This document shows, piece by piece, positions 1-64,000 of a stretch of DNA of 64,000 bases (within the stretch, counting starts at the first letter, position 1; each line of letters begins with the position of its first letter). The notes under the pieces are model-generated. The model saw nothing but the letters and a program-made list of their open reading frames with translations, made no database searches and was not told the DNA's origin. Position numbers and translations under genes: made by a program. Location of the stretch: the NCBI GenBank assembly GCA_038087875.1, contig JAXLNO010006177.1, positions 186,001 through 250,000 on the forward strand, written 5' to 3'. This DNA comes from Malacoraja senta (taxonomy: Eukaryota).

Positions 1-192
1 AGGCTCGATGGGCCGAATGGCCTACTCCTGCACCTATTTTCTATGTTTCTATGTTTCTATCCTGATCAAAATGGTAGTTTAATGAGACAGACTCCCTCGC
101 ATTCCTCAAGCCCAGTAAACAAGTACTTTGGTTCTTCATTAAGGAAGACACAAACAATCTCCCAGAAATACTAGGGGACCGAGGATCTAGCG

Positions 193-524
193 CAGGGGTC
201 GGCAACCTATGTACCACAGGGGCCAGGACCCATGTATTGCGGGCCACATCTATCGCCATAGTTAATAAATTAGTTGTAGCACCCAGGTCACCTGTGAGCC
301 CCATAACTGGCTGCAGTTCCCAGGTCACCTGTGAGCCCCGGGACTGGCTGTAGTTCCCAGGTCACCTGTGAGCCCCGGGACTGGCTGTAGTTCCCAGGTT
401 GCCTGTGAGCCCCGGGACTGGCTGCAGTTCCCAGGACGCGAAAACGAGTTGAAAAAAACCGCCTGCGGACCAGATGATTTTGGTTTACGGAAACAGCCCG
501 TGCGCCGTTGGTTGCCGATCCCTG
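193..524. mobile_element. hAT-type MITE
   Basis: TIRs caggggtcggcaacc (193-207) and ggttgccgatccctg (510-524) match at 14/15. Flanks atctagcg and acctggcg (6/8) fit a decayed 8-bp TSD. The CR1 frame resumes after removal. Confidence 0.75.
282..436. repeat. 37-bp minisatellite, about 4 copies, inside the MITE
   Basis: Unit cccaggtcacctgtgagccccgggactggctgtagtt recurs at 282, 319, 356 and 393. Confidence 0.95.
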
Positions 525-734
525 ACCTGGCGGGAGAGAGGAACTGAAAAATATCCACATGAGGCAGGAAATGATGTTAGGTAAACTGTTGAGACTGAAG
601 GCAGATAAATCCACAGGGCCTGATGGTCTGCATCCCAGAGTACTCAATGAGGTGGCCCTGGAAATTGTGGACGCATTGGTGATCATTTCCAATGTTCTAT
701 AAACTCTGGATCAGTCTCCGTGGACTGGAGGATA

Positions 735-1370
735 GTTGCTTGATGCTTGAATCTCCCCTCCCTCTCCCCACAACCCCCCTCCCCACAACCCCCACCCCCT
801 CCCTACCCCCTCCCTCGCCCCACACACACCCTCCTCTCATTCCTCCTGCTCCCCCTCTCGCTCCCGCACCTTATCCTCTCTCTCCTTCTCCCCCTCCAAC
901 TCTTCTCCTCCGCCTCTCCATCTCCCCTCCATCTTCTCTCCCTCTCCCTCCTCCAACCCTCGGTCCCCCCACCCCCTTGCGCTCCCCACTTCTCCCGCTC
1001 CTGCCCGCCTTCCCCTCCCCTTCCCCATCTCCCCTTCCCACCCCTTCTCTTCCCTACCTCTTCCCTTCCCTCCCTCCTCCCCTCCCCCTGCCTCCATCTC
1101 CCTTGCTATCCATTTACACTCATCCACCTTCTCAGCCTTCCTCCCTCTCGCCCACCCTGTCCCCCTAACTCCCTCCCCAACTCCTTTCCCTCTGACCCTA
1201 CCCCTCCTTTCCTCTCCCTGGCTCCCCCCCTCCCCCTGCCACTCCCTCCCTCCCACTCCCATCCCTCAGGCCCAACCTCTGCCCCTTCCCCTCCCTCCAC
1301 CCCTCCTTCTGACCCACACTCTTCCCTCCTCCCTGTCCCATCGGCTCAGTCCCCATTCCCATTCCCAACA
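735..1370. repeat. Low-complexity polypyrimidine (C/T) tract
   Basis: Almost exclusively C and T; the Pro/Leu/Ser ORFs here are compositional. Confidence 0.9.
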
Positions 1371-1789
1371 GAGGTTCAGCCACATGGGTGACCGTCAGAA
1401 GAGGCAGCGGGTAGTGCAGGACTCTCCGTGGGTCTCCCCCTCTCCGACAAGCACTGCCTTCTGCATACTATTGGGGTGACGGCCACTCGGGGGAATATTG
1501 CAGCAGCAGTCGGGTGAGTGAGACCAATTCTGTCTCTGTTAAACAACAGCGGAGGTGGGGGAGTGTGGGGATAGAGAGTGGGAGTTGTCATGACGATGAG
1601 TTATGATAATGATATGCAAATATCTTGACCTTTGTATCAGCTGACGTGAAGGACAGATCGGTGTGCGCTGTGTAAGCAGGGTGTGGGCAGGAGGCCATGG
1701 CCCGGGGAGATAATACACACAGAGACAAAGCAATGTGACCTGTAAATATTGTGTCAGTATTATTATTCCACATCTTAGGTGAAGATGTG

Positions 1790-1990
1790 ACAGGTGTGTG
1801 GGGATAGAGAGGGGGAGGAGTGAGGGGGAAGAGGGGGGGGGTGTGGGGAGAGAGAATGGGAGAAGTGTGGGAAGAGAGATTGGGAGTAGTGTGGGGAGAG
1901 AGAAGTAGTTTGTAGAGAAATGTTAGGAGCGTCTGGAGAGAGGGGTTGTGTGAGGAAAGAGAGGGAGTGCGGAGAGAGAGGGTGGGAGGG
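1790..1990. repeat. Low-complexity purine-rich (G/A) tract
   Basis: gagagg/gggaga-type runs. Confidence 0.8.
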
Positions 1991-3399
1991 TAGAACATAG
2001 GTGCAGGAGGCCATTCGGCCCTTAGAGCCAGCACCGCCTTTCATTGTGATGGCTGATCATCTACAATCAGTAACCAGTGCCTGCCTTCTCCCCATATCCT
2101 TTGATTCCGCTAGCCCCAAGAGCTCTATCTAACTCTCTTTTAAATGCATCCAGTGAATTGGCCTCTACTGCCTTCAGTGGCAGAGAATTCCACAAATTCA
2201 CAACTCTCTGGGTGAAAAAGTTGTTTCTCATCTCAGTTTTAAATGGTCTCCCATTTATTCTTTGACTGTGGCCCCTGGTTTTGGACTCACCCAACATTGG
2301 GAACATTTTTCCTGCATCTAGCTTGTCCAGTCCTTTTATCATTTTATATGTTTCTATAAGATCCCCTCTCATCTTTCTAAATTTCAGTGAATACAAGCCC
2401 AGTCTTTCCAATCTTTCTTCATATGACAGTCCCGCTATCCCAGGGATTAACCTGGTGAACCGACGCTGCACTACCTCAATAGCAAGGATGTCCTCAACTG
2501 CACACATCACCCCAGGTGTGGTCTCGTTTCACTTCCCTTTTCCCTAATCTGACACTATTGAGATAACAATCTGCCCCCTTGTTCTTGCCGCCAAAGTGAA
2601 TAACCTCACATTTATCTGTATTATATTGCATCTGCCATGCATCCGCCCACTCACGTAACTTATCCAAATCACCATGCAACCTCCTCGCATCCTCTTCACA
2701 GATCACACTGCCACTCAGCTTTGTGTCATCTGCAAATTTGCTAGCGTTACTTTTAATCCCATCATCTAAACCATTAATATATATTGTAAATAGTTGCGGC
2801 CTCAGCACTTGCGGCACTCCACGTGCCATGGCCTGCCATTCTGACAGGGACCCATTTATTCCCACGCTTTGTTTCCTGTCTGCCAACCAATTCTCTATCC
2901 ATGTCAATACCCCTACTACCATGTGCTCTCATTTTGCCCACTAATCTCCTGTGTGGGACTTTATCAAACGCTTTCTGAAAGTCCAGAGACACTACATCCA
3001 CTGGCTCTCCTTCATCCATTTTACTTGTCACATCCTCAAAAAATCCCAGAAGATTAGTCAAGCAGGAATTCCCCATCATAAGTCCATGCTAACTTGGACC
3101 AATTCTTTTACTGCTATCCAAATGCACCGTTATTACTTATTTAATGATTGACCAGCATCTTCCCCACCACCGATGTCAGGCTCACTGGTCTATAATTCCT
3201 CATTTTCTCTCTCGCTCCTTTCTTGATAACATTACCTACCCTCTAATCCACCGGAACTGATCCTGAATCTATAGAACATTTGGAAAATGATCACCAATGC
3301 GTCCACAATTTCCAGAGCCACCTCCTTAAGTACCCTGGGATGCAGACCATCAGGCCCTGGGGATTTATCAGCCTTCACTCCCATCAGTCTACCCAATAT

Positions 3400-3498
3400 G
3401 GGAGGTACACAAAAATGCTGCAGAAACTCAGCGGGTGCAGCAGCATCTATGGAGCGAAGGAGATAGGCAACGTTTCGGGCCAAAACCCTACCAGCTCA
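3400..3498 (-). mobile_element. 99-bp Penelope-type terminal fragment inserted in the CR1
   Basis: Flanked by the 14-bp direct repeat agtctacccaatat (3386-3399 and 3499-3512); matches the repeat that ends the Penelope element at 16320-16415. Confidence 0.7.
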
Positions 3499-4497
3499 AG
3501 TCTACCCAATATTATTTCTCGCCTAATGCAAATTTCTTTCTGTTCCTCTGCCTCCCGAGATCCTCCATCCTCTAGTACACCTGGGAGATTGTGTGTGTCT
3601 TCCTTAGTGAAGACAGAACCAAAGTACCTGTTCAACTCTTCTGCCATTTCCTTGTTCCCCACAATAATTTCACCCGTGTGCCTTCAAGGGACCCACATTT
3701 GACTTTGCTACTCTTTTTCCCTTAACATATCTAAAGAAGCTTTTACTGTCCTTCATTAATTCCTGGCCAGCTTCCCTTCGTACTTCATCTTCTCAGCACG
3801 TATAGCCCGTTTTGATTCCTTCTCTTGCCCTATGAAAGTTTCCCAATCCTCTGGCTTCCCATTACTCTTTGTGTTATACATCTTTTCTGTGTTATACATC
3901 TTTTCTTTTAGTTTTATTCCATCCCTAACTTCCCTTGTGAGCCACGTCTCTTACTCCCCTTAGAATCTTTCTTCCTCTTTGGAATGAAATGATCCTGCAT
4001 CTTTTGGATTATGCCCAGAAATTCCTGCCATTGCTTTTCCACCGTCATTCCTGCTTGGATCACTTTCCAGTCGAGCTTGGCCAGCTCCTCTCTCATGCCT
4101 TCATAGTCCACTGTGTTCAACTGCATCACTGCCACTTCTGATTTAACGTTCTCCTTCTCAAATTGCACATTAAAACTAATCATATTATGATCACTACCTC
4201 CAAGCAGTTCCTTTACCTCGAGTTATCTTATCATATCTGGTTCATTGGACAAAACTAAATCCAGAATTGCCTTTTTTCTGGTCGGCTCCATTACAAGCTG
4301 CTCCAAGAATCCATCTCGGAGACATTCTACAAATTCACTTTCTTGGGGTCCTGAACCAACCTGATTTTCCCAGTCTACCTGCATATTGAAATCCCCCATC
4401 ACCACAGTGGCATTACCTTTGCTACATGCCAGTTTTAACTCCTGCTGCAACTTACACCCTACATCCGGACTACTATTTGGGGGTCTGTAGATAACAC

Positions 4498-5276
4498 GTT
4501 ATCTACACCTCTGCACATCGATGGAGCTGATGTGGAAAGGGTCAACAGCGTGAAGTTCCTAGGACTCCACCTGTCAGATGACCTGACGTCCACGACCAAC
4601 ACCACAGCACTGGTCAAGAGAGCCCAGCAGCGACTACACCCTCTCCGAAGACTACGTAAAGCAGGTCTCCCCACTACACACCTACGAACTTTTTATATGG
4701 GGACAATCGAGAGCACATTAACCTACAGCATCACTTCCTGGTTCGGGAGCTGCAAGCTGTACGAACGGCACCAACTAGACAGGATTGTGAAGACCGCCAG
4801 CAGGATTATTGGTGCTCCACTCCCTTTCCTGCTGGACATATACAGGAAGAGATGTATCAGCAGAGCCATCTCCATCATCAAAGACCCCTACCACCCATCG
4901 CATCACATATTCTCCATCCTGCCATCTGGGAAGAGGTACCGGAGCATTAGGTGGAAAACCAGCAGGATGCTCCTCAGCTTCTTCCCGCAGGTTATAAGAC
5001 TGATAAACGGACTTTGCCCCCTGCCAAAGTATCGTGCACCAACCACCAACCTGGACACACTGCAGCAGAGCCACTGTCGTGCCGCTGCCGATCGGAACGC
5101 CTGTTGATGTTTAGTAGAGTAGAGTGTTAATTTGTTCATGATATATGTATTTTTACTTCTATTTATATTTTACTGCACACTGAAATGGACACTGGTTGAG
5201 GAACGTTTTTTTGTTTCCTCTGGGTATGCGAATACTCAGGAAATGACAATAAAGATATACAATACAATACAATACA
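4498..5276 (+). mobile_element. 5'-truncated Rex1/Babar-like LINE nested in the CR1
   Basis: ORF VKFLGLHLSDDL...AQQRLHPLRRLRK...HPSHHIFSILPSGKRYRSI; (TACAA)n tail; 7-bp TSD ataacac (4491-4497 and 5277-5283). Confidence 0.8.
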
Positions 5277-7689
5277 ATAACACCAATTAACGTATTCTTG
5301 CCTTTACAATTCCTCAACTCAATCCACAGTGACTCTACCTCGTCAGTCCCTATGTCTTCCCTCGCAAGGGACTGAATTCCATCCCTCACCAGCAGAGCTA
5401 CCCTCCCTCCTCTACCCACTTGCCGGTCCTTTCTATAGGATGTATAACCCTGAATATTAAGTTCCCAGGCCCGATCCTCCTGCAGCCACGTCTCAGTAAT
5501 CCCCACAATGTCAAATCTACCAACCTCTAACTGAACCTCAAGCTCATCTACTTTACTTCTTATACTTCGCGCATTCATATACAATACTTGTAATTCCTTA
5601 CGCATCTCACCTTTCACATCGATCCCTGTTACACTTGGCCATACTCTCCTATCCCTTTGTGAGCTTCCTTTCCCGTTAATTCTGGGGTCATTAACCATCC
5701 CTTTACTCTCTTTCCCTTTAAATCCATCCTCGACTATCCCATTTGACACCCCACCCCCCTTATTCAGATAAAAACCACCTGTGTAGCAGTGGCAAACCTG
5801 CCTGCCAGAATGCTGGTCCCCCACCTGTTAAGATGCAATCCGTCCCCTTTGTACAGTTCCCCCTTACCCCAAAACAGATCACAGTGATCTAACAATCTAA
5901 ATCCCTGCCCCCTACACCAGTTCCCCAGCCACACATTCAGGTCCCGTATCTCCCTGTTCCTGCTCTCGCCAGCACGAAGAACTGGAAGCAAACCGGAGAT
6001 AACAACCCTGGAGGTCCTGCTTTTCAGCATTTTTCCGAGCTCTCTAAAGTCACGCTGCAGAATATTCATCCCATTCTTTCGGACATCGTTTGTGCCGACA
6101 TGCACTACCACTTCCAGCTGTTCACCTTCGCCCTTGAGGATTTTCTGCACTCTGTCCGTGACATCCTGGATCCTGGCAACAGGAAGGCAGCACACCATCC
6201 TCGAATCCCGTCTGTTCCTGCAGAAACCCCTGTCCGTACCTCTCACAATGGAGTCTCCAACTACAATGGCGTACAGGTGTCAGAAGGTATGGTGAGAAGC
6301 CAAGAGTTAGGAGTGTGAGATAGATCAGCCATGGTGGAATGGTGGAGTAGACTTGATGGGCCGAATGGCCTCATTCTACTCAAATTCCATATGAACTTAT
6401 GACAGGTGGTTAACAAAGTAACTCCAGTCTTACAATCTCACTGTGTAGGAAGGAACTGCAGATGCTGGTTTAAACCGAAGATAGACACAAAATGCTGGAG
6501 TAACTCAGCGGGACAAGCCCCTTCTTCAGACTGAGAGTGAGTGATGAGGGAGACACAGAGATAAGGGATCGCACTACCTGTGCCCCGTGTTCAAGAGACA
6601 AGAAAGAGGAAGACAGTGCAGATCAGTAGGTGACTCAGGAGCTGGTGCAGGAGGTGGGCGCTTCAGACATAGAGTCATACAGCATGGAAACAGGCCCTCT
6701 GGCCCAACTTGTCCATGCCCATGCACCATACACTCGTACTACCAGCCTGTGTTTGACCCATATCCCTGTAAACCTGTCTTATCCATGTACCTGTACACAT
6801 GAATGTTCAATGTTATCATAGACTTTGTCTTTGGAACGGATGTGTTACAATGCTGGGAGATATATTCTACACTCTGTATCTTGCACTTTGCTCCATCTGT
6901 TGTACTCCAGTTTGATTGTGTTTATTTTCAGTATATCCTTATCTGATTATATAGCATGCAAAACAAAGCTTGACACTACCTCGGTACATGGGCAGAGCAT
7001 TCAATAGGAAAGGTGCATTCATTCTGATGGGATTCTGTAGGTTTCCCAAAAGCCAGCTGAGGAACAGCAGAGGAACTGTGACAAGTCTCAGGTGATGCTT
7101 TGCTATGTCATGAGCTCAGTAAATGATAGAGTCGTTGAGAGTGTTGCACAATAGAGTACAGTTGTACGACAGGAAGGTGACATCAGATATACATGTACTG
7201 AGATGGACAAGGGCTGATTAGGGATAGTCAGCACAGATTTGTACGTGGGAGATCGTGTCTCACCAACCTGATTGAGCTTCTTGAAGATGTGACCAAAAAC
7301 GTTGATGATGACAGAGCTGTCGACGTTGTATATGTGGATTGGAGCAAAGGTATTTAACAAGCATCCACATGGTAGGTAAGGTAAGATTGCACTTACCTTC
7401 CACATGCTCTGGAAGGTAAGATTGCAAGGGATCCAAGGAGAGATAGCTGAATGGATAGAAACTTGGCTTCATGGAAGGAAGCAGAGGGTGATGGTGGAAG
7501 GTTGTTTTTCAGACGGGAGGCCTGTGACTAGTGGTGAGAACGTACAAGGCATGAGCAGCAAATTTGCTGCTGAGACTTATTGATTAGTAGGATTGGATGT
7601 TACAATCCCTAAGGTTTTTCACTACAATTGACATTACTGGGGATGACCACTAGGTGATTTTGCTACCAATCAGACACATCTTCAGTTGT

Positions 7690-8330
7690 GTACCTCAACA
7701 GCACTGGGTGTTCACAAGACATCCTCAGTCGAGGCAGGCCCACCGCAGGGTGATCAGCCCTGGGCGTGTGTCTTATGGTTAGCCTCTAGATGGTCACGTG
7801 GCAGCCCAGACAGCATCTTTTCTCTTCAGCCACAGCCAGTGACTGCTCCATTCGGCTTTTTTCCTTCCATCTTCCTGTCTACTGCTGACTGTGGCTGGTT
7901 GGGCTCTGGACTCGTGTCCGTTGGTGGGACAGTACTTGGTTGAGCTTCACCTGGGGTGCTGATACCCTGTGGACTGTGGTGGTTAACCTGCCACTGGGCT
8001 TCACTCGACTGATTTGACCTACCTCTTAGAAGGTAATGGTCAATGTGAGGCCCCACACCAAGCTCTCCCAGGCACTTTTCACTGCTCTGGTGGATCTTGT
8101 GACCCTTCTCTGATGTTATCTTTTCCCAGCCACAGATGCAGCTTCATAGCTTATGTCCTGCCAGGGCTGCTGCTCTGTCAATTACTGTGCTAGTTGTCTT
8201 ATTCATAGTCGATTCCTTCCGTAGCAATCTAAGGGTGGATCCAAAACGCTGATTAGCGATGGATCTTGCAGGCATGAGGAGCTAGCCCATGCCAGCCCCG
8301 GTGGGGTCTATTCCCTCCGGTCAGCAGTGG
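7690..8330 (-). mobile_element. Possible 5' fragment of a NeSL/HERO-like (restriction-endonuclease) non-LTR element
   Basis: Minus frame reads CICGWEKITSEKGHKIHQSSEKC near 8070-8140, resembling the N-terminal CxCG...GLKIHQ...C zinc finger; otherwise decayed. Confidence 0.4.
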
Positions 8331-8339
8331 GTGGTATTG

Positions 8340-8940
8340 GAGATACTGAAAATGTTGTGAGAAATTGCAGCAAGATCTTGATCGGTTGGGCAGGTGGGCT
8401 GAGGAATGTCTGATGGAGTTTAATACAGAGAAATGTGAGGTGTTGCATTTTGTGAAGTTTAATAAGGGCAGCACCTACACACTGAATGGTTGGGGTGTTG
8501 GAAGTGCTGTGGAGGAGAGGGATCTACGAGTGCAGTTACATAGTTCCTTGCAAGTGGCATGATGGGTAGATATGGTGATTAAAAAGGCATTTGGCACATT
8601 GGCCTCCATCAGAGTATTTTGTAGAAGTTGGGAGGTCATGTTACAGATGTATAAGACGTTGATGAGAACACAGTTAGAGTATTGTGTTGAGTGTTGGTCA
8701 CCGTGTCATAGGAAATATGTTGTCAAGCTGGAAATGGTGCAGATAAGTTTTACCAGGCTGTTGCCAGGACATGAGGGCCTGAGCTATAGAGGGAGATTGG
8801 GCAGGCTAGGACATTATTCCTTGGAGCGCAGGAGGGTGAGGAGTGAACTTATAGAGATGTAGAACATCATGAGAGGAATAGATCGGGTAAATACACAGTC
8901 TATTGCCCAGATTAGGGAAATCAAGAACCAGGGACATGGG
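8340..8940 (+). mobile_element. CR1 ORF2 3' fragment
   Basis: MQQDLDRLGRWAEECLMEFNTEKCEVLHF and LEYCVECWSP motifs; ends at the Gypsy 5' LTR. Confidence 0.85.
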
Positions 8941-9152
8941 TGTAGATGAGATGTGCATGTACCTTTAACATAGTGACCTCACCACTACTAACCACTCCCC
9001 ACATCACCAGTATAATTACAACCTTCCCACCCAGTTCCCTCTCTCTGGTTCCAGTGACAGACCACGGACAGCTAGGGCAGAAACGTATGTGTATAATGTG
9101 TAGTATGAATAAACAGTAGTAAAGAAACAGTGCGTTATGACTCATCTTTACA
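8941..9152 (+). repeat. Gypsy 5' LTR
   Basis: tgtagatg...catctttaca; AATAAA at about 9108; 10 substitutions relative to the 3' LTR. Confidence 0.95.
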
Positions 9153-9161
9153 TGGTGTCAG
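9153..9161 (+). promoter_or_regulatory. Primer-binding site, probably tRNA-Leu type
   Basis: TGGTGTCAG directly after the LTR is complementary to a tRNA ending CUGACACCA; only 9 nt match the Leu-type PBS. Confidence 0.55.
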
Positions 9162-9264
9162 CTCCGTACCTATGCGCCTCCTGTTTATCGGGTTTTCTTT
9201 CTTTTGAACCGTTTTCCTATTTTGTTTTTTTATCTCCCGTGCCACTTCCTGCCGTAAGCCCGAT

Positions 9265-10497
9265 ATGCTCGTCTTCGACTCGGAAATTGTCCATCGGTGG
9301 GGTGTCTTTAGACGTGACTTTCAACACTATGTCACGATCGCCCACCCTGCTGCCACCGCTGCCACTCAGGCTTCCCTGCTTCTCAACCTGGCTGGTCCTG
9401 ATGCCCTGGAACGGGCTGAGTCGTTTGTCTATGCTGTTGGTGAAGATGCTCGGGACCCGGTATGTCTTATGGCTAAGTTTACTGCGATGTGCGACATCCC
9501 CACTAACTGCATCCTAGAGCGTTTTCAAATGCTCACCCGGCGTCAGCTCCCAGGAGAGTCAATCGGTAGCTACATCGCTGCGCTGCGTCACCTGGCCAGG
9601 CATTGCAGCCTGGACACGCTGACGCCCGATCAACTGACCCGGGACATTATAGTGTATGGTCTTCAAGATGAAAAACTAAGGGCTGAACTTCTGCGGAGGC
9701 ACGACCTGTCTTTAGCCGATGCTCTGCACGCCTCCCGCATGTCTGAGGCTGTCGCCTCGGCGGTGTCGTCTGCTGATCATGACATTAACTTTGCCAGTGT
9801 TGCTGGTCGCCGGCGAAACGCTGGCCCGCAACGACAACGGGGGTCCCCCGCATCAGGGGGTAGCAGCCCACAGCGGTGCCCTAACTGCAACTTTACCTCC
9901 CACCAGTCTAATGTGTGCCCTGCACTGGGGAAAACGTGTAATTTTTGCAGGAGACTAAACCATTTCTCTGCAGCCTGTCGCTCCCGTGGGAAGCCAATTC
10001 CTGCTCCTCACCGAATGTTAAACAACCTTGCTCGAGCTGATAGCGCACTTGGTTTACAGTGTGACGAACTACCTTCGTCTGATTCGAGTTCCTCCCAGGG
10101 GGAGACCAGCATTTTTTCGGTGTTGGATGCACCTGCTCTGATAGCGAACCCCTCGGTTCGCGTTACTGTTAATGGCTCCACCTTCACTGCCAAGCTCGAC
10201 ACGGGGGCCGCGACCAATGTTATGTCAATAGGCCTCTTCAAGAAGATAAGGTCTGATGAGAAAATCACTCCCGATCACTCCCTTTTGCATTCCTATGGGG
10301 GAGCCGAGCTCGTTCCAGTGGGGAGGGCTACCCTGCACTGCAAGGTACTTCATGCCGCTCAGCCCCTCACTTTTTACATACTGGATACTAACGACATCAC
10401 CCGTTTGGGTGCCCAGGCGTGCCAGGACCTCGGCTTGGTCTCTTTCCACCGCGATATCCACCAAGTGCGGATCCTTATGGACCCCCTGCACGAATAG
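9265..10497 (+). CDS. Gypsy Gag plus aspartic protease
   Basis: Two CX2CX4HX4C knuckles (CPNCNFTSHQSNVC and CNFCRRLNHFSAAC) and protease LDTGA in one 410-aa ORF. Confidence 0.92.
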   Translation: MLVFDSEIVHRWGVFRRDFQHYVTIAHPAATAATQASLLLNLAGPDALERAESFVYAVGEDARDPVCLMAKFTAMCDIPTNCILERFQMLTRRQLPGESIGSYIAALRHLARHCSLDTLTPDQLTRDIIVYGLQDEKLRAELLRRHDLSLADALHASRMSEAVASAVSSADHDINFASVAGRRRNAGPQRQRGSPASGGSSPQRCPNCNFTSHQSNVCPALGKTCNFCRRLNHFSAACRSRGKPIPAPHRMLNNLARADSALGLQCDELPSSDSSSSQGETSIFSVLDAPALIANPSVRVTVNGSTFTAKLDTGAATNVMSIGLFKKIRSDEKITPDHSLLHSYGGAELVPVGRATLHCKVLHAAQPLTFYILDTNDITRLGAQACQDLGLVSFHRDIHQVRILMDPLHE

Positions 10498-13294
10498 CGA
10501 CCGTATTGATGACAAGCTGGGCAAGCTGCCCTGCTGCTACAAGATCGTTGTCGACCCCGTTGTTGAGCCTGTGATCCGTCCACCACACCGCGTCTCCTTC
10601 GCCATGAAGGACAAGGTGGCGTCAATGCTGCGCGACATGGTTACCATGGGCATCCTGAAGGAAGTGAGCGAACCCACCCGGTGGGTCTCAACCATGCTTG
10701 TTGCGGCGAAAAAGGACAAGAGTGAAATTCGCATTTGCATCAACCCCAAATACCTGAACCTTGCCATCCGACGCCCTCATTACCCCATGCGAACAGTGGA
10801 GGACGTCGCTGCGCAGGTTGGCCCAGCCACTGTCTTCTCGGTTCTCGATGCCAAGAGCTCCTTCTGGCAGATACCGCTGGACGAGCGGTCCTCCTACTTG
10901 ACTACCTTCGGCACACCTTTCGGCAGCTACCGTTTCCTCCGCATGCCATTTGGGATCAACTCTGCCAGCGAGGTCTTCCAGCGGACGATGGAGCAGCTGT
11001 TCATCGGTCTGCCGTGTGCCATCATCGTTGACGACATCCTGGTCTACGGTAAAGACGTTGCTGAGCACGATCTCCACCTCCGTCGAGTCCTGGACCGGGC
11101 CCGCGAAATCAACCTCAAACTAAACCCAAAGAAGTGCCGGTTCCGCGTCCCGGAGGTCACCTATGTGCGCCACGTTTTTACCGCATCGGGGCTGAAGCCC
11201 GACCCGCAGAAGACAGCTGCGGTCTCCGATATGCCTTCGCCCACCGACGTGGCCAGCCTACAACGTTTCCTGGGCATGGTTAATTACTTGGGGAAGTTTA
11301 TCCCCGACCTCAGCGAGCTCAGCGTGCCCCTGAGGGAGTTGATCAAGAAGGACACTGCCTGGGTTTGGTTCCCGCATCACCAGAAAGCTTTTGACGTTCT
11401 GAAGTCCAGGCTGGCCAGTGCCCCCACTCCCCAATTCTTCGATCTGCGGCGTCCCATTGTTCTTACCTGCGACGCCTCCAAGTTCGGTCTTGGTGCTGCC
11501 TGTCTGCAGCTCCACGATGGCCTGCAGCTGCCTGTTTCCTACGCGTCCCGCACCATGACCCCTGCCGAGCAGCGCTATGCTCAGATAGAGAAGGAGCTGC
11601 TTGCTGTGGTGTTTGCCTGCTCCAAGTTCAAGGACTATATTCTGGGAAACAGCTTCACGATCGAGACCGACCATCAGCCGCTGGTCTCTATCCTCAACAA
11701 ACCGATCCACGTTGCCTCGTCCCGTTTGCAGCGCATGATGCTACAGCTCCAGTGTTTTTCGTTTAAAATTGTGTATCGCAAGGGCAAGGACATGTTCGTG
11801 GCCGACACGCTGTCCCGCGCACCACTAACGTCCACTGATCGCCATCCATACGAATCATCCGACCTGATGGTGCGTAACGTCAACATCGTGCCTTCCCAGC
11901 AAATGCAGTCCCTGGTCAGCAACACTGCCAAGGACCCTGCCATGCAGCAGCTTGCCGACGTCATCAGGCAGGGCTGGCCAGACTGTCGTTCATCCTTGCC
12001 GCCTGGGGTCGTGCCCTACTTCCTGGTCCGTGACGAGCTTGTGCTGCACGACGGCGTGGTCGTGAAGGGACACAAGGTCGTTGTGCCTGCTGCCCTGCGG
12101 GACCAATACTTTCATAGCGCCCACGGCAGTCATCCTGGGGCCGAGGCAACCCTGTCTCAGGCCCAGAGTTTGTTCTACTGGCCCGGCATGGCCCAAGACA
12201 TCCGGGATAGGGTCTCCGCTTGCTCTGTCTGCAATAGCCTCGCTCCCCATCAGCAACGGCAGCCGCTTCTGCAACAGCCTGCCCCCGAGCTGCCCTGGAT
12301 GACCGTCGCCGCTGACATTTTTGAGTGGCGTGGAAAGCATTTCCTGGTTCTTGTGGACTCATACTCCAGCTGGTTCGAGGTTGACCAGCTGCACTCCCTC
12401 ACCTCTTCGGCCGTTATCGGCAAGCTGCGCCGCCACTTCGGAACCCATGGCACCCCGGCAAGTCTTCAATCGGACAACGGCGGCCAGTTCTCGAGCGCAG
12501 AATTTCGGAGTTTCGCAGCCAGATGGAACTTCCGACACTACACCAGCAGCCCAGAGTACCCACAAAGCAACGGGTTGGCAGAGCGCGCTGTCCGCAGTGC
12601 TAAGGACTTGCTGGAACATTGTAGACTGTCCCATTCTGATTTTTACTTGGCCCTCCTCAATCTTCGAAACATTTGCCGCGACACTGCCTTGGGCTCCCCA
12701 GCTCAACGGCTGATGTCTCGCACTACGAGACCTCCGATCCCGGTGACCCAGTGCTCCCTCGTTCCCTCTGTCCTCCGTCCCGCTGCCGTCCAGGAGCGCA
12801 ATGCCCTCAAACAAGAAATCCAACGGCGCTCCCACGACAAGTCTTGTTGTCCTCTGCCGCCTCTGCTCTCAGGACAAGTCGTCCTAATGCAATCCCCCTC
12901 CGGTCACCCCAGGCTTGCCATCGTCGTCGGTATTGCTGGTTCGCCGCGGTCCTACCTTGTCGACCATGACGGTACCATTTACCGCCGGACCCGGCAACAT
13001 CTGCGACTTGTTAACGAGCCACCACCGCCGCCTGCGGATCCCTTCCCCCCCCCCCCACTGTCGACAACGCTGCCTGCCCCTCCGGCCAGTCCTCCCTCGC
13101 CTGCCCGTCTTCCCGCTACTGCTCCTGCTTCCCCTGCTCCTTCTCCATTTTCTCGTTCTCCTCCCGGTTCCCCGGTTCCCTCCCCCGCGCCGGCTCCTGC
13201 TCATGCTCCGCCTGCAGAAGGGGGGGATGTCGAAATGCGTACCCGGTCCGGGCGGGTGGTCAGGCCGCCTATCCGTTATGGTGAATTTGTTTAA
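10256..13294 (+). CDS. Gypsy Pol (RT, RNase H, integrase); true homology starts at about 10500
   Basis: LDAKSSFWQI, RMPFGI, IVDDIL (RT); CDASKFGLGA, YAQIEKELLAV (RH); HGSH...CSVC, QSDNGGQF, NGLAERAV (IN); no internal stops. Confidence 0.95.
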   Translation: MRKSLPITPFCIPMGEPSSFQWGGLPCTARYFMPLSPSLFTYWILTTSPVWVPRRARTSAWSLSTAISTKCGSLWTPCTNSDRIDDKLGKLPCCYKIVVDPVVEPVIRPPHRVSFAMKDKVASMLRDMVTMGILKEVSEPTRWVSTMLVAAKKDKSEIRICINPKYLNLAIRRPHYPMRTVEDVAAQVGPATVFSVLDAKSSFWQIPLDERSSYLTTFGTPFGSYRFLRMPFGINSASEVFQRTMEQLFIGLPCAIIVDDILVYGKDVAEHDLHLRRVLDRAREINLKLNPKKCRFRVPEVTYVRHVFTASGLKPDPQKTAAVSDMPSPTDVASLQRFLGMVNYLGKFIPDLSELSVPLRELIKKDTAWVWFPHHQKAFDVLKSRLASAPTPQFFDLRRPIVLTCDASKFGLGAACLQLHDGLQLPVSYASRTMTPAEQRYAQIEKELLAVVFACSKFKDYILGNSFTIETDHQPLVSILNKPIHVASSRLQRMMLQLQCFSFKIVYRKGKDMFVADTLSRAPLTSTDRHPYESSDLMVRNVNIVPSQQMQSLVSNTAKDPAMQQLADVIRQGWPDCRSSLPPGVVPYFLVRDELVLHDGVVVKGHKVVVPAALRDQYFHSAHGSHPGAEATLSQAQSLFYWPGMAQDIRDRVSACSVCNSLAPHQQRQPLLQQPAPELPWMTVAADIFEWRGKHFLVLVDSYSSWFEVDQLHSLTSSAVIGKLRRHFGTHGTPASLQSDNGGQFSSAEFRSFAARWNFRHYTSSPEYPQSNGLAERAVRSAKDLLEHCRLSHSDFYLALLNLRNICRDTALGSPAQRLMSRTTRPPIPVTQCSLVPSVLRPAAVQERNALKQEIQRRSHDKSCCPLPPLLSGQVVLMQSPSGHPRLAIVVGIAGSPRSYLVDHDGTIYRRTRQHLRLVNEPPPPPADPFPPPPLSTTLPAPPASPPSPARLPATAPASPAPSPFSRSPPGSPVPSPAPAPAHAPPAEGGDVEMRTRSGRVVRPPIRYGEFV

Positions 13295-13374
13295 CTGTTT
13301 GCTCACCTGCTCGTAGCGTATGAGACGTGGTCGCCCTGTCACTTCGCATTGCTTATTATTTCCAAGGGGAAGGA

Positions 13375-13586
13375 TGTAGATGATATGTGCATGTACCTTT
13401 AACATAGTGACCTCACCACTACTAACCACTCCCCACATCACTGGTATAATTACAACCTTCCCACCCAGTTCTCTCTCTCTGGTTCCAGTGACAGACCATG
13501 GACAGCTAGGGCAGAGCAGTATGTGTATAATGTGTATTATGAATAAACAGTAGTAAAGAAACAGTGCGTTATGACGCATCTTTACA
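13375..13586 (+). repeat. Gypsy 3' LTR
   Basis: Direct repeat of 8941-9152, preceded by the PPT. Confidence 0.95.
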
Positions 13587-13769
13587 GTTTAGCGCTGTTT
13601 CTCTGCGCTGGCTGTGGGCCTGGGGGGCACTGCACCCGTCTGACTCCCGACCAAAGATCCTATAGCGGAGGATCGTTGCTGCCGACCTCTCTGGCCACCC
13701 GTGGGGGGGGGGGGGGCACTCGGGACAGCTCCGGAGACCCGGCCGGAACCCGGCCCAACTACAGAAGGA

Positions 13770-14230
13770 CCTCTTTTCTCCAAAACTCAACTCCTCTTGT
13801 TATGAAGGCCAACATGCCATTCACTGCCTGTTGTACCTGCATGCTTACTTTCATTAACTGATGAACAAGGAACCCCAGATCCCGTTGTACTTCCCCTTTT
13901 CCCAACTTGACACCATAATCTGCCTTCCAGTTTTTCTACCAAAATGGATAACCTCACATTTATCCACATTAAACTGCATCTGCCATGTATCTGCCCACTC
14001 ACCCAACCTGTCCAAGTCACCCTGCATTTTCATAGCATCCTCCTCGCAGTTCACACTGCCACCCAGCTTAGCGTCATCTGAAAATTTGCTAATGTTACTT
14101 GTAATCCCTTCATCTAAATCATTGATGTATATTGTAAATAGCTGCGGTCCCAGCACCGAGCCTTGCGGTACCCCTGCCTGCCATTCTGAAAGCGACCCGT
14201 TAATCCCTACTCTTTGTTGGCCCTACTAAT
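13770..14230 (-). mobile_element. CR1 RT fragment
   Basis: LGPQLFTIYINDLDEGITSNISKFSDDAKLGG. Confidence 0.85.
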
Positions 14231-14429
14231 ATAATTTTACATGACAGCAACTATGATGAACAGTTTTGGCTCCGGAAATCATGTGGTGGAATAGACAACA
14301 AATAATAGGTGCAGGAGTAGGCCATTCGGCCCTTCGAGCCAGCACCGCCATTCAATGAGATCATGGAGAAGAGAGAAGATAAATAAAAAATGTCAACGAA
14401 ATAGAGCACTTCACAAAAGGGAAATCATA

Positions 14430-14905
14430 TACTTGTGGACAACTTCAGTCTTCATATAGAAAGGAAACAAAATGCTGTATTCACTGGAGTTTAGAAGGAT
14501 GAGGGGGTGGGTCTTATAGAAACATATAAAATTATAAAAGGACTGGACAAACTTGATGCAGGAAAAATGTTCCCAATGTTGGGCGAGTCCAGAACCAGGG
14601 GCCACAGTCTTAGAATAAAGGGGAGGCCATTTAAGACTGAGGTGAGAAAAAATGTTTTCACCCAGAGAGTTGTGAATGTGTGGAATTTCCTGCCACAGAG
14701 GGCAGTGGAGGCCAAATCACTGGATGGATTTAAGAGAGAGTTACATAGAGCTCTAGGGGCTAGTGGAATCAAGGGATATGGGGAGAAGGCAGGCATGGGT
14801 TATTGATTGGGGACAATCAGCCATGATCGCAATAAATGGTGGTGCTGGCTCAAAGGGCCGAATGGCCTCCTGCTGCACCTATTTTCTATGTTTCTACGTT
14901 TCTAT
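14430..14905 (+). mobile_element. CR1 3' end
   Basis: GLIETYKIIKGLDKLDAGKMF...; tail cctattttctatgtttc. Confidence 0.85.
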
Positions 14906-16415
14906 GGATGTTCAGTCACTCTACATCCACATCCCCCACCAGGAGCATCTTAAAGATCTCCGTGTCTTCCTCGACCACAGAACCAACCAATCCCCATCTA
15001 CTGATACTCTCCTCCGCCTCCTCCAACTTTTCCTTTGACTCCTCCCATTTCCTCCAAATCCAAGGCGTAGCTATGGGCAGACGCATGGACCCCAGCTATG
15101 CCTGCCTCATTGTAGACTATGTCAAACAATCCTGGTTCGAGACGTACCGTGGCCCTATCCCCGAACTACCTCCGCTACATTGATGACTGCATTGGTGCTA
15201 CTTCCTGCACTCATGCACAACTCACTGACTTCATCCATTTCACCACTAACTTCCATCCGGCACTCAAATTCACCTGGACCATTTCCGACATCTCCTTCCC
15301 GTTTCTAGACTTCACTATCTCCATCGCCGTTAACAAACTACTGACCGACATCTACTATAAACCCACTGACTCCCATGGCTATCAGGACTACACTTCTTCC
15401 CACCCTGCTTCCTGTAAGGCCTCTATCCCCAATTCCTCCTTCTATGCCGCATCTGCAACCAGGATGAGGTGAGGGCATGGGAGATGTCCTCATTCTTTAG
15501 GGAACAGGGATCCCCTCTTCGACTATAGATGAGGCTCTCACCAGGGTCTCTTCTATACCCCGTAACTCGGCTCTCACTCCCCATCCCCGCACTCGTAACA
15601 AGGACAGAGTCCCCCTTGTCCTCACCTTCCACCCTACCAGCCGTCACATACAACAGATAATCTTGACATTTTCGCCACCTCCAACGGGATTCCATCACTT
15701 GCCACATCTTCCCATCTCCTCCCCTTTCGGTTTTCGGCAGAGACCGCTCCCTCCGTAACTCCCTGGTCAATTCGTCCCTTTCCACCCAAACCACCCCCTC
15801 ACCTGGCACTTTCCCTTGCAACCGCAGGAAATGCTACACTTGTCACTTTACCTCCCCACTTGACTCCATCCAAGGACCTAAGCAGTTTTTCCAGGTGCGG
15901 CAGTGGTTCAACTGCACCTCCTCCAACCTCATCTATTGCATCCGCTGCTCTAGGTGTCAGCTGCTCTACATCCGTGAGACCAAGGGTAGGATTGGCGATC
16001 GCTTCGCCCAACACCTCTGCTCAGTTCGCAATAACCAATCTGATCTCCCGGTGGCTCAGCACTTCAACTTAACCTCCCATTCCGAATCCGACCTTTCTAT
16101 CCTGGGCCTCCTTCATGGCCAGAGTGAGTTCAACCGCAAATTGGAGGAGCAGCACCTCATATTTTGCTGGGGTAGTTTACACCCCAGCGGTATGGATATT
16201 GACCTCCAATTTCAGGAAGTCCTTGCTTTATCTCTCTTTCCCCTCCGCTTCCTAGCTCTCCCACAGCCCACTGTCTCCGCCTCTTTCTTTCTTCTTCCCG
16301 TCCCCCCCCCCACCCCCACATCAGTCTGAAGAAGGGTCTCGACCCGAAACGTCACCTATTACTTCGCTCCATAGATGCTGCCTCACCTGCTGAGTTTCTC
16401 CAACATTTTTGTCCA
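14905..16415 (+). mobile_element. 5'-truncated Penelope-like element (RT plus GIY-YIG endonuclease)
   Basis: MDVQSLY, QIQGVAMG, LRYIDDC, FPFLD, IYYKPTDSH (PLE RT); NLIYCIRCSRCQLLYIRET...RF.QH (GIY-YIG); frameshifted; ends in a hammerhead-bearing terminal repeat. Confidence 0.9.
16322..16356 (+). ncRNA. Minimal type I hammerhead ribozyme motif
   Basis: CTGAAGA-A-GGGTC(TC)GACCC-GAAA-CG-TC: intact core, helix II and the palindromic ACGT helix III typical of PLE hammerheads; helix I is only 2 bp. Confidence 0.7.
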
Positions 16416-17778
16416 CAACAATTTGATTAATATTTTTGGTGATATAAGTTGGTCATTCTAATCATATTAATAATCCTCAAAGCAATACTCTCTTACTTTC
16501 ACATCCTTTATAATGTCCCAAAGTATCCAGCAAAGTGCCTTACATAAATTGGGCATGAACCACACTTCCTTCAAACAGTCACTGTCAGTTTACTGGGGAT
16601 TCAATGTCAGATTCCAATGTCTGACAAAATTCCAGAAGTTAACAACAATTATTATGGAAAGTAATTGTGATTAATGTTAAAAGAAAAAATAGTTCATGAG
16701 CGAACACAAATCTGTGCTCTTGAACCAAAGCCTGCATTGTTCCACCATTGCCCTGGCTACCAATGCACCGTGCCATCACTACAATGCTCCTAATGAAATA
16801 TGGTTACCCTGAAGAAATAGATTGGTTACTTTGGACATACAAAGGTAATCATCATCACGGAGCTCCCGTTGTTCTGTGTAAATTATTCTCTCCTTATTTC
16901 GTAAATTATAACTTATTTCTTCTGTCTCTTTGGTTGTTTCCTCGCTTGTAGATCCCGAAGTCTTTCTGGTGGAGACAACTGGAAAAAGAAAGCCAAAAAT
17001 AAACCTAATTACATTGTTTCAAGTCAGATAAGTGGCTGCCCTGTAAAATATGGAAGTTAGTTACATAATATGCAACATGTTCTATGAATTGAATTTAAAT
17101 GACATGGTGGTAGTCAAATGGTCATTATCTCATATCAATTATTTACTGTAATGCACAGGACTCACTCATTTTGAGTTTCACTTTTACAAACAGAATTACC
17201 TGTTGCTCTTTTGATTCTTTTCACCAACACTGTGCCTTCCTTTGTTTCTTCAGTGGCTCCTCCCAAATCTCTTTTGTCCTCCCCTGTATATGACGTGAGC
17301 TGTGATGAGCCATTTTGTTGAAACTGTGATTCATAAGGACACAAATAAATTGTTTCTACTTCTTCTCGATTATTTCTTCCATCGCATTATTAACTGAGAT
17401 ACTCAACTCAACTAGTAATAGAAGCAGTAACTGCCTAGTGTGCAATATTTCATTGAGCTCTCACCTTTCATACTCTACTCTGAAATGAAGTTTGATATTG
17501 TCAGCAAATGTGGGAAAATGTGGGAACAATTGATCACTTTCAACAATATAAATATATTTGTGAATGTTAGCACCTGACTCCACAGCAGTGATGATGAATT
17601 TTCTAAACAGCAGTAATTTCTGTCATGTAGAAAATAAAATGCTAATGTAGAACCACTGTTAATTCATAAAAGCGTATTCTCACTTCTCCTTTATGCTGGG
17701 AATAATTTCTGTTCTTACCTTTATGACAAGATTTCTTTTGGTATTCTTGCCATTTTCATTCTTAAAAGGAGGCCTAAA

Positions 17779-18040
17779 GGGGGAGGGGCTGAGGCCGCCG
17801 CGTCGCTGAGGGGGAGGGGCTGGGGCTGACGCGTCGCTGAGGGGGAGGGGCTGAGGCCGTCGCGTCGCTGAGGGGGAGGGGCTGAGGCCGACGCGTCGAT
17901 GAGGGGAATGGGCTGAGGCCGTCGCGTCGCTGAGGGGGAGGGGCTGAGGCCGCCGCGTCGCTGAGGGGGAGGGGCTGAGGCCGCCGCGTCGCTGAGGGGG
18001 AGGGGCTGAGGCCGACGCGTCGCTGAGGGGGAGGGGCGGG
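17779..18040. repeat. 31-bp CpG-rich minisatellite, about 8.5 copies
   Basis: Unit gggggaggggctgaggccgccgcgtcgctga with period 31. Confidence 0.95.
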
Positions 18041-18395
18041 GCTTGGGCTCGACGTCAACGTCAGCGCGCATGCAGATATTGCAATGGAGTTGCTGCTGTT
18101 ACAGTGGAGCATCTGTTGCAGGGTACCTGGTGTTGCAGCGGTGCAGAGATTGCAGTGGAGCAGGTTCCTGCATTGAAGCTCCTGCAGTGAAGCAGCTTCT
18201 GTTGTGGAGCAGCCACTGCCACAGTGGAGCTCTTGCTGCTACCACAGTGGAGCATCTCCTGCAGCTGCAGGGAAAGTTCAAGCCTCCACCATCTCCTCAG
18301 GCAGCGTGTCCCAGATTGCAACCACCCTCTGGGTGAGTTTAATCTCATCCACGTCCGGTTTATTGTTCTGTTAGTATAGGCTGGTCTGCAGTTCC

Positions 18396-18930
18396 TTGTT
18401 CCATCATCTTATTCTAATTGGTGACTCCAAATACTACGTTTCCTCATCTGTTCTTGCCCCATCAGAGATATTATCCCCTTTGTTCCACCAATCCACCACA
18501 ACCTCTCTCTACAAGTGAAAAACAACTTGTTTTTGTTGCTGTTTCCTACTCTGGTGAAGGGTCTCTGATCTGAAACTGAACTGTTTCTTTCTCCACAAAT
18601 GCTGTCGAACCTGCTGAATGTTTTTTGAATTTTCTTCCATTTTTATTTCAGATTTTCAGCATGTGCGGTTCTTTGCTTTACACGTTCATTTTGATGTTGT
18701 GACCTGTCAACAATAAATCAAAGGAGATCAGATACGTGGTGTCGTAATCTACTGGAATTCAAGTAACTAGTAAGTGTTTCAATGGGAAGGTCCTGCCTAC
18801 TCGGGATGGGACTCCATTTTAGTTTAGTTTAGAGATACAGCACGGAAACAGGCCCTTCAGCCCACCGAGTCCACGCCGACCAGCGATCCCCACACACAAA
18901 CTATCCCACACACACTAGGGACAATTTACA
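18396..18930 (+). repeat. About 535-bp local direct duplicate of 20293-20828
   Basis: ccatcatcttattc...gggacaatttacact occurs at both positions with scattered substitutions. Confidence 0.9.
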
Positions 18931-20829
18931 CTGAAACCAAGTAGACCATGGGTCGAGGTGCTTTTTCGTTTCATTTCGTGACCCAAATTATGTATTTACC
19001 TGTATTTGTAACAAATTATGTAAACAAATTATATAAATCATACCTGCAAGTGGGCAAGAACAAAACCTGCACATATTTTTAAAATATCAGAAAAACCTTA
19101 AAAGGAGGCCTAAAGATTCTGAATCCTTGGGGAAAAAAAGTGACACGTCAGCTCTGCTTTGGAGAAGCACAGACTGGATCTCAATAGTTTGGAAATGTTG
19201 GATATATCTAAGGTAATTGAGTTTAAAATAAGCAACATATTATAAAAGTAGAAATTAGGAAAAGTAAATTTGCACTTAATGAATAACACATTTGGAAAAA
19301 TATATTCAATTTATCAAATATTCCACCAAGTTAAGAATATAATCTCCCTTGCAACACATTTCATAGGCTAACGGCCAAATTGATTAGAATCAATTATATT
19401 TGAAAAACTGCATTTAATATTTCAAACAGATTTAAATTATGTTGTAGATTTTTTGTCAGAAGTTTAGGTGTCCAATCCTCATCTGAATCGCTAGATTCAT
19501 AAACTTGGGTTTGACGCCTTCTGCTCCAATTTGTCCTGAATTCTGGCTTGGGTACATTTAATCCTGTGAAAAATAAAACATGCTCATCATCTGTTATGGC
19601 CAACTTCAGGTATTTATCTTCATTGAACTCACCAGTGCTAAATATCTGTGGAAACATCACTTTGCAATGTTATCGTTATTACTATTTCCTCCAGAGTATT
19701 CATGCTATTATTCAATTGATCATGTCTACTTGACAAAGACAGCAATCAACCTAAAAATTATTTTTCAGAGTTAAAGAATAATCAACCAGCATGAAGAATA
19801 TGACGGATGAGTATGTGTCTATTTCCAGGTCAGAAATCGCAATAACCAATCTTTCAGTTTCACACATCTGTTTGGTGAGTGAAATAGATCAGAATCCTTC
19901 TTTCCATTCCTCCAGGTTTAAAGTAATGGCTCATTCTTGCTGCCTGTACTGGCAGTGACACTTTGTGCCATGGTTGGGTAAATGGATTGAATAATGAACA
20001 ACCAGGACCATCCACCTCTTCATCAATGGGAACATTGACCTTTGTCCAATCTCTGATTTCAGGACTGTGACTAGTTGAAACATTAAAAAGCGTAACTGGT
20101 CCCAATGTCTCTGGGTTTGTGTTGTCCATGGTCACCATCTTCTGAATGACATCAAGCTTTGGTATTGATTGTAAAGTTAGTCCAATTTGAGATCACTGAT
20201 GGGAATTTTTTGATATTGGTGAGGAAGCTCACCAGGAGAAGTGTTTTACTGAACTAGACTAAGGGGGGTAAGCTGAAGGAGCATAATTACAGTCCCATCA
20301 TCTTATTCAAATTGCTGACTCCAAATACTACGTTTCCACATCTATTCTTGCCCCATCAGAGATATTCTCCCCTTTGTTCCACCAATGCACCACGACTCTC
20401 TCTACAACTGAAAAACCACTTGTTTTTGTTGCTCTTTCCTACTCTGGTGAAGGTTCTCTGATCTGAAACTGAACGGTTTCTTTCACCACAAATGTTGTCT
20501 AACCTGCTGAATGTTTTTTGAATTTTCTTCCATTTTTCTTTCAGATTTTCAGCATCTGCGGTTCTTTGCTTTACACGTTCATTTTGATGTTGTGACCTGC
20601 CAACAACGAATCAAAGGAGATCAGATACGTGGTGTCGTAATCTACTGGGATTCAAGTAACTAGTAAGTGTTTCATTGGGAAGGTTCTGCCTACTCGGGAT
20701 GGGACTCCATTTTAATTTAGTTTAGAAATACAGCACGGAAACAGGCCCTTCAGCCCACCGAGTCCACGCCGACCAGCGATCCCTGCACACTAACACTATC
20801 CCACACACACTTGGGACAATTTACACTCA

Positions 20830-21045
20830 TACCTCACTAAACTTCACCTCACACCTAAGCCTCAACTCACTAAACTGCACCTCGACTAAACTTCCTCAAC
20901 AAAACATCGCACCTCGACTAAATCCTCGCCTCGACTAAACTTTACCTCAACTAAACCCTCAATCGTCTCGACCAAACTTCACCTCAGATAAATTTCACAC
21001 CTCACTAAACCTTGCTTCGATTAAACCCCTCGCTTCAACTAAAAC
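20830..21045. repeat. Degenerate short tandem repeat, about 16-20 bp unit
   Basis: Recurrent cctcgactaaac/cctcactaaac. Confidence 0.7.
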
Positions 21046-21724
21046 TGTCACCCAGGGAATCCGAATCTCATGGACATTAAACATCTTGTGGGGTTGGGGT
21101 GGGATAGGGTAGAGGTGAGGGGTGGGGGAGCAGGCAGGCAAGGAGAGGGGTTATGGAGGGAGGAAGGGAGTGATTGAGGGAGGAGGAGAGGGGAAAGAAG
21201 AGGGAAGGTGAAGATACCTGGTGTGGGCCGAGCCTCGGGGCTGCAGCCGGGCCCGGGCGCTGGGGAGCGGATATAGACACGGACTGGGCCCTGAACGCGG
21301 CTCCGGGCCCTGGGCTGGGGTTCGAGCCGGTGTGGGGTCTTGGGGCTGCTGCTCCGGGCCCACAGGGAGGGAGAGGAGCGGGACCTGGGGCAAGGACTAG
21401 CCAGCAGCCTCGTCTTCTTCCTCCCCCAGACCGCAGCCTCTCCCTCCCATGGCTCCAGACCTGTCAACATGTGACACATGTATGGTCGTGAATAGTCGTC
21501 CAAAGAGTCCTACCTTTTCCTGGTCGCCGCTGGATTTTCAACGTGTTGACGTTGAACTATGACGGGTGCTGGCAGTCGCTGAAAAATATTGCGTACGTGG
21601 GACAGGCCCTTTAGACTGTTGAGGAAGCCTTGTTTATGGGCTCACAGTCGGGTGGGGGCTGTAAAGCTCCACTTGGTTCTAGTTGGATTGTCTGGTCTCT
21701 GTATTGTCTTAGATAGGCGCAAAA

Positions 21725-22035
21725 TGCTTGAGTAACTCAACAGGACAGGCAGCATCTCTGGAGAGAAGGAATGGGTGACGTTTCTGGTCTAGATGTTTCT
21801 TCAGACAGATATCGGGAGTGGAAGGTACATAGATAAGGAAGTGTGTAGACAAGGAAATCTATAAGTTTATAGATAAGGATATCTCCCACTCCCCTGACAT
21901 CAGTCTGAAGAAGGATGTCGACAGGAAACGTCACCCATTCCTTCGCTTCAGCGATGATGCCTGTCCCGCTGAGTTTCTCCAGCATTTTGTTTCCATCTTT
22001 GGTGTAAAGCAGCATCTGCAGTTCCTTCCTACACA
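21725..22035. mobile_element. Non-coding Penelope-derived element with two inverted terminal repeats
   Basis: 21726-21804 is the reverse complement of about 21905-21990; each arm has a decayed hammerhead core. Confidence 0.6.
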
Positions 22036-22166
22036 AGCCATTTGGGCAGGCCGGTGGGGGTGAGTAGGAGGGGTTGGGGGAGACGTGTAAAATCACAAAG
22101 GATATTGAGTGTGGAGAAGTCGTGTCAGGATGACAAGGTCACTGTGTTCACTATGCAGGTTTAAAA

Positions 22167-22455
22167 GGGTGGCACGGTGGCGCAGTGTAGAGTTGCTGCC
22201 TTACAGCACTTGCGGCATCAGAGACCAGAGTTCGATCCCGACTACAGGTGCTGTATTTACAGAGTTTGTATGTTCTCCTCGAGGGTTTTCTCCGAGATCT
22301 TCCGTTTCCTCCCAAGCTCCAAAGACATACAGTCTTGTTCGTTAATTGGCTTTGTGTAAATGTAAAATTGTCCCTAGTGTGTTTAGGGTAGAGTTAATGT
22401 GCAGGGATTGCTGGTCGGTGGGTCGAAGGCTTATTTCCGCGCTGTACCTAAACTC
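22167..22455 (+). mobile_element. tRNA-derived SINE (HE1/V-SINE-like)
   Basis: A-box ggcacggtggcgcagtg, B-box gttcgatccc, then the conserved gagtttg...gttctc...tttcctccca core. Confidence 0.75.
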
Positions 22456-23254
22456 TACAGTGATTGGAAACAACCAGCGCTGCCTCTGGGTTTCTTGGTT
22501 TTTGGTCACATTTGCTCTGAAACAGAGAAGGAAGCAGATCCGGTGAACTTCTCAAAGAAACTGGAGAAATGATGGAAATGGAATGGGTTTGCAGGTCAGT
22601 GGGGGAAGAGCGAGGGGCAGGGGGATGGTGATTGTTCAAGCATTTGTAACTATCTTCCGTTCAGGCAGCGGGCGCAGGCAGCCATGTGTTAGACACTTGA
22701 TACAGCTAGTTATAACTAGTCCCAAAGACGTGCGGATTTGTAGCTTTATTGGCCTCTGTAAATTGTCCCTAGTGTGGAAGGGAGTGGATGTGAAAATGAG
22801 GTGGTTATGGGGAGAAGGTGGGAGAATGGAGATGATGGGGAAAGATAGATCAGCCATGATTGAATGGTGTAGTAAATGGTGGGCTGAATGCCAATTCTGC
22901 TCCTTGAACATGAACTTATGTACATAGAACTAGTATGAAAGGGAGATTGATGGTCAGCATGGACTCGATGGGCCAAGGCGCCTGGATCCTTTCTGTACCT
23001 CAGGTTTAGCTTTATTATTATTACATGTGGGGCTGGTGTACAGTGAAAAGCTTTGTTTTGTAAGCTATCCAATCAAATCAGATAAAAAATATTCATCAAT
23101 ACAATCGCCAAATCAAGTTCAATAGGTAGAGCAAAGGGGAAGATACAGAGTGCAGAATATAGTTCTCAGCATTGTAGTGAAATAAACTGAGCTAAACTGA
23201 GGTGCAGTGCACTTGGAAGCTTTGCCAGTTGTCACGTGGCCTGTGGCTTGTGTT

Positions 23255-23590
23255 GTCTGAGATCTTAAGGGGTTGGACAGGCTAGATGCAGGAAGATTGT
23301 TCCTGATGTTGGGGAAGTCCAGAACAAGGGGGAAATCTTTTAGGACCGAGATGAGAAAAACATTTTTCACAAAGAGAGTGGTGAATCTCTGGAATTCTCT
23401 GCCACAGAAGGTAGTTGAGGCCAGTTCATTGGCTATATTTAAGAGGGAGTTAGTTGTGGCTAAAGGGATCAGGGGGTATGGAGAGAAGGCAGGTACGGGA
23501 TACTGAGTTGGATGATCAGCCATGATCATATTGAATGGCGGTGCAGTCTCGAAGGGCCGAATGGCCTACTCCTGCACCTATTTTCTATGT
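23255..23590 (+). mobile_element. CR1 3' end
   Basis: LDRLDAGRLFLMLGKSRTRG...[10 protein letters not shown] followed by the CR1 tail. Confidence 0.85.
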
Positions 23591-24219
23591 TATCTGTTGT
23601 TTGGGCACAGCCTCGCATGTTGAGTGGACGCAGTGTTGGCCCTGCAGGTGGTATTGGCTGTCGCCAGCCTGTTGAAAAATAAAAACACGCAGATGCTGGA
23701 AGTCCGAAATGAAAACGGGAGACGCGTTGTAGGCTTTGCAGGTCTGACTCCATTAATGTGTCAGGTCACCGACCCTCCATTGAAAGAGTCACAATACAGA
23801 GAAACAGGCCCTTCAGTTGGGCCATCTGCAAATTTGTTCATGTTACTTTGAATCCTTTCATCCAAATCATTGATATATATTATAAATAGCTGGGGTCCCA
23901 GCATCGAGCCTTGCGGTACCCCACTAGTCACTGCCTGCCATTCTGAAAGGGACCCGTTAATCCCTACTCTTTGTTTCCTGTCTATCAATCAATTCTCTAT
24001 CCATGTCAGCACTCTACCCCCAATACCATGTGCAGGGAGGGTGTGTAGGATGACAGCAATGTGTTCCCCACCCCCTCCCTCTCTGGGCCAGCGGGCAGGG
24101 TGCCAGTGCCCAGTGCAGGGCTGCTCCTCACACTGTCTTTTTCTTTGCTCACAGTTAGTGCGGAAGACTGGCAGTGCCGTGCTGGGGCTGAGGCTCGGGG
24201 TGGTGGTGCTACGGTGAGG

Positions 24220-24341
24220 ATGTCCTGCCGCAGTCCCCGTCTGGCCACCAACGGCTACTACCAGCACAACGACGATGCCTCCAGCAGGAGCGGCGGCTCC
24301 ACCAAATCCGGCGCTCCCTCTTACAAGGAGACTCCCGTCAG
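24220..24341 (+). CDS. SUN2: SUN1/SUN2-like gene, first coding exon (exon starts at 24155)
   Basis: MSCRSPRLATNGYYQHNDDASSRSGGSTKSGAPSYKETPVR resembles the SUN2 N-terminus MSRRS.RL...(Y/F)K(E/D).P(V/L)R; acceptor ttgctcacag, donor gtacgt, phase 2. Confidence 0.65.
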
Positions 24342-25093
24342 GTACGTCTCTCTAACTCTCTCGTCTCCTTCCCCCCCCTCCCTCTCGTTCTTTCCTCTCT
24401 AAGCTATGCTCCTGTCTAACAGTAAAGATGCAGCCTCCACCCTTATACCTCACTCAGGGAGCTGTGTATCACAACCCCACCCTCTCCTCCCCCAGCCCCG
24501 CCTCCCAACTCCCAATCCCTCCCCTCCCTCCCTCCCATTCCCCCCTCCCCCCAACCCCAACTGAACCTTTCCCTACAGGAAAAAGTTCTAGACAAAAACT
24601 CAAGGAAAGTTCCAACAGCCTCTTCTTTCCTGCTTGGAATCTCAGGTGGAGGATGATCGGATGTAGCGTATATCTTCCATAGGCCAAGGGTAGGGTTGCC
24701 GTGACAATAAGTTGTTGATGAAGCCATTCGGTTGATGGGCTCATGAGGTATGTTGGAGGGAATGTGAACAGGGACTGCCTGACCCGCTGAGTTACTCCAG
24801 CACTTTGTGAATATTTTTATAAACCAGCATCTGCAGTTCCTTGAGGAGGGAGAGAGAGAGAGAGAATGTCATGATGTTCCTTCCCTGCGTGAAACAATCT
24901 TCTTCCCCCCCCCTTTCCCAGCTCTGACAAGCGACTCTCTCCATCCCTCCCCCACCCAAGTCGCACCAGCTTCTCATTCTCACTTAGCAAAAAGCTAACA
25001 ATGGCCAGTTTCCTTTATCATCGTTACTTTTTTGCTTCTCTTTCGCAGTCCTGGTCTGCCTCCATCCTAAATCGTTGCCCTTTATCGTTTCAG

Positions 25094-25272
25094 GTTGCAC
25101 AAGAAAAGGTCAAACAGCAAGTGGCCGGGACCTGTGCCTCGTGTCAAACGTTCGCCGTCCAACAGTTCAGTCAACAGTCTGAGTAGCTACATCAGCAACG
25201 TCAGCAACGCCTCCAAGCGCTCTCATCGCTCTCTGCACCTCGGCAGCAGCAGCGGTTGGCAGGAGCCCGTCG
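25094..25272 (+). CDS. SUN2: SUN-like coding exon 2
   Basis: Acceptor tttcag, donor gtacgt; phase 2 to phase 1, open: LHKKRSNSKW...GWQEPV. Confidence 0.6.
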
Positions 25273-25835
25273 GTACGTGTCCGGGGAGGGCAGCGCGGGG
25301 GGTGGAAGTAGGGCACCGGCGCATTTCTTTAGTCAGAGGGTGGTGAATCAGTGGAATTCATTGCCACTGAAGGCTGTGGAGGCCAAGTCAGTGAATATTT
25401 TTAAGGCAGAGATAGACAGATTCTTCATTAGTACAACGGTTACGGGGAGACGCAGGAGAAATGGGTCAGGTGGAGAGATAGTTCTGCCATGATGGAATGT
25501 CAGAGTAGACTTGATGGGCCGAATGGCCTAATTCTCCTATCACTTATGACCTTTTGACGTCAGAAGCCTTAACCCTTCCCTCCAACACACTGGTTCAGGG
25601 CTTCTCCTTGGTTTAAAGTATCGCAATCACTGGTGCACGTCGGAGACTCGTGCTGCAGTTTCTCAGATTTAGTTGGAAACGAGCCCTTTGGCCCAACGAA
25701 TCGGCGCTGACCAGCGATCATCACACAGCTGCTGTGAGACTTTGCCTATCCCGCTGGGAGGCGGGCGGGCGGACAGGAGAGGGGCGCACTGCCGCTCTGC
25801 TGTGGGGCATGGGTGTGGTAACACACACGGTTCAG

Positions 25836-25916
25836 TTACTGTGGGGAGCTCTGGGTCGGGGTCTGATGCCCCCTGGTGGTGGGAGGTGACCGACACCGAG
25901 CTGCAGTTACTGAGAG
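25836..25916 (+). CDS. Candidate symmetric 81-nt SUN-like exon
   Basis: ttcag|...|gtgagg, phase 1-1, open: TVGSSGSGSDAPWWWEVTDTELQLLR; weak pyrimidine tract. Confidence 0.4.
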
Positions 25917-26824
25917 GTGAGGGATTATACCTTCCTTTATAGGAAGGAACTGCAGATGCTGGTTTACACTAAAGATAGACACAAAATGCTGGGGTAACTC
26001 AGCGGGACAGGCAGCATGAGGTCATAAGTGATAGGAGCAGAATTAGTCCATGTGTCCCATCAAGTCTATTCCGCCATTCAATCATGGCTGATCTATCTTT
26101 CCCTCCTAACCCCATTCTCCTGCCTTCTCCCCGTAACCCCTGACACCCGTACTAATCAAGAATCTATCTATCTTGCATTAAAAATATCCACTGATTAGCC
26201 TCCACACGCTTCTGTGGCAAAGATTCACCACCCTCTGACTAAAGACATTCCTCCTTATCTCCTTCCAAAAGGAGCGTTGTTTAATTTTGATGCTATGAAC
26301 TCTAGTCCTCAACTCTCCCACAAGTGGAAACATCCTCTCCACATCCACTCTATCCAAACCTTTCACTTTTCGGTAAGTTTCAATGAGGACCCCCTTCATT
26401 CTTCTAAACTCCAGCGAGTACAGGCCCAGTGCCGTCAAACGCCTTTCTGGAGAAAAAGAATGGGTGACGTTTCGATCGAGACCCTTCTTCAGACTTAGTC
26501 AGGGGAGAGGGCGATCTGGAAGGGTAAGGTGCGAAAACGAGAGATCAAAGGGGACAAAGATGAAGAAAAATGTAGAATAGATCATTGTTAGCTAGGGGAA
26601 GGTGACAACAAAGCAAACAAAGATAAAAATGTAATCAGGAGGACAGTTAAACTGGCCGGAGAACTAGGATGGTGGAGGGATGGAGAGAGAGGGAAAACAA
26701 GGGTTACTTTAATTTAGAGAGGTCAACGTCATATCGTTGGGTTGTAAGGTGTCCAAGCGAAATATGAGGTGCTGTAATATTTTCCTGTGATGACTTGTCT
26801 CGGTAACCTGTATCTCGCATCCAG

Positions 26825-26974
26825 CAGCCTCAGGGCCGTCCAGCTTTGAGGACAGCTACGAAGAGAAATTAAACAGAGCATACGACAGGATGGGGATACT
26901 GACAGCGCCTTCCTCTTCTTCCAACATCTACTTGTCGTCCACATCTGGCTACTCCTCCCAGGATGAGCTGCATG
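26825..26974 (+). CDS. SUN2: SUN-like coding exon containing the SGYSS motif
   Basis: catccag|...|gtaagt, 150 nt, phase 1-1; ends STSGYSSQDELHG, compared with SSSGYSSEDDYVG in SUN2. Confidence 0.6.
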
Positions 26975-27164
26975 GTAAGTGGAATGTTCATCATCTCACC
27001 CACCACGTCCCTCATCCTGAACAGCTAACGGGCGGCACGTTGCACTATCGGCAGAGAGGACACACTGGCTGGGGCTGGAACAGAGGCTTTAGGGATTTCA
27101 TATTGAAGTTGGGCAGTGGGGCGGCTGAGCGGGCACTTACTGCGGTGGGTGAGAGGTGTTATAG

Positions 27165-27490
27165 GGTGGGGACAGGGTGGGTGGGAGATGTTACTAGGGT
27201 GGGGACAGGGTGGGTGAGAGGTGTTACTAGGGTGGGGACAGGGTGGGTGGGAGATGTTACTAGGGTGGGGACAGGGTGGGTGAGAGATGTTACTAGGGTG
27301 GGGACAGGGTGGGTGGGAGATGTTACTAGAGTGGGGACAGGGTGGGTGGGAGATGTTACTAGGGTGGGGACAGGGTGGGTGGGAGATGTTACTAGGGTGG
27401 GGACAGGGTGGGTGAGAGGTGTTACTAGGGTGGGGACAGGGTGGGTGAGAGGTTACTAGGGTGGGGAGAGGGTGGGTGGGAGATGTTACT
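27165..27490. repeat. 33-bp G-rich minisatellite, about 10 copies
   Basis: Unit gggtggggacagggtgggtgggagatgttacta; flanked by further G-rich sequence to about 28030. Confidence 0.95.
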
Positions 27491-28579
27491 ATGGTTGGGC
27501 AGATAGATGGGGGTAGGTACTAGGGCATGTACAAGGTGGGTTGGTGAGTGGAGGATGTAACCAGGGTGGGGACAAGGTGGGTGGGTGGTAGATGTTGGGC
27601 GTGGGCACTGGGTGAATTGGGGATGTTGCTAAGGTGTGGACGGGGGGGTGAGTGGAGGATGTGGGAGGGGGGGGTGTGAGAGGGGGGTGTGTGAGTAGAG
27701 GATGTTGGGTGTGGGGGGGTGAGTGGATGATGTTGGGGGGGGTGAGTGGAGGATGTTGGGGGGGGTGAGTGGAGGATGTTGGGGGGTGGGGGTGAACACC
27801 CCGTAGCTGGAGCAGGGTGAGGTTGAGTGGGCTATTGCAAGGCGCGGGTGTCGGGACATGGGGTGGGTACATGTGCTGTTACTGGGAAGGGGTGGTGAGG
27901 GACATGTAAGCGGGCTGACGATTGGGAGGGTAAATGGAGCGGGTGGGGTGTGAGGGTCCGTTACTGGGGCAGGTGAGGGGCTGTTAGTGAGGTGGGCTGT
28001 GGTGGGTGAGTGGGCTGTGGACTGACACTGGGCAGGAGCTGAACGTGTTGTACAGGATTGTAGATTTCCCAGATGCTGGGTTACATCAGGGGGACTGAGC
28101 TGTTATTTGGGGCAGCTAATCACCATTCATTCACACACACATATGTACACACAAAAAAACAAACACAAAAAATAGGCTGCTGCCATTTGACGCCACAACC
28201 TCCCTCTGCATAGCGCCTGTTCACCAAGTTGCGGAAAGTGATGCAGCTTCCGTTAAAGAGCATCGTTCCATTGCAATCTTCAGGTTGTATCTGCAGCAAC
28301 ACCCTGTGTATCCATCCACTTAAAATCATTAATGAATCCACTTCCTGCAGCGTTTTGGAGAGAATATTCTGGATCCTGTCAGTATTGAATCTGTGACCTC
28401 TGTTTATTGATCCCTCAATAGCTAAACCTCTCTCGTGTAAAACCCTGCGACAAACTTCAACGTTTGATAGGTCATCTCTTTTACCTTCTCTGTTCCGAGA
28501 GGACTCCTAACTTTTCCAAATTACTCTTTACTGTAATTCTAGACACTGTCTAAATCAATTCTTAGGCTTGAAGTCTGAA

Positions 28580-31500
28580 GAGTGAGAGTAGGAATGGAGC
28601 GTGGTGGAGGATAAATGCGTGGCTGAGGAACTGGTGCAGCGGGCAGGGATTCAAATTTCTGGATCATTGGGACCTCTTTTGGGGAAGGTGTGACCTGTAC
28701 AGAAAGGACGGGTTGCACTTGAACCCGAGGGGGACCAATATCCTGCCGGGGAGATTTGCAAAGGCTACCGGGGAGACTTTAAACTAGAACGGTTGGGGGG
28801 AGGGACTCAAATAGAGAAAGCTAGTGGAAAATGTGGGAGGCAGGAGGCAGAGAAGGGAAGCAGTCGGACCCAAAATGTAGGGGAGAAAGTAGAAAAAGAT
28901 AATAAACAGAGAATAAGTGGTGGTGGGTTTCTTAAATGTGTATATTTTAATGCTAGGAGCATTGTAAGAAAGGTGGATGAGCTTAGAGCCTGGATTGACA
29001 CCTGGAAGTATGATGTTGTGGCAATCAGTGAAACATGGTTGCAGGAGGGCTGTGATTGGCAAATAAATATTCCAGGATTTCGGTGCTTCATGGGTGATAG
29101 AATTGGAGGGGCAAGAGGTGGGGTGTTGCATTGCTTGTCAAGGAAGATATTACAGCAGTGCTTTGGCAGGATAGATTAGAGGGCTCGTCTAGGGAGGCTA
29201 TTTGGGTGGAACTGAGAAATGGGAAAGGTGTAGCAACACTTATAGGGGTGTATTATAGACCGCCAAATGGGGAGCAAGAATTGGAAGAGCAAATATGTAA
29301 GGAGATAGCAGATATTAGTAGTAAGCACAAGGTAGTGATTGTGGGAGATTTCAATTTTCCACACATAGACTGGGAAACACATTCTGTAAAAGGGCTGGAT
29401 GGTTTGGAGTTTGTAAAATGTGTGCAAGATAGTTTTTTGCAGCAATACATAGAGGTACCTACTAGAGAAGGAGCAGTGCTGGACCTCCTGTTAGGAAATG
29501 AGACAGGGCAGGTGGCGGAGGTATGCGTCGGGGAGCACTTCGGGTCCAGTGATCACAATACCATTAGTTTCAATATAATTATGGAGAGGCTCAGAACTGG
29601 ACCTAGGGTTGAGATTTTTGTTTGGAGAAAGGCTAACTTTGAGGAGATGCGAAAGGATTTAAAAGGAGTGAATTGGGACATGTTGTTTTATGGGAAGGAT
29701 GTAGAAGAAAAATGGAGGACATTTAAGGGTGAAATTTTAAGTACAGAATCTTTATGTCCCTGTTCGGTTGAAAGGAAATAGTAAAAAATGGAAAGAGCCA
29801 TGGTTTTCAAGGGAAATTGGACACTTGGTTCGGAAAAAGAGAGAGATCTACAATAATTATAGGCAGCATGGAGTAAATGAGGTGCTTGAGGAGTATAAAG
29901 AATGTAAAAAGAATATTAAGAAATAAATTAGAAAAGCTAAAAGAAGATATGAGGTTGCTTTGGCAAGTAAGGTGAAAGTAAATCCAAAGGGTTTCTACAG
30001 CTATATTAATAGCAAAAGGATAACAAGGAATAAAATTGGTCCATTAGAGAGTCAGTGGACAGCTATCTGCAGAGCCAAAAGAGATGTGGGAGATATTGAA
30101 CAATTTCTTTTCTTCGGTATTCACGAAGGAGAAGGATATGGAATTATGTGAGGTAAGGGAAACAAGCAGATTAGCAATGGAAACTGTGAGATTCAAAGAA
30201 GAGGAGGTGCTGACACTTTTGAAAAATATGAAAACGGATAAGTCTGAAAAATATGAAAACAGGTCCTGATAGGATATTCCCTAGGACATTGAGGGAAGTT
30301 AGTGTAGAAATAGCAGGGGCTATGTCAGAAATATTTCAAATGTCATTAGAAACGGGAATAGTGCCGGAGGATTGGCGTACTGCGCATGTTGTTCCGTTGT
30401 TTAAAAAGGGTTCGAAGAGTAAACCTAGCAATTATAGACCTGTTAGCTTGACGTCAGTGGTGGGCAAATTAATGGAAAGGATACTTAAAGATAATATATA
30501 TAAGCATCTGGATAAGCAGGGTCTGATTAGGAACAGTCAACGTGGATTTGTGCCTGGAAGGTCATGCTTGACTAATCTTGTTGAATTCTTCGAAGAGGTT
30601 ACTAGGGAAATTGATGAGGGTAAAGCAGTGGATGTTGTCTATATGGACTTCAGTAAGGCCTTTGACAAGGTTCCTCATGGAAGGTTGGTTAAGAAGATTC
30701 AATTGTTGGGTATTAATGGTGGAGTAGCAAGATGGATTCAACAGTGACTGAATGGGAGATGCCAGAGAGTAATGGTGGATGGCTGTTTGTCAGGTTGGAG
30801 GCCGGTGACTAGTGGGGTGCCTCAGGGGTCTGTGTTGGGTCCACTGTTGTTTGTCATGTACATCAATGATCTGGATGATGGTGTGGAAAATTGGATTAGT
30901 AAGTATGCAGATGATACTAAGATAGGTGGTGTTGTGGATAATGAAGTAGATTTTCAAAGTCTACAGAGAGATTTAGGCCATTTGGAAGAGTGGGCTGAAA
31001 GATGGCAGATGGAGTTTAATGCTGACAAATGTGAGGTGCTACATCTCGGCAGGACAAATCAAAATAGGACGTACACGGTAAATGGTAGTGAATTGAGGAA
31101 TGCAGTTGAACAGAGGGATCTAGGAATAACTGTGCATAGTTCCCTGAAGGTGGAATCTCATGTAGATAGGGTGGTAAAGAAAGCTTTTGGTGTGCTGGCC
31201 TTTATAAATCAGAGCATTGAATATAGAAGATGGGATGTAATGTTAAAATTGTACAAGGCATTGGTGAGGCCAATTCTGGAGTATGGAGTACAATTTTGGT
31301 CGCCTAATTATAGGAAGGATGTCAACAAAATAGAGAGAGTACAGAGGAGATTTACTAGAATGTTGCTTGGGTTTCAGCAACTAAGTTACAGAGAAAGGTT
31401 GAACAAGTTAGGTCTTTATTCTTTGGAGCGCAGAAGGTTAAGAGGGGACTTGATAGAGGTCTTTAAACTTATGAGCGGGTTAGACAGAGTGGACGTGGAT

Positions 31501-31860
31501 AAGCTTTTCCCATTGAGAGTAGGGAAGATTCAAACAAGGGGACATGACTTGAGAATTAAGGGACAGAAGTTTAGGGGGAACATTAGGGGGAACTTCTTTA
31601 CTCAGAGAGTGGTAGCTGTGTGGAATGAGCTTCCAGTGGAAGTGGTGGAGGCAGGTTCGATGTTATACTTTAAAAATAGATTGGATGTGTATATAGACGG
31701 GAAAGGAATGGAGGGTTATGGTCTGAGTGCAGGTAGATGGGACTAGGGGGAAGTATTTATTTTTAATTTCAAAAAAAATAAAAAAAAATGTTCGGCACGG
31801 ACTTGAAGGGCCGAGATGGCCTATTTCCGTGCTGTTATGGTTATATGGTTATATGGTTAT
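28580..31860 (+). mobile_element. CR1 LINE of a second subfamily (end of ORF1 plus ORF2, frameshifted)
   Basis: DHWDLFW...DGLHLN; YFNARSI...SETWL; GDFN; DFSKAFDKVPH; KYADDTK; (tatggt)n tail. Confidence 0.93.
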
Positions 31861-32684
31861 AAGAAGGGTCCCGACCCAAAACGTCACCCATCCTTTTTCA
31901 GACAGAGATGCTGCCTGACCCGCTGAGTTACTCCAGAACTTTGTGTCTATCTTAGGTTTTTGACATCCTTCCTTTAGTTTAGTTTAGAGATACAGCATGG
32001 AAACAGGCCCTTTGGCCCACCAAGTCGGCATCGATCAGCGATCCCTGCACACTAACAGTTGAGCCGTGGGCGGATCAGTTGCATGGTGCTTTTGTGAACA
32101 GCAGCACAAACATTGGGCCACGTGGCCCTTTGAACATTGTAAACCTTGAGAGAGAAGTTTGCGTTGTTGACAACTTGCTGTTCTTCCCACCCCCCAGGTT
32201 TGGCGTACTCTGAATCGGTCTCTCCCCTTGCCAAGCTGTGGGGCTGGATCTCGCTGCTGTCTCCAGGTACCTGCATTACTAATCTTCCCTCTTCTGTGGT
32301 CCATGGCCCCAAAACTCTGCTCCAGTCAAACAGTGCCCTGCTGATGCTGGACCCATTGGTGAGGGATAGCCCGCTGCTCCCTCCTTAAACTCCCAGGGAT
32401 TGCACAAGGCCTGGTCCCCAGTGCTCTGTTGTTCGTGCAGCCTAGGCCCACAGTCAGTGCGGGAGGAAGCCGCCTTCCAGCTTGGTACTCCAGTGTGTTC
32501 CCTGAGCCTGACTGGGTCACTCACTGAGATGAGTGGTGAGTTCCCCAGAGGACCATAGAGTCAAGAGACGACTGACTGTCAATGCTCGGTTACTCGATCC
32601 CGACTGAAGTCATGTTGTAACACCTAAGGGAGGCCTGGTTTGTGTTCTAGGGTCACTGGGGTGATGAAAGAATAGGATCTCCTT

Positions 32685-35600
32685 TAGATTTTACAGGAAA
32701 CTCACATGAAACAACAAACACAAATGAGATTAAAGGCGAAGTGGATAGGTCAAACATACTATTCGTCATTTACTTCTAAATCTAGAGGTACGGCTATTCT
32801 TATCCGAAAAGGTATACCTTTTAAATTAAAGAATACTATATCAGATAAAGAGGGAAGGTATATTATAGTTTCGGGAGAAATTTATGCAAACCCACTAACT
32901 ATGATAAATATTTACACTCCGAACTTTGACAACCCCAAATTTTTTGATAAAATTATAGATATAATATCAGAGTTTAATTATCAGAATGTGATAATAGGAG
33001 GGGACTTCAATTGTGTTTTAGATCCTATCTAGACAAATCAGTAAAACAAAAGAGGAGTAATTTAAAATCTAAGACTAGTGAACTTTTAAATACATATATA
33101 AAAAAGACTAATATAGTAGATGTATGGAGATCTGCTAATCCAGCTGGAAGGGAATACTCGTTTTACTCTTCGGTACATAAAACTTATTCAAGAATTGATT
33201 ATTTTTTAGTGGATATGAAATTAATGCCATATACAATTAATCCAACATACCACATTAGTAGTATTTCTGATCACTCCCCATTGACATTTTCAGTAAAATT
33301 CGAGAGAATGCCGGGTAAAAAAATGTTTTGGAGGTTTAATACACATATTTTAAATGACATACAAGGTTATCAATATTTAAAACAACAAATGAAACTTTTT
33401 TTTGATACAAATGATATGCCAGGTACCTCGCCTTCTTTATTATGGGAAACTTTTAAGGCATTTATTAGAGGAATTATAATTTCATACGAAATTTTTCAAA
33501 ATAAAAAGAATAAGACAGAACAAATGTTGCTAGAACAAGAAATTAGACAGTTAGAGTTAGATAACGCTAAAGACCCCACTATAAATAAACATAATAAGAT
33601 AATATTACTGAAATTTAAACTTAATCGAATTCTATCGGCAAGAGTAATAAGATTATTCCAAATTACAAAACAGGAACATTTTGAGTTTGGTGACAAACCA
33701 CATAAGCTGTTAGCTCGTCAACTGAAAAAACAAGAACAAGAAAATACTATAAATAAAATTAAATCAGAGAATGGTGAATTACTAATACTACCTAAAGATA
33801 TTAATAAAAGATTTGCTCAATTTTATCAAAATTTATATACATCAAAAACTAAAATAGAAGATATTTAAAAAAAATTGTAGATTATTGTAATCTTCCAAAA
33901 CATGACCTTTTGGAACAAGAGGAACTTGGAGCGCAAATTACAATCGAAGAAATAGGTGAAACAATAAAATCGTTGAAAAATGGTAAGACGGGTTTAGTGA
34001 TGAATTTTATTTTAAAAAAATTATGAGATAACGACTCCTTATTTATTTAATTTATATACTCACGCTTTTAAAGAAAATAAACTACCTGAAACATTAGCAG
34101 AATCAACTATTACACTTATTCAAAAAAAAGATAAAGATCTAGAGGACCCGGGCTCATATAGAGCTATATCACTTTTAAATACAGATCAGAACATTCTAGC
34201 AAAGTCTTTAGCCAGAAGACTAAGCAAATATATTAGTAAATTGATAAACCCTGATCAAACGGGGTTTATACCCAAAAGATATTCATTTAATAATTTGAGA
34301 CGCTTGTTTAATATAATGTACTCACATAAAGTGGAGGAAGAAGATATATCAATTATTTCTTTGGACGCAGAGAAAGCATTTGATCAGGCAGTATTTATAC
34401 AAAGTATTGCAAAAATTTAATATGGGAGAGAATTTTATTACATGGGTGAAATTATTATATGATAAACCGATGGCAAGAATATTGACTAATAATATGTTAT
34501 CTCAAAAATTTCAATTATCAAGGGGTAATAGGCAGGGATGTGCGTTATCACCCCTGCTATTCGCCCTTATGATAGAACCTTTGGCTGAAAGTATAAGAAG
34601 TCATCCGAATATTCAGGGTAATAATACTAGGGACTCAAATAATAAAATGTCATTATATGCAAACGATATTCTTTTATATATTACAAAATCACAAACGAGC
34701 ATACCAAATGTATTAAACTTAATAGAGGAATTTGGGTCCTTTTCTGGATATAGAATAAATTGGAATAAAAGTGAAATCATGACGTTAAAACCTCAAGAAC
34801 CTATACACTTATTGAAGTTCCCCTTTAAAATAGCAACAGAAAAATTTAAATATCTGGGTATTCAGATTACTAGAAAACATAAAGCATTATTCAATGCTAA
34901 TTTTATACCTTTATTAAACAAACTTAATATACTGATTAAATTTTGGAAAACACTTCCTTTATCATTAATAGGTAGAATAAATGCTATAAAAATGATTTCT
35001 AGCACAACTATTATACCTATTTCAGTCTATACCAGTATATATACCAAAATATATATTTTTTTAAATTAGACTCGAATATTACTAATTTTATTTGGGATTA
35101 TAAATCACATAGAATTAAAAAAGAACACTTATGTAAACCAAAAGATGTCGGGGGACTTTCACTCCCGAATTTTCTGTATTATTATTGGGCAATACATATT
35201 AAGAATATAATTTACTGGTTGGATAGTTCTACCCAACAGACAGAATGGATAAAAATGGAGAAAGAAGATTGTTTTCCTTGTAATATAGGAACAATCCTCT
35301 TCACCCCGAAAAACCTGAACAATACAATATATAAGAAGAACCCAATTATACATGATACAATAAGAATATGGAAACAAATAAAATTATCCTTAAAATTAAG
35401 AAACCTATCATTGTTAATACCAATAGCGAATAATCCTTTATTTAAACCATCTCTTATGGACAAAACATATAATCAATGGGAAAGTTTAGGAATTAAAAGG
35501 ATCGGGGATATGTATGAAATGGGAAATTTATTATCATTTCAACAATTACAATTAAAATTTAAATTGAAAAACAACCATTATTTTAAATATCTTCAGATTT

Positions 35601-35739
35601 GCGATTTCTTGAAGAAATACATACAAGGATATCAAAAAATAACTCCTGATTTATTGGAAGAAGCAATGAATATTAAAGCTGATGCAAAAAAATTAATATC
35701 CTATTTATATAATAGTATTTTAAATATAGACCTACCAAC
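32685..35739 (+). mobile_element. L1-clade LINE ORF2, truncated and degenerate
   Basis: QETH...GGDFNCVLDP, YSRIDYFL, QGCALSPLLF, YANDILLY; several frameshifts. Confidence 0.9.
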
Positions 35740-35775
35740 CAAAGATACTAGAGGAACGTTCCTCTAGTATCTTTG
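35740..35775. mobile_element. 36-bp perfect palindrome with 8-bp TSD (TIR-only hAT-like micro-element)
   Basis: caaagatactagaggaac|gttcctctagtatctttg flanked on both sides by ctaccaac. Confidence 0.65.
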
Positions 35776-35940
35776 CTACCAACGACAACGGCGGGAGAAG
35801 GGACGCTTTAGGGCGGCGCACCGACGCTGGCAAAGCGGGACGGCGGGTCTTAGGCGTCCGGGTGGAGGGCGAAAGGCCGAATGTTGGTTCCGGGGTGTTT
35901 TTTTTTTTTTTTTTTGGTGCATTGAGAGTGGGGTGGAGAG

Positions 35941-36082
35941 NNNNNNNNNNNNNNNNNNNNNNNNNNNNNNNNNNNNNNNNNNNNNNNNNNNNNNNNNNNN
36001 NNNNNNNNNNNNNNNNNNNNNNNNNNNNNNNNNNNNNNNNNNNNNNNNNNNNNNNNNNNNNNNNNNNNNNNNNNNNNNNNNN
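35941..36082. other. Assembly gap
   Basis: Run of N. Confidence 1.
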
Positions 36083-36789
36083 AAGTATTCACCTCTCCCT
36101 CCCTCTCTGATCATCACGATGGCCCAGCGGTAGAGTTGCCACCTCACGGCGCCAGAGACCCCGGTTCCATCCCGGCCACGGGCGCTGTCTGTATGGAGTT
36201 TGCACGTTCTCTCTCCCCTTGACCTGCGTGGGTTTTCTCCGGGCGCTCCGGTTTCCTCCAACCAGGGCCGGATTTACGTTTGAGCCAGACAAGCTTAAGT
36301 TTAGGGCCTCGAGATCTAGGGGGGCCCCGGCCCGCTCCACCAAGGTGTATAAAACGTTTGACATAGTTGCGTTGTTACAAATCCTACCATCGGTGGCGCT
36401 GCGTTTGCGATTCCGGTGGATTTGGTGGTGGTGGGGGGGGGGGGTTTAAAATGCAGGTGAGGTTTATATTCATTGTGGAGAGGACCTCCTACACTTTGCC
36501 CTTTGACCCTGGCCACTCCACCGCCCTCCAGCAGCCCGCAGCCATCGCCTCACCTGCAGCCTGGACTCATCACCGGGCCTGAAGTCTCCACGCTGCAGAC
36601 TCCAACTCCCCTGGGTTTGACTGCGCTGGATCCTAGTACTCGTCACCCCACCCTGGTAACCTCAGTGGCTGTTCCACTGGGTCTTCACCATCCCCCTCAA
36701 ACCATGGGACCCCAGCTCTTCCACACCCACACTACAGTCCTCATACCCCCCGACCCCCTGACCACCCACCAACCCCCACCAGATATCAT

Positions 36790-37530
36790 ATAAACATAGA
36801 AAATAGGTGCAGGAGTAGAGGCCATTCGGCCCTTCGAGCCTGCACCGCCATTCAATATGATCATGGCTGATCATCCAACTCAGTATCCTGTACCTGCCTT
36901 CTCTCCATACCTCCTGATCCCTTTAGCCACAAGGGCCACATCTAACTCCCTCTTAAATATAGCCAATGAACTGGCCTCAACTACCTTCTGTGGCAGAGAA
37001 TTCCACAGATTCACCACTCTCTGTGAAAAATGTTTTTCTCATCTCGGTCCTAGAAGATTTCCCCTTATCCTTAAACTGTGACCCCTTGTCCTGGACTTCC
37101 CCAACATCGGGAACAATCTTCCTGCCTCTAGCATGTCCAATCCCTTAAGAATTTTGTAAGTTTCTATAAGATCCCCCCTCAATCTTCTAAATTCTAACGA
37201 GTACAAGCCGAGTCTATCCAGTCTTTCTTCATATGAAAGTCCTGACATCCCAGGAATCAGTCTGGTGAACCTTCTCTGTACTCCCTCTATGGCAGGAATG
37301 TCTTTCCTCAGATTAGGAGACCAAAACTGTATGAAATACTCCAGGGGTGGTCTCACCAAGACACTGTACAACTGCAATAGAACCTCCCTGCTCCTATACT
37401 CAAATCCATTTGCTATGAATACTAACATACCATTCGCTTTCTTCACTGCCTGCTGCACCTGCATGCCTACTTTCAATGACTGGTGTACCATGACACCCAG
37501 GTCTCGTTGCATCTCCCCTTTTCCTAATCG
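36790..37530 (-). mobile_element. CR1 3' portion
   Basis: QRDLGVMVHQSLKV...LEYFIQFWSP...; tail near 36795. Confidence 0.88.
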
Positions 37531-38504
37531 GCCACCATCGCCTCAGTCCACCCACCTGCCTTCCTCCCTCCGGCCCCAACCCCCATCCCTGCCGTGTGTT
37601 CACCATCCCCCCTGACCCCCCCTCTCAGATACCGAACGGTCTGTCCTCAGCAGAGGCCACACCTTTGTCCCCCTCCATCCCCACCGCAATGAGTTCCGCG
37701 CCCGCCTTGATTTGGAGCTCTTCTTCCCTCGCCTCCGCCTCACACCGTTCTTCCACGGGAAGGAGTCCTCGCCCCCATTGATGATCCCTTTTCCCGTCTC
37801 CAACGGACCCCATCCTCTTGGACCCCCCCCCCCCCATGGCCATTGGGATAGTCGAGGACGGAGTTGAAGGGAAAGAGAGTAAAGGGAGGGTTAATGATCC
37901 CTGAATTGATCCTCTCCACATCCACTCTATCCAAGCTTTTCACTATTTGGTATGATTCAATGAGGTCCCCCCTTATTCTTCTAAAATCCAGCGAGTACAG
38001 GTCCACTGCCATCAAATGCTCATCATATGTTAATCCATTAATTCCTGGGATCATTCTTGTACACCTCCTCTGGACCCTCTATAGAGCCAGCACATGCTTC
38101 CTCAGATATGGTGCCCAAAATTGCTCACAATGCTCCAAATGTGGCTTGACTGGTGCCTTATAGAACCTCAGCATCCCTGCTTGACAGTGAGAAAATGCAA
38201 TTGATATCTTTCATATTAGTTAACCATGGATTTTCTTGACCACAGTTGACAGCCCCTAATGGGATTGCATCTCTTTCACACATCTCTATAGAGCATAGCG
38301 TTAAGCTTCGCAGGGCAAAATTTACACGAGTTGTGCAGGTCAAGTGTTTTTTTGCAGAGAGAGCTTGATACCTAGAATGCGCTACCAGGAGTGGTGGTAG
38401 AGGAGGACATGATAATGGTGCTTAAGAAGGTTTTGGACAGGCTTGTGGTTATGCAGGGAATACAAGGATATGGATCACATGCAGGCAGTGGAGATGAGTT
38501 TTGG

Positions 38505-38790
38505 TTTAGTTTAGAGATAGAGTATGGAAACAGGAACTTTGGGCCACTGAGTCCGCACTGACCAGCAATTGCCCATTCACTATTTCTGTCCAACAAGCTA
38601 GGGACAATTTACAGAAGCCAATTAACCTACAAACCTGCACGTCTTTTGTATTTGGGAGGAAACCGGAGCCCTCAGAGAAAACCCACAGGGTGACAGAGGG
38701 AATGTGCAAACTCCGTCCAGACAGCAGTCAGAATCGAACCCGGGTCTATAATGTTGTAAGACAGCCACTCTATCACTGTGCCTCTGTGTT
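38505..38790 (-). mobile_element. tRNA-derived SINE
   Basis: Same family as 22167-22455, reverse orientation. Confidence 0.7.
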
Positions 38791-40862
38791 GCCTTAGTTT
38801 AACTTGGGATCCTGTTCCACATGGATATTGCAGGCTGAAAGTCCTGTTCGTACTGTTCTATGTTCTATATATTCTCATTGGACAGGGCAGGGATATGTTT
38901 TCCACTCCTCCAGCCTCCATGTTGAATACTTACTCCCAGTTTAAATCTGATTCAATTAGTCAATCCATTTCTCCCTCCCCTCCTGCCCTGATCCCCATTC
39001 TATATCTTGAAGTAGTCATTCCCTTTTTCACCCCCTGGTCTGTCTACTATTCCCACAACATTCCTCTACTTTCCTGTCTTGGTGCATGCAACATCTATCC
39101 ATTTACCTCTCCCTTCCCACTGTCCATAGACCCAGGTAGTTCTTCAAAGTGAAACAGCGTGAAACACTTGGACTTCCAGTCAAATCTACTGCATTTGGTT
39201 TTCATGACGTAATCTTCCACATTGCATCAATGAAACAAATAGAATGGCTGCTTTCTGGAGAACCTGCATTCAATCCATGGAACTTTCTAAGATTCCTAAT
39301 TCCTGCCACTTTAATTCTCCATTCAACACCCACCATGATCCATCCATCTGTACCTCTTACACTAGGATAACAAGGGTGAAAGTAACCTAGAGGAATAACA
39401 ACTCAGCTTCTGCCTTGACATGTTGCAGCCTTTCACCCTCAATTCCACATTCAACGAGTTGCATTCCCTGCCAATAAAAGAACTGGTCATTTCAACTGTT
39501 AAGTTGAAGTCAGAAAGAACAGATGCAAGAAGTATGAAGCAGGATCCCAAGCTGAAACATTACATAACCATGTCTTCCAGATGCTGCCTGAACCACTGAG
39601 TTACTCCAGCTTTTTGTGTCTATCTGCAGTGAAATGGTTGTTCTGCATTCTCTCCAGTCAAGTCATAATGTACATAAGTACAATACGTCCACTTCTGGAA
39701 CAGCACGCAGAGATCCACCACATTCCAGGGACTATCTTGCAGCTTCCAAGTCTCTGAAAAGTCTGATTTTGCCCTAAGGAAATACCCAATTTCTCATTTT
39801 CTCATGTTAAGGCCCAGTGTCATAACAGCACTGGATTGATGAACTAGAGGCGCCTGCCTCAGTTTAAGTTTTTCTGTTTCAAGATTATGATCAAACCTTC
39901 ATCACTGAACTGTGTCGCAGTGCCACCCATTACGTATCAGTCCCAATTATCTTTCAACATGCAGGAATCACTTGTTTTTTTATCCATTTAAGACTTTTTT
40001 CATGAATTGTTCAGCATAAACAGTTATGCTACAAAAGTTAAGCGCAGCTACCACTTATTTCCAGATACGTAACAACACAAGAGATAGTGTTGGAAGAATA
40101 ATCAAACTCACACATAGTGTTTAGAATCCATAGTCTATTATTAGTAACTCTGCAGAGGAAACACAAGGTGCTTTCTTCTCAGCATGCTTACTACCAGTCT
40201 ACCAGAGAGAGAGAGGGAGAGAGAGAGAGAGCTGTCTAATAAGCCTGTGGGCGGAGCCACAGTATGAGTGACACTAATCTACAGATAGACACAGGGGTAA
40301 GTTGCGGTTTAATATTGTCACGTTTAGTTTCGAGGTACAGCATGGAAATAGGCCTTTTGGCCCACTGAACCTGTGCTGACTAACGACCACCCAAATATTA
40401 GTTCTATCCTGCACACTAGGGACAATTTACAGAAGCCAAAAAACTTACAAACCTGCACGTCTTTGAATGTGACGGAACTGTAGCACCCGGAGATAACTCA
40501 CATGGTCACAGGGAGAATATATGAACTCTATATAGACAGCACCCATTGTCAGGATTGAACTTTAGTCTGTGGTACTGTAAGGCAGCAACTTTCCAGGTAC
40601 AGTTGCATGCTCTCCAATTGGATGAGATAACAACATACATAAATATGACCAAGTCAACTCAAGTACTGTAGGTAGAGCAAAGGGGAAGGTACAGAGTGTG
40701 GCATATAGTTCTCAGCAATGTAGCACACCAGTTCCATTAGATAAGGGTTTCGACATGAAACGTGACACATTCCTTCTCTCCAGAGATGCTGCCTGACCCG
40801 TTGAGTTACTCTCGCATTTTGTGTCTATCTGCGGTTTAAACTAGCATCTACAGTTCCTTCCT

Positions 40863-41280
40863 GCATAATAATAATAATAATAATGAATTTTATTTACGGG
40901 CGCCTTATACCGAGGTCTCAAGGACACCTTACAGAGATGTATAGGAAACATATAATCAGCATTTAAAAAAAAAATAATAAGTTATAAAGACCAATACACA
41001 AGTCGGCTTCGCCGCCCGCCCGCGGATGGTCGCTGCACAGTCCCGCAGCCCGGAGGTGTTGAGCTCGGCGGTCCAGCTCACCGGAGCTCCAACGCGTCGG
41101 TCCAGCGCGGCGACCCAGGCAAGGCTTAGCCCGCTCCGCTGCACAATAGCGCTCCAGCGCCGTGCCGCCACCGAAGCTGAGGGTGCTGTGCGGTCCCCGG
41201 CAGGAAACGCCGCTCCACGCCCGCTGGTAGGCCGCGAGGACGGGTCGACTGGGCAGCCGGAGAGCATAGTTCTATAAACA
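40863..41280 (-). mobile_element. LINE/SINE 3' end with (TTA)n tail (L2-like terminus)
   Basis: Minus strand gtaaggtgtccttgagac...aaggcgccc..aaataaaa..ttattattatt; a related copy lies at 51226-51622. Confidence 0.55.
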
Positions 41281-41946
41281 AAGTCCACTGTCTGTATTGG
41301 GGTAGTGGTCAATTGGACAGTACCCTAGCTTATGGAACACTCATTCAGAAGTCTGATTTTCTCCTCGGTTATCAAGTTTCCGAGTAAGCCATTTGGTACT
41401 CTAACCTGCCCACCATTCAATATGACCATGGCTGACGTTCCTCAGGCATCAATTCGGTGTCAGTTCCTCATTGCACTCAATTCTCCAATCTTTCAAAAGT
41501 TTAACTACCGCCACATTAAATACTTCCAATGATTTTGTCTTCACAAATCTCTGGGGTCAAGAGCGCCAGAGAATAAACACACTCTGCAAAAAGAGATTTT
41601 GTAAACAGATGACTGGTCTCTTTTATCTCTTATTGAAGAGGAGTGAAAATACTGCCAATTTTAAGCTTGCCCCTCCGCAATTGGCCCTCATTTCGTAAAT
41701 TGTCAATTATTTATTATTGTCAATAATGTGCCCTACTGAAAAGATTTGCCGTTGGTATTAGTTTATTATTGTCACGTGAACTGAGATATAGTCAAACGTT
41801 TGTCTGTGTTTCTTGATGGGACGAAAGAAGCAAAGCGTGGTAGATGTGGACAGTAACTTGGTTGTTGTAGTAGACTGAAGAATATTTTGTGGTAGGTGAC
41901 TGCAAGTTTTACTGAAGGTGAAAATAACCATCTTACTGTCTTGTAG

Positions 41947-42150
41947 TTTCTCCTGAGGTATCTCTCGCTGCCCACCCTGATGATCATTCAGTCCTGTACT
42001 GCACTGTGTTTGGATTTTACCCACCGGCCATCAATGTCAGCTGGTTGCAGAATGGTCAAAATGTCTCTGAGTATGATCCGTATGATGGGAAACAGTATTC
42101 CTGTCATGTCGATCACAGCAGCGTGCCCGGTGGGAAGACCATCATCTGGG
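41947..42150 (+). pseudogene. MHC class I-like alpha3 (Ig-C1) exon with an internal in-frame deletion
   Basis: cttgtag|...|gtaag, phase 1-1: SPEVSL...VLYCTVFGFYPPAINVSWLQNGQNVSE/YDPYDGKQYSCHVDHSSVPGGKTIIW; only 33 aa between the cysteines. Confidence 0.75.
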
Positions 42151-43648
42151 GTAAGAACATTAAATATTCATTCATAGATAATCATTATCTTCTGTTGTAT
42201 CCATTTTAATCATTGTGAATACATCCCATATTCCAAGATGCTTAAACTTTCTTTGTTTAGTGGTGTTGCTCTAAGTAATCACGTAATCAGCACCCACTCT
42301 CCATATGAGCAGAAGACTTTGTCAACAGAAAATGTATCAAAAGTAAATAAATAACTAATATACAAGGAAGGAGTATTTGAGATTCTCAGTGGTGGAACTG
42401 AAATCCATGAAAGGTATGTTCAAATAAAAAATGAATCTATCCTCATGATGTGATTAACAGCAAGGCACTGGGGGAGTACATGCCCCAATCCGAATCAATG
42501 GTCCGAAGTGGAAATGATTGAGAGCTTCATGTTCCTTGGCATGAATATATCCAATATTCGGTCATGGACTGGCCACATAGCCAAGGAGGCACACCAACAC
42601 CTCTACTTCCTCAGGAGACTGAGGATATTCATCATGTCTCTGGTGACTCCAGCAAACATCTATAGATGCTGCTAGAGAAAGCATGTTGTTGGGTTGCATC
42701 ACATCTTGATTTGGGAACTGCACTGCCCAAGACTGCAAGAATATACAAAGAGTTAAAGATCATCACACAGCCCAGACTTCCCACTATTGATTCAGTCTAC
42801 ACCAGGTTGCCTTCGAAAACGAGACTTATCCCACCCCGGTCATTCCTCCTTCCTGCTCCCATCAGGCAATAGGTACAGAAAGTTGAAAGTATACACTGCC
42901 AGACTCAGGAACACCCCCTTTCCACCTGTTAACAGGCTTGAGAAGGGTCCTTCCATAATGTAGGTTTAATGCCCAATTTACCTCAACCTCATTGCACATT
43001 GAACATTGTCTATGGAACTGATGCGTTACAATGTTGAGAACTATATTCTGTACTCTGTATCCTCCTCTTTGCTCTATCTATTGTTTTTGAGTTTGTATTT
43101 ATGTATAGTTTTATAATTTGTTTGGATAGCATACAAAACAAACCTTTGCTCTTATTTTGAAACATCTGGCATTAATAAAACTAAACCTAATGAAGTAAGT
43201 TCCATGACGCAAGTTACAGATTCAGCAACAACAAATATAGCTGCCTGACAAACAGCGATCGTACTAGTTTGAATCCAGGTATGCTGCACTAACCTACACA
43301 AATGTTCACTTTTGAAGATTCCCTCGAACAATGCACAACTAAGGAATCTGATATTTCACTCTGAAGACTGTTGACATACTCCAGAACTTAATTTCCAACC
43401 TATCTATGTATCATCAGCAATCTAGGCTACAGCGCCATCAGCCCTTTCTTCTGCTCTTAATACCAACGATAAGTAGTTCACTTTCTTGCATTGATTCCCA
43501 ACCTGCAGTTGCAGTTTCCTAACCTGAACACTCCTTTAAGACAACTCTCTGCTTGCTCTTAATTGTTTTTTCCATTCATGCTAATTATTACCCCCAATGT
43601 CATAAGCCTTTGCATCACTAGATTGATATCTTATGAAAATCCAGATAT

Positions 43649-43881
43649 TGTGGCGACATCTGGTGGTCAGGCCACTTATTGCTAGAACCCTCGTCAGGGG
43701 AGCTGGGACTATCACATGACAGGGTTTTGGTGGGAGTTGGTGATGAATCAGTCGCCAGTCAACTGGTGTGCCCGATTACAACGGCAGGAACTTTGCTCAA
43801 GTCCTTACTAAACGCGAGTGGGCCAAAACTGTATTTCTTTAAAAAAAACATTGATTTGTTCACGACGTTTGGATCTCTACA
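43649..43881. mobile_element. Solo LTR
   Basis: 233 bp, TG...CA termini, 4-bp TSD atat (43645-43648 and 43882-43885). Confidence 0.7.
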
Positions 43882-44836
43882 ATATATTGTATTTATTTTG
43901 TTTCTCATTCCAATTGTGTTACCTATTCTGCTTTTCCATCATTTAGTTTTTGAATTTTAGACTGTGCACACCTGCTGCTCGAATATACATTGTCTACGGT
44001 TTCCTGTTGCATTTTCAAAGAATTCTAATCAATTTCTCAAAAAAAGTTTGAAGAAGGGTCCCAAAACGAAACGTCACCGGTCCATGTGTAGGGAGAAACT
44101 GCAAATGCTGGTTTACACCGAAGATGGACACAAATTACTGGAATAACTCAGCTGGTCAGCCAGCATCTCTGGAGAAAAGGAATAGGTGATGAATCCATGT
44201 TCGCCAGAGATGCTGCCTGTTCCGCTGAGTTACTCCAGCATTTTGTGTCTATTATGTATATTCTTTCCGCTGACTGATTAGCACGTAACAAAAGCTTTTC
44301 ACTGTACCTCAATACATGTGACAATAAACTAAACTAAAGCTTTTGTGTAAATCAGTGTCTGCATCTCTTTCTTTCTACATTTATCCTGTTAATGCCCTGA
44401 TAATACACTTTATTGTTTTGTTATTACTTAAATGTTCTGCCATTATTGAAAGGAATCCAGCATTTTCCCCAAAACAAATGTTAGTTTATATAGTGTTAAA
44501 GCTTTCTGCTTTCAATTCAACTTCTTTCTTGAATTAAGTTGTGGCTGTGATGGTGCCATAGATCATAGAGTTGTACAGAACAGATATTGTCCCTTTGCCA
44601 TGCTGCAGAACTCCGTGATTCAAAACACCATATCATCTTATATACCTTGAAAAGCCCCAAAGATAGACACACAATGCTGGAGTAACTCAGCGGTCAGGTA
44701 ACATCTCTGGAGAAAAGGAATAGGTGGCATTTCGGGTCGAGACCCTTCTTCACTCTGAAGTCTTCAGACAGTGCCCATCTATTTAGCTGCACAGCTTAAC
44801 AATTGATTTGTAAAATTATGCATTCTTATTTTTCAG

Positions 44837-44943
44837 AAGGAAATAGGAGAAAGACAGGCACATAGGCCTTATTGCCGTGTGTGTGCTGATATTGCTGGCT
44901 ATTGTCTTGGCAGTAATTGTTTGGTGGAGAAAAAAGAGGAGAT
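44837..44943 (+). pseudogene. MHC class I-like transmembrane exon, frameshifted
   Basis: ttttcag|...|gtaaga; HIGLIAVCVLILLAIVLAVIVWWRKKRR; 107 nt is not a multiple of 3, so it is out of frame with the alpha3 exon. Confidence 0.6.
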
Positions 44944-45589
44944 GTAAGATGGAAAAATTGTGATGCAATGTTGCTAGTAAAGGTATTGGGCTTGAAGAAA
45001 TGATCGATCTCAAGTAGGATAAGGCAGCAGCTACACCTGAAATGCCTCGACAGTCACCACTTTCAACTAGCCTTTGTGCTGTTGTTAAATGTTTCTGATA
45101 ATCAGATATTTAAAAATTGTGAATTCAGTGTAAAAAAATGTTATACATTATGGATTCACTGCCCCAAATCCTAGAAATATCAATGAGTCATTAAAAAGTA
45201 CAGCATGCAAGTAGTCCTTTCGGCGTACCGTGTCCATGCCAACCACCAACCACCTGTTCTCATGAATTCTATCTCATTGCACCTTCTCATCCAGTCACCC
45301 ACCCACTAGGGGCAATTTACAGTGGCCAATTAAACTATAAACTGACACATCTTAGGATGTGTGAGGAAACCGGAGCCCCGGAGGGATCCAATGTGGTTAC
45401 ACGGAGAACGTGCAAACTCCACATAGATGGCACTCGAGGTCAAAATTGAACCCGGGTCTGTGTCGCTGTGAGGCAGCAGCTCTATGAGTTGTGACACTGT
45501 GCTGCTCTGTTGGGGGCTCGCACTGTTCATGATCCAAGTCAGCTATGAGGCAGATTGGTTGCAGTTTAACGTTTACTAGTTTTGTTTAG

Positions 45590-45870
45590 TTTAATTTAGA
45601 GATACAGTAACGAAACAGGCCCTTCGGCCCACTGTGTCTGAGCTGACCAGCGATCCCCGCACAATAACACTATCCTATACATGCATACCAAGCCAATTAA
45701 CCTACATACCTGTACGTCTTTGGAGTGTGGGAGGAAACCTTAGATCTCGGAGAAAACCCACGCGGTCACGGGGAGAACGTACAAACTTTGTACAGACAGC
45801 ATCAGTAGTCGGGATCGAACCCGGGTCTCCGGTGCTGCAAGCACTGTAAGGCAGCAACTCTACCGCTGCA
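45590..45870 (-). mobile_element. tRNA-derived SINE
   Basis: Well-preserved copy; B-box gttcgatccc on the minus strand at about 45810-45822. Confidence 0.75.
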
Positions 45871-46784
45871 CACTGTAGCTGCCACCAAGGCCGCTGTTGC
45901 TGGAAAACTCCAAATTAAGTGGGAATGTGAGTAGTGGGAGAAATGGTTCAAGGTGGAAAGCCGAATGAATGAGCAACAACATGACAGGTGGACTACAATG
46001 TGACACAGGACAGCACAGAGCCAGAGACCTGAATTAAATACCGACATCGGCTGTTGTATCTGTAGAGTTTGCATGTTGTTCCTGTGACCATGTGGGTTTC
46101 CCCAGGTGCTCTGGTTTCCTCCCACATCCCCAAAACATTGTTTGGTAGGTTAGTTGTCCCCTAGATTGTGCATGATACAATGTGGGGAGAGCTGATGAGA
46201 ATGTGGGACAAATGTAGGATTAGTGTACATGAATGGTTGGTGCAGGTCAGTGGGACAAAGGCCATGTTTGTATGCTGCATATTTCCATGACTCTTTATGA
46301 TGTAGAAAGATGCTGACTATTTTTGATTTATAAGATTGGGAAAGACTGTGAGGGACAGTGCTTTGGTAACTCAGCAGGTCAGGCAACATCCCTGGAGACC
46401 ATGGATAGGTGACAATCTGGTTCGAGACTCTTCAGGCAAATTACAATGGGTATTCCTCCGCTTAAGTCTGATAGTAGTGTACAGATGCACCTCAACCACT
46501 GACTTGCTCAACAAGTGCTTAAATTAGTTGAATTAAAGTATGTTTGGAGTAACATGCAGCAGTCCTTAAAATCTACCATTTCCCAAATCCCAAGAGAGCT
46601 GGATGATCAGGGTTTTAGTGTAAATTCAGTCATCTATATCACTGGTTTCTTGCCTGTGATCACACTGTTGTAAGACATATTCTGGTGATGAATTGCAGTT
46701 CACTTTCCTCCTGTGTAAAGGAGTTATTGTGTTGAATATAACGTGGAAGGGAAAGTCAGTGTAAGATTTAGAGTTTGTACGTAA

Positions 46785-47070
46785 TGCAGCATGGTGGTGC
46801 AGCTGGTAGAACTGCTGCCTCACAACGCCAGAGACCCAGGTTCAATCTGGACCTCGGGTACTGTCTACGTGGAGTTTGCACAGTCTCTTGTGACTATGTG
46901 GGCTTCCTCAGGGAGCTCCGGTTTCCCCCCATATCCCAAAGATGAGCAGGTGTGCAGGTAATCATCCTCGGTAAGTCACCCTGACAGTGTAGGGATGGGA
47001 ATCTATTATGAATGGGTGATTGCTGGTTAGTATGGATTTGGTGGCACAAATGGCCTGTTTACACACTGTA
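46785..47070 (+). mobile_element. tRNA-derived SINE
   Basis: gcagcatggtggtgcagctggtag...ggttcaatc followed by the core. Confidence 0.7.
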
Positions 47071-48329
47071 TCACTGTTTTCAAGAGAGAGTTAGATTTAG
47101 CTCTTAGGGCTAAGGGAGTCAAGGGATATGGGGAAAAAGCCAGATCGGACTATTAATTTTGGATGATCAGCCATGATTGTATTGTATGGCGGTGCTGGCT
47201 CAAAGGGCCGAATAGCCTATTCCTGCACCTATTTTTTTATGTTTCTATCTTTCTATTAAATAAACTAAATTGGAAGACAGAAGGTATTGACTGATGCATC
47301 TTCACGCCAGCTGTAAATGTCATAAACTGTGAGAATTGATTGCAAATGTTATACAATATTATAAACTAAACTGGCTGATCAAAATGACAAGATGGATGAA
47401 GAGCAGAGTTTTCATTGAAATAACAGACGTGCAGCTTTCTCGAGCACTTGGCCTTGGTTGTGTAATATTTCCTCTTCAAAATACAATGTTCCCAGGCATT
47501 GCTGGTCTGAGACACCATTCAGCAAGTATATTTCCTGAAATTGAGATTCTGCTTTCATGGTATCAAGATGTCTAACAGCTCCAGCACCCAGATCAGAACC
47601 TTGCCAAAACTAAGAATGCAGCAACAATTTAGTCATTGAACATCAACGACATGCATATTTGAACTGAGGCAATGGTTAGCTTATTATCACTGTAAACCAG
47701 TCATGGTCATGGGTCTGCCATTGTGGTCACTATTAGTGAGGGTGATTAACTATCATTTAGCAGTGAAACGGAAAAGAATTGGCTTTTCATGCCCACGGAG
47801 CCATAGAGTCATACGGCATGGAAATGGGCCCTTTGCCTCAACTTGGCCATGTTGCCAACCAAGATGCCATGTTTAAACTACCCATATCTCACTGAACCTT
47901 TCCTATCTACAGTATGTACCTGTCCAAGTGTGTTCTAAATGTTTTTTAATAACTGCCTCAACTCCTTCCCCTGGAATGTTCTTCCATATTTCCACTTCCT
48001 CTGGTTCCGAGTAACTCATTTCCTTCTCACCTTAAACCTAAGTCCTCTGGTTCTTGATTACATAAGGCTGGTTAAAAGATTCTGTGCATTCAATCTATCT
48101 ATGCTCCTTGATTTTATAAACTTCTATAAGATCACCCCTCAGCCTCTTGCATGCCAAGGACTAAAGTCCAAGCATTCTCATCCTCTCCCTGAATCACAGG
48201 CCCTGTTAATGACATCCTTCCGATAGTGGAGTGACCAAAACTTAACACAATACTCCAAATGTGGCCTCACCAACATCTTGTACAACTGTAGCAGAACATC
48301 CCAACTTTTTTATTCAGTACCTTTCTTTT

Positions 48330-51300
48330 AAAATATTGTTATTGTTTTTTTCCCAAAAAACAAAAACAAAAATAAAACATAAAAAACAGAGCAAAAAGAA
48401 TAATGATAAACATAACAATGGTATTGATAGATAGGGATCAGGATTAAACACATTAATAACAGGTATAACCTAATATGAGACCAGTGTCAAAATACACCAT
48501 GAATATAGACCTCTCGGTCTCTATGTAAATATAGTTACATCTTTAAAAGGAAACATAAATGTAAAAAAAAGCAAAGATAAAAAGACAAAAAGAAAAAGAA
48601 AAAACAAAACCCCCCTAAACTAAAAAAACGTTTTTAAAAATTGATAATAATAAAATAAGAATAAAAATAAAAGAAATAAACAAAACAAAACAGAGCAAAA
48701 CCGAATCTGAACTGAGAAATTCAACAATTTAAGTCTGTTTGTCGTCAAGTCCGTTCCACCCTATGAAGGTAAGATAATTTTTATAACGGTTAAAGAGGGA
48801 TCAATTTATGTTGTATGAAAGTGTTTAATAAATTTTCCCCAAGTCTTATCAAATTTAACCAAGGGTTCAACAATGTCACTTCTAATTTTTTCTAAATTTA
48901 AACATGATATCGTTTCAGAATACCACTGGAGTGTGGTCGGAGGGTTGGAATCTTTCCATTTAAAGAAAATAAATCTTCTGGCAATTAATGTGGTAAAAGC
49001 AATCAACCGATGGGCAGAGTGGGACAAATGAATAGAATCTAACATTGGTAACTCAAAAATTGCAGTAATAGGATGAGGTTTAAAATCGATACCTAAGACT
49101 ACCGAAATAGTATGAAAAATGTCTTTCCAATATTTTTCCAAAAGAGGGCAGGACCAAAACATATGGGTCAGTGATGCCACTTCAGAGTTACATCTGTCAC
49201 AGGTAGGATTTATATGACCATAAAAACGAGCTAACTTATCTTTTGACATATGAGCTCTGTGGACCACCTTGAATTGTATCAAAGCGTGTCTTGCACACAT
49301 TGAAGAGGTATTAACTAATTGAAGGATCCTCTCCCATTTCTCTATAGATAAAGAAATTTGGAGTTCTCTTTCCCAGTCATTCTTAATTTAATCAAATGTA
49401 TCTATTTGTAATTTTGAAATCAACTCATGAATAGTCGTTATTAATCCTTTCTGATAAGGGTTCAACTGTAAAAAAAAATCCAAAATTTTGGGTTGATGTG
49501 GTAGCGGAAAAAGGGGTAGTTCCTTTTGTCTAATTTGTAAATATCTAAAAAAGTGTGAATTAGGTAAGTTATATTTATTGGAGAGTTGTTCGAAAGACAT
49601 AAAACAACACTCCAAAAACAAATCATGAAAAGCTACTAATCCCTTCCTCTTCCATAACAAAAAAACTTGATCAGTACTAGATGGTTGGAAGAGAAATTTG
49701 GATAAAATCAGATAGTCCAAAAAACTTACGAAATTGAAACCGTATTCGGAACGTATGTCTTATTATTGGGTTCGTCATATATTTATTCAATCTCGTAATT
49801 GTAAAAGGTAACGAGGTCCCCAGAATAGAAGCCAATTATAGCCCTTGTAAGGAATCACGTTCTAGGTTTATCCATCCAGGGCATTGGGTATCTTCTACAT
49901 CTTTTGTCCAAAATGTTAAATAACGAACATTGACTGCCCAATAGTAGAGTCTAAGGTTCGGCAATGCCAAACCACCAACTTTTTTTGATTTCAGTAGGTA
50001 TCTTTTACCTAGTCTGGGATTTTTATTCTGCCATATATATGAAGAAATTTTAGAGTCTATAATATCAAAGAAAGATTTCGCAATAAAAATTGGTATCGTC
50101 TGAAATAAATACAGAAATGTAGGTAAAATGAACATTTTAATAGCATTGATTCGGCCAATTAAGGATAAGGACATTGGTGACCATTTAGTGAACTGATGTT
50201 TAATATGGTCAATTAAAGGAATCAAATTAGGTTTAAATAAATCCTTGTGTTTCTTGGTGATCTTAATACCTAAATAAGTAAAACTTTCAGTAGTCAATGT
50301 AAATGGAAACTGTCCATAACTCGAAACAAAATTATTTAATGGGAAAGCTCACCCTTACAAATATTTAGTTTATAACCAGAAAAACTACTGAATTGATTAA
50401 TTAATGCTACTATTGCCGGAATAGATTTCTCAGGGTTAGAAATAAATAATAACAGATCATCTGCATAAAGAGATAGCTTATGTGTCTTATTCCCGCGGAC
50501 AATACCAAAAATATTTGGGGATTCCCTAATAGCACTGGCTAAAGTTTCCAAAGCAATATCATATAGTAAAGGACTTAAGGGACAGCCCTGTCTAGTACCT
50601 TGAAAGAGCCTGAAAAAAGGGGATCTCTGATTATTAGTAAATACAGAAGCCTGAGGTATAAGATATAACAGTTTGATCCAAGAGATAAATTTTGGACCAA
50701 TCTTAACTTTTTCAAGTATATTGAATAAGTATTCCATTCTACTCTATCAATAGCCTTCTCGGCATCAAGTGAGATGACACATTCTGGGGTTTTATTAGAC
50801 GCTGTATATACAATATTTATTAATCTCCTAACATTAAAGAATGAGTAACGATTTTTAATAAAACCTATCTGATCTTCAGAGCTAATTTGCGGTAAAATCT
50901 TTTCCAATCTCATAGCTAAAATTTTGGAAAGAATTTAAAAATCTACATTTAACATTGATATAGGTCTATATGATGTCACTTCAGTAGGGTCTTTATCTTT
51001 TTTTTAAATTAAAGTAATAGAAGCTTCATAAAAAGATTGTGGTAATCTATTCCTTAAACAGGCTTCTTTAAATACCTTGCATAGCCATGGAGACAATAAA
51101 TTTGAGAAATACTTTAAAAATTCTACTGTAAACCCATCTAAACCGGGAGCTTTACCAGAATTCATTGAAAAAATTGCTTTCTGTATTTCTTCTTCCGTGA
51201 TGGGTTCATCTAACAACAGAGACTCAGGAACATCGGGCCTCCGTAGAGGCAATAGCGGAGGCCTCAATAGGCCTGACTGTGGGAGATCTGGGGATGGGCA

Positions 51301-52929
51301 CTGGACATTGTGCCTTCTGGTAACCATTGTAGGGGGACGATTTTTGTATGTAGTGTCTATTTTTAGTCTGTGTCCAAGATCGCGGTCGGAAGGGAGAGTG
51401 GACGCTGTCGCGGTTTAGCTGCCGCTGCTCTCTCTTCACATTGTGTTTCAGATTTTTTTTTTGTGTCTTTGGATCGAATTCTGTCTTTAATGTGTGTATT
51501 GGTCATGTCTTTATAATTTATTTTACTCCGATTATATGTTTCTTATTTGTTAAACTCTGTAAGGTGTCCTTGAGACTTTGGTATAAGGCGCCCATAAATA
51601 AAAGTTATTATTATTATTATTGTATGGTAAATTTGGTAAGTTCAGTTTCTTTAAAAACTCATGCATTATATTGGAATCAGTAGGAAAATCTGATTGGTAT
51701 AGGGAGGTATAAAATTCCTGAAAGGATTTATTAATTTCGTCATGGTCTACAGTTACTGTACCATCCCGTTTACTCACTTTAGTAATCTGATGCTTGGCCG
51801 ACACTGCTTTCAATTGATTAGCAAGTAATTTACCAGATTTTTCGCCATTTATATAAAATTTACTTTTGGTTTTAAGTAACTGGTTCTCAATCGGTGATAC
51901 TAATAACAAATCATATCTCAATTGAAGTTCAACTCTATTCTTATAGAGCTCTAAACTAGGAGCTTTTGAATATTTTTTATCAATTTCTTTAATCTCGTCA
52001 GCCAATGTGCGTATTTCTTTTTGTGTTTGTATTTTTAATCCCGCGGAGTATGAAATAATTTGTCCACGAATATATGTCTTAAAAGCATCCCAAACTATAC
52101 CATTGGATATCTCTTCATTAGAGTTTGTCAAGAAGTAATAACAATCTGATCTTTCATAAACTTAATAAAGTTTGTCTTGAAGCAAAGTAGCAATAAATCG
52201 CCATTGTTTAGCACTAAACTTGGAATCAGGTAGTTTGATCAATAGTTTCAATGGTGCATGATCAGAAATAGCAATTGCATCATACTCACATGCAATGACC
52301 GATGAAACTAGCTGAGAATCTAGTAAAAAATAGTCATCCTAGAATAACTATGATATACATGAGAGAAAAATGAAAATTCTTTGTCATTTGCGTGTAAGAA
52401 TCTCCAAATTTCTAACATTCCCGAGTCAAGTAAAAAAGAATTAATAAAATTAGCTGATTTATTTGGAAGCGCATGATCAGATATAGACCTATCAATCGAG
52501 GGATTCAAACAGCAATTGAAGTCTCCACCCATTATTAAAAAGTGTTCATTTAAGTTAGGAAAGGATGCAATTAACTGTTTAAAAAACTCAAGGTGATAAA
52601 TATTTGGTGCATAGACATTCACCATAGCGACATTTTGCCTATAAAGGACACCGGTAATCACTAAGAATCTGCCATATGGATCAGAAATTGTTTCATGGTG
52701 AACAAACGGAATTGAGGATTCAATAAAAATAGAGACTCCTTTCACCGTAGTCTGTGAATTTGAATGAAACTGCTGTCCTCTCCAAAACTTGAAAAATCGT
52801 GACATGTCATCTTGCCTTACATGAGTTTCCTGAACAAAGATAATCTGAGCATTTAGTCTGTGAAGAACTTTAAAAAAAAAATTCCTCTTAATGGGATGGT
52901 TCAAGCCATTCACATTCCATGAAAGGAAA
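48330..52929 (-). mobile_element. L1-clade LINE ORF2 (near complete, frameshifted) with A-rich 3' UTR
   Basis: FLSWNVNGLNHPIKR...QETH, GGDFNC, QGCPLSPLL, LYADDLLL, C-terminal CDRC...HMFWSC. Confidence 0.92.
51226..51622 (+). mobile_element. Short retroposon with (TTA)n tail inserted in the L1
   Basis: Interrupts L1 ORF2 between LNLPNLP and ESLLLDEP; 3' end like that at 40863-40930. Confidence 0.6.
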
Positions 52930-53434
52930 TAGTAAGATTAAACGAGAACTTACCAAGTTTGAAGTTTGATCTTTATTTTATGAGGAGTAACGTTGAGGGA
53001 TTACGTGAAGAAGCCCCGTCCAGCCGCACACGCGTCAATCTTTCAAAGCAGCGGAGTGACAATCACAGACGATAATTACTGAAGTATGATAGTAAGATGC
53101 ATAAAGACTTAGAACTACCAGCTTGATCATTTTATGAGGGTGGGAGCGGAGGGCACGTAATCCCTCAACGTTACTCCTCATAAAATAAAGATCAAACATC
53201 AAACTTGGTAAATTCTCGTTTAATCTTACTATTTTACTTCGGAGTCATGTGAGTGACTACGTGAAGATTTCAAAGCTCTGTGATTTCACACCGTGGATTC
53301 AAATCCAGGTGTTCACTGCATCGATTGACTCTATTTGAGTAAGCACAATCAACAATGCATAACCACAACATTTGAATATAATCAGTTAATGGTTTTATTT
53401 ATTTTAATAAAAATAACAAAAATTAGGCCCATTT

Positions 53435-54376
53435 ATAATGGGGGATTTAATACTGTATCCAGCACGACATCACCAAACCCTCTGAGATCTTTAATCTCCT
53501 TGTGGTAATACTTGTGAAACATCTGTTCACTTGCACATCCTGCGGCCGCGAGAATAAGGTCTATTGGCACGCTGAATCCCTGGCCGCTGATGTTGATGCC
53601 GCCCTCGGGGAATGAGATTTAAATTTATCAGTATCAATACCTGAATATCTGAACACCTGTTTCAACCATCGTGAAATTGTTTGTGTTGATACTTTCTTAT
53701 GAGGCTTTTTATGACTAATAAAAAATGCCATTCGGCGCCTCTTAAAACTTTTGTTGTTTCTATGTAACATTTCACATATGTTACTACACACAGTCGTGAA
53801 TCTGTAGGATATGCTAAAAATTCCAACTTGCATCCTGTGGACCTAGGTCTACTTTGCTTCAGTAAATCATAGACATAGAATGTCATGCCATTTTGCCCTA
53901 CTTTCATTCTATCAATTCTGATGTTTCTGTAATGTTTGAACTCTCTGCGCTGAAACTAATGCCATGAGCATAACCAATTTCATGGTAATTTTGGATAATG
54001 ACAGGGTTTCAACTGGATTCCAACTCCTTAGGAACATCAGTACATCTTTTACATTCCAAATTTCTGTATACCTGGGTCTGGGAGGGTTAGAGTTGAAAAT
54101 TCCTTTCATAAACCTACAGACCCAAGGATGTGCTCCAATTGGAGTTTGTTCTGATTCACTGCTTAAATATGCAGAGAGTGCACTTCGTGCAGTATTAATT
54201 GCACTATAACTTAATTTCAATTCATAGTGTAGAGTTGAAAGAAACTCTATTACATCTGAAATTTCTACTGTGTTATATGCAATATTCTTTCCTGAACAAA
54301 ACACCTCCCATTTCTTTATATATGAAATGTACTGCTTCTGGGTACTATTCCTCCAGGCTGCTGTCATAACATCCAC
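53435..54376 (-). pseudogene. DIRS tyrosine recombinase (frameshifted)
   Basis: AWRNSTQKQY...ARSALS (N-domain), SAQRVQTL, TISRWLK, HSPRAAST, FHKYY. Confidence 0.85.
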
Positions 54377-54465
54377 CGTACAGTCTGATAATCCTTTTCC
54401 AAGATATGCCTTCTTAGAATCTGCAAATCAACAAACCAATACGATTATGTAAAGGATGTGATTCA

Positions 54466-54960
54466 TTAGTCACAGGGTGTACAAGCAGTTTCATCTGCTT
54501 TGGAATAACCATAAGGGTTTTTTTGATCATTTTTAACACCAGTGGGTACCATACCTGTGTAGGCCCATCTGGTACTACCAAAATCCCTGAGGCTTGAATC
54601 TTGTTTAATTTTCTGTATGCATTTGTGGATTAAACAAAATGGTGGAAAAACATACAGAAACATACCACCCCAATGTAGCGAGAAAGCATCCACCACTACT
54701 GCTCCAGGATCAGGTTCCCATGACACATACTTAGTCAACTGGTGGTTCAATCTTGATGCAAACAGATCAATTTCTGGCATTCCAAATTGTGTGATAATTT
54801 GTGTGAATATTTTCCGATTTAACATCCATTCTGTATTATCATTAAATTTACGTGATCTTTTGTCTGCAATTGTATTAATTTTTACCCGGTAAATATATTG
54901 CTGACAGCCAAATTTTTCTGGCAATACCCCAGGTCCAAATTTCATTTGCCAATTTATCAC
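54466..54960 (-). pseudogene. DIRS N6-adenine methyltransferase-like domain
   Basis: PEIDLFASRLN...VDAFSLHW...YVFPPF motifs. Confidence 0.8.
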
Positions 54961-56330
54961 ATGATTCTGATTTTATACCACCCATGTGATTTATGTATGC
55001 TACAGCTGTAGTATTGTCAACCTGTACCTGAACATGCACATTTCCCATATCAGTGCAATAAGCTCTAAGGCCGTAAAATGCGCCTAATAGCTCTAGATAA
55101 TTGATTCCCAGATTTTCCAGCAAAAGTACTTCATTCACATTCCACCTACCTCCACAGCTGGAAATCATGTTAGTAGCGCCCCAACTCAGCACACTTACAT
55201 CAGTCTGTAGAGTGACGGAAGGTGTTTCTACCAGAACTTTTCTGGAAACATTAGAAACATTGTTAATCCACCATTCTATTTCTGTAATGGATTGAATTGT
55301 TAATTTCATGGGCCTATCAAAATGCCCTCTATTCATTTTTAACGCTTGTACCTTAGCTCTCTGTAAACATTGATAATGCAATGGTCCAAACGTGACCGCT
55401 GGAAACCCTGCAATTAATTTGCCTAGCAAGCTTGCCACTTCTCTAATTGAAGGTGTGTCCTCGTTAATGGATTTTATGCAACCTTCAATTAACTGCAGCT
55501 TTTTATCTTTTGGCAAAGTGATTACCATGTGTTCGGAGTTAATTGTGAACCCTAGGTAATCAATCTTTTTGCTTGGTAACAATTTAGATTTTTGTAGGTG
55601 AATAATGAAACCTAATTTCTCAAAATGTATTTGACTCTGGATACTGACAATTTTGCAGCAGCCAAAGTGTCCCCTACAACGAGGATATCATCTAAATAAG
55701 CCATTAATACATGGCCCTCAGCTCTTAACAGAGCTAAAATTTGGTTTGAGCAATTTAGTGAATAATCTTGGTGCTGAAATCAGACCATTGGGCAATGCTT
55801 TAAATTGTCATAACTGACTCATCCATCTAAATTTCAAATATCTTTGATCCTTATCATGCATTGCCACAGAATAATATGCATTATGCAGATCTATGCTTGC
55901 CTTGTAGCAATTCTTTGTGACTAGCTAAATGGCATTAGTAAATGTTTCCATTTTGAAATGTTTCTATTGTACATAAAGGTTAAGATTTGTCAGATCGGAA
56001 ATAATTCTATGTCCACCATCCCTTTTCTAGGAGAATATTCCTAGGAGAATATTTGACACAAACTGATGGTGTTGTTCTCCTGACATTTATATCATCCTTT
56101 CCTGCATAAAGTTTTTCAATTCTCCTTTGATCAACCCATTCTCTTCCTTTGAGAAAAATCCGTGACCAGTTTGAATTATGCTGAATTGGAGGATCCAAAC
56201 GTGGAGAGAACTCAATTTTGAATCCTACAATGCTACATAGAATAAATGAATCATTTGTTATTGATTGCCATTCTTTTAGGAAGAATCGTAACCTTCCCCC
56301 TATTTGTGAGTGTGAAACATTTGTTGTGTT
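54960..56330 (-). pseudogene. DIRS RT and RNase H (frameshifted)
   Basis: GGRLRFFLKEW, ALPNGLISAPRLFTK, AYLDDIL, LQTD.S...WG, INYLEL, VDNTTAVAYINHMGG. Confidence 0.85.
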
Positions 56331-58009
56331 TCTTACCAGACCAAGCCCCCTAACCTCGGGGTTTGCCACCGGCAGTTGTTGTCCCCTTCTAGTAGGCACA
56401 TTGTAACCTCCACGTATCCTCGGTGCAGCACGTCAACGTGCATACGAGAATGATAGGATTGTTCCTTCTCCAGCACCACATTTCGCCTGTAGGGATACTG
56501 CCTTCTCATCGCTCTGCTAAGCATAGGTGATCCTTTAGTTTCTTTGCTAGATTTTCTCCAAAACAGATTTAGGCATTTGTATATTGCATGGTTTTCAGAG
56601 CCTGCATACTTTGGATGAATATTTGGTCTTATTGCATTTTTATGAATACAATTTATTTCAAAGTGCGCACTACACATGAGTGCTAAGGCATTTTGTTGTG
56701 AATACGATATATAACCTTCATCCAAACCACTGACCCCAGAAATTTCAGCACTTGTGTAATTTCAATTCTTGTGAGCGTAAACCACTGCTCAAATTACCCA
56801 TATCAAGTTTATTCACTGCTGTAACTGCTACAATTTCCCGGGTCTCATATTTTTTGATAGTCTCATCCATGGTTAATTCCTGGGGCTGATGGGAGAGTAG
56901 ATAATTTATAGTCATAGCTATTTCCTCTCTCAAAGGTTCCCCTGTTACTCTGGGAACAGCAACGTTTTGTGCCAGCCTTGGAACATTTGTGGCTCTGATA
57001 ATGGGCTCTGGTCCTCATTTAAATCATCATCTAAATCCAGATATTCATTTTTATGTTGGTGTAATTTCTGGCTCCCCTGTTTCAGGTGAGTCTCTGCCAG
57101 ATCCCCCCTGCGCGGGCTCTCTTGTAGGCCCACGGACAGGCAGCCCTGCTTCAGGTGCTGCTGGCGCTGGCTCAATTCTAGGCCAACGCTTCATTATTTT
57201 TACTCTTTATATTTGTCGGTGCTGGCACATTTATCATTGCACGTTTGTGCTGCCTTTTGTTCAGGCATTTCTAGTACTTGCTCTCCAATAGGCCAACACA
57301 TAACTTGCCTTTTTTATGGCATTTTTGGGCACTGGCTCTCCTGTAGGCCAACCTCTTTAATGTTTCTGCACAGGCACTGATGGCTCCCCTGTAGTCCACA
57401 CTTGTGCCGGTTCCAAGGCACCTCCTGTGCTATACCTCATTGGCCAACACCGACTTAAATCCTCCTGTGGGGGTTCTTTACAAATCATCTGCCCCATAAG
57501 GAGTTATAAAGTTTTTGTCCCTTGCAGTGTAATACTCTTTCCTGCCTGAGGAGGGCATACCTCCGGGTCTGACTCATCCGAGTCTACAGGTCGGGCCGAT
57601 TCTTTTTTTTTTCTCAGCCTTGCGCCCGCCCGCGGCGGTTTAACGCACATTCAACCACAATGGGAGTTAATGGCTTCGCTGCCACTGACTCCCCTAACTG
57701 ACGCCCGCTACCCTTAGGATCTGGGGTTTTACTACAGTGCGTCCCTGGCCGCCTCTCCTTCCCATTTCTCTATAATAAACTTGTGTGGAGCTCCACCAAC
57801 AAGTCTAAACGGGAAGGAAACGCTCCTGTAAGTGAAAAGTAACTCCACTTACCTTCCGACTTTTGTTTTACTTTTGTTTTACTCACCGGCTGGAGGAGCT
57901 CCTGCTCCTCCACACACGGTCGAGAACGCTATGCGTCTGATCGATAATGACGCGTGTGCGGCTGGACGGGGCTTCTTCACGTAGTCACTCACGTGACTCC
58001 GAAGTAAAA

Positions 58010-58195
58010 TTAACATACTGTTCATGCAAGAAAACAAACTGTGAGAAATCAAGTACAGGGAAGGAAGATGCTCATGTCAACAGCATGGTGAGCCATGTAC
58101 AGATTTATGTCAGTGTGTTGACTGCAGAAACTCTATTACTGCAAAAGACTTGGAATCTGATGAAGAATATTCAGATGAAGATCAGAGGTATTGTA
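58010..58195 (+). pseudogene. C-terminal Cys-rich (CXC) zinc finger of an Academ-like DNA transposase
   Basis: LTYCSCKKTNC...(frameshift)RCSCQQHGEPCTDLCQCVDCRN plus the acidic tail DEEYSDED; the family assignment comes from recalled AcademX protein architecture. Confidence 0.55.
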
Positions 58196-59643
58196 AACAA
58201 ATAAATTGGGGAAATAAATGATTATATAAAGTTTTATTTTAATGTCGATCATTTCACTGTTTATTTGATCAAATTATTTAAACAATGAGTGAATATCTTA
58301 TGATAATGGCGTGCTGGTGAATGACAGTGCAACAGTCCACCCACCCATCCACACATACATACATACACACACATACGCACACACACTTCCATCCGTACGC
58401 ACACTTCCATGCATGCACACACACAAACATGCACACATACATCCACGCATCCACACACACATCCGCACACACACACCCATCCACATCCATCCGCACGCAG
58501 ACATACCTGCACACATCCATCCACACATATACAACCACACACACACACACACATCCACACATACATCCACACATACTTCCACACATTTACATCCACACAT
58601 CTACAGATACACGTTTGACAGGTATACACAGACACAAACACACACAAACTACAGAACTACAGATACTCAAACAATGCAACACTTTTAGGGTTCTTTTAGG
58701 TTAAAGCTAATAGCCCTCATTTGCAAAGGCACCATGGTGGGGAGGGGGGGGTCCTCTAACATAAATATAGGCTCATTGTAGCATAAAAAGAATACTCATC
58801 GAGTAAACATCAGAGCATTCGATTCTTGGTCAGGATGTGACATTTACATCAGAAATAAGACAGGTCTCTTACAGGACTGTCCCCCAGCCTGGCACTGCCC
58901 CAGTCCCACTATGGCCATGACCCCCACTCTCCCCACTATGGCAGTCAGTGGGGTTTAGTAAATGGGGGATCCCAGAGGATCTGTCCTGACCCTTTAATTA
59001 GGCAGGTTCATGAGCCCTTAAAACCTGGGACCTCTGCGGCAGTCTCATTCATTTTCCTATTAAAGCGACTGGAAGATGCCTTGCAGGTCTGTCCCCCAGC
59101 CTAGCACTGCCCCAGACCCACTATGGCCATGACCCCCACTCTGCACATTGGCAGTCAGTGGGGTTCAGTAAAGGGAGGAATCCACAAGAACTGCACTCAC
59201 CCATTAATTAGGCTGGTTCAGGAGCCAGATCTCTGGAGCAGTCTCATTCAAAAAACACTCACAATTATATTCATTATATTATTTTTATATAATATAATTA
59301 TACTTAATTATATATGGTTACAGTCACATTTACATCATATATATATGACGAGTTATAACTGACGAGTTATGACTTCCTTCTCAATGTAGGCTGTGGGCCG
59401 AGCATCAAAAATGTGTCTAGAAATCAGTTTACGTGACCCAAGTCACCAAACTACATGACATTTTCCATAGATTTAGATGAAATATAATTGAGAAGAAAGT
59501 CATAACTCGTCATTGCCAAAAGCTGCACATTAATTAATTAAACTAATTAGAAAATGAGATCGGGAAAGTAAACGCCATCTAGTGGCCAATGCCCATATTA
59601 CACCATGGGCAGCCTATTTCCGTGTTGCAGTCCATTTAAACTA
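58137..59643 (+). mobile_element. Putative Academ-like transposon 3' end (left arm of the inverted duplication)
   Basis: Follows the CXC finger; CA-rich block, about 215-bp subterminal direct repeats, ends ...ccatttaaacta before a TA microsatellite. Confidence 0.5.
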
Positions 59644-59671
59644 TATATTATACATATATATATATATATAT

Positions 59672-60790
59672 ATAACTTGTAAATATGACTGTAATCATAT
59701 ATAATTAAATATAATTATATTATGTAAAAATAATATGATGACTATAATTGTGAGTGTTTTTTTAATGACACTGTCGCAGAGGTCCTGCTCCTGAACCAGC
59801 CTAATTAAATGGTCAGAACAGATCCTCTGGGTTCCCCCATTTATTGAACCCCACTGACTGCCATAGTGGGGAGAATGGGGGTGACAGCCATAGTGGGTCT
59901 GGGGCAGTGCCAGGCTGGGGACAGTCCTGCAAGGCATCTTCCAGTCGCTTAAGTAGGAAATTTAATGAGACTGCAGCAGAGGTCCCGGGTTTTATGGGCT
60001 CATGAACCTGCCTAATTAAAGAGTCAGGTCAGATCCTCTAGGTTTCCCCGTTTACTGAACCCCGCTGACTGCCATAGTGGGGAGAGTGGGAGTAACAGCC
60101 ATAGTGGGACTGGGGCAGTGCCAAAGCTGGGGGACAGACCTGTAAGAGACCTGTCTTATTTCTGATGTAAATGTCACATCCTGGCCAAGAATCGAATGCT
60201 GTGATGTTTACTCGATGAGTATTAATTTTAAGCTACAATGAGCTTATATTTATGTTAGAGACCCCCCCCCCCCGATGGTGCCTTTGCAAATGAGGGCTAT
60301 TACCTTTAACCTAAAATAACCCTAAAAATGTTGCATTGTTTATCTCTAGTTTGTGTGTGTGTCTGTGTATACCTTTCAAACGTGTATCTGTGGATGTGTG
60401 TATGTACGTGTGGATGGATATATGTGTGCATGTATGTGTGGATGTGTACATGTATGTCTGCGTGTGAATGGATGTGTGGATGTGTGTGTGTGCGGATTTA
60501 TATGTGCATGTATCTGTGTGTTTGCATGCATGGAAGTGTGCGTACGGATGGATGTGTGTGTGGATGTGTGTATGTATGTATGTATGTGTGGATGGGTGGG
60601 TGGAATGTCGCAGTCATTCACCAGCACGCCATTATCATAAGTAATTCACTCATTGTTTAAATAATTTGACCAAATAAACAGTGAAACGATAGACATTAAA
60701 ATAATCATTTATTTCCCCAATTAATTTTGTTTACATTACATCTGATCTTCATCTGAATATTCTTCATCAGATTCAAAGTATTTTGCAGTA
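59672..60790 (-). mobile_element. Second, inverted copy of the same transposon 3' region
   Basis: Reverse complement of about 58137-59330, including the DEEYSDED codons, the TG-rich block and the subterminal repeats. Confidence 0.75.
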
Positions 60791-61349
60791 GTTCAAGTTC
60801 AAGTGGAAGGTCACACAGAGGCTACAGAAAAAAAAATCTCATGGTCATTAAGTCTGCATGGACTTCAATTCATAAAATTTCAACCTCTTCTTAATGTTAA
60901 TGAGAATAACAATAGGTTACTACCATAGAAAAATTAGTTCAAGTTCACATACACCAATTCATTTCTTCAGAAACATCAACCATTTCTGACCATTTCTCAC
61001 TCCAATGGAAGCCTATAAAGTGCGATAAATATCCCTCCGTTTTTCTCCCGTGGTCGGGGCCTGGAAATTGGCTGCTGCGGACGGCACTATGTACAGCCTC
61101 CCCCTTGCGGAGATGATCCAAACACACCCCGCGGCTCCGCGTTCGCGAATCGGCCGCTTCTTAATTGAGACTGCGGCTTCACTATATCAAGTACCTAGGC
61201 CCCACGGTCGGAGCACTTTTTCCCGGTAAGTGATCGCAGGCAGCTCCGAGATTAGATGTTAAAGACTTATTAGACTACAACAAGCTGGCATTAGTGAAAA
61301 TGTGTAATTTAATGTGTTATGGATACACATAGTTTAGGCCCTCAACTTC

Positions 61350-61538
61350 NNNNNNNNNNNNNNNNNNNNNNNNNNNNNNNNNNNNNNNNNNNNNNNNNNN
61401 NNNNNNNNNNNNNNNNNNNNNNNNNNNNNNNNNNNNNNNNNNNNNNNNNNNNNNNNNNNNNNNNNNNNNNNNNNNNNNNNNNNNNNNNNNNNNNNNNNNN
61501 NNNNNNNNNNNNNNNNNNNNNNNNNNNNNNNNNNNNNN
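61350..61538. other. Assembly gap
   Basis: Run of N. Confidence 1.
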
Positions 61539-61591
61539 CTAATTTTTTCACATTATAAAAGGGTGCAATTAAATTAATTAAAGTCCATACA

Positions 61592-62107
61592 TGTGAGGAA
61601 GGGGTTAATAGGTATAGTTGATTTAAACTAAGCAGCACGAACACCCGACAATACACAGATAGATAATAGCCGTGAGTACAAATGGTGACATTTCAAGGAT
61701 GGGAAAAAGGAGATAGCGACAGCCCAGCAAAGAACTAGGGTAAGGGTCATGAGCAACTCTCCGTGCGCATGGGCAATGAACTTACATGAATATGTACACA
61801 CGCCCATCATGACAAGATGTCTCATTTAAATGCACATGCGATGTATGATCTGGGGGGTACCCTGGGCGTTACGGGGCGTTACGGTTAGATTGTGCACCTC
61901 AGTGCTCTGATTGGAAGGAGCCCGAAGGGGAGGAATTAATGGTGTAAACCATTGTAAAATGGTGTGAATTAAACAGAGTGACTTTCCTGGTCTCGGTGTG
62001 TCTTGATAGGGGAGACACCCGACTCTGCAGACTTGCTAATAAATAAACTTGTTTCTCTAAATTCTCTAGCATCGTGATTGTGAGCAATCAGTTTTTTGCA
62101 CCTCACA
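61592..62107 (+). mobile_element. ERV 5' LTR
   Basis: 516 bp, inverted termini tgtgagg...cctcaca, AATAAA at about 62038, followed by a PBS. Confidence 0.85.
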
Positions 62108-62109
62108 GA

Positions 62110-62128
62110 TGGGGGCTCGTCTCGGGAT
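62110..62128 (+). promoter_or_regulatory. tRNA-Pro primer-binding site
   Basis: TGGGGGCTCGTC(T)CGGGAT is the canonical Pro PBS with one inserted base, 2 nt after the LTR. Confidence 0.85.
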
Positions 62129-62391
62129 TGCCACTCCGGCCAGCTGGCGGCGGTATACGGGAGAAGGGACGGTGCACCCCGCTGATTCAGCGGCCCTGGA
62201 CCCCGTGCTTGCCGTCAGCGGTTTGAGCGAGTGATATCCCAGACCAGAGATTAGAGAAAAAAGTGGGAGTAGTTGGAAATCGCGAGGAGACAAATCGAGT
62301 GATTCTTGTGCACAAGACCAGGGTAAGAAAACTGACTATTAAGTACTACTCGGGCGATTAAATAGATCGCGGGGAAATTCCGATCGGGAGG

Positions 62392-64000
62392 ATGGGCAAT
62401 GAAAACGGAAAGCCCAAAAGGGAGGGGAAGGGCGGTAAGCCCGACCCCCGCATTCTGCCTAATAGTCCGTTGGGGCGAATGCTGAGCCTCTGCGGGCAGA
62501 GAAATACCCAGGGATTGGAGAAGACAAAAATGATTTGATTCTGTTATTTTGAGTTTTAATACATATAAAAGATGTTGCATTTATTTGAAGTAAGAATGGA
62601 ACGAATGTGATTTGTGTGTAAAAACCGGTTTGGAATGAAAGAGGAAGTTTATATATGTGATAATTATTTTGTTTATTCTATTTGTAGACCACATTGTAAG
62701 AGTAAGTGAGTAAGTAAGTTTTATTAGAATCAAAAATGTCCACTGTAGGTAGGTGTATGTTCCTTTAAATAAATCAGGTCATGGTGAAAGGCGACGAACA
62801 GCTGTAAGATAACGATTAATTGTTTGTATCCTCGTAACCTAGAAGGGCAAATTGTAAAATCATCTTTTGTTTTTTCTGATGTTCTTTTAGATTTCTAGTC
62901 AGTAAAGATAATTTGGAAAATTGTTACTAGTGCTAGGAATTGGACATTTAAAATAGTGGTGAATATGGATTGAAATAATTGGAAATAAGTTAATTGGTAA
63001 ACATTCAAGTTTAGAAAGAAAGGACAGAGAGGCAGTTAGAAGATAACAGAAGTAGAAAAACGACAGGCGTGAAAGTAATAAAGCAGGAGGAGTCAGTGGA
63101 AGATTTAAAAAAGAAAGGTGAATGAATTTGCAAGGAGGCTAGAATATTTGAGAAACAAGAAATTGAGTTTAGAATAAGAAAGAAGGCATACCAGAAAGGA
63201 TTAAAGTTGGAAGCATTGGGATAAAGTGATGAGACTGCTTTAAAGAGAAAAGAGAAGGACAGACACAGATTATCCCTTGGGGCACCCATAAACTGAGAGG
63301 GCTAAAAAAAGGATTAGGGCTTTGGAGGAGGAGAACGTGGGACGATTATTGATCATGGAAGATTTGAAGGCACTGTTGGTAAAAGTGATGGGAACCACTA
63401 AAGTGACAGAACTACTGAAGATGGATGGTATAAACTGATGCGAACAATGTAACAAGCAATGGCATACTGTTTGACACAGTCGGGCAGAGGGTATGGCAGG
63501 CCCTCAGACAATGTTACTCACTTAAGAGGAACCCCAAGGAACAAAGGGGAGATACACAAGGAAAGGCAAATAGCCTATCTGGAAAACCAACTGAAAAGGT
63601 GGAGAGTTTATTGATGAACATTATATTATGAACTACTGTGGTGGATGTCATTCTTCTTAAAGTCAAGCAGATTCAGCGAACAGTTGGTCTCTGCAGTCGA
63701 GAAATATCGCAAAGATAGGAAAAAGACTTGCAAACCAGCAGGAGGAGCTGTTGTCAATAAACAATGGATCTAAGTGAATCCTATGACAGAACCAAGCAGG
63801 GCCAGAGAATTACATGCCAATAATGAATGTCTTTGGGGAACGTTTCCTCAAAAAGTCCTATCAGGAATGAAATTAATCTGGATATAAGCCCTAACAGGAC
63901 TGGGGTCCCCAAGAGAGAAAGGGATTTAAAGGAGGATTTGATGGTATTGTTCCATAAGTGAAAAGCGATGTAAGAGAGAGAGAGAGATTTAAAAAAAATA
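62392..64000 (+). pseudogene. Degenerate class I (gamma/epsilon-like) ERV gag, running off the window
   Basis: MGNENGKP...PNSPLGRML...KTKMI* (myristoylated matrix-like start); CA-like DLKALLVKVMG near 63360; many stops. Confidence 0.7.

Follow-up and report, generated by a model that had tools for sequence, protein, structure and literature searches.

The 64-kb window (the whole stretch of Malacoraja senta DNA that was analysed; positions refer to it unless another locus is named) carries on its minus strand a copy of a PRDM9/PRDM7-like gene, and a coding exon of this skate gene copy has received 1.3 kb of inserted DNA, with duplication of a 19-bp target. The host was identified by an exhaustive protein search and by tblastn through the proteins P0001, P0004, P0010 and P0011, which are named PRDM7/PRDM9-like by their sources and in which Pfam detected KRAB, PR/SET and C2H2 domains. 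Exons 2–5 of the window copy aligned to these four proteins as well as to P0023–P0026, with frames in agreement across exons 2–5. For comparison we used one locus from Amblyraja radiata (L001) and five from Rhinoraja longicauda (L002–L006), the closest public loci; their flanks are ∼95% and ∼89% identical to the window, respectively.

In the protein alignment exon 2 (GLNVPKPEF...SDSDEDWTPKLLTKN..) occupies minus-strand positions 19441–19563. Exon 3 is split: its first part (..RFRIFRPPFK; 19097–19125, minus strand) is preceded by an acceptor CCCCAAG, and its second part (NENGKNTKRNLVIK; 17719–17760, minus strand) is followed by a donor GTAAGA. On the same strand, exon 4 (..TGEDKRDLGGATEETKEGTVLVKRIKRAT) was placed at 17200–17299, where an alternative acceptor would give a start at 17283, and exon 5 (..YNLRNKERIIYTEQRELRDDDYL) at 16841–16978; the exon 5 donor, GTATGT, is intact in the window, L001 and L002. 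In our judgement exon 5 encodes an SSXRD-like motif, and exon 3 codes for the linker between the KRAB-related part and this motif. The insertion point lies between two codons of this linker exon, FRIFRPPFK|NENGKNTKRNLVIK. The original prediction had put the site within a real coding exon, and it is indeed one, exon 3 of the PRDM9-like copy. Another candidate host, CUSTOS, was rejected: its weak Pfam match (E 0.059) to the open reading frame 19397–19660 was traced by the protein search and tblastn to the acidic SDSDEDW stretch of PRDM9-like proteins.

The remainder of the gene was sought on both sides. The 44 kb upstream yielded no KRAB exon, and for that of L001 (L001 ∼5960–6066) the window gave neither a DNA nor a protein match. 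Searched by tblastn with eight family proteins, the window, including the 16.8 kb downstream, showed no zinc-knuckle, PR/SET or C2H2 zinc-finger exons. In the R. longicauda paralogues exon 6 follows 4–6 kb behind exon 5, and one paralogue has a 12-kb intron; the SET and zinc-finger exons of the host copy might be located outside the window. The donor dinucleotide of exon 2 (19440–19439) is AT here and GT in L001 and L002. Within the window the host copy, one of an expanded family of PRDM9-like copies in skates, is thus a non-functional fragment that retains only exons 2–5 and has AT in place of the GT of its exon 2 donor. A homologue search with residues 1–160 of P0004 returned a skate, ray and shark family, in which no member was flagged as encoded by the window; hence no gene model of the M. 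senta genome reads across the site. The corresponding search with P0001 returned P0001 alone.

The duplicated 19-mer, CTTAAAAGGAGGCCTAAAG, occurs exactly twice in the 64-kb window, at 17761–17779 and 19097–19115, with zero occurrences expected by chance; no further match appeared even with up to two mismatches, and none of 100 shuffles gave any. The two copies are identical at 19 of 19 positions, a length within the 7–20 bp typical of LINE-mediated insertions, and they enclose an insert of 1317 bp (17780–19096). In gene (minus-strand) orientation the upstream copy (19097–19115), which codes for part of ..IFRPPFK, ends with ...CCTTTTAAG and is followed by GTTTTTCTG from 19096 downward. The downstream copy (17761–17779) ends with ...CCTTTTAAG at 17761, its last two minus-strand bases supplying the acceptor AG that was proposed, and AATGAAAATGG comes next; further on, exon 3 ends in ...ATAAAG|GTAAGA, the last G of the exon at 17719.

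Related loci represent the empty site. In six of six of them (one from A. radiata and five from R. longicauda) exon 3 runs through without a break and has the 19-mer once; in L004 both the 19-mer and the flank are identical to those of the window. Proteins P0001, P0004 and P0023 run straight across the insertion site in the alignment. The original prediction had called for an uninterrupted empty site in paralogues and relatives, and all six related loci supply one; its claim of a true insertion with a 19-bp flanking duplication was borne out as well by the exact and unique 19-mer.

The insert was characterized as a plus-strand copy of an intron-containing transcription unit, lying antisense to the host. 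At its 5′ end is a GC-rich tandem array of a 31-bp unit repeated 8.4 times (17778–18037), with homology to L001 2752–2808; about one such unit is present in the A. radiata copy. Next comes an exon-1-like, repeat-rich part with GCAGTGGAGC-type repeats (18060–18331), which ends in CTCTGG|GTGAGT, then a retained 327-nt intron (18332–18658) with GT..AG ends on the plus strand and an exon-2-like part (18659–18817) with AATAAA at 18712–18717. One contig of the public run X22, a run that may be DNA, joins 18331 to 18659 with the intron spliced out and has 77 letters on its shorter side. The exon-2-like part is followed by a 5′ fragment of a hyper-abundant SINE-like repeat (18818–18938), of which the window holds ∼10 more partial copies and whose word depth was ∼100–1000 times that of neighbouring bins in all four runs. 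The insert closes with an AT-rich tail (18939–19096), ending ..ATCAGAAAAAC, which has no poly(A) tail. Only 18939–18976 of this tail is common to L001, whose copy is cut short by another repeat, and the tail had no match elsewhere in the window.

No terminal inverted repeats pairing the ends of the insert were found, and an Rfam search of 17600–21200 with E-values up to 0.1 reported no family. A DNA transposon with terminal inverted repeats does not fit: the ends do not pair, and no superfamily of such transposons is known to make a duplication as long as 19 bp.

Two other copies of the captured unit were seen. A second, partial copy in the window (20292–20833, plus strand), containing a part of the intron, exon 2 and the SINE fragment, shares 94% identity with the insert, from which it is 1.2 kb away, just upstream of the PRDM9-like gene fragment. 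The A. radiata unit (L001 1321–2808) lies ∼6 kb upstream of a related gene copy; it is 96% identical to the core of the insert (18260–18976 against L001 2040–1321), and a GC-rich, TATA-like region of L001 lies ∼100 bp upstream of the point where the 5′ end of the insert aligns. No copies were found near the five R. longicauda paralogues. The original prediction had suggested a search for further insertions with the same ends; in the window and the six loci this search led to 20292–20833 and L001 1321–2808, which are upstream or intergenic and have no GT..AG boundaries.

We conclude that an antisense copy of the unit was probably placed in exon 3 of a dead PRDM9-like copy by LINE-type retroposition in trans, with the GT..AG ends as a by-product, and among the routes considered LINE-type retroposition is the most likely one for the arrival of the insert. 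A 1317-bp copy of a unit of the neighbouring type entered antisense between two codons of exon 3, duplicating 19 bp, and carried with it, in order, the GC-rich promoter-proximal 5′ end, the repeat-rich exon 1, the 327-nt intron, the exon 2 with AATAAA, the SINE fragment and the AT-rich tail. Probably an unspliced RNA expressed in the germline served as template for target-primed reverse transcription, the enzyme of a LINE (L1-like) element acting in trans and priming at an A/T-rich nick on the primed strand (TTTTAAG/AATG). Such retroposition would account for the long duplication, the lack of inverted ends, the A/T-rich nick site and a 5′ end near the presumed transcription start. The bottom-strand nick deduced from the duplication, CCTCCTTTTAAG/AATGAAAA, is T/A-rich and 3 nt off the canonical L1 site TTTT/AA. 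The 3′ end of the insert reads AAAAA and then C; it lacks a poly(A) tail, and the 30 nt nearest to it contain no canonical poly(A) signal; for this reason retroposition is not proven. The excisable GT..AG would be incidental, a chance meeting of a GT at the gene-strand start of the insert and an AG at the end of the target, and the element would have disrupted an exon already in decay, with no intron function.

The retained intron fits a copy made at the DNA level as well as it fits unspliced RNA. In a DNA-based scheme, a staggered double-strand break would have been repaired with a piece of some nearby or paralogous unit, or that piece would have come in through template switching, in either case with no RNA intermediate, and the duplication would stem from fill-in of 19-nt overhangs. 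Related units do lie close by, 1.2 kb away in the window (20292–20833) and ∼6 kb upstream of the gene copy in A. radiata; moreover, promoter-proximal sequence is included and a poly(A) tail is lacking. Still, we consider this origin unlikely. The 19-bp duplication is clean, with neither filler nor deletion, and such clean duplications are typical of endonuclease-initiated retroposition, not of end joining. The insert is merely 94% identical to the adjacent copy, so that 20292–20833 is not a recent donor. Also, the start of the insert is not arbitrary but falls where the unit is presumed to be transcribed.

It is less probable still that the insert is itself mobile, as a member of an undescribed composite, SVA-like family of non-autonomous retrotransposons made of a GC-rich VNTR, a repeat region, a SINE fragment and a tail. 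VNTR-like arrays whose lengths vary between copies, a SINE fragment and a long duplication would agree with such a family, as would the summed word depth of the core (18260–18780), which in the run X1 was several-fold above that of the flanks, with the proviso that depth is not copy number. However, a duplication and defined ends are present in just one of the three copies observed, and the 3′ tail, which should outnumber every other part of a retroposon, was no deeper than the flanks (the same proviso on depth applies). On its upstream side the A. radiata copy passes into promoter-like DNA rather than a flank, and near the five R. longicauda paralogues no copies were found.

The original prediction went further and took the insertion for a recent intron-generating event of introner type. 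Its geometry was reproduced: the boundaries are exactly GT–AG, and excision of GT(19096)..AG(17761) restores the pre-insertion exon sequence exactly, register 19 being the sole GT..AG register. We then simulated 200 000 insertions with 19-bp duplications drawn from the 64-kb window; at least one exact GT..AG register on a given strand arose in 7.9% of them. As ∼1 in 13 such insertions give one, a GT–AG signature is not by itself sufficient grounds for inferring intron gain.

For a nascent intron to exist here, the copy would have to be transcribed and the sites AAG|GTTTTT (19096) and ..CCTTTTAAG| (17761) used, with removal of the insert and one repeat. In other words, a retroposed antisense promoter-associated RNA of the same gene family would be removed from PRDM9-like transcripts through its own GT and the AG of the duplicated target. 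Both statements appear highly improbable to us. What speaks for them is that GT and AG stand in exact register, that a long pyrimidine-rich tract precedes the AG, that the site is a true coding exon, empty in relatives, and that insertion between codons lets exact removal keep the frame. Against them, the donor GTTTTT, already called weak in the original prediction, departs from consensus at +3, +4 and +5, and the acceptor has A at −3; in vertebrate splice sites such donor mismatches and an AAG acceptor are both rare. The repeat that supplies this acceptor also contains, 13 nt upstream, a better one, TAG (CCCTTTAG|GCC). In the host copy the donor of exon 2 is destroyed, the KRAB, SET and zinc-finger exons were not found in the window, and the register itself is obtained by chance at the rate given above. 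Furthermore, surveys of thousands of genomes have reported no introner-type gain in vertebrates (PMC9860276, PMC12130899), which also weighs against an intron of this kind. No run recorded as RNA was found to contain the locus. None of 15 listed joints, out of 180, skipped the insert in the runs X1, X2, X14 and X22, none of which is recorded as RNA and in which contigs were short and dominated by SINE and paralogue sequence.

Because the host copy is broken and the GT–AG ends are weak and expected by chance, we regard the event as an ordinary disruptive insertion; a new intron is not demonstrated. The introner-type claim was thus not sustained, given the broken host, the weak sites, the chance register and sister copies that are not introns.

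A mis-join of the insert and the second 19-mer during assembly is barely credible: public runs show 10–22 contig variants per site, and a multi-copy locus of this kind in a repeat-rich region invites mis-assembly, but the target is duplicated once and both flanks are collinear with six empty sites, which collapses and chimeras do not yield, and the left junction is spanned by an independent contig. This 114-nt contig of an independent public run crosses from flank to insert (17732–17845) with eight mismatches and so argues against a simple mis-join. As it is only 93% identical to the window, the insertion may be common to other copies or species and hence older than its perfect duplication suggests.

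Compared with known systems, the insertion resembles introners in that an exon was the target, the AG came from the duplicated target and the GT from the element, one layout described for introners, and in that exact removal would restore the mRNA (PMC9860276, PMC12130899). Unlike it, introners form many near-identical and demonstrably spliced copies, are mostly DNA transposons with 3–9 bp duplications, and have protists, fungi and a few invertebrates as hosts. Here we have, in a vertebrate, a single 1.3-kb insertion, known from DNA alone, with a 19-bp duplication, weak sites and a broken gene copy, and with sister copies that are not introns.

The likeness to LINE-1-mediated retroposition in trans, which yields retrocopies and SVA-like composites, lies in the long, 19-bp duplication, in ends that are not inverted repeats, in an A/T-rich target, in a start close to the presumed 5′ end of the RNA and in the disruption of an exon; exonic L1 and Alu insertions do occur, e.g. 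in NF1 (PMC3219598). The differences are the missing poly(A) tail, a nick site 3 nt from TTTT/AA and, with respect to LINE-1 retrocopies, the retained intron, which means that the insert is not a processed copy.

As for the host, the duplicates of PRDM9 and PRDM7 (primate PRDM7 and the partial PRDM9 orthologues of vertebrates, PMC5519329) belong likewise to a KRAB/SSXRD/PR-SET/zinc-finger family with recent duplications and partial copies. The window copy differs from them in keeping the linker and SSXRD-like exons only and in being one of many skate copies. The 2017 survey of vertebrate PRDM9 did not sample skates (PMC5519329).

As it stands, the finding is of little import, being another disruptive insertion in a decaying copy of an expanded skate PRDM9-like family, although the perfect 19-bp duplication and the six empty sites in relatives make it a clean textbook example. 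Only with proven splicing would it gain importance, since no recent case of intron gain through insertion is documented for vertebrates; a nascent intron, if real, would be a vertebrate intron gain caught in the act. What was captured may be a promoter-associated transcript, divergent and spliced, of the PRDM9-like genes, and in that case it would hint at germline expression of PRDM9-like clusters in skates and at the action of LINE machinery on cellular RNAs in these animals.

We found the 19-mer CTTAAAAGGAGGCCTAAAG at 17761-17779 and again at 19097-19115, with no third match in the window when up to two mismatches are allowed and none in shuffled sequence; the two copies enclose an insert of 1317 bp (17780-19096). 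On the minus strand, the upstream copy terminates in ..CCTTTTAAG and the insert then opens with GTTTTTCTG; the insert terminates in ..CAGCCCCTCCCC, and the downstream copy, which likewise closes with ..CCTTTTAAG, is followed by AATGAAAATGG...ATAAAG and then by GTAAGA. When the window was re-read, the exact repeat, its positions and the GT and AG ends described in the original prediction were all found correct.

It had also been suggested that an uninterrupted empty site be looked for in paralogues or related species. We compared the window with a locus of Amblyraja radiata (L001; CM021381.1, protein P0001) and with five paralogues of Rhinoraja longicauda, all on CM130205.1 (L002-L006; proteins P0004, P0023, P0027, P0003 and P0029). 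Such a site is present in six loci out of six: the flanks of the insertion are contiguous and share one copy of the 19-mer as overlap (16 bp in L001, because of a 3-bp deletion). In L004 the 19-mer and flank are identical to those of the window. The annotated proteins P0001, P0004 and P0023 run uninterrupted across the insertion site, and the insertion is absent from every one of the relatives sampled. Since the flanks abut in these loci, the feature is a true insertion with target-site duplication in a true coding exon, as had been proposed.

The window is rich in LINE and Penelope-like debris. An exhaustive profile search with the minus-strand ORF at 19397-19660 led to proteins named by their sources as PRDM9-like or PRDM7-like (from A. 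radiata, R. longicauda, Narcine, Mustelus and Mobula), with KRAB, PR/SET and C2H2 domains; a weak Pfam match of the same ORF to CUSTOS was, given this result, a false lead. By tblastn of family proteins against the window, followed by DNA alignment and motif look-up, we placed on the minus strand exon 2 (19563-19441), exon 3 split by the insert (19125-19097 plus 17760-17719), exon 4 (17299, or 17283, to 17200) and exon 5 (16978-16841), with reading frames in agreement across exons 2 to 5. Exon 3 translates as RFRIFRPPFK/NENGKNTKRNLVIK, the insertion point falling precisely at the boundary of the K and N codons; part of IFRPPFK is encoded by the 19-mer. Immediately upstream of exon 2, a block 95.5% identical to L001 8116-8584 holds a 92-aa ORF (19863-20138, minus strand) without Pfam match; the ORF may be intronic.

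The donor of exon 2 reads ..AAC/ATAATT (A at 19440), as compared with ..AAC/GTAATT in L001 and L002. This GT to AT change at 19439-19440 on the minus strand is a CpG-type transition (CpG to CpA), expected on its own to prevent exon 2 from being spliced normally to exon 3. The KRAB exon of L001 lies 2.6 kb upstream of exon 2; no counterpart of the KRAB-bearing interval, L001 3500-8116, was found in the 64-kb window by DNA and protein searches. Searches with eight family proteins found no zinc-knuckle, PR/SET or zinc-finger exons in the 16.8 kb downstream, while exon 6 of the R. longicauda paralogues follows exon 5 within 4-6 kb; because introns of 12 kb exist, the missing downstream exons are supportive, short of conclusive. 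Public sequencing runs contained 10-22 distinct contig variants per site in the region; thus, the host locus is part of a multi-copy family. We regard the host as a fragment of a PRDM9-like pseudogene.

The insert lacks terminal inverted repeats and matches no Rfam family. Read on the plus strand, it consists of a GC-rich tandem array (17778-18037, a 31-bp unit x 8.4), a GCAGTGGAGC-type repeat region closing with CTCTGG/GTGAGT at 18331, 327 bp closing with TTTATTTCAG/ at 18658, a segment containing AATAAA (18712-18717), the 5' portion of a hyper-abundant SINE-like repeat (18818-18938) and an AT-rich tail closing with ..CAGAAAAAC. The SINE-like repeat starts with GTTTAGTTTAGAGATACAGCACGGAAACAGG and has fragments at ∼10 further places (e.g. 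31973-32056, 45585-45681 and 38499-38624); its word depth is ∼100-1000 times that of neighbouring bins in four public runs from several species.

Positions 18398-18938 are 94% identical to 20292-20833, a segment immediately upstream of the gene fragment, and 18260-18976 are 96% identical to L001 2040-1321, a segment opposite in orientation to the A. radiata gene copy and ∼6 kb upstream of it. The L001 unit has about one 31-mer unit, as against 8.4 in the insert, and on its 5' side runs on into GC-rich sequence that has a TATA-like motif. One contig from X22 (a run of uncertain kind, from a different organism) links 18331 to 18659 across GT..AG on the plus strand; therefore, the captured unit also occurs in spliced form, whether RNA or a processed copy, and its sense strand is the plus strand of the window. 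We infer that PRDM9-like loci produce the captured unit as a divergent, promoter-associated transcript; an RNA of this kind, copied without splicing and with slight truncation at its 5' end, would have given the insert. In L001 the PRDM7-like KRAB exon (∼5960-6066) is oriented opposite to the captured unit, and the GC-rich, TATA-containing, promoter-like sequence between the two (2600-3000) may serve PRDM9-like copies as a bidirectional promoter.

The insert would have arisen by target-primed reverse transcription, with a LINE enzyme acting in trans. The perfect 19-bp duplication, the absence of inverted ends, the T/A-rich primed-strand site (..TTTTAAG/AATG..) and the location of the 5' end of the insert within the presumed transcribed region all fit this mechanism; still, the insert has no poly(A) tail, no canonical signal near its 3' end, and a retained intron, which count against it. 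Capture of the insert at DNA level during break repair is a serious rival, though in our estimate an unlikely one. Membership in an SVA-like composite family ranks lower as a rival. Read depth (which is not copy number) is higher in the core of the insert than in its tail, unlike in a 3'-anchored retroposon family.

The proposal of intron gain by this insertion was not upheld, given the weak donor and acceptor, the chance register and the lost exon 2 donor. The candidate donor AAG/GTTTTT fits the consensus at its exonic bases and GT alone and departs from it at +3, +4 and +5, positions that pair with U1; in the candidate acceptor AAG, position -3 is occupied by A, which is rare there, and the same 19-mer repeat contains a TAG 13 nt further upstream. 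We simulated 200,000 insertions with random 19-bp targets and 1317-bp inserts, all taken from the window; one or more exact GT..AG registers were present on a given strand in 7.9% of them, so the coincidence is unremarkable. A host transcript with the insert removed would additionally depend on a functional exon 2 donor, which this copy has lost. In vertebrates, introner-type gains were not found by surveys that covered 3,325 and 8,716 genomes (PMC9860276, PMC12130899). It is highly improbable that the insert would be spliced out as an intron. The feature, an insertion probably of retroposition type, disrupts a pseudogene exon; events of this type are already known.

On R. longicauda CM130205.1, a 10.9-Mb chromosome, the 0.85-5.6 Mb interval (L002-L006) carries eight or more genes annotated as PRDM9-like, PRDM7-like or derived zinc-finger genes, which amounts to a large expansion of the family in skates; some models omit exons 3 and 4 or are without SET domain, and none of these gene models has a KRAB match. 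A tandem array of CCTCACTAAAC-like units (∼20-25 bp) lies alongside PRDM9-like loci in all three genomes (window 20826-21043, where it directly adjoins a truncated SINE fragment; L001 3000-3500; L002 16-582). Plus-strand ORFs at 15119-16329 carry a YIDD reverse-transcriptase motif, match GIY-YIG weakly (E 0.049) and look like a Penelope-like element, also seen in L002 at 17902-20242.

A 114-nt contig from another public run, X2, crosses the exon-to-insert junction (17732-17845) with eight positions differing, reflecting either a diverged second copy or related species with the same insertion, or mismatches within the tandem array. This junction contig is relevant to the age of the insertion.
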